Shown here: piece after piece, positions 1 through 64,000 of the stretch | Layout: every line of letters starts with the position of its first letter | How positions within the stretch are numbered: the first letter of the stretch is position 1 | Origin: Paramecium tetraurelia | Lineage: Eukaryota | Assembly: GCA_000165425.1 (NCBI GenBank) | Contig: CT868069.1 | Location: forward strand, 62,001-126,000 | DNA: 64,000 bases | Direction: 5' to 3' | Position numbers and translations under genes: made by a program | Notes under the pieces: model-generated | Told to the model about the DNA's origin: nothing | What the model saw: only the letters and a program-made list of their open reading frames with translations | Databases searched by the model: none

Positions 1-1297
1 ACTCATTTTCACCCCATTTGATTTTAATAGAGTACGAATCATCATCTGCAGGTAGATTGAGTGCAAAGTAGACCATACACTGTAATGACCATTAATATGA
101 TAAATCAGCCCGTATTTTTTCCAGTGTTTTCTAATCGGTTATCTTTTGCTTGTCCTTTTTAGGTTGTTCTGAATCAACCAATTCCATGGCTAATAATATT
201 CTACCAGCATAACAAGTTCCCAAATCAGGATGACTGCATAAATACACTCTCTATTCTGAATTCGCATCTATGTGTGCTCCATATATATGATACCATTTGG
301 GTTATTGTAACTTAAAACCAATTAATATATTAGATTACTTAGCCACTTAAAATGTCTGAGATTTTAAATAATTGACTACCGGCTATTTCATCTTTTCCAC
401 CCATATCATAATCAAACAGTCTCATTATTAAATATTCGCTTTGGCATGGTGTCATCACAGGCAACTGATAAGGAATATTATCAATATGATTACAAATAGA
501 TTCAATTCCCAAATTGGAGCATTAAGATTTTTAATCAAATCAGTTTGAATTTCTTAACCACCAATTTCAAAAACTACATATGGATCAATGGATCCCAACA
601 TCGAATCCATCTTCATTAGATTGGTGGCTCTTCCTAAAGTGATTTTCAATTATTGTCCCTTTGTTTGGATATGAGGTGGTAAAAGTAATTCCCCTTCAGC
701 AAAGAGATTATTTTTAGATTCCTCTATCTTGCCTCTCTCCTTAATTTCATTATCCATCAATAAAGTGGTTTGTTTATCTGACTCATGCACTACGTTGATA
801 CTGATCTTCAAATATCCAGTGATTTTATTGAAGTCCTTCTCTGGATTGATCAATCCCTAACAATAATAAATTGATGTCCTTACCAACCACTTGTGCAACA
901 ATACATGATCATCCATCATATAAATAGTTGAGAAATCGAATTCGTAGATCCCAACTACTGCATTCCTTCCAAACACTTTGTGATCTAATACTGAAATTTT
1001 CACATGCTATGATTGAATTTACCAACCATTGGAAAAGGATCTTTTGAAATAGAAATGTTCATTCCAAACTAGAGTGCTGTTTGATCCAGTTCCCTTCTTT
1101 TGAGAACTGAATTTCTTCTAGTCCATGGTTTCAATTTGAATTAATGGATCTATTGTACTCTCATTGTCATTTGGATTTTAGAGTGCTCTTGTCTATTGCA
1201 ACAGGATGTGCACTAAGTACTCCCCTGGTTTAAATTATAAACTTTCCTGTTGGGGTTCAGGCTCTTCTTATTGCAATTAATTTTTTTTATCTGCCAT
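1..1297 (-). CDS. Ferlin-like multi-C2-domain protein, 5' part (runs off window start)
   Basis: Ciliate-code translation MADKKNQLQQEEPEPQ...; C2 motifs TIDPLIQIE, LVWNEHFYF, KISVLDHKVFGRNAVVGIYEFD, HVLLHKW, ITGYLKISINV, then a second C2 (SIDPYVVFEIGGQEIQT..NAPIWE); several ~25-nt introns. Confidence 0.75.
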
Positions 1298-1316
1298 ACA
1301 AATTATTAATATTAAA

Positions 1317-2287
1317 TCAAATTTCAATATCCTCTGTGAATTCTTCTGTGCATGATCCACTGACATTGAAATAACTGGTGTGATCTGCAGCAGAGTCACC
1401 AATGATTGAATTGGCACAAGTTGGATCCTCATCAATTCCACCTGAACAAATCTACACATCATATGATAAGCTTTAATTACCTTGTATGACTTGTTGTCAT
1501 GAGCATACCAAACTTCTTGGGGAGGGTGCTTGTAAGAGAATGAAGAGGGTGGCTAATGAATAACCATATCCCTGTAATGAGTCACTCTCCAATGTTCTGT
1601 AGCTCCAACAAAACTAGTAAACCAAACAGCAAACTCATGACTTCCAATACGAGGAGATCCATAAGTAAAGAAATAGTCGACGTTGTATCCGAGTTTCTTC
1701 AAATCAACTGCAGCCAAATAAGCCACTGCACCACCCAAGGAATGGCCAGTCACCAACAATTTCGAAGTGGGATACTTCTCTTTCAAATGTTTTGCAGCAG
1801 CCAACACCTCGGCTGATACGTCATCGTAAGTTTCCCAAAATCCTAAATGAACTTTGCAATTCTTGCAATCTCCAAAATCATGCTTAAAGAACTTGATGTT
1901 ATTGTACCAATTGATAAAGTCCTAAGTACCTAAAATAATGTTATTCACTTCTCATACTTCTGTACACCACAACCACCAAATTTTCCTTCTTGTTATATCC
2001 GACATATGCCTATGCATGGTGATCAGACTTATAGAATGCCTTCACCTCTACCATATCTGGATGGTGATCGCAAAATGAACCACAATTCCAATTTGATATA
2101 CTCTACAACAGTTTATCTATTGTTTTACCTTCAAACTGCATTTTGCCACCTGGGTGTAGTAGAAAAAGCTTTCTGATTGAGTGTGCTAATAAGTCTATTG
2201 CAAACCCATCAGTCTCTCCATCCTTTCCTCAACATTTCCGTGCACAACTGTCAATAATACACAAAGAGCTATTATTGAATACGTCAT
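1317..2287 (-). CDS. Secreted class-3 lipase (triacylglycerol lipase fold)
   Basis: Signal peptide MTYSIIALCVLLTVVHG; VHLGF; catalytic VTGHSLGGA; FTYGSPRIG; RVTHYRDMV; C-terminal DHTSYF; short introns; TGA at 1317-1319. Confidence 0.92.
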
Positions 2288-3439
2288 TGATTTAATGATA
2301 ATATTAATTGAAATTAACCTGTTTAATGACTTAAAAAATCAATTATAATCATAAAGATCTCACTTTAAGTAAGAGCTAAAGTTTATTACAATTAATCAGT
2401 CCATGGAGGCAATAATGAAAACAATAGACACAATAACTCAACTTGGTAATCAAAATTACGATCTCAGATTTGAGAATCAATTTAGACTCATTTGTTTTGA
2501 GTTGATTAGATATTAGACTATTGCATCTAGCAAGTAAAGGAAAGGCTGTTAGTAATGAACAAGGATCTTATTGAAAAAGCATTTAATAATTCAAATCAAA
2601 TTATGTGATATCCAAATAGAGTATTTTCACATAGAACAAGAATGTAGTTTAAGATGTAAATCAACATTAGCCTAAATTCTTCTATTAAGAATACAAAACT
2701 TTTTCTACATTTCCTTCAATCTATTTTAATTATTTAGGATGATAACATTCTTTCGTTCTTTTTCATTCAAAACTTATCTTCAACTTGCTTGCGAATAAAA
2801 CAATTGAAGTTTGATTTTGAAAACAAAGATTTCTTAATAAATTTGATGAATATATTAAATCTATCAAAGTATCATAATAAAGTAAACTATATTTTGAAGA
2901 TATTATCTTTACATTAAAACTATATAACTTAGGTATATAAACATCAATAGCTGACCAAAGAAATAGCCTTCATAATAATTCAATATAAGAGTTTATAAAA
3001 TTTTGTCTAATTCCAACATTTATATGTATTAAATAATTGCAAATAATATTTAACTTTTATATTCAATTTGGCAACTATATATATCTTTATCAATTCTTTG
3101 CTATAAAAACTTAGAAATTCATAAAACTCTCTCTCTATAGCAAGATACTAATTCTATAAGAATCTGATATTAGGAGCTTGGCTTAGGTGTGGATCCAATG
3201 ATTACATCTTAAAAACGCATATAGTTTAATTTATTATATATTCGAAAACCAAACTTTCAAGAGCTTGAATCAATTTTGCAAATTTTACAGCAAAGCCGAG
3301 GGTATAAAATGAATGAATAGATATACAACTTGTTTTAATTATATTAAGTAATTTGATAGATGCCACGAGAGCAACTTTTATATTATTATCAAAGGGATTT
3401 AAATTCAGGAGAGATTGTCAAATATAATAAGAAATAATA

Positions 3440-3805
3440 TCAAAACAAGGTGCAACAGTTTGATTCGTTGCTAATTAGTGGCTATATTTTTTAATTTTTA
3501 TTCTTCTGTTCCTCGCTCATCTTCTATATATTTTAGTTAACATTGGATAGGCGAATTTCACAATCAGAATCTGATGAATCACTATCTATTTGTATCTTGT
3601 TCATAGTTTAATTCACTGCAATTGGTTCTTATGTAAGTGACTAAAAAGTAATTTTGTGATTTCCTCCCTTTACGATTTTATTTCCCTTTGAATCTATACG
3701 AGTTATTGCTTCTTATTCATCTTTTTTGAAATTTTTCAGAATAGATTTAACATTATGAGAAGTTCTACTAGAGTCAGCAATCTAATGTAATTCTGTTTAT
3801 GACAT
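3440..3805 (-). CDS. 121-aa protein with SILK and RVxF-like motifs and C-terminal CaaX (CCTLF)
   Basis: Intronless ATG..TGA frame: MSQTELHQIADSSRTSHNVKSILKNFKKDEQEAITRIDSKGNKIVKGGNHKITFQ...PLISNESNCCTLF*. Confidence 0.75.
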
Positions 3806-4509
3806 TTTAATTAAATTATGCTAATAAACATCTTTTACAGATGAACTTAACTTATCTTTTATCAAAGTTTCAGTTTTCAAGATTTGAAATACAAATCTAA
3901 TGTGTGAGGCTATTAAATGGCCAACACAAATAAGGTATTTCAATGTAAACACAAAAAATTTAGAAGATTGAATTTTAATAAAAAAGAATACAACTTAATA
4001 CTATATTTATGATTAATTCAAGAAAGGTCTTAGCTTTTTAACGAATATTGTATAAAATATAATAAAGGAGAAGGCTTTCAAATTGAAAGAATAGAATTAC
4101 AAAGTTGTAGGAACTTTAAAAACCAAATTTAAAATGTAACTACAATAAGAATAGTATTTTATTAAAGATATTATTTCAATCTAGAATGATATTTATTATT
4201 AATCAATTAGATTATAGAATGAACTACCGTGTAATAATCTATTTTTAATTTAAATTAATAAACTACAAAAATTCGAATTTTGTGAAGGATTATAAGAGAA
4301 CTCATAATAAATTTTTAATAGTGACTCAAAATTCTTATTCATTTACTTTTAGATAAATTTTGTAATTTAACTAGGAAAATAAAGAAAAATATATAAAAAC
4401 ATTAATGAAATTCACAAACTATTAGAATTTATTCTATGGAATAATTTACAAACTAATGTGCACTGTTTCCTTAACTTATTTATAAAGATCATTATATTTG
4501 ATATTATAT

Positions 4510-5731
4510 TCATAACTATATTTACTGTTTTACTAAAAAAGGAAAATCCTAAAATAATTCTTAAGCCTAAGGAATATTAGGTATTTCAGATTATTTCATC
4601 TAACTCTCCAAGACATAATCGAAATTTCTTGTATCCTTTTCAGTTGTCAATAATGGTTCAAAGGGGGGCTTCAGTTTCTTTTAATATATTAAATCAAAAT
4701 CTATATCCTAAAAAAATTCATGCTATTTAATCTATTTAAAACTTAATCGTTCTTCTGGATGGTATTGCAATAATCCTTTAATAAGTGATTAGGCTGATGA
4801 GCTTGCTGTTGGTGGAAATTTAAACTCACCTGTTTGAATCTTAATATATAAATTTTTCTTATTTTCATCTTGGAATGGAGGATGACCGAAAAGCATTTCA
4901 AAAATAATGCAACCTAGAGTCCAAAAGTCAACTGATGCATTATGTCCCTTCTCTTATTCTTAAATTAAATTTTACCCTCAATCATCTCAGGAGCCAAATA
5001 TTCTGCAGTACCACAAAATGAATAATTCAATTCACTATTATCTTTTGCAAGTCCCATATCTGCCAATTTTATGTAACCATCTCTACACAGTAGAACATTT
5101 TCAGGTTTTAGATCTCTATATGCAACTCTAACTGTTTCATGTAAAAATTCAAGGGCCAAAACTAATTAAGATGCATAAAATGCAGTCGTTTTTTAATCAA
5201 ACTTTTTTCTTTTGTTCAAATGATAAAATAATTCTCCTCCCTATACGAATTCCATAACCATATTGATAAATAAAGGCTCTTAAAAAACAAAATACATTTT
5301 TATTATAAAAGGATGATCATATTTCTACAATATGAATCTTTCATCTTAATTATCATTGAATATAATTACAAAGCAAATTCTCTAATTGTTATTTCTTTAA
5401 AATCAACTTTTTCTTTATCTGTTTCATAGCATATAACTTATCCTTAATTTTGACTAAATATACTTTTCCAAATGAGCCCCTTCCTAATAACTAACTCTCA
5501 CTTAATAAATACCTTAATGGGCCAAACATCATTTTGTGTTATATTGAATGTATTTTAAACCTCGAAATCTCCCAATTTCTTTTTAACATCATCTAATTGT
5601 TATTTCAATTTTTGAATTAATTCTTCTGTTATTTCAATCGGCTCCTCCTAACTCTAAATTGACAGAGCAACACTTGATTTCTCTTGATTCTTTTCCCCCT
5701 TTTTGCAACATTATTCCAAAATTTATCCCAT
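4510..5731 (-). CDS. AGC-group Ser/Thr protein kinase with acylation-type N-terminus
   Basis: MGQILEQCCKK start; GRGSFGKV, YAMK, YRDLKPEN, DMG, FCGTAEYLAPE, DFWTLG; AGC tail KPPFEP..DTRNFD..FQDFPF; two short introns. Confidence 0.92.
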
Positions 5732-6226
5732 GTGCCTTATTGTAATTAATTTTATATTATATTTATAATAATTTCTGTGTATCCCATTAAATTACTAAAA
5801 AATTACAAAATGATATAATAAGTCATTTATATTGTGCTATCTTGCGATCCGGATAAAATTGTTATTCAATAATTAAATTATAAACAACAATCTTAAGTCT
5901 CGAAACAATATCCAATTCTTGATTTTTCTATTTATTATGAAAAATTGCCAGATTATTTTTAGTACAATTTAAAAATAAGGTACTTATTAAGAAACGATTT
6001 GTAAGTAATTTAGTTATCGATTTAGATAAATTTTGACAAAATTAATTGCATAAAATTATTCTTAGAATATTATCATTGAGAAGGGGTGCCAATATTGTAA
6101 ATATATTACAATTTGATTAGAATCTAATCAACTTTAAAATTCCTAAATTGAAATTGTTTTTTGTATTAGGGAGGATATTATAAATTAATTTTATTGATTA
6201 ATAATTATTATTAAAAAATAAGAGAT

Positions 6227-7178
6227 ATGAATGAGAACTAGCACAAATATATATAGATATATAGAACTAATGAATCTAAGAATGATAATTCAATTATTAA
6301 TTAATCAAGAAAATCTATTGTAAAAAAATAACTCCCTCTTCTAACTGATGCTCAAAATACTTAACCTTCTTCAAATTTTCAAATAGCTACTTAAAGAAGT
6401 GAAATGTAAAGATCTGGAAAGATATTTGTGCAAAAGAAAAATAAATTAGAGAGCAATAGAATTTAAAGAGAAAGAGAATGTTAGAGCATTTATTAAACAA
6501 TTATAAATCAAAAAGTTACCTAAAAATACACTCTAATTGAACTGTTTAAAAATTTTCTTGAAAATTTTACTCAAATAATCAATATCAAAAATGAGAAGTA
6601 TGCTCTCAATATAATTTTGAAGCTTATATAAAGCATACCAAAAATGTAGGATGTTTTAGATATTCACAAAAGCAAATTTTTAGGAATCACAGCTGATTAA
6701 ATGATAAAATAATTGATTCATCATTGGTTAGATCAATCAATATTTTAAGATTATAGAAAATTTAAGTTGGATCCAATTTATATTACTTCAGTTGATGAAA
6801 TTAATAAAAAGTTTGAAGAAACCTTATTAAATCTCTACGATGAATAAATTAATTAATTCTCAAATAGAATGATCAACCAAATATTCTCATTAAAGTAAAA
6901 ACAATTAAATTTATTATAGGGAAAAATAATTTTATATTGAAGGATAAGTGAAACTATCAAATAGAGGAAACTAGTAATTGTATTAGAAAACATTGTAGTT
7001 AATTGATCGCAAACCTAATTACAGAGCGTTAACCTCTGATGTGGTTGAACGTTTACAGATTTAAGAAGAAAAACTGGGAAAATTTGATTTAATACAGAAT
7101 AAAGAAAGAAGAAAGCAAATGAGTTTAAACCTATTTGTATAAAAAATAAGAGCAAACTCTAAATATATTGATTAGTGA
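6227..7178 (+). CDS. Hypothetical protein (~300 aa)
   Basis: Long TGA-free frame from ATG 6227, one 25-nt intron (~6895-6919), TGA 7176-7178; no motif recognised. Confidence 0.7.
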
Positions 7179-8372
7179 TAATAGAATTCTTAAATAATGA
7201 ATATATTAAATTGATATTTTGCATTAGATTTTTTTGAGTTTGACAAGCTTAAATTAAGAAAAGAAACAAAATTGAGCTTAATAAAAAAATACGATTTATA
7301 ATTTTAAACATATCGCAATAATTATTATTTCATTCATATTTTCTGAATATTATCATGCTCTCCCAAGTCAAATAGATATATTTATTGTTTATATTCTTTA
7401 ATTAGCTTGAAAAACCATAAATCTTATGGACTGAAGTATTTAAATTTTAATGAATTTAGTGTTATCATTACATTCTGATAATGCCATTTATGGTAATAAT
7501 TGAAGTCTATTATTCTTCGGAATTATTTTAAAGATTTAATTTCTTAGTCAATCAATAAAAGCATTATTTATCAAGAGCTGTAGTTTTATGTTTTAAATTT
7601 TATAAAAATAGTTTCTTTAGAAATTGAGTGACAATAGAAAATTAGCTTTTATTGATGCACTTAAATTTAATGCTTTCATTGAGTATGAATTTTACACTTT
7701 AATATATTAACTTTTTTTACCTTCTAAGCATTTTGAGGTTCAGAATCTTATGAATTAATCTTTTTAAAGATTTTCAATAATTTCGCTTAGAATTTTAATT
7801 TATAATATATTTCATAATTATCTTCCGCTAAATTGATTAAATGAATTTCAGTAAGATTTCTTAACAAAATTCTTTAGACATTTGAAAGTTCAATTGAATT
7901 AATTAGCTTAAATTAAATGGAAAATTAAGTTAAATAAATTACTTATTAAAAGAACACAATTAATGAAATTTGATAAATAAATTAAAGAATTTACAACTTG
8001 GCTCTCTACACAGGATAGATTAATCATCTAAATAAACAATTCTGTGAGGATAGCTTTCAAATCAACATATTATTTTTAAGATATACAAAAAGATCAAAAT
8101 TGTACAAATTGCTTTAGAATTTGACATAAATATAAAATCAATATCAAAATATTTTCCAGAATGGCTTTTTAAATAAATGATCATCAATGCCTATTAGATG
8201 TCTAAAATCAGATATTTATTAAGAATTTTCATTAAAGATTAATGGTTAATTTTTTTGGAGATAAAATTGGTCTTTTTGGCAATTTTGTATCTCTGAATTA
8301 GAACAGTTTATAAATTTTAATATGAATAAATTTAATATAGGATAAACTTATTTTAAATATTCTTTATATTTA

Positions 8373-9522
8373 TCAGAAAACGATGGCGGCTAAGACTAAA
8401 CTGGCTGCTAGTATAGCTCCATTCTTGGTGGTTGAGGGTGTTGTGGTTGTGGTTGTAGTGGCAGCTGCTGGTGGTGGTGTTGTGGTGGTGGTGGTTGTTG
8501 CTGCTGGTTTAGTTGTGGTTGTGGTGGCAGCTGCTTCGGCATAATGTAAACGGAAGTTCACTAAAATAACATCATTTTATACATCTCTCTGATTCTTCTT
8601 CTTCTTCAGATTCTTCTTCTGATGATGATTAAGCCTCTGATTCTTCAGATTCTTCCTCTGATGAGGATTAAGCTTCAGATTCTTCTTCTGATTCTTCTGA
8701 TTCTTCTTCGGATGAAGATTAAGCTTCAGATTCCTCTTCTGATTCTTCTGATTCTTCTTCTGATGAGGATTAAGCTTCAGACTCTTCTTCTGATTCTTCA
8801 GATTCTTCTTCTGATGATGATTAAGCATCTGATTCCTCTTCCTCTTCTGATTCTTCTTCAGATGATGATTAAGCATCTGATTCTTCTTCTGATTCTTCAG
8901 ATTCTTCTTCTGATGATGATTAAGCATCTGATTCCTCTTCCTCTTCTGATTCTTCTTCAGATGATGATTAGGCATCAGATTCTTCTTCCTCTTCCTCTGA
9001 TTCTTCTTCTGATGATGATTAAGCATCAGATTCCTCTTCCTCTTCTGATTCTTCTTCTGATGATGATTAGGCATCTGATTCCTCCTCTTCTTCTGATTCT
9101 TCCTCTGATGATGATTAGGCATCGGATTCTTCTTCCTCTTCAGACTCTTCTTCTGATGATGATTAAGCATCTGATTCTTCTTCCTCTTCTTCTTCTTCCT
9201 CGGATGATGATTAAGCTTCTGACTCTTCTTCTTCTGATTCCTCCTCCTCTGATGATGATTAAGCTAAAAGGTCTGAACTTTCTTCTGAGCTTTCTTCTGA
9301 TTCTTCCTCTGATGATGATTGAGCCTCTAATTGACTTGTTTTGAGCTTAAGCTTGTTACTTGTAGCAGCTAAAAGGATATTAATTCAGTTGAGTCAGGAG
9401 ATATGAATTTGTGTATAAATAAATAATATATGGGGGTTAGTGAGGATATAAATGTGTAGTTTACCTTGAGCGCTAAAAGCGAGCATGGAGATGAGCAATA
9501 GAGCAAGAAGTGTTTTGGACAT
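8373..9522 (-). CDS. Secreted, probably GPI-anchored Ser/Glu-repeat protein with Thr-rich stalk (343 aa)
   Basis: Signal peptide MSKTLLALLLISMLAFSAQA; introns 9369-9464 and 8561-8582; 15 x AQSSSEEE(S/E)..; mucin-like poly-Thr/Pro; terminal NGAILAASLVLAAIVF*. Confidence 0.88.
8590..9324 (-). repeat. Coding tandem repeat, 15 units mostly 48-51 nt encoding AQSSSEEESEEEEESD-like peptides
   Basis: gatgatgatt(a/g)(a/g)gc-like anchors at 8621, 8660, 8711, 8762, 8813, 8861, 8912, 8960, 9011, 9059, 9107, 9155, 9203, 9251, 9311. Confidence 0.95.
9369..9464 (-). other. Unusually long (96 nt) spliceosomal intron
   Basis: GTAAAC..TTTTAG with no internal AG; removal joins signal peptide (CAA G|CT GCT) in frame; retention gives an in-frame TGA. 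Confidence 0.8.
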
Positions 9523-10232
9523 CTTCGTTAACTTTTATTATTATTTAAATAAAAATTCAAATCCAAATTTGCTTTAAACTCTAATAATGCGTAATTATGT
9601 TTTCTCAAATCTTTTTTGATACTCTAGTAAAATTAAAATAAAATATATATTTAAAGTTTATTCTCTTAGTATATTAAGATTAAGCAATATTTTATCGAAA
9701 AAACTTGCATATAATGCAATTTTTAATTATCGCCGTTAGATATATAAATTTCCTCATTTTATTTTATTTTGTTTTATGAGGAAAATACATAATTTTACTT
9801 CAGCAAAATAGAGACCAATTTTAATTTAAATATTAAAAAAATTTACAAATTCAAAGCTCCTACCTCGAAGCACCCAAAACTCCCATTAAGCAGGGAAAAG
9901 TGTTGCTTTCCTTTCAGTCAATTATTTTTTATATTTCTTCACATTGGTTATATTTAATATACTTTTCTGTACTTAATTCAAAAATAATCATTTCTTCAAT
10001 AATTGATTGTTAACAAAAAATTTGAAATATCAAATATATGAAAATTTAATTTAAATAAAGGAAATCTTTTAAATCACTGTGAAAATTTCCATAAAACGAT
10101 ACTAGAGCCATTAATCAATTATAATAATTTTTGAATTTATTAATAAAATAGGTAATTTGAGAGGAGTTATTTAAATTTTCTTAAAAAAATTATTGTATTT
10201 TAAATTTATATAATTTTGAAACCTAAAATTAA

Positions 10233-11340
10233 ATGCCCAAATTATAACGTGATCATTTCCATTTTACTCTTTTAATAATATATCTATTCCAAAATCAGCT
10301 GAAAGCTCATTTATTTATGTATTTTAGTTAGAACTTAACAGTAAACTTATTTCTTAAATAGTATTTTAAATGCTTAATTTAAAAACAAAATAGCATCCAC
10401 TTTCAACTTAAAAAAGGCAATATTGGACTACAAAAGAAGACAAATTATTATAAAAGGCTTTAAATTTGCATAATTCAAAATGGAAAACAATCGCTGAGTA
10501 TTATTTTCAAAGAAATGGAAGTTAATTTTCATAAAGACGGAAAAGAATTAAACCTCAAGTTTTAAATATGGATTCTTAATTTAACTTTGAAAGAAAATTC
10601 TGGACTCCAGAAGGGGTTAAATTTCGAGAAAGTCTTATATAAAAGTATATGTTTGAATGGAAACAATCACAAGTTACTTGGATGGTAGAACATCGAAATA
10701 AGTTCAAGAACGTTATAACAATCATTTAGACCCTCTAATTAATAAGAAATCATGGAGTTAAGAGGAAGATCTATAATTATGGTCATTATATTAATAATTT
10801 GGACCAAAATAGTCAAATATTTCTTAAACTCTATAAGGTAGACCGGTATTATATATTATTTAATTGCTTAGGAGAATTCAAAAAAGAATAGATATTATTG
10901 GCACATTAGAAATTCTATGCGAGGAAGAAAACCCATATTATGTTATTCCTTAATTGAAAAGAAGTATTGAAAAAGTTGATTGATAAGTTTATAGTTAGAA
11001 TTATCTATCTTACAGTCCAAGAGCAAAAATTGAAAAAATATTATCAATTATAAAATAAATTGCTTTTTTAAGTCCGAATCCATTAGATATTAGTTTTTAG
11101 AGTGATATAGTATAAAATTCAAAGGGAATTACAAAATAGAGGTTTAGAGGATATTTAAGATTTTTAGGAATGGTTGATGGATAATTAATTTTGTAAGGAA
11201 TTTCTTAAAGTGTTACATTAGTATATGGGGAAGAAGATTCAATTATGTAAATAGAAAATTGGGTTCATATATAAGGTTTGAATTCAATTTATTGCAGAAT
11301 TAGCAACAGTTAGAACTGCAATCAGATAGGAGGTATATTG
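10233..11340 (+). pseudogene. Three-repeat Myb transcription factor pseudogene (boundaries approximate)
   Basis: YWTTKEDKLL..KWKTIAEY..RNGSQFSQRRK; FWTPEG..W / ITSYLDGRTSKQVQERYNNHLDP; WSQEEDL..FGPK(Q)SNIS..GRPENSKKNRYY. 1-nt frameshift near 10664, conserved Trp/Cys replaced, first intron lacks an AG acceptor. Confidence 0.8.
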
Positions 11341-11507
11341 AGGTTTAGAGTTTTAGATGATTGACAATTAAATTAGATCTTAAAATTTTCATTAATTATT
11401 TAATTTTAATTGAAAAGATTTATACTATCAGATTTAAAATACTTCTAGGTTTGTTGAAATATAAACCAAATAATTAAAAATAGTCAAATTCAATTATTTC
11501 TTGCAGC

Positions 11508-12261
11508 TCAAGAGTTGGTTTTATTGTTATTTTATAACTCATAAAGCCTTTATGTCAAGGTCTCAACTTTATTATTTAATTTTTAATTTTCGAATTTAAC
11601 TAATTAATGTTATTCATTAGTCACATCCATAGCAAATTTTAACATCTTTGATTAATCGCTTAATTCTTTAATTTAAACTTCGCAAGCCATTTTCATATCT
11701 ATTAATTCTTGATTACTTTTTAAAAACTTATGTTCTTATTACGTTAATTCCTCCTATAATTGTTAAATTTTTTTTTCATATTGCTCCTTATTTTTCTAAA
11801 TATCTTCCTTATTGTTAGTCCTTTAATCCATTATGTCGAATTCAAATTATCCTATAACTTTTTTCAATCTTTCAATTTCATTTTTTTACTCTCTTTCTTG
11901 ATATGACTTTTATTCTTGAACAAATTAGAATTGTTCAATTTTTTCTGCTATTAAAATTTGGAAAGTAGATTCAGCTCTCTATTTTTCTTCTTTTAAAGAA
12001 CAAATTTGATTATTTAGTTCTTAGATTATTTTGTCGGATTCAGCTTTTTAATAGTAAGATTCTCCTTAAAGTTAAGAAATTCTTTTATCCATCTTCTAAA
12101 TTTATTAAGCTTAGTCATAAAGTTTAGCTTTTAAGTTAAGAATTTCTTCTGTGGGTTCTCGATTTTATTATAATAATTATTTTTACCTAATTCTATTTAT
12201 TACAAAATTTTAAATACCTTTCTTAAATTATTATATCTCTAACATCATAGACTGTATACAT
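11508..12261 (-). CDS. Coiled-coil hypothetical protein (start could lie further upstream, up to ~12459)
   Basis: Q/E/K-rich heptad frame, one 25-nt intron near 12193-12217, TGA 11508-11510. Confidence 0.7.
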
Positions 12262-12528
12262 TAAATTCTATTTTCTTTATTATTCTGATTATTAAGTGGC
12301 ACTATATACTTAGTCATTTTAATCAATTAATACTAAACAATCGAAAGGGATTTCATTATCAAATTTTGCCACTTACATTTTTAGTTATAAAAACTAGCAT
12401 TAAAATTCTTAAGATTTTCCTTTTTTTTTAAAATAAACTTCAAAGGTTTCATTTAACATTTGACTAATTTCTTAATAGAAAATGAAAAAATAGAAATATT
12501 ATAATAATAAAAATAAATATTTATAATA

Positions 12529-13898
12529 ATGAGATCTATAAGCAATTTATTGTCTTCCTTAGTGTCTAAGTAAAATACACCATTTATTTAAAAATTGAAT
12601 AATAGTTCTTTGATGCAAAATAACTCCTCTATTATGATGACGGATATCCTTTATTTGATTGAATGCTTCGAAGGATTCGGGCCAGAATGCAATGGAATAT
12701 ATTTAACAGGATCAGAATACTTATAGCAATTTTTTAAGGCAATCACAAACAAACCTTTAGCTGGTTATATAGCTACCAAGATTACTTTAACGATTCATCT
12801 AATATTATATGAATTTTAGATTGGAGAAACAATAGCTGAAGAAATGATAAGGGAAGGATCGACGATACATGTGCTACAAAACCAATAGTTTAGCAACTTT
12901 GTGATAAATTATTTGATGTATTTGATGAAATTAGCATAAAATTTAAAATTGTTTTATGCCTGTAAAATAGGCTAATACCCTATTTTTGATTAAGATTCAA
13001 CATTTACTCAATATTCAGAAAGTACGAGAGAGTAATAGTTTTAACAATTTAATTTATTTAAGAAAAATAGCAATTTCAGAGATACCAATTTATAGTACAG
13101 AAATTACTAATAAAAGAAATTAGAATTGCATATGCAGTCATAGACAGGTTGCATAACGATGGAACAAAAAATATTATACCTTTTCAAATTGCATAATCTG
13201 CTTAATTCATGCGTATAAATTTTGAATTTGTGCATAAATTCGTTAATACAATTGGACAAACAGGATGCTAAAAATATTTTTATTGAAATTAGTTGTGTTT
13301 TGTGGAATGATTGTATGGTTATGTACAAATTTTCAACTTAGGAAGTAATAACTTAAAATAAACTTAGTTGTGCAAACTTCTTGACTGTTTTCGATATATG
13401 CCAATGTAACAATTGCTCTCAGTTCAGTAGATATACTGGGCCACAATCAGTTCTTCCACTTAAATCAAATGGATATATCAAAATCGAAAATACTTTGACT
13501 CTCAAAATATTGTGAAACAGCCTTTTTGGTTTGAAGAAAATAAATAGTTATCAACTGAGCTTTAAAACAGCATCATAGACAATAAAATATAATCTATCCC
13601 AGAAACAGCAAGGAATGCTAATAAACTATCAACCCCACAAGCTTATTAAAGTAAAAAATCTCCGACCAACATTCCTTAACCATTCACTTCAAGAATTGGA
13701 ATTTCTTAGAACACAACAAAAACAACCATCCCATAACAACCTTATTTTGTTGCAAATAAAAAATTATAGTAATAATATCAATAAATTGAAGTATAACAAC
13801 CCTTAAGTACAAGGGCAAAAAATATAGTTGGGAACATTTTCTCAGATGAAGAATTAACTATTTCTCCAAGGGATAGAGCTAGGATATAATAATAATGA
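12529..13898 (+). CDS. ANTH/ENTH-like domain protein with disordered tail
   Basis: IATKITLTIHLILYE, FVINYLMYLMKL, ELCKLLDCFRYM..IY pattern reminiscent of ANTH helices; 23-nt intron near 13345; TGA 13896-13898. Confidence 0.6.
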
Positions 13899-14909
13899 TT
13901 CATAATAATGATTTAGAATTAATGTGGAGAGCATGAATATAAATATTTAAAATAAACTAAAAATGCAATAATAAATTAGTTCATCTTATAAATTTAATCT
14001 ATCATAGATTGATATAATTTACATATTGATTGATATATCAGCCCTAATCTTTGCTCTTAGTGATTTAAAAGAATCATGAAATTAATTTAATATTTTAGAA
14101 ATATTAATATACATGTTAAGATTAAAAATAGTTAGTTATTATTCAATTCTAATTTTCCTTGTTTCCTTTATTAATTTGGTCTGCTTATAGTAGAGTAACT
14201 AACAAATACCAAAACTAAGATCATAAAATAAAAGAAATGTACTAAGAAATTGTCATTTATTTCAAATGTCCAAAACATTTAGATTGTTATTCCAATTCTT
14301 GTTTAATTTAAATCCCAAATAGAATTTTCACAATGTAATTCGAAATAAGTCTGACTATAGAATTCTAATTTATGGTTTTATCAAGCCCTTTGATGTCAAT
14401 AATAATAATAATCAAAATTTATTACAATTATATATTGTTCCTATAATATAAACTTGTATAATTATAATATATCTCAAAAAGACTAAAATATTTTTTAATA
14501 TCACTTACTGCTTAATGGTAGTGAAACATTTTACTTATGAATTTAGAGTTTAAGATTGTATTTGCTTTTGAATTTGAAAAGAAAAGTATAGAAAATATTT
14601 AAAACTAATAATTTTCACTAAATTCTTTTAATTCACTTAGAAATATTCGGATTTAAATTCTTTAGTTATAATCAATCAGCCACTCTCTTTCCTCATTCAT
14701 TGTTTTTATACCATAAATTCGATTTATAAATTGGAAATTGTATTTAATTAATGATTATATTATGTTAATTCTTCTTAATCACGAAGATAGATTAATGATT
14801 TAAAATATAGAAGGATACCAATATATATTCTCTCTAATTCTATTATCTTTGGTATATAAATCTTTAAAATAATTCTTAATTCTATTAATAAAATTAAAAT
14901 AAAATAATA

Positions 14910-17539
14910 ATGGCCTATGTGAATGTCACATGCACTTTCCTCAATAAAGACTAAGTTGTTTTGAAATGTGAAATCTAAAATATTAGAAATGAATTGCATA
15001 AAAAAGTTCAAAATATCTCATTTGATAATATTCTTTTGATTGATGAGAATGATTAAGTGTATACCGCAACCAGTGCTTTATATTAATCAAAAATAAATTA
15101 GAAATATTAGTATTTCTTTAAAGTTTGGGATGCTCTTCAACTTTACAGAGAGCATTAAGAATTAATAAAAATTAAGGAACATAATTATAAAAAATTGCAA
15201 GAGATGGAATAAAAAATTAAAAATTTAGTTGAAGAGGAGAATGAAAAAGAAAAATAGCACAATTTGGAAATAAAATAATTATTTGAAAATAATAAAACTT
15301 AAAGTGCTGACATCCTTAGCTAAAAGCAAGTAGAAATGGAAAAAATGAAAGCTGATAAAGAAAAATAAATTCAGGAAATTTAGGAAAAACATGATAGGCT
15401 GGAATTAGAACTAAATTAGATGAATACAAGATGTAACAACCTAGAATAAAATATTTAGTAGTTATAAGAAGACATTTAAACATAATAAAGAAACTATGAG
15501 ATATAATTATAAAAAAAGAATGAAGAAATACAGAATGAAATAAATAAAAAGAATTAAGAACTATAGAATTTAAATGTGTAGTGGCAAAATTATTTTAATT
15601 AGGTGACCACTTAATGTTAATAACAATTTTCACAACAGATGCAATTGGCCACTAATGCAAACAATGAATTAGTTGCATAAATAGATCATCTTTAAAGAGA
15701 ACTTGGAGAGGAATCATTAAATTCAAAAGCTGAGATAGATAGACTAAAATTATAGTTAAAATCAGAAAAGGAAAAATTATTGAGTGCTAACGATAGTATT
15801 TATTAGTTAGAAAGTAATGCTACATAGTTAAATGACAAAATTAGAAAGTTAGATAAAGATTTGAAACTAAGCAATAATAAAATTAATGAATTAGATATGA
15901 TTTATAGAACAACAAATAATAGCGCTCAAGACGCAAATACTACTCTTGGTTAAAGAGACATAGAGATAAAAAAATTATAAAGTGCAAATAAGAGTTAAAC
16001 AGCTCAAATTGAGGAATATATAGAAGAGCTCGCTAGGTTATAAAATTCAAAATAATAGTTGGAAGGTAAAGCAAGTAGCTAACAGTAGCAAATTACAGGA
16101 TTAAATTCAAAAATAGATGAATTAAATGATGATATTGAACGTCTGAAAGGAGAATTAACAAAAAAAAAATAAGAATATGACAAATAAACTGGCGACTTGA
16201 GGTTATTATAATAATAAAAGGAATTTGTTGAAACAGAATTAAAAGATTTAAAAAGTTAATTATACTAAACCAAGGAATAATTAGAATAATAACAAAGTGG
16301 AGGATAAAGCAATGAAAAGCAAATATCACAACTCAAAACTCAAATTATTAAATTTGAATAAGAATTAAAAACAGCTCAAAGTTTAAATAAAGAAAACTAA
16401 GACACTGTAAGATAATAAAAATTAAAATTGTAAGAAAAAGATGGGTAAATAGGCTAATTAGAAATTAAACTACAATAAATTGAAAAATCATTAAAGCTAA
16501 AAGAGGAATAGCTTTTAAGTGATTAAGCTTAAAACAAAAAATATAGAGAACAAATGGATGAAACTATTAAATTAATAAAGCAAGAGATGGAATTAACAAA
16601 TTTAAAACTAAGTGTCAAAGAACATATTCTTTCAAAATTATCTAGGCAAGATGATAAATATCAAGATAAAGTAGTTGGTGTTATGGAAAAAATTATGTCA
16701 TCACCTCATAAAATTAAAGAATTTAATAAAGATTAGAATGCTAATCTTGACCTGAAGGAATATGATATTTTTGAAATAACTGTTGAATCTGATTAAGCAA
16801 AGCAACTTTTGATTAAGAATTAATATTTCTTATTTGAATAGTGCTTAAAAAAGACTCCAAAAGGAAATGTGAAATTAAATAGAAGTCTATAACCAAATGC
16901 TGAGTCCACATTTTTTAAGGGTTATTTAAGTATTGTGACTGAGGCAACCTAAGATGAATTCAAAGGAAAATTCTTATTAAGAAAAGATCTAATATCTTAA
17001 AATTTACCTTTTATTAATATAGATGAGGCAGCTTAAATGTCTAAAAACAACTTCTTATGCTAATTTTTGATGGATTAATATAATAAAGTCTTAAGATCAT
17101 AAAAATTAAAAGAGGGAGACTATAAAATCGCCAGACAATTTGTATTAAAAGATAAAGGTATATATTAATTGATATATTAATAGATAAAGAAGAATACTAT
17201 TATTGTGAAATGGTTGAGGAAGGGGATTTTAAAAAGATTAATGGTGGAGTATTTATACCTAAAGATAAAATAGAAGCAGATTCATATTTTAATGCCTTCT
17301 CTAAATATGTATATGCATTTTCAAAGGAAGGTTATATTATATCTCATCTTTAAATTTGTGGAAAATTTGTTTATGATATGATAGTTAGTACAAATTATAA
17401 AGGATTGTTTTCAACTTTAGATTAAGGATAAAGTGAAATTGGATAGGTTTTAGAAATGATTAATGCCTTAAAATAAGATGAAATTAAACTCCATTGGAAT
17501 CAAAAAATAGAAGATGTTGCTAAAGAGGGACTTAAATGA
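14910..17539 (+). CDS. Long coiled-coil protein with C-terminal degenerate alpha-kinase (eEF2K/MHCK-like) domain
   Basis: ~500 aa heptad-rich region then YYCEMVEEGDFKKINGG..FNAFSKYVYAFSKEGYIISHLQICGKFVYDMIVST..LFSTLDQG; intron ~17158-17183. Confidence 0.8.
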
Positions 17540-17884
17540 GATAATCTAAATAATCAATAGTATAAAATATTAAAATAATATGAAATTAAAAAAATATTTA
17601 TTATCTACATTTTATGTCTTAAAACCTCCCTCTGATTAATTCAATTCATAGAGATAATAATTTCAATTTTCATTTGTGTTTAATTTAGGTTTATTGTTAA
17701 TCATTTGAAAAAGAATTATTACTAATTTATAATAGATAATTTATTTATTATTTTTCTATTAAACATAAAATTGATTAGGATAAAAAAATATGTATCGATT
17801 TATTACCCCTTAACCCAGACAATTTTTGAATTAAATCGAAATCATTTACCTTTTTCTACTTGAACCCTGATTTTTAATTTAATA

Positions 17885-20043
17885 TCATCTTATAATAATA
17901 TATTGGATTCTGATTTTAGATATATATGTAGGGGGTTCATCTATATCATCAAGAACTAGGTGGGTTAGCTAAATCGATAGACAACTATGAATACCTATAC
18001 GATCTAATGTGAATTCATCAACATATCCATTCAAACAGTAACAACTGCTTCCCTACTATGTAAATGTGTCTTCACATTTCAGACAAGTTACTTGATCCAA
18101 ACATTTTTGACAACCTAATGGACACAATACACACTTTTATTATTCTATGTCAAATATAAAGCCATTATTGCAATTTTGATTCTAAGAGTTCTATTCAATT
18201 ATCCATTCAGTGCAATCATTCTGATTGGGACCAATACACGTTCTGCATAAAGGTGCGCATCTTTAAATCATAACATTTAGATTTGAGATTCCAAAACTGA
18301 AATAGGTATTAGGTTACGAAACAGACATCATTACCAGAGTTAAGTTATTCGATGAGTGAACTTATTCTACTGAAACCTATTGGATTTGACTTTGCGAAGA
18401 ATTAATTTTAGTTGCTGTCTGAGTATCAATGGAGATGGAAACAACATTAGATGAATAGTTTAATGATGTGAACTCAAAAGTTATCAAATTCAATTGTATA
18501 AGAATTTTATAATGAGGTGCCACATTGGTGAATTACTTTTAGAAGAATTAATTGCCCTTATCCTTTAATCCACCAAAATATCTAACGCCATTAAAAAATG
18601 TTCCAAATTGATTTTAATAAAAAGAATTGATGCTTCTTGTATTTTTAACAATAAAGTTACTGATAATATTATCGTCAAAGGCTCTCATTAAGTAAGTAGT
18701 TGATGGATATTATTCAGTAGCATCTTTGCAAACTTAACCCTCCAATTTAGAATAACTGGGACATGAAGTAACACAACTTCCTTAATAGAGGTAATATCCA
18801 GCCTTGCAGGTGTTACAAACGAGTTTGCTTTTACAAGAGTTGCAATTGGCTTGACAATTTACGGTGTTGATAATAATTTGGTTTATCCCCCACTAGATGT
18901 TTTCATCGCTATCGACACTAATAGTTATATTGGAAATAGGCAATGCATCGATTACATAGTCGATATGATATAGGATGTAGCCCTGTGATTATGTCTCATT
19001 GTAAGAATGTAATGGAGTTACAAGCTTCTGTATCTTGTCTACTTGAACAAAGATTGAAGGGGGCAATTAGGATTTAAATATGTAGATGTCTGCTCGTATT
19101 CTTAATGAATGATAATAGAAGGCGTTGCTGAATTTATAATTGATGGATTGGCTCACAAAGAATTACCCCACAATTTTTACATTCATATTCATATAGAATT
19201 TATTAAACAAAGATTAGGTTACTCCATTTTCTATCATAGACCAGCCAGTGAAATCATAATTGCCCCAAAAGTATTAGGAAACCTATTCCATTTCTAAAAT
19301 TACAACATTTAAATACTGTCATCGAAAATACACCTCTCAAGATTCTGGTCAAAATATTCACTCACTTCGCATTTCTTTATGCATTGATTTTGTTGTACAC
19401 TCAAGTAAGGTGAGGTGGATGGACATTTACACTCATTAGTCTTCTTACTTATTTGAGCACCAATATAACAGGATCTACATTGGTTTTTTTGGGGTCCCAC
19501 ACATTATGTACATGACTCGTGGCATAATTTAGGTATTATTTAGATATTTCTGATACCCAAAGAGAACCCATCTTAAGTCTCAAGTTGGAATGCCAAGTTT
19601 AAGTCACGTTAATAATGGATGTATGACTTGAAATAAGTACTAACCTAAGTTGGTAAACTATTTAAAAAGAACTATTAGAAATATTTACGTATCACAAAAT
19701 GGCACTGAATAATCATACCTTACTGAGTATTAATCAATGAGGATGTTGTCTAGCAAAATGTTTATGGGTTTATTCACGAATTCCCCTATTAAATAAAAGT
19801 CCACAAAAATATCAACAGCGTAATGAGACTCAGCTATACTCATTTAGTAATTGACAGTTGGTTATATAGAGCTCAGATAATAATAGTCAATTTAGCTGAG
19901 TATTGAGCATCTCATTATATTAGATGATGGAGTAAGTGAAGGATCACTTAATTCTTGATAAACTTTTAGAGCATCTAGCAATATATTTAAAGTTATTTAC
20001 TCATGCATGCTAAAATGCCAAAGATTACTAAGATCAACTACAT
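17885..20043 (-). CDS. Cys-rich extracellular protein: repeated beta-rich domains alternating with furin/growth-factor-receptor-like Cys repeats (3' end uncertain)
   Basis: Hydrophobic N-terminus MQLILVIFWHF; SHYAVDIFVDFY..GIRNIQI then CHESCTQCVGPQKNQCRSC..CKCP; further CxxC repeats; short introns. Confidence 0.7.
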
Positions 20044-20547
20044 TATAATAATTTATTTGAAAAATTATTTTATTCCTTGTAATATAAATGATCAAACCAT
20101 TTAATTGAACTAAATGAGTATAATTAATGTTATTTTAAACAAATTGATTTTCTAATTACATTTTTTATACATTTGATTATTTATTATTCATAAATTTAAT
20201 TGTCTTAACTCACTCTTCAAACACTCCATAATTAAATCTGCTCATGTGATTGCTCAATTGATCTCTGGAAATTAACACGAAGCTTTCACGTCTAAAGAGT
20301 AGGATAAATTTATGGATTATTATTATTATTAAATTTGAAACTCATAGGGTTAAAATATAGTATATAATCAAGTGAATATAATTTTAAGCTTGCAATTGTA
20401 TTTATTCTTTAGGTCAAAAATTAATATTAATAAATCTATGTTGGCTCCCTTCGATTTATTTTTTAAACTGGAGTCTGAAAGAATGGGCATTTTTTTTATC
20501 TTAGGTTTTTAAGGGGATTTTAAAATAAAATATATATATAATTTCTG

Positions 20548-23524
20548 ATGTAAATTTACAACCTTCATCAAAAATAACTTTGGTATTAAAACATAAGTTA
20601 ATATTGTTGTAATGATTAGATTATTAGTCTTTTTCATTAATTTATGAATTATTAAATACTGTTTTATACTCAAATCATCCAAAACATTTGGTGGATAATA
20701 TGTTCATGGATTTTTTATAAGCCTTATGAATATTACCTTTGTTTTCTTTCTATAAGTAGTATTGTGATACGGATTGCTATATTGGTGTTGGAAAGGAAAA
20801 ATATGCACACTTTTATTTCAGCGATCCTATATTTGCTACATAATTGTATATACACTGAGGCAAGTCTACGGATGCCTATGAATAATCCTTTTACAAACCA
20901 TTCGAATTCCTTGATGATTTTGATCAATTACTTGCATGCAAACAAGGAATAAAAAGAAAATATTTAAATAATGTCGAAGTTCGGGTTTCCCATATTTTGT
21001 TTACTAAGAACCATGTCAATTACTTTTATCCAAGCCAATTATTAAATCCTGGAAAGCTGTATAGTGATAATGATTTTTCTGTGTGTGATCACAAAGGATG
21101 AATTAAAAAGAAAAAAAGAAGCAATTAAAAATTCAGTGAAAGACCTTGAGTCTCAAGATTAACATAATTTTAATTAAAAATTCATAACTTTTTTCCAATA
21201 AGATTCAAAGCGACAATCCTTGGGAGCTTCCTTTAAAAAAAGCAGAACCCATTATTCCCATTACAAAGAGAAGCCAGACATACTCCAAAACATCCCCTTA
21301 TTCAATGAACCTAAAACCTTTGATGAAAATATCAAAACCTCTCTGCAGTTCCAGAACCTGAAGAAGAGCTTAAACAAAAAGGTTTCAACTATAAGTGTCG
21401 ATAAATCAGATTAACATCTACACACCTTCTTTTAGAACATAATCAATAATATCTTCTCCGCTGGAGTGGTGATTCTCAATCAAAACCAAAAAGTGACTTT
21501 TATGAACAATAAATGCGAGAAACTGCTCGGCTAGAAAGGAAGCGAAAAAGTTGTGGAATGTCTCAAGAAAATTATTACCTCCAATTCCTTACATGAAAAT
21601 GATGAGTCTCCATTGGGACAAATTCCTCCAAAGTCTATGGCTAAAATGAACAAAGTCACATTTGAAAGGATCCTTAAGTATTACCATGAGAACCTAATGG
21701 AATTGGACATTTTTGATGCATTCCTCTTCCCCCAAAAATATTTAAACTAATTCTATCAAAATCTATCGCCTAACTCAGAATTTGATTAAAGAAGTAGTCT
21801 ATCAGAATCCTATAATGAAACCTTCCTACAAAGAAAGGATGCTGTGACCTATGAACATATAATGAATGGAGAGGGCGGTCTTCTAAAGAAGTTAAAAATA
21901 GTCATCCTACCCACTTATATGACGAATGCTTAGCAAGAACAACTTTCGTATCCATCGCAATAAAAAGTTCATGTCAGCAGAACAGCCATCCAGGGAGAAA
22001 GCGTTCAACCAATCATAGTTATCAAGATCAAGAATATTACTAAGAAGCATAAGATAGAGCAAATGAACAAGGAAAAGGAGATACACAATTCTTTACTCAA
22101 ATCGTTTTCGCATGAATTAAGAACTCCTTTAAATAGCAGCTAAGAAATGCTTGTGATACTGAAGGACATGATTAAGGATCCCAAACTTTTGGAGTATGTT
22201 GAATTCGTTCATATTTCAATCATATTTTTAATTCATTAAATAAATGACATTTTAGATTATGCAGCCATGTAATCAAACACATTCAAATATAGATATTTTG
22301 AATTTAAGTCATGTGAGATTGTTGAGGAAATCAAATATATTTATTCTAGTCAATGCAATTCTAAGAAAATTGATTTGCAATTTAAATTTGATGAGAAATC
22401 CATAGGCAATATACGATCAGATAAATAAAGAATAATGCAAGTGTTAATTAATTTAATAAATAATTCCTGTAAGTTTACACCTCAAGGTGGTAAGATTGTT
22501 TTCTCCTTGAAATTAATAGAATATCCGTTTATCAAATTATAAGTTAAAGACACAGGCATTGGAATTGGTTCAGAATAATTGTAAAATCTAAGGAAAGTTT
22601 TAACTACTTCCATGGGTAAGAGTTTACATAGATCAAGAATTAAAAAGAGCTTAGGCTTGGGATTGAATATTTCTGCTAGGATTGTAGAAGGTTTGGTGTC
22701 AAAAAATGACGGAACTCTTGAAATAATTTCAAAGAATAAAAACAAAGGAACTAAGATATATTTTATTATTGAGAATTTAATCATATTTAGGGATGAGTCT
22801 GTGAGAAATCCTATGATTTCTGAATACACAACTAAAAATAACACTTATAAATAATAAATGTCATATTATGAGGGTAGTAAATGCAGTTAAATATTACCAC
22901 TTTTAAGGCAATTATCAGAAAATTCTAAATTTGAAGCTTAATCTCCTTCTAAGAGGAGTAAAACAACCAAAAGCAGGTTCTAACCAGGAAATTAAGTGGA
23001 AAGTTCTTTGGATATGGCAGATAATTTTTCATATCGAATCGATTTACCCTTAAGTCCTGAATATTTTTTGTATAAGGATTAAAACAATGATAAAAATACA
23101 ATAACTCCTTAATGTCAGTAATGCGTAAGAGTATTGATTGTTGATGATATACCTTTTAATTAGATAGCTTTAAAAGCTCTTCTCCTGCATTATAACATTA
23201 AGGTTGAATAAGCATATGATGGTTATTAAGCAATTGATTTAGTTAAGAAATAATTAGATAAACATTGTCAATATTATACATTAATCTTTATGGATATTGA
23301 AATGCCTGGAATCAATGGCTTTCAAGCTACCAAAGATGTAATTTCAAAATTTAAATTAGATTCTTAAAATAACAGTTGATTAATCCCATATTATCATGTG
23401 TTCTGCATATGACACTGAAGAAAATTTTAGAGAAGGAGAATCAGTAGGAATGTCAGAGTTCCTACCTAAACCCGTAAATTAAAAGGAATTAGAAAGAATA
23501 TTAGATAGATTTGGATTTCTATGA
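20548..23524 (+). CDS. Hybrid histidine kinase (TM region, PAS-like, HisKA, HATPase, receiver)
   Basis: SFSHELRTPLN; INDILDYA; SDKQRIMQVLINLINNSCKFT; VKDTGIGI; LGLGLNIS; receiver VLIVDDIPFN, LIFMDIEMPGINGF, FLPKP; intron near 23338. Confidence 0.95.
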
Positions 23525-23876
23525 TATTTACTCCTTATTTCTCGCATTTTAAAATCAACTATTTTAATATATAAAGTCTTTTGAAAATCTTATTCAAATA
23601 TATTATTATAAATATTTTAGAAATTACTTATAAAATAATTTAATTTTAATTATTATTTAAAGTGATATTCAAATCTTTTTTGAGATTATATATTAATAAT
23701 TATTAATACTCTGAACCATTAATTGCAAATTAGTATACAAATTGAAAAGTATGCTTATCTTATGAAATATCCCAAATATTTGGACTAAATTTAATGAAAA
23801 TATCAAAATATTAATATTATAACTTTGATGAAATGAATTTAATCTACAATAATTATTAATTATGATATATTTATAT

Positions 23877-26199
23877 TCAACTAACATAAATTAACTCATT
23901 CATGTTTTATTGATTTCTTTTCAAATATTCTTGATTCATTAAACTCTCTATAACATCTTTGATATCTATATCATTTGGTTTAAACATCTTTAATTATTCT
24001 TTTACCAATTAAATCAATTATTAAAAGGTTTAAGTCTTTTTACCTTTCATAATTCGAACAATTGCAGCTTGGATGGCAATCTTTCTATCTCCTTAAATAT
24101 CCTCTTCTATTAAATCTATATGAAATTGATTTACATTAATATTCAACAAATTATTCCAAGATGATGCCCACTCTAAATTTAAGCTTGGGATTTGAGAATT
24201 CTTCATTGAACTTGTAGGCCTATCCATCTCTAGTAAGTAACTTTTTGGATTCTAGTAATTTGATTTGGTTTAAGAAATACTAGTTGTTGACTCCAATTGA
24301 TTACTTTATTAATAATTTAAATTTACTGCTAATTGCTCGCTGGTTTATGGATTATTTTAATGATTAAATTGTAACAAAATTGCACCGCCAACAACTCCGA
24401 TGATGACTTTGTATTCTTAATTAGTTCTGAACATCAATTCCACCATGGATAATTGATCTTACCAACTGATATCTATTCTATAATATATTATTAGATTGAA
24501 TAATACAGTTAATTCTTTTCCTGTTAAGAATTGAATTTCTCTCTGTAAGCAGCCTTTAATTAGTTCAGAATCAATATATTATCTAGATTAAGTTGTGGTC
24601 TAATTTCAGGCCAATATTCTTTTTGTAGTATTTTGGCTTGAATTTCAATATCAGAAATGGTTATTTTTTCCTCATTTTTCTATTATTCATAATCCTTAAT
24701 CATGGACTCAAGTTACTTGGTATGTTCTGGTCCATAAGTCTTACGAAATTGATCAATTATTTGTTTATCAAAATCAGAATGATAATCAAAGAGTGTGAGT
24801 ATTCTTTATGCTAGTTTATTTTAGTAGTTTCTCAACAATAAGTCCTTAGCTTAAAAACATTCCAAGAGTTGCATAACCTCTTTTAATTATTTTTCTTCAC
24901 CAATATCTATTCTTTTAAGAGTAAAAGTGTGTAGTTTTTACAACAGCGACTCCATGATAAAATGTTATTCAGCATTTGCGGTTATCATTTCAAAAGCAAC
25001 ACGTAGATTGGCTAACAGGAATTGGTTGTTTTCAGCATGATCATAGATCAACTTCTTATAAGACTGCTATAAGGAGATGAGTTATTCTAGGAATTTACTT
25101 TTCTATGGAATATAAGTTGATAACTACTTGATCTTCCTTTTCTTATTTGATTTTAGTTTGAGAGATTCTGTTTTTCTGTTCAACGATGATTTCCTAACCC
25201 TATTGAATGATGATTTCTTGGAATTTCCTAACAAAAATGTGTGTGTTGCTCTTGAAATGGTCAAAGAATTTTACCAATTAACCAAATTACTAATTTATAT
25301 AGAAAATGCAATACTTCATAATAATCCTGAATTATAATATTTTTAAGAGTGTCATTATTATCAGAATTCAAATCTGAAGCATAACTATTAATGATATAAT
25401 TGTTAAATAAATCTATTAATTCTTTTTAAAGTTCACTTTGTTCACATCCAAAGATTAATCTAATTCTACCTAATTCTTCCTGTTTGAATTGAACTAGTGA
25501 TTTTATTTAATCCAAAAAGGACTGTTATTAAAAGTTGCTGTATTATTATTGATAATAGGTTTTACTGTCCTCCTTAATTTCTTTTTGAATTAATTAATTA
25601 TTCCCTATATCTTAGAATGTTTTCATGCCATATATAATTTTATATACTCTTTGTAGTAACAATTGTGATTCTTTATCAAGTAGGATTCGATCCAATTTTA
25701 ATTTTGCCTTGAATTCCTCTTTTATTGAAAAAAATAGTTTGTTGTAGAATTATTCATAAAATTGTTTTTTGGCTTACTATTTCAAATTTGGATATTAACT
25801 AGTATTATTCAAAACTTCAACAAATGATCGATCTAAATAAGTAAAATAACTTTGAAGAATTCGAGTATGAATTTCATAAATCTCATGTTAGTAAAGAATT
25901 TCTTCGATAAAATTTTTATCACTTTTCAAACTCTGTCTTGCAATCTTCTCTGATTCTTTTAAAAAATCCTCGTTATATCCTTTGAATAAATCATACATCT
26001 TCTGTCCTTATTGTTCACCTTAAACTATATAATTGAATATTTCTCTGTTTTAAGTTAATATAAAATATTACGTATAGAAAGTCATTGTTTCCTTTGTATT
26101 GTATACCTTTTTCTCGCCTTTCAAAACTTTTTCAATATGATCCCTTAGATTGTTTATCTTAACTTGCAAACCACTTCTGATTTTTTCAAATGTATTCAT
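23877..26199 (-). CDS. Cullin
   Basis: FTYLDRSFV in the N-terminal repeat; YLRNYQNKLARR in the cullin homology domain; neddylation motif DRKIAIQAAIVRIMK; IESLMNQEYLKR..LIYVS*. Confidence 0.93.
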
Positions 26200-26258
26200 G
26201 TAAAAATGAAATTTAAATATTAATCATATTTTATAAAAAATATACATTATTTTCCATT

Positions 26259-27880
26259 TCACAACTTAGCTCTCTGTCTATTAAACAACCCATTCATCGT
26301 ATAATTTTTATTCTCTACTGGAAGTTTTTGCTTTTCTACAATCCATTTTAAATCAGTGAAATTTCCACTCTTCCAAGACCTCAATAAATCAGTTGGCTCC
26401 TCATCCACAGGTGGTTAGACATTTTCTTTCAAGATGAATTTCTGCAGTCCGTAATGGAATGTCATCATATAAGATCTAGTATTGTGAATGTAATTCATAC
26501 CTCCATTCCATTTCAGTCACATCCAATAAGAAGATCCCCTGCTCATCCCTTGACAAGCAATTCATTAATTGTAAGACATTCTCTTAAGAAAACACCCACT
26601 CATTCCTATTGAAATGTTTGAAAGTCTTATTGATAGTGTCAGCCTTATCAATAACCTTGAGATAACGACCAGCATTCTTCTTCTAAGATGGATTTCCAAA
26701 CGTGTCAGCAAAAGTCTTCAATGCCAAAGCTCCCATCTTCCTTTTGAAATTCATGTATCTGTAATAGCACAGATTATTATTGATCTCAATGGTACATGGG
26801 GAGACTTTGACACTAGGAGGATTGGCATTCCAATATTCAAAACAAGTATCTTTGGTCACTTTCCATGGAGCAGGATTCCTAGCACTAGTACCGCAATGGT
26901 AAATTTAGAAATTATTCTTATTTGCCTCATATGCTCCTGCAACCAGTATCATATCAGATACAAAATCAACTGGGACTTGATCTGTAATCAAATTCTCCTT
27001 TCCTTTATAGATTTTGACTAATCCGATTCCTGCGAAAAAGATCACAGCTGCACCTCCAACCAAGTTATCAATCTTTTTATAAGAATCGATATTACCCAAC
27101 CAGGGATTGGATCTCTGAATGAACATCCTACTATTGTTGGTCTCACTATTGTGATTTGCATGTTGGGAGGTCTCAATTAAGCCAACATCTATTCAGCCAA
27201 GTTCTTTGTGAATGTGTATGTATTTGGAAATTTGTCTAATGCCAATTTTTATTGTTTCTCATCGAAATTTTAAGAAGATCTATATAATATCGAAACAAAG
27301 GACTCCACATCTTTTTGGGGATGATAGATCTTTTCCTCAATGAATCTTGGTAATTCAACAATAAATTATACCCAAATTTATCACTGTTTACATAGGCAGT
27401 CGATACATGGATGAAATTCTCTAAATGCTTACATTGCTTAGCTAACTCCAACACCTTTTGAACTCCATAATAATTGATTTCCAAGGCAACCTTGATTGGG
27501 GAGTTGAAGTCAACACTGGCAGCACTATTTATGATAATATTGACATTTTCTATGAGCTCTTGTGTAACTTCCTTACTGAGTCCCAAATGAGGCTTGATGA
27601 GATCGCCATCCACTGGTTTCACGACCTACTCAATAAAATTCTGAAAATCCGCTCCTTTTTGTTTACGAATCCTGTCAAAACATTGAGAATTGATAATCTC
27701 CTTATTGAATCTCTCTGTCACTGATTGCCCTTTCTTTGCCCTCACTAAAACGTAAACTCTCTTAACTTCCAAAACTCTTAAAATCTTCTCCAATATGACC
27801 TTGGCCACAAAGCCTGTGCAGCCAGATACTAATAAGGATTTTCCCTTGTAGAAGTTAAGACAACTTATGTTTGTAGTCAT
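26259..27880 (-). CDS. Fatty acyl-CoA reductase (male-sterility family) ending in PTS1 -AKL
   Basis: LLVSGCTGFVAKVILEKILR; NSAASVDF; HVSTAYVN; FPNTYTFTKNLAE; IVRPTIVG; VPVDFV; C-terminus ..NRQRAKL*. Confidence 0.93.
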
Positions 27881-27914
27881 AATTAAATTATATTAATTTT
27901 TATATCTTAATATT

Positions 27915-28144
27915 TCAGAGCTGTCTGTTAAAGGCCTCTTGATTTTCATTGAAAGCAAATCCAGCAAAGAGACCTGCACTCAAATTACGTATAAATGCTT
28001 TTCTCTTGAAAAATACAGAAGCACCAACTCCTACAAAGTATCCTAATTTGCCATTACACATATACGCATACCAACTGTAGTGTAGGTAACAAAATCAAAA
28101 GCTGTCTTGTTCAATTAAGTGTCTAATTTAAGTTGTCTATCCAT
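27915..28144 (-). CDS. MIC10: MICOS subunit Mic10-like small protein
   Basis: MDRQLKLDTQLNKTAFDFVTYTTVGYFVGVGASVFFKRKAFIRNLSAGLFAGFAFNENQEAFNRQL*: two Gly-rich TM segments joined by basic loop FFKRK; one intron. Confidence 0.75.
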
Positions 28145-28895
28145 TTTTATAATAAATTTAATTAAAAAATAATATAATTGTATTAACAACTAATTAATAT
28201 AGAATTGGATGAAGTAAAATTATAAATCTTACAAACAATCATCTCCCAACTATATTCCCACTCCCTTGGTTCAATCTCCTTTGTCTACATTAGTTATCTC
28301 TAAAGGCAATAAGGTAGTGCATCCCCTTAAAGTATGTGCATTCAAATCTATATACAATCTTGGTAGTTCATAAGTTTGAATGCAAGATAGGCAAGTATTA
28401 TGAGAGAAATCCAATGAATTGCATCTATTCCACCTAACCCCCCTCTATATTTGAACAGTATCTTTATATAAATCTTAACTTCCTCCAACATCTAAATGTA
28501 CGTACATCAATATCTAACAACCCAATTAATCTTCAGTATTTATTTAACTTAATTTCTGATACAATAGGATCATTAGAAACGTTCAAGATTGCCTATTATT
28601 TCAGGATTTGTATTAGTTAATTCGTGAATGCGCATGTAGAATTGCAACAGTAATGAGGATGAATAAGATTTGAATTTTCAGAATAAAATTATTAATTGTA
28701 CAAAAACAAGAATTTTTCGACAGGAATAATAGGTAAGCGCAGCAAGATTCGAATATTGTCTTTGCATTATTATTTAATGATAAAAATTAATATGTAATAA
28801 TGACTTACTTATTATTTAAAATAATATGGTATATTGAGGATTCTTAAGTGACAAATGTTTTTCATTGAATATCTTTTAAATTAATTTCTTGAAAG

Positions 28896-30122
28896 ATGAC
28901 AGAAACCATTGAAAATTTAAGAGATTTTAACTATTATCCATTCTCCTCGAACATTAATAGTAAGTACGTATTGGCAGAATATATATGGATTGATGGAACA
29001 GGAGAAAAATTGAGATCCAAAACCAAAGTAAGTTCGTATATCTCAAATTAAGGTCTATTTGAATCCTATAAAAAACCTTGATGATCTGGAATGGTGGACA
29101 TATGATGGATCATCGACAGATTAAGCTGTTACTAAATTTTCAGAGATATATCTAAAACCAGTTTGCATGGTCAAAGATCCTTTTAGAGGGGATCCTCATC
29201 TATTGGTCCTTTGTGAAACGTATTTGCCTGATAAAAAAACACCCGCAAGGTATAATTTTAGGTATTCAAATTTACACTATTTAAGATGGCTATCGAATTT
29301 AATTATGGAGAAGGCAAAAGAACACAAGCCTTGGTTTGGCATTGAGTAGGAGTATTTCCTTTTCAAACGTACAGGCACAACACACTTGTGGCCATTGGGT
29401 TGGCCAAATGGAGGATTCCCATATCCTCAGGGGAGATACTATTGTTCGATTGGGGAGAGAAACAATTTTGGGAGAGCCCTTGCTGAGGCTCACTTGAGAG
29501 CGTGTTTGAATGCTGGACTGAAGATAGCAGGGTTGAATGCAGAAGTGGCTCCTTCTTAATGGGAATTTCAGATAGGAATTGCAGAGGGAATAGAGATTGG
29601 AGATCACATGTGGTTGGCAAGATATATATTGGAAAGGATCGGAGAGGAATTTGGCATAGATATCAATTACGATCCGAAGCCAATTTAGGGTGATTGGAAT
29701 GGTAGTGGAGCACATTGCAATTATTCGACTGAAACTACTCGAAGTGAAGGGGGTTACAAATATATCGTTGAGAAATTAATGCCAATCCTTGAGAAATAAC
29801 ACAAAGATATGATCCGATTGTATGGAATCAACAACCAATTGAGATTGACAGGGAAACATGAGACAGGGAGATATGATTCCTTTTCTTGGGGCGATGGTGC
29901 TAGAGGGTGTTCGATTAGAGTGCCTATAATAACGAAAGAATTAGGATAAGGGTACGGAATCATATTATTAATTGCAGATATTTTGAGGACAGGAGACCAG
30001 CAGCCAATATAGATCCATATTTAGTGTCTGCAGCGTTGGTTGACGTTACATGTTTAAATAGTGAGCATTTGCCATAATTGTTGTAGGTGTTTGAAACATC
30101 TTAAAAGGCTCTTCAAGCATGA
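28896..30122 (+). CDS. GLN1: Glutamine synthetase type II
   Basis: [42 protein letters not shown]-like [56 protein letters not shown]; three short introns. Confidence 0.97.
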
Positions 30123-30198
30123 CATCAATGTATATTTAAAAACTCATCATTAGAAGAATTCTAAATTCTAAATTCTAGATTATATTAATTATTATATT

Positions 30199-31214
30199 AT
30201 GTCAATAACTGTTTCAAATTGCCAATAAATATGTGGTTCTCCATTGAATAATAGTACTGCAAAGAACTTGTGGACATTCTCTAAATCCGATAGATTTGGA
30301 AACTTGGCTAATCCAGTTAAGTATACATGATTGATCTAATCATTATAGTTGCGGTAAAGCATTTTACGATTTGCCTAGTCAGATAGAGAAGAGAGCTGCA
30401 GGAATTGGAAAAGGAACGAAGTAATTTCTAACCATTTAAATTAAGAACTGATTTTACAAAAGTGCCATTCGCAACTCCTTCCCCATAATAATACAACTTA
30501 TCTAGTGATGTCGAATCAAATCTAAAGAAATAGAAGGGCAACAAATTCGGAATGAGCAGAGAAAAAATGGCTAGTACAGGAATCCTTGGGAACTTAAATT
30601 TAAAAACTCCAGGTAAATTGAGTCATCAATCTATCCATCACAGCTCCTGGAACCTATGATTTGGGATCTACCTTGAGTGATATTCGATACTCAATGAGAC
30701 AGAGACCAAAAACCAACTTCATGGTCTTGACAAGCAAAGAAATCCCAGGACCTGGAACCTACGAAGCTCTACCTGCAGTTAATGCTGTGGGAAAATACCC
30801 AATTTCGAAATACAATAATTCATGCGCTACTTTATTCAATCCCAAGAATTCTAAACGCTTCGTCAAAGACTTTTGTAATCGTCTAATACCATATTTAAGC
30901 GACTAATCTATATGCTCCTGGACCAGGCACTTATCCAGTCGATAAGACAGGAATCCAAAAAGTATGTTGACTATACTAATGATAGGATGGCAATTACTTC
31001 ATTTCTAAATTCCACTCTTCCAATGTTCGAAGTTTTCCCAAGGAATCCAGAAGAACTGGTTCTGTTGGCAAAGGTATACCAATCAATTTATGAACAAGCT
31101 GGCACTCCAGCTCCGGGTAGCTATAGATTGCCTTCCGAATTCGGGTACTACGAATCCAGACACAAAGCCAATAGGAGTGCTGGAGACATTGGAGAAAATA
31201 AAGTCTAATAATGA
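30199..31214 (+). CDS. ODF3/STPG-like PGP-repeat (SHIPPO) ciliary microtubule-binding protein
   Basis: Repeats PSPQQY, PAPGTY, PGPGTY (x2), PAPGSY; N-terminal WTFSKSDRF; C-terminal LPSEFGYY; many short introns. Confidence 0.85.
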
Positions 31215-31288
31215 TTATCAAATACCAATTAATGTATACATACGCACAACAATATATAGATTTTGTTATTAATAATATATATAATACA

Positions 31289-31790
31289 ATGGCAACAACT
31301 ATTGAATTGCTCAAGTGGTCCAATCTCATCTCCTCAATCATGTTGATACTGATTGGAGTCACTCAAATCATATCCCTGTCTATCCTTTTTAAGAGTTTTA
31401 GTTTTACATTCTTCATGTCATTTTTCTTACCATTTTTCTTAATGTAAGTCAGCATTTCATTAAATTTAGATTATTTGGAATCATGTTGTTTGCGAGTGGC
31501 TAGAAGATGGAATTTATGGACAACAATTTCAGATTTCTGAGTTCCCTCTTAGGAAGAGGCCTATTTAATATTTAGTATCGAATAATCCTATAAATTTAAG
31601 TCTTGCTTCCTTGGCTGTTTATCAGTTGGCAAATGCAGCAAGTGACATCATCGGATTCATAATCGGAGCAATGCTATTTTGCACAGGCTTTTTTTATTTG
31701 ATTTTGCATTTTTGTGGAGTAATTAATACATAATATATATTTCATTAGAATAAGGAGGAATTAACATCATACAAGCAATAATTAAGTTGA
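31289..31790 (+). CDS. COPI-associated / TVP15-like small multi-pass membrane protein
   Basis: Four hydrophobic segments with NFRFLSSLLGRGLFNIY signature; three introns. Confidence 0.8.
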
Positions 31791-31858
31791 TTCAAATTCA
31801 TATTGGTCTTTATTTATCAGTATAATTAATTTATCAATAAAACATCTCTAACGAATAC

Positions 31859-33921
31859 ATGGATTAACTCTCTTAATACTATACCACTCAACACTTCCTA
31901 GAACCAAACAAAGACACCAATAAGTCCCAAAGAACCAGATCAAACACAAATGAGAAATTGGTTACTCCAAACTTGCTTTATGTCACTAGGAATTAACAAT
32001 AACCTCAACCTTCAATTAGATTGGAATGTCAATAACAAATCCAAAAACCCTCTCAATCCTCATGTAATCTCAAAGAATTAGCAAAGGCGAAAGTCCTTGA
32101 ATCCGACGAATTAGTGTTCTATAGAAATAAGTCCTCTTATTAGGAAAAGTAAATTTTAGATCTTTAGGCTGAATTGCATCATATAAAGTCAACAGTTTAG
32201 GAAAGAGTGACCTACATTGAGGATACTCATAGAATATAATAATTGGAAACAAATTTACAATAATACCAATAAGAATGCAATAGAATGAACAATCTATTGA
32301 GAGAGACTCAAAATGAATCAGAATCATTGAAGTAGAAGAATCTGTAGTTGTCGCAATCCATTTTTTAGTTTCAACAATTGCAATTCGAATTTGATAGATT
32401 AAAAAGGAATTCTCAAGAAACTGATTAGTATTGGCAAAATGAAATACAAAGACTCAACGTGTTGTTGTCTTAAAGTCAGACCTAGTTACACTAATTGCAA
32501 AAGACATTGATAGAAACAAAGTAATACGAACAGATGTATCATCAATAATAACCGATCTAAACCTAATTGGCTTTGGAATTGGAGAGAATGACTTCAATGT
32601 TAAGGGCTAAGACTGATGAATATGATCAATAGAAATAGACCTATATAAAGGAGATAGAAATCTCATCCAGGAGAATCAAGGATTCAGAATTAGAACTCAA
32701 GGATTTAAAAATTCGAGAGACCAATCAAAAATAATCAATTGATGAATTGAGCAGGGAAAACAATTAAATTACTGAAAAGTTTATGAATGAAATTAGAAAC
32801 AAAAACGATGAAATCTAAAAGCTATAATAAATTATTTAGACTTTATAATTGACTTTACAGGATACTTCAAAATATATGGAGTATGAAATTAGATCAAAGA
32901 AGTAAAATGAAGAAATCAATAATCTCAATCAAAGAATTAGAATCAAATAAGAGGAAACAGACAACTATAAATAATAAATGTTGATTTTATAAAATTAAAT
33001 TTAGGAATGCCAAAAATATGCAGAATATGAAATTAAATATTAAAATCTCGCATAGGAATATGACAGATTAAATAATTCTTTAATGATGAAATTATAAGAG
33101 AATGACTAATTGAGGAATTGCATTTCAAAATTGCAAATCACCTTGAATGATCATTACAAAATAGAAGAATATGATAATAAAATAGCCTTGTAGAATTAAG
33201 AAATAGACCATCTTCATTAAAGTTTACAATCTAAGTGTTAAGAGATCGAGAAATTAAATTATGAAAACAATAGGATGTCATCCTTATTAAGAACAAGAAA
33301 TGACGAAATCGATAATCTGAAATATAAAATGTAAGATAATTCATAGTTGAAAGAATATCAATAGAAGTTCCAGATGCTAAATGGAGAAATGGAGAGATTG
33401 GCAATTCAATTGAGGAGTAAGAATGAGGAAATGGAAAAACTAAGATAATATTTAGCATAATTTTAGTTGTAAGAGGCTAATAAGTTATAAGAATTAGAAC
33501 AAAAGAATGTCGCTTATTAAACTGAGATAGAGAGATTGAGCAGTTTGCTGAAGGTGAAATTATCAGAGAATGAGTAGAATAAATTATAAATCAGATGTTT
33601 ATAAGAAGAAAACGATCAATAAAAATGTAAAATATTGACTCAAAATGAAATACAGTAATATAATGATAAGGTGACTATTTTGACTCAGGAAGTTGAGTCT
33701 TGGAAGAATCAATTTATCAATCTCAATAGAGAATATCATAAATAATAAGAGTAGTTAATGCTGTCTAATGCAGAATTGGATACATTGAAAAAACAGAGGA
33801 GCAATTCAATTAGAGTATATTTGATATTTATTACTTTTAGTTGGATACGTATGAGACAACTAAGGAAAACTCAGCTCTTTCTGCCTTCTAATATGGGACT
33901 CTCACAATAAGAAATCTATGA
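31859..33921 (+). CDS. Long coiled-coil protein
   Basis: TGA-free Q/E/K/L heptad-rich frame, intron near 33816-33840, TGA 33919-33921. Confidence 0.8.
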
Positions 33922-33955
33922 TACTAATAATTTAATAATATAATATTATTTTGTT

Positions 33956-34822
33956 ATGAGTAATTACGAAAGTCCCTCTGCAGTATCTATCATCTTATAA
34001 TTTGTCTAGAACTCCAAATACAGTAGACACAAAGGCTATTTAAAGTGGGAACTTGCTAATAAGGATGTTAATGGTGCATTTGATGTTCAACAACTACAAT
34101 TAGAAAAGGGACTAATCAATCGAGATAGATAAGCGAATTCCTTAATGATACCTTCGATGAAATCACCCTAATCTTCACAAATTAGTCCTGAACCTTCAAC
34201 AACAAGGGAGCATACTTGTTGTGATAAATTAGATGAATTAAGCAAGTAATACGTAATAGAAATCAATCTATCCGTAGTAACTAATCATCAATGAGCAAAT
34301 GAATAAATTAACTGAGTTAAATTTATTGATTTAACAACATTCTAAACTCTTGATTGACTCTTATAATCAAGGATTGGAAGATGCTAAAACACAATAATAA
34401 AAGGAATAATAGATTCTAGAAAATAATCGTTTATTGAGAGAAAGGGATAGACAGATTCAAGAGTGGGAAGAGAGGTACAATAAGGAGAAAAAGATTGGAG
34501 ATGAAAAGGAAGAAGAGATTCGGTAGATATGAATTTTAGTTTAATAGTGAACTGGAAAAACAGGTAAAAGAATTGGCAACACAAGTCGTCGTAACTACAA
34601 GTGCCACAGATTTGGAAAGTGAGAAAAACCAATGGAAAAATAAATTCATCACATTAAATAAACAGTTTAATGAAGCCGAATAGTAAGTGGTTGTACTTGA
34701 AAATGAGATCGATATGTTGAAATAATAGTAGAAGAAGACTGAAGTTAGAGTAAAATATATATCTCAAAGACTAGACAACCACTAGAAGAAAAACAGTTAC
34801 AAAGGATATCCCTTTGCCCTGA
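33956..34822 (+). CDS. Hypothetical protein with C-terminal coiled coil
   Basis: ATG 33956, introns near 34252 and 34750, ends ..VTKDIPLP*. Confidence 0.7.
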
Positions 34823-35280
34823 TAATTTCATATTGGTCTATTATTTTATAATATCTTTATTTTATTTTCATAAATAATAAATACTACAGAACTTTATCTC
34901 ATATAGCTTCCCCCTAATTATTAAGTGAAAACAAGAGTAATTTATATAAGAATTTGAAGAATATTTATACTTTTTTCTATAATTCTTGTGATTTGCAATT
35001 CTTGATGTTTTTTGGAGAATAATTCTAATTATTTTTAATGGAAATAGCTAAATAAGTTATTTAAGATAAAGGTTATTTGGATCTGAATAATCTAGGCTTA
35101 ATAGAAATACTTAAGCATTATTGAAATAATTAATTTTTTAACAAGATTGCCCTTTAGCATATATTAAAACTAATCAAATTGTACAATGATTTAAAAAATA
35201 TGTTTTCTATCACTTGATAATGCTTGATTTATAAGCTTTAATACTATCATAAAATACTTGAAATAATAATTTTATTTTAC

Positions 35281-38102
35281 ATGGAAGAGTGCGAGTGCAA
35301 AAAGGAAGAAAATGAGAATCCTCAGTTCATTGGGTTCTGCGAAAATGATGAATGTGGAGATTTCTATTGTGAAAACTGTAAAGGTGATCATGCAGGCCAT
35401 CGTGAAGATACTCTTGAAGGATAGGAGTTGGAAGAATTTCTTGAATAAATGAATTCCCCTGAATATTAAAAGGAAGTAGAGCAATAGGCATTGGCAGAAG
35501 AATTCTCTGAGTATTATGAGAGGATTTTAAAGGAAAATGAAGAAGAAACAAAAATGTTTTATCAAATTGTATAATACCTCAAAGACGGCAACGCTGATGA
35601 GTTGGTCAAACTCCTAGATAAAATAAAATAAACCAAAGTAGAGTTCGATAACAACAAGCCAAGTAATTAAATTTATATAGATTTAGTGTAAATATCAAAA
35701 AAAATGGATGAGTACAGAAAAAGAATAAAAGACCTTGATGACTAGTTTCCTACTGGGAATCTTGAAGATAGAAAGAAAAAAATAGAGCTTATGAATAAAG
35801 GTATGATTCTTTTATATAAAATCATTAAGGAAGATAATTATTTCGTTCAGGCGAATATTATGAGGCACTTTAAAACTTATAAGAAGCAATTAAAATAGAT
35901 AATAATTACGTTGATGCAATCCTCATTAAAGGTTCTCCTATTTTATAAATTCTAGCTCAAACATAAATTCAATTGGAAAATTATAATGATGCTGTTGCTT
36001 GTTGTGATTATGTGATTCAAATAGACAGACTCAATGGCGAAGCATATTATATTAAGAGTATTAATTTTACTATTTCATCTAGTAATTGCCTTAATTTTAG
36101 GTTAAAGATATGATGTCCTAAATGAAGCACTCAGACAAGCATATCGTAAAATTTCATATAAATTTACCTTCAATACTCTTCATTTAATTAACCAATTGGA
36201 AAGAAGTTCTCCAACTGTTAAGAAACACTTGTCAGAATTAAACTATGATTTAAAGCGCAGCCTTTTTTCCCTTATTAATCATGAAGAAATCACAAGTAAA
36301 ATATTTCATTTAAGAAAGCTTAAATTTGTTAATAATACTTTACATAATTAGTAGTAATCATCAAGCTTGCTGACCAAGAAGAGATAAACCATGCCCTAAT
36401 GCAATATAATTTAAGTGATATAAACATTCTAATTCAGATTTCGAAGTTATTGAAGAATACTAAAAATAATACGATGTGGATATAAGACCAAAGTTGGATG
36501 AAAAGGCATGGTACTAAATGGTAGAATGGCTTGAAAATTATTAAAAATAAAAAATGGAGAATTAACTAGATCAATAGTTTATATATTAATTAAATATTAG
36601 ATCTTAAGGATAAATATCGACTGATAACCCATCCGCATCTCAAATATCAAATACTGGTACTGCAGGAAATGAAAATCCAGGTGAACCTCCAACAGGAATT
36701 GTCTCCGAAATTAGTTAGTTTTATTAAGATTCATAATTAGGATAAACTGCTCAATTTTAATAACAAAAGTATCGATAATTTTTAATTAATTAAGAGATGT
36801 GAGCAATGTTTAAGCAGAAAGCTAAATTCCAGAATAAAATCCCACATTACCTGCAGTTAATACCCAAAACCAATAACAAAATTAGTATAAATCTATTTTA
36901 TTACCAAGAAATGAAATCTAGACTCCTGGAGGTTAATCTTCAAGCTAATTTTAATCAGAATTTAGTAAATTTATCGAAAATTAACAAATAAACTAAGCTG
37001 CTGCTAACGAACAATAATAACAAGAGTATAAATAGCATTTTATTTGTAAAGACCTGTTGTGAGGCCTTTAGACGAATAAATTACCTAATAGCCTTCAAAT
37101 TAATTTGTTAACTAATTAAACAATTTTTTATAAGATTCAGCAACGAACTAAACAAACCCAAGCCAAGAGCAACCAAAGTATATATAACATATAGTTATTT
37201 AGAGCTGAAGGCTAAATTCCTGAAAACGAAAATGTTAACTAAACTCCAAACCAATTTAATTCACAATTAGAAAATTTTTTAAATGGTTCACAACCAAACT
37301 AAGAGACTCCGAACGAACAATAATAAATACAGTATAACTAAAATTATATCTAAGAAACCCTGTAAAAGAGATGGCTAAACTAATTCCTACTCAAAAAACC
37401 GAATAGTAATTGGCAGATTTCTATAAGGATGAACCTAAGGATAAGAACGATTAATCCAAAGAAAAGTAGAATTCTATTTAATTATTCAGAGATTAATAAG
37501 CCGCAGGAGTAACGCCCTCAATACAGCAAGAACTCTAAAACTTTTTGAATGGACAAGAATACAAAGCAACTGAATAATAACCAACAGATTAATAGCAATA
37601 AGATAAAGAAGAGAGTAAGATACTTGTTTAAATTACTTAAGTTACTTTTGATGAAACCAAACGTTTGGAGTAAGTCTTGAAATTTTGTAATGAAACTATA
37701 AAGAAAGGCAAACCTGATCACTAAATTTATTTTAAGAAAGGTAATTAACATCTCAAAATATTAGCAATGATTTTAAAGAAACTAAATGATTTTGAAAATT
37801 CCATGGAAAATTTGGACTACGCCATATAAATGAAAGAAACTGAAGCTAATTATTATTATCAAAAAGGTCTGTTTAGAAATATTTTTAGCATTATTGTTGA
37901 TTAAGTTGGATGCTTTAGACTTAGCCATAGTTAATTTTGATGAAGCCATCTCAAGAAATCCTAATGAACCAAATTATTATTTAGAAAAAGGTGAAAATAT
38001 ACAAATGATTTTTTAGGAAATGAATTAAAAAGATAGAATATATTAAACGAAGCTGAAATTTGCTTTGAATTAGCAAGGTAGAAGAGTGAAGCAATAAAAT
38101 GA
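35281..38102 (+). CDS. TPR protein with N-terminal Cys/His (B-box-like) cluster and Q/N-rich internal repeats
   Basis: MEECEC..FC..DECGDFYCENCKGDHAGH; TPRs (GEYYEALQNLQEAIKID..; NYNDAVACCDYVIQID..; AIVNFDEAISRNPNEPNYYLEKG); more than 10 short introns; assumed to be one gene. Confidence 0.7.
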
Positions 38103-38336
38103 GAAATTAATTATAAAATATTAAAAGAATTTATTCTTTTTTGAAAATATTAACATTAACATTCTACACAACTTAATTGCTATTGAAAAAAATATAATAA
38201 TTCTAAAAAGTTGTTAAATTTTGGTATCATGATTATGCATTTTTTAAAATGATTATTCAGGAATAGAAATTGATTCTAAAGTATATAGTTACCAGCTTAG
38301 AAACTCCAATAGGTTCAATAATATATATCAATAATA

Positions 38337-40535
38337 TCATTTAATTTCAAATTTATTTCCTACTATTAAAAAACAAACGACAATTGCGAAACAATAGTCA
38401 TAAATTAAGGATTTCAATCCGTCATTTCCTATGATGTGTTGTATTTATTAAAAAAAACTGTATGTGTTTGGGATTCTAAATAGGATAAACTGTTATTGTA
38501 TACTTTAATTGCTTTATGTAAAAGGCAATTGTAATAATGCAGAAAGCAAACTCGACAAGTATTTCAAGTCCAATTTCTAATTGAAATACTTGATGTTCAT
38601 CGTCATTTACATCAAAAGTAGACCATTTTTAAGATTACTACTTCTCGTTATATAAGATTGAACTCAACACAACAAATAAAAGGGCAATTACAATTTCAAA
38701 TACTTCTTGTAATACAAATCCAAATATTTATTTTGTAACCAAGGCTTTTTTGATGTTTTCAATGTTGTCGACATGAATCCAATTGGCAGCCGTTTTAGTG
38801 AAGGAAGGCGTTTCTTATTCTTAGGCTTCATAAAGAGATTGCCTCTTGTCTTTCACTTAAGCTGCAGATTGAATCAGAGTGCCAGTCTTCTTGGTTTATA
38901 ATTTATTCTTTTATTGTGAATTATCAACAACACTGCCTCTGATGTAATTCATGTACATCTATTTCCTTTATTCCAAATTAAAATAATATCCAAATACAAT
39001 AATCCAATAATAAAGAATTTTGCAAACGAATTTGATTATTAGAAATTATATAAAATATCCGACTCCCAATCTTTAGACAGACATAGTCCCTATCCTATAT
39101 CCAGTTACTCCTAATATGACAATTTTTGATTCGTAATTATAATCGACGAATTACTTCATTGTAAAAAAGCATAAGGTGAATTTTTTCCATACGTAAAGAG
39201 AGAAAGGATAGAGGAAGAATAACAAAGGCAAATAGTCATTTTTAACTTCCTAATATGCCATGGCAAAGTAAAGAAACATTGGGAATCCTATGCAGTATAA
39301 AAAAAAGAAGGAAACATAATTGACCAGGATATCAAAGGGGGCAATTCCTGGATTGCTCATTCTCTAAACCTTCATTTGATCGTCTTTTTTTTCTTTTAAT
39401 TGTTTAGTCAATTTATTAACGAAATCGTTGGCATCATGGGTCAGTTTATCATTTCTGGAACTTGCAACTCTAAGTAGTTCTCTTTGTCTTTCTTCGACCT
39501 CATTCACAAACTTTTAGTAATTTTACGAAGCAATGGTGCTTTAATAGATATTGCCTTCAGATCCATGCTGGAATACTCCAAGTATCTGGTTGCAAAATTA
39601 AAATGAAAGTGGCACTTGAATATTTTCTTACATTCTTTGAATTCTGTCTACTCTCTCTTTGATAACCACCAACTATTTATTACTAACTGGGATGATGGCC
39701 TTATGTTATAATCAATAGTTACATAGAAGATAAAAATTATAAATATCATATTGCAGAAGGTGAGTATAGTTAAAAACACAAATATTGATATGATTGAATC
39801 ACTAATATTGTCATTCCAAACTGAATAACCATAATAAATTGTTAAGCATAAGTTTACAATTAATAATACTATCCTAATACCCCACATAATTTTAATAAAT
39901 TTTTGTTCATTCCAGAAATCTAATTCTGTTTTAGAGAGTATGTAATTGCATAAACCATTTTTATGAGTATATAATTGTTGAATTAATGACAGTGTAAACA
40001 ATCCAATCAAAAGCCAGCAATTTACAAATGTAAATGTTCCAGAATCAAATTCACTGCTAATATAAGCTAGAAGTATTCCAAATGGAAATGATAATCCCAT
40101 TATAATCAAAAACATTGGACCAAATTCTAATTTATATCCAGGCAATTAAGGTAGATTCAATTATTGTAAACTAACATTCCCATTTCTATGATATTTCTCA
40201 TAAGGTATTCTTTCAACTGGTGATTTTTATATTGTTTATTCCGATCTCACACCCGTAAATTGAATTTTCTTTGAAGATTATTAAAAAGGAGTGACAGCAG
40301 GGTTAATAGGCTCATCCAATTTAGACTCCAATAAAGGTTTATTGTTCCTTAATAAAGGAGAGGCCGAAGGAGTCATTTTTTGAATTGGAGCATCTGGACC
40401 ACTATCCAATCTTTATTAATTAGATGCCGGACCTTGAGTTCAATAGGAAAATATACTTTTTATTTAATCTGCTTGGCCACTACTGTTATTTTGGAGTTTC
40501 TTCTATTCCTCATCAACTTAAAGTTATTTAATCAT
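38337..40535 (-). CDS. Polytopic membrane protein of unknown function (~10 TM segments in two bundles)
   Basis: Continuous ciliate-code frame with introns 40433-40456 and ~38476-38503; hydrophilic N-terminus then many hydrophobic stretches. Confidence 0.8.
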
Positions 40536-40551
40536 ATAATAATAATAAAAT

Positions 40552-41420
40552 TCAAATAAAAGGTCTTCTCTCCCCAGGCTTGGTAATAAATTCCCTCTTT
40601 TTACTTGCCTTGTCAAAAGCAGAGTTGGTCTCATACCTTCCAGGTCCTGGCGCAAAACTAAAAGATTAGAAGGGATTCTTCTTCTCCCCAATTCCAAGGG
40701 ATATTTTCTAAACTTACGTATTAACAATACAGAGAATCTATTGGGAACAGTCAAACAGATTTAAGGTTGGTATGCCTCCGGTCCAGGTACTCCGTTTTCT
40801 CTTTGATCGTTGAACATTTTCCCCTTTCCTTTTAATTGAAATTGATATCTGTGCTAACCTAAATCCTAACGTACAGTGTATTCTCCAGGTCCTTCATTAG
40901 ACTCATATGTTACCTGGCAGATAACGTGCTACTTCAGGTGATAAATGCTTATTGTAAGGCAAGTATGTTTTAGAGTAAGCATCCCATGCCAAACCAAAGG
41001 ACTTTTTTAATTTATCATTTCCTGGTTCCTAACGCACTTAATATCTATCTGGACTCGGTAGTTCTTTAGCATTGACCTTCTACCATTCATATTAAAATAC
41101 TATTTTATTACCAAACCCTTATTAGGTGAATCTAATGCATAATCAATATATTTGATAACCTTTTTCCTAATTGTGAAGGCAATTCCAATTTGGTGGGCAA
41201 TTACAATTAAGATTGAGTATGGAAGCGATTTGCCTTAGGAAATGATATTTAAGGCGATGTGTGTCTCAAAGTGCTTGATGAAATGTTTGTACTCAATCCT
41301 ATGTTATTTAAAAAAAGGGTGTTGGTGCTATAAAATTACTATGAACTAGAATTCATTTCTCCAGGTTCAGTATTCCCTCAAATTACAACAACTAATAGTA
41401 CCTTTGTGCTATTATTCCAT
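40552..41420 (-). CDS. Second ODF3/STPG-like PGP-repeat protein
   Basis: PSPDRY, PEVARY, PGEY, VPGPEAY, APGPGRY repeats; several short introns. Confidence 0.8.
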
Positions 41421-41488
41421 TCTTAAATAATTATATAAAAATCTATTCACTATTATTACAGAGTATTTTTGTTTATAAATAAATTTTT

Positions 41489-43290
41489 ATGAATCAGTTG
41501 AAATTTGTTAGATCAAAGAGTACAACAAGATCGAGTCCTTTGAAAAGGATCCACTAAAAATTAAGATAAGTTTAAAAGCCTGGAAAACTGAATGTCAGTG
41601 TTGGAAAGAGCAGAGAAACATCTTAAAATAAGGAAGTAATACATGTATCGACTCCAAAGGAGAAGGTCGAGAAATTACTCTAATAATTGTCAATATATCA
41701 AAAAAATTCGAAAAAGTCATACTTAGAAACTCCGGAAAGAACCCAATCGTTCGTTCCTTTGTCACATGAAAGAAACTTATTCAACGAATCTATTAAACTT
41801 TAAGACTCCGCTTATGGATTCTATAATAACAACATATACCACAAAAATAAACAGAACAATTAAGTCCTTAATCTGTAGCCTAAAATGGAAGAAAGTACAA
41901 TAACAGAAAAATTAGATGCTTTTTAATTGAAATAATAAAAAAGGAATTCCTCCGATCAAACCACCTTTGATTAATAATCCCCTTCAAATACTATTTATGG
42001 AAATGCCACCATCTCCCAATTCTACTATAATAAAGAAATACTAAAATAGAGCTATTCAATTAATTAACAACAAAATTCTGATTAAAAACAATAGTATTTC
42101 TACAAATAACCATAACTTCCATAAAAGAATGGCCCACAAAGTCAATCCCACTCTCGAAACAATTCATTTAAAAATCAATCGAAAGAAAATGCATACAATG
42201 CAACCTCTCAAGAGTAACTCATTAAGAAAAAGAATGAATCTAAAAACGATTATGATGAAATAATCTTAGAAATCTATCCATAATTCTTGAAGCAATGCCA
42301 ATAGAATGCAATTACAAAAAAAACGATAGTAGAATAGACAGAAGAGGAAGAGCACTTACCAACCAAATTGAGTACTAAATCCCCATAATAAGTCCAACTC
42401 TATAGTGAATTATTAACTGACAAATCTTTGGTTTTAGTTTCGCCCAAAGTAGTGAAGGACATGGAAATGCAAACTAGTTTTACTTAACCTATGAAAATAT
42501 CTCAAGACACTTCTGAAAAACCAACTATTTCAACTTAATTTCGACACTGTGAATGCATCTGTTTAGACTAAATTAAAAAAGAAGAATCTTGGATTATTCC
42601 AATATTAATTTTCATATATGTCACCGTAGAACAATAACAATCGGTAAGATATTGATTTGTTATCTCTGGGAGATTTCCAATCAGAAATATTACATAGAAC
42701 CTAAAGTGAATTTGAAAGAGATTTTAATTCTCAGGGTAAACAGAAGTAGAAATTAGAAATGTCTAATGCTAAGATTTAAGATTTTAGTATTCATCCATAG
42801 GTAACCCAAACAAAACAGTAAACTTATTAATAAAATGACAGTAGGTAAATATTTATAATTACTAATCAGATCATTTTTGTTAAGTCAAAAGAGCAATTTG
42901 TTTTTATCGAAAGAATAATTGTTAGATCCACAAGATGATAATCATCCCTATTATCTGCAAGCTGAACCCAAAGAAATAAACTCTAATTTCTATCTGAAAT
43001 AGGGCAATCAAGAGAATGTATCTTAAGAACATTCAAAATAAAGAAGAACAAACTTATCAAACCATAAATTGGAGAAGGGATCTTCATTTTCGAGTACACA
43101 ATGTTATAAAGATCATTTAAATATATTATTGAGTCAATCCTAATAGGGGAATGTTAGAGACAGTTAGCATAACCCTTATTTAAACTAAACCAATTCCATT
43201 AAAAAGAAATAAAACTACCCTTTGAAAACTAATTCATTTAGCAGTCAAAAAACCAAGAAAAAGTAGAACATCTTAAAAACCAAAAAATGA
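41489..43290 (+). CDS. Low-complexity Q/S/K-rich hypothetical protein
   Basis: ATG 41489, mostly TGA-free frame with putative short introns, TGA 43288-43290; exon structure not fully resolved. Confidence 0.6.
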
Positions 43291-43331
43291 ATATTTATAT
43301 ATATATACAAACTTAAAGTATAAAATTATTA

Positions 43332-44845
43332 TCAACATTTATGAACACTTAAGTTCTACGAATTTAATATTGATATAATATCAGTTAAATGGTTATTTTC
43401 AGAACAGTTAAGATCCTACAAATTTATGTCTTCATCATCATCTGATTCTATGCTTGCAATACTTAACCTTTATGTAGGTCTGGTTAATTTAACTTCCATT
43501 GAACTTTATTCTCTAATTTCCAATATTGTTCTTAAACTAGGCAATAGTTTCTATTTTCCAATCTATTTAAATTTGGCTTTTTCGTTGACAAACCAATGAT
43601 GATTACTCAACTCTTACAAATCTTTTCTCTTAATAGGATCTGGTTGAATTAAGTATTGCAATAGATCAATCTAAGAGAGGCTCAGAATGGATTTCTCTGA
43701 TAATGCTTATTCTTATCTTAATCTAAGGAAGGAAATATCGATATTTTCAATGGATTTGCTAAAAGATTGGCAACTCCCTTTGATAACAGGCTTGTAGACA
43801 CAAAGGTAGAATAGAGTACATCCTATTTAGAATTAGTCAATTTTCTGTGGGTATTGGACATTGCATAATTGCATCTCTGGGGGTATCCATTACTTAGGTA
43901 ATTTCTTTATTAGTTAAACAACTCCTATTTCTTCTCTGTAAGCGAAATTAATCAATACTATTTGCAACTGATCTAAGGAAGCATTCCTCAACAGAATTAT
44001 ATTCTGAGGAGTTATTTAGGCATGATATAAATTTTGTTTATGTAAAAATTTTACAAACTTAATTAGTTAATATACTATGTTGGATATTTGTGTGGAATTT
44101 AAGACTAAACCTTATTCCAATAATTTGTATAGTGGATCTCCAACCCAATACTCATATAATATATATAAGTGTTATTGATCTTCATATAATGAACAATATT
44201 TAAGTAAACAAGGGTGTTTCAGACTCATGAGGATGTTGACTTCATTCATCAATTATTCATAAAGCGATGGATTTTTGTCGAAGTCTTGTAATCTAAAGAT
44301 ATTTACTGTGTAAACCGAATTATTCTTATTTTTAACACAAGCAAAAACATTAGGGACATTGGTTCTCTCTTTAATTGTGTATTTTTATAAAAAGTTGGAC
44401 AATTTACAAAATTTCTTAGCATATTTAGTCCACTAAATGTACTTAAATTCTTTACATTGGTTAAATCTTTTAATGTAATAAAGAACAAATAAGTTTATCC
44501 AAGTTGATTACATAATTTCAAGCCTTGAGCATTAAACTCACGATATTCGATTTTCGTTTTTTAAATTGTGCATGTTGACAGGATTAAAAACAAATTATCC
44601 GAGATAATCATGTTTGGATACAATTCCAATTTCTGCAAAACAAATTATTCTTATTCTAAATTGTAAATATAAATCTCTGATTATAGTAAGAAATCGTTTT
44701 ACACAAACGCTTTTGGTAACTATTTCATATTTGATTGTTGCAATTCATGTTTAGAGAAAGCATCTGTAAAATTTAGAAGCCATCCGAAATCATAAGTAGA
44801 ATTATGATTTATAAAAGTATTCTGTTTTCTTTTTTATATTTACAT
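43332..44845 (-). CDS. PH-like domain plus CAMK-like pseudokinase
   Basis: NEVNILMSLKHP, LYEDQQHLYILYEY, FLHKQNLYHAQITPQNI, LINFA, GYPPE, KIDQFQIGCTLFY; PH-like N-terminal region ending NWTKYAKKFC. Confidence 0.8.
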
Positions 44846-45271
44846 AATTTAATAATATAAATATTTATATTCATACTTGCTTGAGAATCCCATACTCACC
44901 ATCATACCTTTTTTTGATTTTGAATTTACTACTTATTAAAACCCTGTAATATAAATGAGTATACACAAATGTTATAATTATATCACTTTGAAATGACAAT
45001 GTCCATATAACAATTAATTTAATTGAAATCATAAATTATTTTTCCACTTGAAATGAATTATAGAGATTAATTTTTCAATATCAGTAATATAATTTCCTCA
45101 AATTTGTTGTTCTGTAATCCATTTCCAATTCATGCGTACCAATTATATAGAGTCAATGCTCATAGCTAAATTTTATTGTTTTTTATAAAAATAGCAGAAA
45201 GTGCTTTGCTGAATGCTAAAATGAAGGTTTAGTTGAGATTCAAATAATAAATGAATTTTAATATCAAGTAT

Positions 45272-45502
45272 TCAGAATTATGTATTGGCCGAATTTGATC
45301 TTTTGAAATGATGTTATTGGAGAGTTGAATTAACTTGATTTGGACAGTCAGAGGCTCGAAATTATAGATAAAGTGCATAATTATCGAAAGTGACTTTTTT
45401 CAAGGTTTTTCTAGTTTTTTCTTCTGCAGGCGAAGAGAGTAGATGGTTAAGTTAATCGCCAGTAAGACTACAGATTTGATTTAGTCTCATTTTTTTAGAC
45501 AT
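45272..45502 (-). CDS. 76-aa protein with RVxF-type motif (KKVTF)
   Basis: MSKKMRLNQICSLTGDQLNHLLSSPAEEKTRKTLKKVTFDNYALYLQFRASDCPNQV..NTQF*; ATG in A/T-rich context, TGA 45272-45274. Confidence 0.6.
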
Positions 45503-45701
45503 AATTAATAAAATAAAAAAAAGAATGAATCTAAATCAGCTTTAATTCTAAATAAATCTTAACTTATCTTAAATCTATAAAATATAAATTATGAAGACCT
45601 AGAAGAAATCAAAAGCATTATGAACAAAATTGAAAATTTTTAAATTAATTCATCACTAATTTATCTCTAAACAAATGACAAAATATGTTTTTGTTATTAA
45701 A

Positions 45702-47601
45702 TCATTAAATTTTTTATAATAAAGTCACTTGATTTCTACCAACGCTGGAAAGTAATGAAACAATAGAAGAAAATGTCATTTGCTAAGTATTAAATGGATC
45801 CAGTATGCACATAAATTTAATTATTTCATCTTCACTCAAATTGAGATTTGTCAAATTCATTAATTATCTAAATTATACCTTTAAGATAATATTTATTTTA
45901 CATCTGTCAAATATCCTTTCTTCTCTGTATCCACTTATCTAAATAACTTTAGAAACTTTTATAAGTATTTCTCATGAGTAAACAATTAAAAGTCTAAAAT
46001 TGAAGTGACAAATTAACAATATTCTAATTTGTTCCCTTGTAATTTGATCTAATTCAACTTTTACAATAGCACTTAACTATCCTCTTGATTGTACATGTAA
46101 TTCACAATCTCCTAGCATTCATCAAAGCTAAGATAGTTTTACATCTTTTGATTCCACATCTCTTTGATATCTGTCATATTTTTCAAAGGATTCTTCTATC
46201 TCAAAAACATACGCAATAATTCTGCGATTGTTTGTTTTACTTAAATCTGCACAAATCTAAATTCTTCATCGCATTCATTTCTCAGTATCTTGCCAAACAC
46301 ACATACATCATTGTCTTCCTAACTTAATCTTTTCACGCTCTAAATTATCGTACTAGCCTATTCAATAATTATATTCTAATTTATCTTTTAGTAAAATATA
46401 CCTTTAATCCATATTTTTAATTCAAAAATGTGTACATATGTTATTCCATTGTTTCCCTTGCTTGCTTGGTTTCCTAACATTTCTAGTCATACTTAGCCTT
46501 TGAATCATAAATTTCCTAAATCTATTCCTTTAACTATTTTAAAGGTATTAATTTTGCAGTCGACAAAAGCGATCCCTCATTCTATAAACTACTTTATAGA
46601 GATTTCTCCTTTATTGCTGATGTATCTATTCTTTTGTTGGTAGGTTTCAAGGCTTACTGTTACTATTATTACAAATTTTGTTGTGGTTATTTTGAATCAT
46701 AACTAGCTTTGCCATGTCTAATAATAAGATCCAAATATTTTTGGTTCTCTTCTTAACACATTTATATTGTTTGTTGTTACTCTTATAAATCTGATTCTAA
46801 TTATTTTATCAAATATTCTTGTTTCTCCAATTTTTCAATATATTAACTCACTGGATTAATTGCATCTTGACTCAATATGATGTTAGTTAATTCTTTAAAA
46901 ATATTTGCATGATCATCATGAACCATTTGAAAGAAAGCACCCACCTTTTGATCCAAACTTTAAGCATATTCAATTATCATATTAAAGTTTAATTCCTAAA
47001 GAGCATATTTTGCTCTTAACACGTGAGTTTTTGCTTTAAACACTGGTAAGTCTTTAGATAATCGTAATGAGAGATCCTTCATCACGTTTTTAACATGTTC
47101 ATCAAACAGATTTCTCATCCTGTCATCCTTTGTAATCTCTATTAATTTCTCGAATTAGATTGCATATTATTCTAATTCTTTTTATTTGAAAACAACTGGA
47201 TTGATTTCCCGATTGTTGAGAAATCTCAATTATGGCAAATTCTCCTATATTATTTAGGCTTCTTCAGGTTTTATTGTAATGTGCAATTTCGTTAGTTTTG
47301 ATAATTGTTATAATTGCTTAATGACAATTTCAAAATCTAAAGGGTTTTATGATACATCCAATTCTTCAATGTAGAGAATGGCTAAGTTATTGCTCAACTG
47401 AGTCAGGTTATTACCTTGGAGATTAATCTTAAATTATGAATTATCTAATACATATTTTAATCTTTGGAATCTAGCGAAATTCTCTACTAAATGATTGATG
47501 CTATCAAGTTACCTTATTATGATTGATATTTCATACCTAAACTCTAAATTTATGTTAGTAGTATTCGGATTGAGACCTTGTAAAATTTATTCAACGTTCA
47601 T
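45702..47601 (-). CDS. LRR + coiled-coil + conserved domain + EF-hand protein
   Basis: LRRs INLQGNNLTQL, ELDVSQNPL; RETMEQHMYTFLNQKYGLK..VFGKILRNECDEEF; EF-hand-like VDTEKKGYL and LDPFNTQQMTFS. Confidence 0.8.
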
Positions 47602-48391
47602 AAATATTAAAAATAAAACAATCAAATTAAAACTCTCTAAAAAAAGATAGGTATTTTTAGGTTACTTAATCTCTAACCAAAGAAAAACAAATAACTTATT
47701 TCGATCTCAAAAATTATAAGACTATTTTTTGGATGCAAAAAACAAGCTTAGGTTTGAATTTAAAAAGCTATTAGTTGTGACACTAAATCTTCTTAGATAC
47801 ATTATGATAATGTACAAGTAAGTACAATTAATATTAAAGACTATTTGATGATCACAATATATTTTTAATGCTCGAAAAATTATTATATTTCATATTTCAA
47901 AAACAATAATTAATTTATTTAAAATAATTTAACTAATAGCAATTCAATTCAAAAAGAGCACTACGAATTGTCTAATTTATTTTATTTTGAATAATTTTCA
48001 TTTTTTGATCAGACTTTCACTTTTATTTATTTATTTAGCCAGATATGTTGATTAAAGAAATTTCAGTTAAAGAAATTAGTTAAATTGTAAGAAATATTTT
48101 AAATAATTGTTATTACGAATAATTTCTTGATAGTTGTATCATACTTTCTTGAAAGTTATGCTAAATGAATGTCCTTTATTTATATTCTACCATATTACAT
48201 TTAGGTATTCAAATCAGGGTTTCAAAGTTAATTGAATTTTATCTTAAAATCTCTGCTTATGGTTTTTGTTTGTCATAAATGATATATAAATAAATTAAAT
48301 TGACCTGAAATAATGTAGTTCAGTTATTATTGACTTAGTATTCGCAATATAAGTTGAATCTAAAAATAATTGAGATAATATTAATTATTTT

Positions 48392-49432
48392 ATGAATCCA
48401 TTTTAATAGTTTATTAACCCAGGACAGCAATAGTATTACACTTAAATGCAACAATTATAGTCGATCCAATACCTACAAGTATTTATATTATATTAGGCTA
48501 GTATTTGCACCTGCTTAGCACTATTCAAAATAATTGTACAAATCAATAAAATGTTCAGATCCCTTCACTGAATCCTCTTTAATAATTTTCTCTTCTTTCT
48601 TAATCATCTCAAAGAACAATACCCTCAGCCCAATAGCCTGATATTCGTACTAAGAAAAGTTAATCTGAAAGAGTCTTACCAAAATAGAAGAAAGAAAATG
48701 AAATTCTTAAATAATTTTCACAAGATCAAATTTTACAAGAACTCAAGCAATTTCTAGAGTATTTGAGCAAAAATGAAGTTAAGGAAATGGATGAGAGTGA
48801 AAAAAATCGATACGCAGTATTGAATATCAATATTATGTTAGATATTGACAAAAATAGATGATTCTTTAATAGACACACTTATCAATCGATATTAAAAATA
48901 AAAAAAAACTAAAGAAGAATAGATTAAGTTTATCATAAGAAAGTGCTTTAAATATCTCAAATAAAAGATGAATTTAAATGAGTTGACGATGAGTGCATAT
49001 GAAATAGAAAAGGTCTTCTATAAGGAGTACTTCATGACTGACGAGAATATTGAAGACTTAATCCCCTTTCGATAAGAATCCTCAAACAAAACAATGAATA
49101 ATTCCTTCCTAAAGAAAATTTTCTCCTCTGAAAAGTTTTATTAAGGATACCTTGAATATTTAGGTATTCATTATCAATTATCATTAGAAAACTTTGATGA
49201 AATATGGGATTAAGAAAATACTGAAAAGATTTAGAATATGACCAAATAAGTAATGAAATTTATTGCATCTGGATAAATCGACGTAAATAGTATTTATAGT
49301 CCTTAGAAAATATCCTCTTACAAAAGAGTACCATGGATTTCGTCTATGAAATAAAGATGTTATGAATTAGCTGTTTCGTTTAAAGCATACCATGAGCAAG
49401 AGGAAACAAACAAAAAAGTTAAATTAGAATGA
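48392..49432 (+). CDS. Hypothetical protein with Q-rich N-terminus and basic conserved-looking domain (possible nuclear factor)
   Basis: KKKTKEEQIKFIIRKCFK..FYKEYF..IPFRQESSNKTMNNSFLKKIFSSEKF..KRVPW; several short introns. Confidence 0.7.
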
Positions 49433-49785
49433 TAATATTTTATTTAATTTGCATACACAAAACCCCCTTTTTATAATATTTAATAAACTGTTATTTCAAG
49501 TAATTCTCAAAAGTATTATTTTTGAGCAAATTCGAAGTATGCAGCCTTTTCTGAATACAGGACTAAGACCTTGTTATAATAGATGCTAGCATTTAAAACC
49601 ATTGTTTTATTTCCATAAGACGATTGACTTTCGGTAATAAAATAAGATTCGATAAAGTAGATTTCGAATAGCAACAAAAAGTCATTGATTGATTTGCAAA
49701 ATAATTATAATTTTTGAGATTATTCCTTATATTAATATTATGAATATTTTAATTAAATAATCTCAAATTGATCATTAATTATCTA

Positions 49786-50643
49786 ATGAAGAATCAAAAA
49801 AAGGCAATCATAATATCAAGTGAAGAGAGTGATGAACCAAAATTAATATAATAACATCAAGGAAAAAAGAGATTAATCAGAAACGATTTTGAAAAGATAA
49901 ATGAAGACTTGAGAAAAAATGAAATTAAATAAAGACATAGAAAAGTTATTTTTGATGATGATGGGGAAACAAGTGAAAAAAATGAAAATGTAAAGGAAAA
50001 CTTTGTTGAATAAAAAAAAAAATACAAATTAATTAAAAAACAAGAAATCATAGTTTAAGCGGCTTAATAAGAAGCTACTTCCTGTCCTGTTTGTTATACG
50101 GATTTAGAAATAATTTAAGCAGCTATTTTATAGTGTGGACATCTATTTTGCTAAAAATGTATATAAATATAGTGCGAAAAATACTAAAATAATTGTCCTT
50201 TGTGTAGAAAATAATATCAAAATGTATTTTATTAAACTTATATAAATTATAGTATACGATTTGTATTAGAGGAGATGATGGAGAATATTTGAGGGGTTAA
50301 TTAATTAAATTAAAAAAGAAAATAAAAAAGCAATAATATCTGGATGGAAATGACGATGAAGAAAATGAGGAAGAATACAGTCAAGCATAAAGTTCATTAC
50401 ATCAATCAAGCTTTGTTTAGGATAGTCAATGTAAATTCTATTATTACTATTTAAGATGATGCTGGAGATAGTTTTATTGTAGCAGATGATGAATGTTGCG
50501 AAGAATGTCAAGGGAATGAGGATATGGAATCCATGCTATTTTGTAAGAAATGCGGATGTGTAGTTCGACACAGTTATTGCTAGGCATCTAATACTACAAA
50601 TAAAATATTATGCTACACATGTAGAACATATTAATAACGATGA
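49786..50643 (+). CDS. RING finger + PHD-like finger protein
   Basis: C3HC4 RING CPVC..CGHLFCQKC..CPLCR; then CEEC..MLFCKKC..HSYC..LCYTC*. Confidence 0.88.
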
Positions 50644-50699
50644 ATTATGCATTTCTTAATTTTTATATTAATAATATTTTTTAATTACTTAATAATATT

Positions 50700-51635
50700 A
50701 TGAAGTTTTAAATCTTTTTAATTATTTCATAACAATTCCTTTATTTTGCATTCTCAGCTTGTATTGATCAAGCTCGAACCCCTTTAATAATTGGGAAAAT
50801 ACCCTCTTGTCCATTTTATGATGATAAGCCAGTCTGTTGTAGACAGGATAATGTAGATTAGATGATCTCTAATTATCGGTCTATTGATGCAACTTTTGGT
50901 TTAGATGGAGGAGGATGTGATATGTAATACATTATTCAAATATATATTTTAGATGTGGAGCTAATTTAAAACGATTTTGGTGCATTTACACTTGTGATCC
51001 AAATCAAACCAATTTCATAGAGTACACAGGTCGAGCAAATGTTACAGACCCTGCAAATAAAAATAGATTAATCGAAGTCCAGCTCGTATCCCTAACAACA
51101 AAACCTCAAATAGCATGTGTAAATTTGTAGACCTATGTCGTTTAGGAAGTGTATTCATCATGTTCTCGTACATCATTTGTCGGTCAAGTTTCTGCTATGC
51201 AATCTCCTGGAGGATTCTTTAATTTCTTAGGGGAATAGGCTATGTATTTATTTTCATTAAGGACTTAGAACACAAGGACAACAATTTATTTAATTTGAGT
51301 TTTCAGATCATAATTCCATGATAATGGATGATACTTGGATGTGTAATCACAAGTCCAACATTACCACAGTCGATGATCAAGGAGTAATTCACTACTGGGA
51401 TTAGTACGGATATGAAATTAAATAGTAATGTGGATGCAACACTTGTGAAGACAGTTGTGACATTAATTCAATTTTATACGAACCCACTGGAGTATTATAT
51501 GGGTTTGAGACATCTTATGTACTATTTACTTGGCTATTTGCAATATTATTTGCACTTGGTATTACAATAATCAGAAAATATCAAAAAAATAAAGAAACTA
51601 TTGAGAACTTAGATATCGGTTTAATTACAAGTTGA
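50700..51635 (+). CDS. Stand-alone Niemann-Pick C1 N-terminal-domain protein with one C-terminal TM helix
   Basis: Signal peptide; CPFY..VCC; CDICGANLKRFWCIYTCDPNQTNF; VYSSCS; FFNFLG; CGCNTCEDSC; TM YVLFTWLFAILFALGITII; three introns. Confidence 0.85.
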
Positions 51636-51882
51636 GTTTTTATGCATATAAATTATTTTCCTTTCAATTGTTATCCTTATATTTAGTGAAAATACACAGG
51701 TTCAACTACTTTATTCAATACCTTTCTTAGTCTATAGTTTTATTATAATAATCATATGGAATTTTAATAAAATCCTAAATTCCACAAGTTAAATTCTAGA
51801 GGATTCTTATTATATAACTTTGGATTCATAAACTTACTATATATATTATATAATAGTTTATTATATTCTTATAAATTAAATT

Positions 51883-53124
51883 TCATTTCTTTTTATTTTT
51901 TAAGTTCCCTTTTGATGATTAGCTGCTTAATTTAATAGGATCCTCTGAGTTTCTGTTTGATTTCGCTTCATATTTTTATACTTCTTTGATTGCTTCCGTA
52001 TTTTTAGTTAAAAATAAAGCACTTCTCTCGTCAATTGACTTTTGTAAGTTTTATTAAAACTATTGTAACGAACCTTGTCTTTCTGCATTATATTTTTATA
52101 CTAATTCTTAAGCCTTCTTAATCATTTGTGTGTCTTCGCTAATTTAAATTCTTTTCCTATAATTGGCCTTAACTTAAGGTAAATATGGTTATAAAATTGA
52201 GACTTTATTAATGGTTTATAAAGCATTCTACTACACTTTTCTTTATAATTAATAAAATTCTTGCATTTTTTTTTTCTCATCTTATTTCCTTGTTTCCTCT
52301 TCAATTTATTTTTCTTTTATGAATATCTCAAAGTTTTTAAGATCATTTTCCATTTGTTTTTTCAATTCTTCCCTCCTCTTTTTTTCTTTTTCTTTTTTCT
52401 CCTTTTCAATTTCTTCCTTTGTTTTTTTATTCTTTTTTTTCTTTTCTACAACAACCTATTCTTACTATTCTTATTGACTTTCATCTTCTTTGATGCTTTC
52501 ATTTTTATTTGATTATTTTTCTTCATCATCTTTAGTTTCTTTTTTTTTTCCTTCTTGAGATGTAACTTCCTCATTCAAGTTATTTTAATCTTAATCATCT
52601 TTAAATTCTGAGTTTTAATGATCTTATTACGATTCATTATCCTATTATTCTTGTGTCTTTGGTTCTTATTTTTATTCACTTTGATTGCTTTTCTCAATAG
52701 ACTAATTATCATTAATCTCATTTTCATCTTTATCTGATTCCTTAAGAGGAGTTTAGTGTTCAACATTTTCATCTTATTATTATTGAACTTGTTCCTCGAC
52801 TTTATTTTATTCTTAAACTTTATTTTCCTATGCACCTTAATCCAATTTTTCGATTTCATCATCATCATCATCAAAATACCCATTATTTTTTTTATTATTC
52901 TTTTTAGCTTATTCCTATTGATCACCATCACTAAAGTATTCAAATTCTTCATCTATCTCTTCATTTTTCTAATTTTCTTCTTGCTCACCTTACTCACCTT
53001 TCTTATCCTTATCGATTTCTTAGTTGTTTGTCTCTTCCTTTTGCTTATCCTCATTTTTTCCATTATTCAATAGCCCGTCATCTTCTTAGATATCATCAAA
53101 ATTTATCTCTGACTCATTGTCCAT
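51883..53124 (-). CDS. Highly charged D/E/K/Q low-complexity protein
   Basis: MDNESEINFDDIQEDD..., TGA-free frame to TGA 51883-51885; no domain recognised. Confidence 0.75.
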
Positions 53125-53390
53125 TATATTTAAAATTATATATTTTAAAAGTTTTCAAAGTCAACTTATAGTATTTAGTTATACTTATATAATATTTGTC
53201 TGTAATACTAGATTGATATTTGATGAATCACTTATTAAAGACACATGATCTAACAGATTTCGAGAATTAATTCTATTTATCTTATAATCATTGTAAATTT
53301 CATATGAACACTGCATTTGTTTTAGATTTATGATGGATTTATAAAAACATGAAATTTGATTGGATTGGCAAAGTTAAATTAGTGATAAAT

Positions 53391-54187
53391 TCATTTTAAT
53401 AAATCATCTAATAATCCAATAGCTGTAAGAACTTATTATTGTGCATTTTTATATTGTTTAAAATCAAGCTCCGAAATAGCTGCCCTTATTTTAATTTTGA
53501 AATCCTTCTCTAAATTCTCATATTTTTCAATTTGCTAGGTTTTTTTCCATTCAAACTTTCCAATTTTAGGAGGTTCAATCCCTTATATTGCTGGTTAATT
53601 GTATATGTTCTCAGGAGGGACATCAAATAAATAGCTATCAACAAATATGCCAATATTTATCTTCTAATTGTTAATGTATATCCCACTCTTCTCCATTTTA
53701 TTATATTATTCTATTGCTTTACATTATGAATATTTCTCTAGAATAGTATTTTATTTTACTCTTTTCATGAAAATCATCTCTATGAGGCTTGAAAAAGGCT
53801 AGAAGAGAAAACAAATGCACAATAAATATAAAGGATGTACACAAATCATCTTTCCCTTGTCTCTCCTAATCATCTATATCATTAAAAAGTCTCAATGCTG
53901 AATCCTCAATATTCCGAATATCTACTTCAAAGGATTAAAATCGTTATTCATTTTATTTCCTCAATTTATCGATCTCTTATCTAATCACAGTTATTTGTTT
54001 GTTTAGAACCTATTTTTTTGATAAAAGCAAAGAATACTGTATAATTGGGCACCTTGAAATCACTATTGGTGTAGGTTAGAACCTTTTTAATTGCAAAATA
54101 TTTAATGTAGTATGCCATAGGAGGATTGATTAATTTTATTTAGTCTCCAAGAAGCAACATTGTGTTTAAGTAATCAAAATTGATCAT
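53391..54187 (-). CDS. VTA1: Vta1/LIP5-like (Vps4 cofactor) protein
   Basis: N-terminal NPPMAYYIKYFAIKK (MIT-like) and C-terminal IRAAISELDFKQYKNAQQQVLTAI (VSL-like); divergent. Confidence 0.65.
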
Positions 54188-55375
54188 ATATTTATATCTA
54201 ATTAATCAGTTTTTTATGAGTTTTTCGAATCAAATTGGATGATAGATTCCTCATTTACATTATTGATCATATGATCCTCATATAAATTTTGGACTTCCTT
54301 AACATTAAATAAGGATTTTATTGGTTTATGCTCTGTCAATTATAAGCCTGATGTATTCCCTCTAAAAGCTATTCATAAATTCTATACCGATGAGTGGTGG
54401 GACAAGTTTTTCCGTTGGCAGAATTACACTACAAATCTAATTGCCTGCCACTGCTCTTTTGACTTGATAATGGTAAGGGCTCTTTGGCATGAAAACTTTG
54501 ACCTTCTTCAACATCTGCATCTTCTTAATCCCAATCTATTGGTTACTTGTTGTTTTGAGACTTCTAATTGTTCGTTAGTGGATTGAGATTTGTCTATTAC
54601 AAGTAGTTCCTTGACAGAATATTTGTTTAAATATTTGTTAAATTGGAAGTATTCTCTTTCATTTTCTCGTCTAGTTTCTCTGGGGATGGTTTTTCTACTT
54701 TTTTTCTTTTCAATAATATATATTCATATGTTGTTATTCCCTTGAACCTAAAATATATATGCATGGCTAATATAAATGTTATGGGTATGAGTAACAAAAA
54801 TGTAAAGCCAATTTCAATATAGCCAAGTATTGATTTAATCATAATCGAGAGTATTAATACAGTAATTAGATACAATTCTAATAAAACTATTAAGATGAAA
54901 AAATATCTGTAATTTTGTGCTCCGATACAATTGTTTAACCATATACAATGATGATCAAATTAGTCAGTGCATCGGTTGCAAGATTTGCAATGTTTTGAGG
55001 GCGCTTTTACAAAAGCTAAACAAATTTTGCAATAGCAATTTAACTTTGTTTGATATTTTGTTCTATGTATATTCTTCTATGTATTACTTTTATGCCTTTA
55101 ATCGGTATTAATGATATATTTCTGGATCGGTTGGATCAATTTTTGTTGCGATAAACCAAAATAATGCGATGAAAAATGTGAAAAGCGATACCAACATCCA
55201 GATGCGATTCTGATAATATTTTCAAAAATTTATTGCTTACATATTCTAATGTTTAAAATAGGATCACTGAATAATGTCCTAAATAGATGACTACAGCAGA
55301 GATTTAGTAATAATTTATTCCTTTTTTACACTGAAATCCATGTCTAATAACTATATTTTAATTAGTTTAATTCAT
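54184..55375 (-). CDS. DHHC palmitoyltransferase (ZDHHC1/11-like)
   Basis: IRHGF N-terminal motif; [52 protein letters not shown]; introns near 55210-55240 and 54362-54387. Confidence 0.93.
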
Positions 55376-56569
55376 AATTAATAATTAATATCATTATCTA
55401 ATAAAATCATCATAGGTTGGCTCAGTTCTGCTTTGTTTAATAAATTTATTTATTTTGAAAATGTCACTGGCCAATATTGAGAACTAGCCTTTTGTTGAGG
55501 CAAGAGTTGACAATATTTATACGCCTTTGCAATCAATTCACTGCAAAAATACCCTTTGTTGATCAACCCGTCACTTTGTTATTGTAACATCTTCATAATG
55601 TTCAATTAAAATTCCTAACCATAAACTTTCTTTATAAAATAAATATAATACATCAATAAATTCTTAAATTCTTTGATCTATATACCCTCTCTCAATGTTC
55701 AATAGCTTTCTATAACAGATTTTTTTAAAATGAGTATTTTTTTGAAGAAAGAATTTCCAAAATTCAAAGTCGACTCCCTAATTTCAATTTATCTTTTTAC
55801 AATATTATTTTTAACATCCACTACTAGGATTTCTTTATGTTCCTATTTTCGAATTATCAATCCAACATGATCAAAATTAGAACTTGTGATTGCTCTCTGT
55901 ATCTTAGCCAAATAATGATCAGTTCTTATATAAATATCTAGAATACTCAAAGAGCAATATATCGCCTGTTTCTGCCCAATCAAGAAATTCATTTTCAGTC
56001 ACAAAATTTGCACCAAAATACATATCTTTGATAATCAATTTTCTATAATTGTTTCTGAACTTTTCATCTATCATCTTTAAACATTAAAACCACAATTTCC
56101 CTTCGATTTCATCATTAAATTTCAGGAAGATTACTTTATTCAGTTTGTGAAATTCAATTTTAATTAGTCTTAATGAATTTTTATTACACTTATTTTAATA
56201 TTATTAATACATTACTTAAATCAAATTAAATGCTAAATATTTTAAATTAAACACCAAGCTCCATTATTTATCCTCCAAAATTACTAATTTTTCTATCGTT
56301 AATTAGAGTGTAGATTTCTTATAACTTCCTGTATTTATTTTAACATGGATCACTCCCTATTTGATTATTGTGTTTCCTAAGGAAGAATTTTTGTATTTTT
56401 CTAAAGGCGTATGACATACTTATGTTTAATTTACAAAGCTTTATTGAAAGATGAACTGAGATTCTTTTATTTGATTTTCAATCTAATTTGGGGATTATTA
56501 AACGAAATCCTGTAATTTAACTTAATTATTTAATGATTGAATTTCTGAAAAGGATTGGCTTCTCTGCAT
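55372..56569 (-). CDS. Permuted papain-like amidase (YiiX/YebB, NlpC/P60 superfamily) with N-terminal extension
   Basis: AETGDILLF; IQRAITSSNFDHVGLI; GYFCSELIAKAY; YWPVTF (His-before-Cys permuted order). Confidence 0.85.
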
Positions 56570-56601
56570 ATAAATTAATTAAATTATCGTTAAAAAAAAT
56601 A
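56570..56601. promoter_or_regulatory. Putative 32-bp bidirectional promoter/5'UTR interval
   Basis: Only 32 nt between divergent ATGs at 56569 (-) and 56602 (+). Confidence 0.5.
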
Positions 56602-59293
56602 ATGGATATTTAGCAATTTGAAAAAGAACTCGTAACCAAATTACAATTCAAAGCCTCGTCAAGAGTAGGTGTAGAGACAGTCTTACTTAAAATATTCAAA
56701 TTCTTTGATCTGACCAATTAAGGATTTCTAAAAAAATAAGATTTTCTTAAAGCTATTGCTAAATCTGGAGTAACCATAACAGAATAAGAAGTATCATATA
56801 TATGTTATCTTAGTTTGCCGAAAAATTATGGAGCCACTATTCTGATGGCGTGTAACTCAATTACAAGGATTTCATCAATAGAGTCGTTATAAAAGACAGT
56901 TATTAAGAAGATTTCTCAGAATCAAGGATCATAGCCTCCCCATTAGAATCCCTAAGAGCTAAGATCCAACTGAAGGGAGCTTTGGGCTTGTTAAACTTAG
57001 CCATAAGCTTGCCAAATTAGTTTAACTGTCAACAATTATAGGACTATTTAAGAAGATAAGATATAGACATCGAAGGGTTACATTAATTATTTAATGGAGA
57101 ATTCATGAGTCAAGCTAATCTGATTGGTTTAATAAAAGGACAGCTATTAAATTAGTTTCGATAAGCATTGATCACAAATGTATTTTATTCATTTGAAGCA
57201 CGTGAACTAACTCCACAGTTTTTGATAAATAGATATTCAGCTGACAAGCATCCTGACATCAAGTTTTTGAGAAGAGACTAAAATGAAATCAAAGAAGAAT
57301 TTGTTACAGGACTAAGTCTTTATCTATAAATCAGAGCAATAAAAGTATTGAACCTATAGGATTGGCTTGACTTTTACTCTTATTTTGGATTCAACATTCA
57401 AAACGATGAGATCTTCAGAAATATAGTAGTTCAAGTGTGGAATCTAGATAATTTGAACTAACAATAGGCTTCTCCTTCTTAAAGTGTAAAACAAAAGTCT
57501 TATTAATAATAATTGTAATAATCTCCTGGATCTCAGAAGCAAGTCATTTAATAACTTAACTTTTCTCCAGAAAACAAGTCAACTAAATCCTATTAATAAT
57601 ATTAATAATCTCAAATACAAAGAACTCCAATATAATAACATTAATAAGAACCTGAACAACAAAGACCTTCAGTACCCAGGTCTGTAAAATCTCATCAATC
57701 AGAAAAATCGCATCAATCTTAATAGTCATAGTTGTCTGCTACTTCAAAATAGGTTGAGTTAATAGTACAAAGGATTAGAAATAGATTAGTATCAAGAGGA
57801 GCTCGAGGATTTATTTCCTTGTATAGAGTGGCAAAGATTTTGGACGCTGATTAAGATGGAATGCTCAATTTATCAGAATTCAGAAGAGCTATCAGAGATC
57901 ATAAAATAGAAGTTACAGATCCAGAGATAGATTTAGTATTCTAATATTTTGACAGAGATGTTTCAGGATTAATTGATATATGGGGGTTCATGTTTGTGTT
58001 GAGAGGTGAGATGAGTGAATAGAGAATCTAATTAGTGGAATCATTATTTGAAAAATACAGGCAAGGAGACTACGTAACTATTTCGAATCTAAGGAATAAT
58101 TTCACTGTTAGAAATCATCCAGATTTAAAAAGCGGAAAAAAGAGTGATGATGAAATCATTTAGGATTTCTTTGAACCTTTACAATAATTGCATAATATCA
58201 ATGGAGGTTTTGGAAATGAAAATATTAGTAAGGATGAACTCATAGAATATTTTAGCAATTTCAGTGCTTCTGTCCCTGATGATAAATATTTTGAATAAAT
58301 TCTTGTTACTGTATTCAGAATATAAGCTGAATAACAAAAAACACATCATGCTGGCAATAAATAAGTCTTTGAACCAGATCATAAGCGAAGTTACCTACAA
58401 GATCATCATCGATATGTTGTTCAGGGTGGAAGTGTATCTGCCAATGCTCCTTTTGGCACATTTACCCAATAAGAACAAGTTTAATAGTAAAGACCTGCTT
58501 CAGGATTTGAATAACCAGCTTCTTTCAACATCTTCAAGCCACTTTAAGATAATCCTTCAAAATCTAATGTCTAATTAGCTAATTCTTAATTGTCGCAATA
58601 ATCACAATAAAATTAATAATAATAATTTCATTATTAAATTGATTAGACTCCTAAGTAGTAGAAATAAAAAATTGATAGTTTTTAGATTTTGAAAAACAAG
58701 ATTTTGTAAAGAGGAATAAGAGGATTGATTAATATTTAACAAAGATTTAGAGTGTTTGATAAGTAAGGAGTGGGATCCTTAGCCTTGAATGATTGGTTAA
58801 ACAGCTTTAAGTCTTGGAGATTGGACTTGAATGACTAGGTAATTTAGGACGTGTTCCATTAACAGTAAGTCAATGGGATGATTATTTATGACAATTTTGT
58901 TAAATAACTCTAAGGTACTATGAGTCTTAGGAAATTCAACATTCTATAATAGGTATTTGAATCTTTACCTAAATAAAACGTTGAGATTGTGAAAAGTATG
59001 ATATGAAAATATAATTAGGTTCTTTTAATTCCAAGGAGCATCCAGATGTTAAATTAAATAGAAGAAGGGAAGATGATGTTCTTTGTGAATTTATTGATAC
59101 ATTCGAATAGCATCATTAAATATATGTAAGATATATATTAATTTTGTAGACTGGAACAGACTATTTGAAAAATCCAAATGTCACATTTGAAGAATTTATC
59201 AATTATTATAATAACTTGAGTGTTTTAATAGAAGATGATACTTAATTTGAATAATTCTTAGGAGCAGTCTGGAATCTTAGAAAAAGATTATGA
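56602..59293 (+). CDS. Calcyphosin-like multi-EF-hand protein with repeated modules and Q-rich linkers
   Basis: FKFFDLTNQG; RGARG..LDADQDGMLNLSEFRRAI..FDRDVSGLID..LRGEM; HPDLKSGKKSDDEIIQDFFE; module repeated (HPDI, HPDL, HPDV). Confidence 0.85.
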
Positions 59294-59384
59294 AACATTA
59301 ACATATATATATTTTATTATAAAATACTACTACAATATAAAGAATAATAAAATTTGAATTTTAAATAATTCAGATAACCAACTA

Positions 59385-61919
59385 ATGAGATTAAATGATT
59401 TAACTGAATCAAGGAAGATGTTAAAACAGTTGAAAGAAAAGGATGTTCGACCGCCTAGATCATATAGCGACTTTTCAAAATCTCCAAGATAATTGCAATT
59501 GGATACAATATAATTATATTCATGGGGTATGATAGTCGAATAATAGTCTAGGTTTAAATAATTGTGGGCAATTATTGAAAACAAATAAAAATATAATCCC
59601 TCATTATTAAGGAGTACAATTATGTTCTGCAGGCGAAAATCACACTATTATAGTGAATAATAAAAATGAAGTAATAGGATTTGGTGATAATCAATTTGGA
59701 TAGTTGGGATATGAATCTAACACCTAACCTAAATTAACTCCAATATTTAAAGATTAAAGAATAACAAGCGTAGTTTGTGGGGCAGAACACACATTTATGT
59801 TGACGGCTAAAGGAGAAGTGTATTCTTGGGGATTAAATTTGAAAGGCCAATTAGGATTGGGTTGTTTTGACAACGCTTTGTAGCCTACTCTCGTTTATGG
59901 TCTTTTGCCTTTTGGTACAAGCAACAGCAAAGCAAGAGAACAACAGGTAGGACACAAAAGGATGAAGAGTGCAAATGAAGGAGATTCATCTACTTCCCCA
60001 GGCTTGAAGGAAAGATCATCTTCTATTGATAACATAATGGAGCACATTGTCATGATGAAGGAAAAGATTAAATAGAAAAGTTCATGCGAAGTATAGTGCT
60101 AAATCCTTTTATAAAATGATGAAGCAGTATAGTAAATTACATGTGGAGCATTGCACACATTAGTTTTAACAAATAAAAACAGAGTCTTTTCCTGCGGGTT
60201 TGGAGAATCCTATGCTTTAGGACATCCGGAAAATCAAACCCTTAATGAATTCAAATAAATATCAAACTTACAACACTTCAAAGTCGATAAAGTTTGTAGT
60301 GGATTAGCCCATTCAGGATGCATAGTTGAAGGAGGAAGATCCTTTATTTGGGGAGTCTGCAAATCAAATAAAGATCAAATAAAGTTACCATAATAAACTA
60401 AAATTGTAGATGAATTAAATAGTTAATAATGTGTTCTAGATATGAAAATGGGAGAGATGTTCACCTTATTTCTCACTAGTAAGGGGGAAGTGTACTCTTT
60501 GGGAGAGAATATCCAAGGATAATTGGGAATAGAATAGAATTGCACTGATATTCCATTGAAAGTGTTAGGTTTGCCCTTAATCTCACAAATTTCAAGCGGG
60601 AGAAATCATTGTGTTGCACTATCAGCTGATTACAAATAAATCTATGGATGGGGATCCAATATTTATGGTTAATTAACTGGACAACCTAGCGTAAATTGTA
60701 AAGGAATTATATCTCCGAAATTGTTATTTACAGTACCTGAAACTTAAAAGATTGTTTGTGGTAACTTTCATACTTTGTTATTATCATCATCTTTCTTAGA
60801 AATCATTTTAGATGATAATGAAAATTCTCATAAGGACTAGGAGAAATTAAACGAGGAAGTTGAGAAATGTAAAAATGAGCAAGAAATATTGAAATAATAG
60901 AATATTTAATTGTAATTAAAATATGATAGAATGAAGAATGAAATTTTGTAGAAAAAGAAAGTCAAAGATCAAAAGGTGTAAACAAATGAATCATATATCT
61001 AAAGGCAAATTAAAAAATAATAATCAAAATTTGATATTTCTGCTTTAGAGATCTCACCAGAACGACCAATTAAACATAGAATATTTTAATCAAGTTTAGA
61101 TATCGATTTTAATGACATAATGCTTGAAAAACAGATAAGTGAAGGTGGATATGGAGTGATTTATAGAGCTAAATGGAGAGAAACTACAGTTGCTGTAAAA
61201 ATGTTTAAAATTGATGGAATGAATGAAAATCACATCAGAGATTTCCTATCAGAATGTCATGCAATGGAGGCACTAAGACATCCAAATATAGTAATGTTTT
61301 TAGGTGCTTGTACAAAACCTCCTAATTTAGCTATTGTTCTTGAATATTGTTAGCGAGGTTCTTTATGGTAGGTGATCTAAAATCATGACATTCATTTAAC
61401 ATGGGAGGATCGAAGGAGGATGGCTTTGGATGCAGCTAAAGGGGTATTGTATTTACACTCTTTTAATCCTCCCATTTTGCATAGGGATTTAAAAAGTCTC
61501 AATTTATTGTTGGATGAAGCTTTTAGAACAAAGTTAGCAGACTTTGGATGGACTAGAACTCTATCTAATTATATGACCAGCAAAATAGGGACTTATTAAT
61601 GGATGGCACCTGAGGTAATCGCAGGATAAATTTACACAGAAAAAGCTGATGTTTTTAGCTTCGGTATAATATTGTGGGAAATAGCAGCAAGAGAGCCGCC
61701 TTATAGAAGTAATAAGTCATTAATATTTTAGATATTACTGGTTTGTAGGTCTCCTTAGATGTGTTAAATAATGACTTTAGACCCACCATACCAAAAAAAA
61801 CTCCTGAAGTTTTTGCAAGACTTACTAAGAGGTGTTGGGATAGGGATCCAGAAAAGCGTCCATCTTTTAAAGAAATAATTAAGGAACTGGAGATTATGAA
61901 ATTTCCTCCTGGAATATGA
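59385..61919 (+). CDS. RCC1-repeat + coiled-coil + TKL (Raf/MLK-like) protein kinase
   Basis: RCC1 repeats [46 protein letters not shown]; kinase [38 protein letters not shown]. Confidence 0.95.
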
Positions 61920-61976
61920 TAATTAATATGAAAAGTTTTAATATTATTTTTTCATTATTAATTGTGATTATAAATA

Positions 61977-62722
61977 ATGTTTGCATTATCAAGAGGTATC
62001 TTTTTATTAGTATAATAAGCCCTTAAATTTCAGTAACCAATATTTGCTTTCTCTCAATTTTAATTGCTAAAAGGAAAGTATGCTGTCCCACCTAAACCAA
62101 GAAAATAGAGAAATGCAGTACCAATTACATTTAATTTAAGGATTCGACAATTCATCAACAATAATTAAAAGAGTGGTAAGAAAATTATGATGTACCAAAA
62201 AGACCAAGCATAACATCAGAAAAGATCCAATTTTATGGAAATAAGTTCCCACATTTGAAAACTAAGTGGGCTGAATTATTACAACATATTAAGACTTTGC
62301 CTGCAGATGAGGTTGCAAAGAATGAAGAAATAATTAAAAGCTCTGCAGAACAGAAGACTCAAATCTTTTAAAAACGCATGGAAGAATATCAGAACAAATA
62401 CTTAGTTAGATTAAGTAATGTGACAGCATCATCTGTTTTTTTTTCAACCATTCCATTTAAGGATCTCAAATCGGCCTGGGCTAAGTATAATGAGTTATCA
62501 GAAGAAGAAAAATAAAAATACCAAAAATTAGCCAATGAAGAAAATTAAAAAAAAAATGCAAAATTAGAAAAAATTGCTAAATAATTTGGAATGTCACTTG
62601 AAGAATTTAAAAAGGAAGTACGTTAGATAATTAATGAAACCAGAACAAAAAAGGAGGAATCTTCTTCATCATCTTCAGACGATGAAAAGAAATAATCAAA
62701 TAAGAAAGAATAAAAAAATTGA
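61977..62722 (+). CDS. Mitochondrion-targeted HMG-box protein (TFAM/Abf2-like)
   Basis: Presequence-like MFALSRALKFQQPIFAFSQ after a 23-nt intron; PKRP; AWAKYNELSEEEKQKYQKLANEE (HMG helix 3). Confidence 0.65.
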
Positions 62723-63093
62723 TATTGAGATAATAAATTACGAAAATAGATTATAATTTCAATTTATGTTTTAAATAAATTAAGTCTAACTACAGTTTAT
62801 TGTTCTTTATAAAGAGGTCAATCTCAAACTCTGAAAAAACCTGTTTTTAATGCTGTTGAATTATTTTCTTATTAAGTAATCTCAATAACTCAAATTATTA
62901 TACAAACAAGATTAGATATTTATACATTCAATTAATGACTTTTAAAGGTTTTTTCTAGTTTAAATATATAAAACTCAAATCTATTTCACTGTCAAGATAA
63001 AGAAAAATAAATTACAATATTGTTGAATTTTATAAAAGAAAGACTATATAAAATCATAATTTATAAACATTAAGTTGTCTAGTACTATATAGA

Positions 63094-64000
63094 TCATTTT
63101 AAATCTTATTCTACCCCACTCATCACATGTAGAGGATATACATGTGGCATCTAATATGGGTCATTTGAAACCCTCATTCTACTAGACCCTCCAAAATTCA
63201 TCACTTTTGTTGATGCATATTCTTCGTAGGACTCCATATGAGTGACCTTAATAGATGTTAAACAATTAGCAAGCACAGATAGGAACAGCGCACAAATAAT
63301 GATTATCACAACAATAGATTCTTTTTATATTGATTAGGCATACTTTATGCACATGCCATCTAGCATTTTATTATAATGATCCTATATTTCATATATTATT
63401 TACTTTGATAAATGTACAATTTGTTGATTTAAGCATACTATTCATGCTTGCTAAAATCATTTATTCCTTTTCATTAAATGCCTTAAACTAATTTATGTAT
63501 AGGTTTAAATCAGCACTAAGTTATTAATTTAATGTTATAAATTAAGACTCTAACTATTAGGCTTCTATCCATGCTTGGGCTTAAGATTAAAAATGTTATT
63601 TTAATTTCTAAAATTCATTATATTAATCTGGACAACTAGGTGAATATTTAGTTATCAAATATGATGGATGCCAGCATAATTATGATTAATTTTAAGAACC
63701 TTACTTTTTTGGACTTCCTCCATCTGAACAAGTCTAAAAGGCTAATTCAGCACAATTGTTTATTCCTTTAAAATCATTAAACGATTTCACTATTTTTTTA
63801 AATTCCTCTTATTGTTAATCATCTAGATCAATAATTGTTCCGTCTAAAAAGGAAGTCAAACTTTGGCTATTTTTAGATAAATTTTCAATAAATTATTCAT
63901 AATTGGAATTGATTCTCAAGATCTATTCGTCGACTCCCTTGTCACTATTTATGTATGTTCGAATATCTTTCAACTTTTAAGCAAAATTTAATTGCTCATA
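63094..64000 (-). CDS. 3' part of a membrane protein with Cys-containing luminal loop, final TM and short tail (runs off window end)
   Basis: Open ciliate-code frame with paired Cys (..CTFI..MLDGMCIKY) followed by hydrophobic IVVIIICALFLSVLANCL; TGA 63094-63096. Confidence 0.65.

Follow-up and report, generated by a model that had tools for sequence, protein, structure and literature searches.

A gene on the minus strand of a 64,000-nucleotide stretch of Paramecium tetraurelia DNA, here called the window, is real and strongly expressed, and its product is a small protein dominated by serine and glutamate. It is an even call whether this product, which would be an abundant, GPI-anchored, cysteine-free and disordered polyanion, forms a fixed-charge, Ca2+-exchanging coat on the cell surface. 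Counted for this reading are an abundant spliced transcript, a retained duplicate, a QSSSEE core whose codons have changed only silently, and a tail shaped like that of the surface antigens of the same genome. For this candidate Cys-free polyanionic surface protein of GPI type in a ciliate, expression and selection are well supported, and the function is a proposal.

Gene model and transcript

Read with genetic code 6, the gene extends over three exons from position 9522 down to position 8373 of the minus strand, and its product has 343 amino acids. The features of the gene and of the protein are the following:

9523..9616, minus strand: conserved upstream block, promoter and 5' UTR of 3-10 nt; 87% identity to the duplicate; contains the RNA ends
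9465..9522, minus strand: exon 1, 58 nt, with the ATG at 9522; encodes the signal peptide
9369..9464, minus strand: intron 1, 96 nt, GT..AG, phase 1
8583..9368, minus strand: exon 2, 786 nt; encodes a brief basic leader followed by the acidic block
8587..9324, minus strand: acidic block (residues 35-280), built from 15 AQSSSEEE units in tandem, each 13-20 aa long, and predicted to be disordered
8561..8582, minus strand: intron 2, 22 nt, GT..AG, phase 1
8541..8586, minus strand: linker RLNFRLHY, residues 281-288, split by intron 2; identical in both copies
8373..8560, minus strand: exon 3, terminating in TGA at 8373
8424..8540, minus strand: Thr/Pro/Ala stalk of about 39 aa, residues 289-327, defined by composition and possibly O-glycosylated
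8373..8423, minus strand: GPI-type signal; N-G-A triad, 13 hydrophobic or small residues, stop codon
8323..8372, minus strand: 3' UTR, about 50 nt; the X3 contig begins at 8323; 80% identity to the duplicate

The window lies at G000:C86:62001-126000. TAA and TAG encode glutamine in it; this code, the 22-nt intron and the surface-antigen repeat matches scored in the genome identify a macronuclear genome of Paramecium, and the literature on P. tetraurelia was taken as the reference for the genus. In exon 2, 14 of the glutamine codons are TAA. Consequently, the standard-code reading frames miss the acidic frame, as the earlier note on this DNA had pointed out. A gene of this kind is easily missed: standard-code frames lose it, and trypsin would, by computation, leave a single 252-residue peptide of its product. 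An annotation that filters out introns longer than 45 nt, as described in PMC5485702, would break the gene model.

In the oligo-dT run X21, nearly all reads on the gene have one orientation, which fits a minus-strand RNA, and the depth is about 150-200 versus at most 1 for the neighbours, bearing out the high expression that had been suspected. The depth is 179-227 in the bins of 8613-9416, and at most 1 outside 8211-9617 over the 6 kb examined. Within the repeat, part of it comes from cross-mapping reads of the duplicate gene, whose letters show as loose ends. At position 9501 of exon 1, 152 reads of X21 carry the letter of the window copy and none carries that of the duplicate: the window copy is thus strongly expressed by itself.

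The junction of intron 1 is spanned by 37 X21 reads and 47 loose-end reads, as well as by a contig from a second study (X3); run X15, which is DNA-like, does not show it. For intron 2 of the window copy, only 6 loose-end X21 reads join 8583 to 8560, beside a segment in which the reads are cut; for the duplicate, removal of the equivalent intron is seen in 163 X21 reads. RNA reads thus establish a spliced transcript in the acidic frame, with both introns removed, the second mostly on the evidence of the duplicate. The RNA molecules end upstream of the ATG at 9525, 9527 and 9532, and downstream at about 8323.

Two other frames were considered and rejected. On the plus strand, a 341-aa Ser/Asp frame (8297-9322) that resembles dentin phosphophoryn has a depth of at most 0.6, and the introns are GT..AG only on the minus strand. 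On the minus strand, a long Lys/Asn/Gln-rich frame (8373-9917) has no signal peptide, and it is the acidic frame that is picked out when intron 2 is spliced. The plus strand of 8297-9322 is also full of TGATGA and CTGA words that mimic C/D snoRNA boxes; the plus-strand Rfam matches to C/D snoRNAs in the repeat, all below the gathering score, were discarded as products of the repeat letters.

Outside the repeat, the preference for C-ending codons that the earlier note described is confirmed, with 23 of 63 fourfold sites, compared with 177 among 1130 in long ORFs of the window, a crude reference. Its picture of long non-genic flanks holds in part: X21 shows no RNA depth over them, but conservation with the duplicate reaches no further than about 100 nt upstream and 50 nt downstream. 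Identity to the duplicate is 87% over the first 100 nt upstream, then 56% and 50%, against a baseline of 53% given by shuffled intron-1 sequences; downstream, it is 80% in the 3' UTR and 55% beyond. The 95 nt or so upstream of the ATG, 87% conserved and followed by a sharp drop, form a compact candidate promoter for strong expression.

Anatomy of the protein

The 343-aa product contains 126 E, 88 S, 9 D and no C, and it has no N-glycosylation sequon. By hydropathy, residues 1-20 read as a signal peptide, as first proposed: they contain Lys3, a Leu-rich core whose hydropathy (KD) reaches 2.9, and small residues where cleavage is predicted, near Ala18 or Ala20. The peptide is conserved in the duplicate.

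The acidic block is 246 aa long, with 54% D/E and 33% S, and is made of 124 E, 81 S, 15 A, 15 Q, 9 D and 2 L. Its 15 repeats had been said to have almost no basic or aromatic residues; K, R, H, F, W and Y are in fact all absent from residues 35-280, and so is Pro. The units tile the whole block and each internal Q precedes SSSEE, so that no divergent unit was dropped. A mean net charge of 0.54 and a scaled hydropathy of 0.25, versus a folding boundary of 0.61, place the block far into the disordered range, and the computed net charge of the mature chain, unmodified, is near -128. A polyanionic brush, with more than half of its residues acidic and none basic, is thus an apt description. Between brush and stalk, the linker RLNFRLHY is the sole basic or aromatic patch and the sole Arg-containing site.

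The stalk keeps its Thr/Pro/Ala composition in the duplicate. That it is mucin-like is true of composition over about 39 aa, but the Pfam Mucin profile gives E = 0.97 and 9.9 bits against a cut-off of 34.7. The protein ends in 15 uncharged residues, with no cytosolic tail and with Asn328 as a candidate anchor site; the hydrophobic terminus already noticed, N-G-A followed by 13 residues, has the shape of a surface-antigen tail.

As a control for this shape, we scored 150 surface-antigen repeat matches in the genome and read the C-terminal ends at 14 surface-antigen loci. The same sequence of a polar stalk, a small triad and 16-18 uncharged terminal residues is seen at 8 of the 14; two others are similar but interrupted, two end before the tail, and two have no Cys-rich frame. 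The surface-antigen (SAg) family, described as GPI-anchored (PMC9788069), shares with the acidic protein its genome, the signal peptide, the shape of the tail and the presence of internal repeats. However, its members average about 2,200 aa and have a cysteine periodicity (PMC9788069), whereas the acidic protein has 343 aa, no Cys and a predicted disordered chain, and its exons 2 and 3 give no match to the family profile PF01508. As GPI-anchored proteins of Paramecium, the consulted portions of the literature describe surface antigens rich in Cys, along with a few receptors of small size (PMC9788069, PMC10143506). A Cys-free and highly expressed polyanion would form a class apart from them.

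The signal peptide and the extreme acidity would also suit a membrane-tethered Ca2+ buffer, or a condensing polyanion, in the lumen of an organelle such as a trichocyst, an alveolar Ca2+ sac, an acidosome or a food vacuole. Alveoli take up Ca2+ by pumping and serve as its store (PMC2288916), the granule proteins of ciliates combine acidity with Ca2+ binding (PMC2133959), and the phosphorylated acidic repeats of Toxoplasma RON9 sit in a secretory organelle. On the other hand, the tail is shaped like those of surface antigens, and the protein has no ER-retention signal. GPI proteins mostly reach the surface, and granule lattice proteins are folded, soluble proproteins. We regard a lumenal location as rather unlikely.

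The duplicate gene and selection

A paralogue of the gene lies at G000:C402:423.2-424.2 kb. It keeps the order and the orientation of the window, as do three more matching stretches, the only other stretches of the window that match the 40 kb around it, and this arrangement is as expected of a whole-genome duplicate. The duplicate encodes 229 aa with 8 units and the same architecture, and has the same two introns, of 95 and 22 nt, the second at the same position and of the same length. Judged by depth of the X3 contigs, it appears about 1.7 times as abundant as the window copy. Its segment L002 1715-2152 (minus strand, G000:C402) contains three Tyr in acidic context (E-S-Y-S-Q, E-Y-S-D), which resemble tyrosine-sulfation sites, and it carries a basic Arg/Pro/His leader that the window copy does not have.

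No third copy was found in the genome. The pattern of TCN-coded SSSEEE, which excludes AGY-coded Ser, has 29 matches there: 15 in the window gene, 7 in the duplicate and 7 singletons, all of which seem to be Ser/Asp or Ser/Glu runs of other genes, read in antisense. A search for a third family member by the linker pattern was set aside, its 6 matches being the two known copies and four chance occurrences, at control level. In the flanks, we detected no remnant of a lost duplicate gene.

In the 48 non-repeat codons that were compared, the two copies differ by 13 silent changes and 1 replacement: 5 and 0 in the 19 codons of exon 1, 2 and 0 in the 11 codons from NFRLHY onward, and 6 and 1 in the last 18 codons. 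The sequence of the stalk has diverged and its composition is retained. The QSSSEE core is present in 23 of 23 units of both copies, with 7 distinct silent codon variants and no replacement; given an opportunity of 13:41 for silent versus replacement changes, this yields a naive p of about 5e-5, a value that overstates the case since the units descend from one another by duplication. The three positions before Q vary among units, and the Gln itself is invariant in all 23. Selection on the SSSEE core appears supported by these counts, but it could act on composition rather than on the motif, because replacements are also rare elsewhere in the acidic block.

The number of repeats is variable, 15 versus 8 between the copies. 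Together with high expression and the architecture of a polyanion on a stalk, this freedom fits a bulk-charge role, in which the same surface molecule would be an electrostatic and steric spacer that prevents cilia and cells from sticking, in the manner of sialomucins such as podocalyxin, or a decoy for polycationic toxins and metals, and Ca2+ binding would be incidental. Procyclins have been proposed as protective coats (PMC8591177). A pure spacer, however, needs neither an invariant QSSSEE core nor an invariant RLNFRLHY linker, and we consider this explanation possible but unlikely. Spacing and ion exchange rest on common physics, and both roles may hold.

The invariance of the linker, the one site with Arg that separates brush from stalk, and that of the Gln also suggest a tethered precursor: cleavage at the linker or at the A-Q junctions, or shedding by a GPI-PLC, would free acidic (phospho)peptides that chelate or signal. 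Paramecium is described as releasing its GPI proteins with a PLC of its own (PMC10143506). But the linker is equally explicable as a binding or sorting element, and such a precursor seems improbable.

Serine clusters and possible phosphorylation

The earlier note saw in the SSSEE clusters a casein-like mechanism, with serines phosphorylated by a Fam20C-type kinase. The clusters are indeed in excess, 15 versus 2.2 +/- 1.3 in composition shuffles (maximum 8 in 5000), and the 15 are copies of one unit. S-x-E sites are modestly enriched, 50 versus 40.7 +/- 3.7 in 5000 shuffles, 45 of which reach 50; since the shuffles already give 40.7, most of these sites follow from composition. Among the serines of the block, 65 of 81 fit S-x-E/pS.

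Fam20C has been linked to the phosphorylation of caseins, and Fam20 orthologues are described across the animal kingdom in a review whose available portion makes no mention of protists (PMC7948968). The search for a kinase of this type gave no candidate in the genome, either with the Fam20C (PF06702) and FAM198 (PF15051) profiles, which are weak blanks since no control genome rang, or with the CotH profile, whose control rang in 4 of 14 genomes. The casein mechanism is not supported: the kinase profiles gave no match, weakly so for Fam20C and FAM198, most of the S-x-E sites come with the composition, and the clusters were duplicated from a single unit. With nothing that links the gene to a mineral, a true casein-like protein, phosphorylated by Fam20C and binding calcium phosphate or crystals, is very improbable.

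What the protein shares with caseins and other SCPP or SIBLING proteins is SSSEE clusters, disorder and secretion; it differs from them in its GPI-type tail, its 15 identical clusters and a ciliate host with no detectable Fam20C. SCPP genes belong to a vertebrate locus, and have phase-0 introns and a soluble product. Here, both introns are in phase 1, the tail is of GPI type, and there is no match to Pfam or to a homologue, which argues against descent from these genes.

A closer parallel for phosphorylation comes from Toxoplasma. Its secretory kinase RON13 has a published consensus that contains SQSS in an acidic context, and RON9, an alveolate secretory protein, has tandem acidic repeats with S-Q-S-S-E that yield RON13-dependent phosphopeptides, without Fam20C (PMC8213820; 30 of 35 RON9 rows). 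RON9 differs in being a rhoptry protein and not a GPI coat, and the two are compared by motif. Two points count against a common enzyme. The main RON13 acceptor is the Ser before Q (PMC8213820), and the corresponding residue is Ala in 21 of the 23 Paramecium units; and RON13 itself is described as coccidian (PMC8213820), and WNG kinases, in the available portion of PMC6442604, only from intracellular parasites.

Rhoptry-kinase-like proteins (PF14531) were considered as candidate kinases and rejected: in the best 5 of the 88 genome matches, no signal peptide was seen, and the best of these 5 has a PX domain. Four of the PF14531 matches are strong (L062-L065; G000:C546, C3, C446, C69), with 130-294 bits; they are kinase-like, with no evident HRD or DFG, and the PX domain of the strongest lies upstream.

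By analogy with RON9, it is possible, though somewhat less likely than not, that the serines of the SSS core are phosphorylated by a non-Fam20 secretory or ecto-kinase, which would add charge. Phosphorylated serines would point to a new enzyme of extracellular phosphorylation in ciliates.

The long first intron

About 98% of P. tetraurelia introns have 20-30 nt, and the very few that measure about 80 nt reportedly host snoRNAs (PMC5485702); PMC8997360 yields nothing further. Intron 1 has 96 nt in the window (9369-9464, minus strand) and 95 nt in the duplicate (L002 2155-2249), and the two are 81% identical. A branch-point-like CTRAC is found at position 68. It belongs, with a CTGA conserved near the 3' end, to a 29-nt block in which one letter differs between the copies and which is found only in these two genes.

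We tested intron 1 for the hallmarks of snoRNAs, C/D boxes and H/ACA hairpins, and found none: no RTGATGA within one mismatch, hence no C box, only 3-4 G, and no terminal ACA. The intron of the window copy has no stable fold (z = 0.57), and there is no Rfam match inside it. The LSU rRNA, a possible guide target, was not found in the assembly. The small-RNA run X24, whose size class is ill-suited to snoRNAs, has only 3 partial reads on 6 kb. The identity of 81% equals that of intron 2 and of the 3' UTR, so special constraint is not indicated; a calibration of intron conservation on neighbouring duplicates yielded no more than 2 candidate introns, not enough for a judgement.

Some transcripts retain the intron, the X21 depth at 9397 being 22 versus about 150 in exon 1, and a retained intron 1 meets an in-frame TGA. 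Five X21 reads start at 9397, immediately ahead of the A that would serve as branch point. Intron 1 may host an RNA, though in an atypical way, or else be regulated; we found no treatment of it in the open-licence literature.

A proposed Ca2+-exchanging surface coat

As a surface coat, the protein would work as follows. Its signal peptide would send it into the ER, the C-terminal 15 residues would be swapped for a GPI anchor, and the Thr/Pro stalk would hold the disordered chain, with its approximately 130 carboxylates, at a distance from the membrane of the cell body or of the cilia. Polyelectrolyte behaviour suggests that the chain would stretch out in dilute fresh water and exchange cations by its fixed charge, holding a large amount of Ca2+ loosely and releasing it upon competition by K+, Ba2+ or polycations. 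The glutamates alone would be enough for this exchange, and a phosphorylated SSS core would add to the charge.

Sites with such properties have been described. Live P. caudatum has a rapid, ion-exchange Ca2+-binding component that is inhibited by K+, Rb+ and Ba2+ (PMC2225717; PMC2201152), and the cilia of P. tetraurelia have anionic sites on their outer membrane that bind polycationic ferritin (PMC2110115). In the open-licence literature, we found no paper that ties these ion-exchange or anionic sites to a gene, or that describes such a protein. The acidic protein may be proposed, by analogy, as a testable candidate for the anionic, Ca2+-exchanging sites of the Paramecium surface described in 1967-78, and the gene pair offers a two-gene RNAi target for these older observations of rapid Ca2+ exchange and of ciliary anionic sites.

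Several points speak against the surface coat. The anionic sites of 1978 reportedly coincide with plaques of intramembrane particles, and a GPI protein would not build these by itself. The surface charge could come from lipids or glycans, no kinase was found, and the repeat number is free. Finally, the closest analogues, the procyclins, are dispensable, as described for null mutants (PMC8591177).

The procyclins of Trypanosoma brucei (EP/GPEET) are nevertheless what the acidic protein would most resemble in its working: they are abundant, GPI-anchored, with short Glu-rich repeats, and perhaps phosphate-modified (PMC8591177). Their repeats are EP or GPEET and not Ser/Glu, and the portion of that paper that was available describes no Thr/Pro stalk. 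The acidic protein has no procyclin repeat and no match to Pfam or to a homologue; the likeness would thus be one of analogy, not of homology.

Nearer at hand, the Grl proteins of Tetrahymena and the trichocyst matrix proteins of Paramecium are soluble, undergo processing and build the crystalline cores of granules, whereas the acidic protein is a chain of low complexity that ends in a tail of GPI type. They resemble it as acidic, Ca2+-binding secretory proteins of ciliates (PMC2133959).

A bolder form of the surface-coat proposal would make the gene pair a main part of the Paramecium surface cation exchanger known from the physiology of 1967-68, with a phospho-Ser/Glu brush produced by an alveolate secretory kinase unrelated to Fam20C, and with the rare 96-nt intron as a regulated splicing switch. 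This combination is distinctly unlikely. If true, ciliates would have reached independently, in both substrate and enzyme, the solution to Ca2+ binding that caseins embody in SSSEE.

Homologues and neighbouring genes

No homologue of exon 3 was found among 4274 longer-protein candidates or against 1.84 billion representatives, and none of exon 2 among 8000 candidates scored. The libraries did not return the acidic gene itself, though it or its duplicate would score E 1e-12 to 1e-68; these blanks are consequently uninformative on orthologues in other Paramecium species. In a metagenome scan, one of 153 candidates passed and was rejected, as it lies between bacterial genes and matches by chance. 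The protein atlas, queried with exon 3, gave a best score of 0.78, below the useful range, and the bacterial promoter and tRNA scans returned nothing relevant to the acidic gene.

Head to head with the acidic gene lies a Myb-domain gene (PF00249, about 10370-11360, plus strand) that is silent in X21. A protein kinase gene (PF00069) with short introns is found at about 4660-5600 on the minus strand; the kinase of contig C402 at the matching place is only 35-44% identical to it and has the opposite orientation. Elsewhere in the genome, near the start of contig G000:C39 (L043, about 1260-1335, minus strand), a stretch looks by eye like a tRNA gene.
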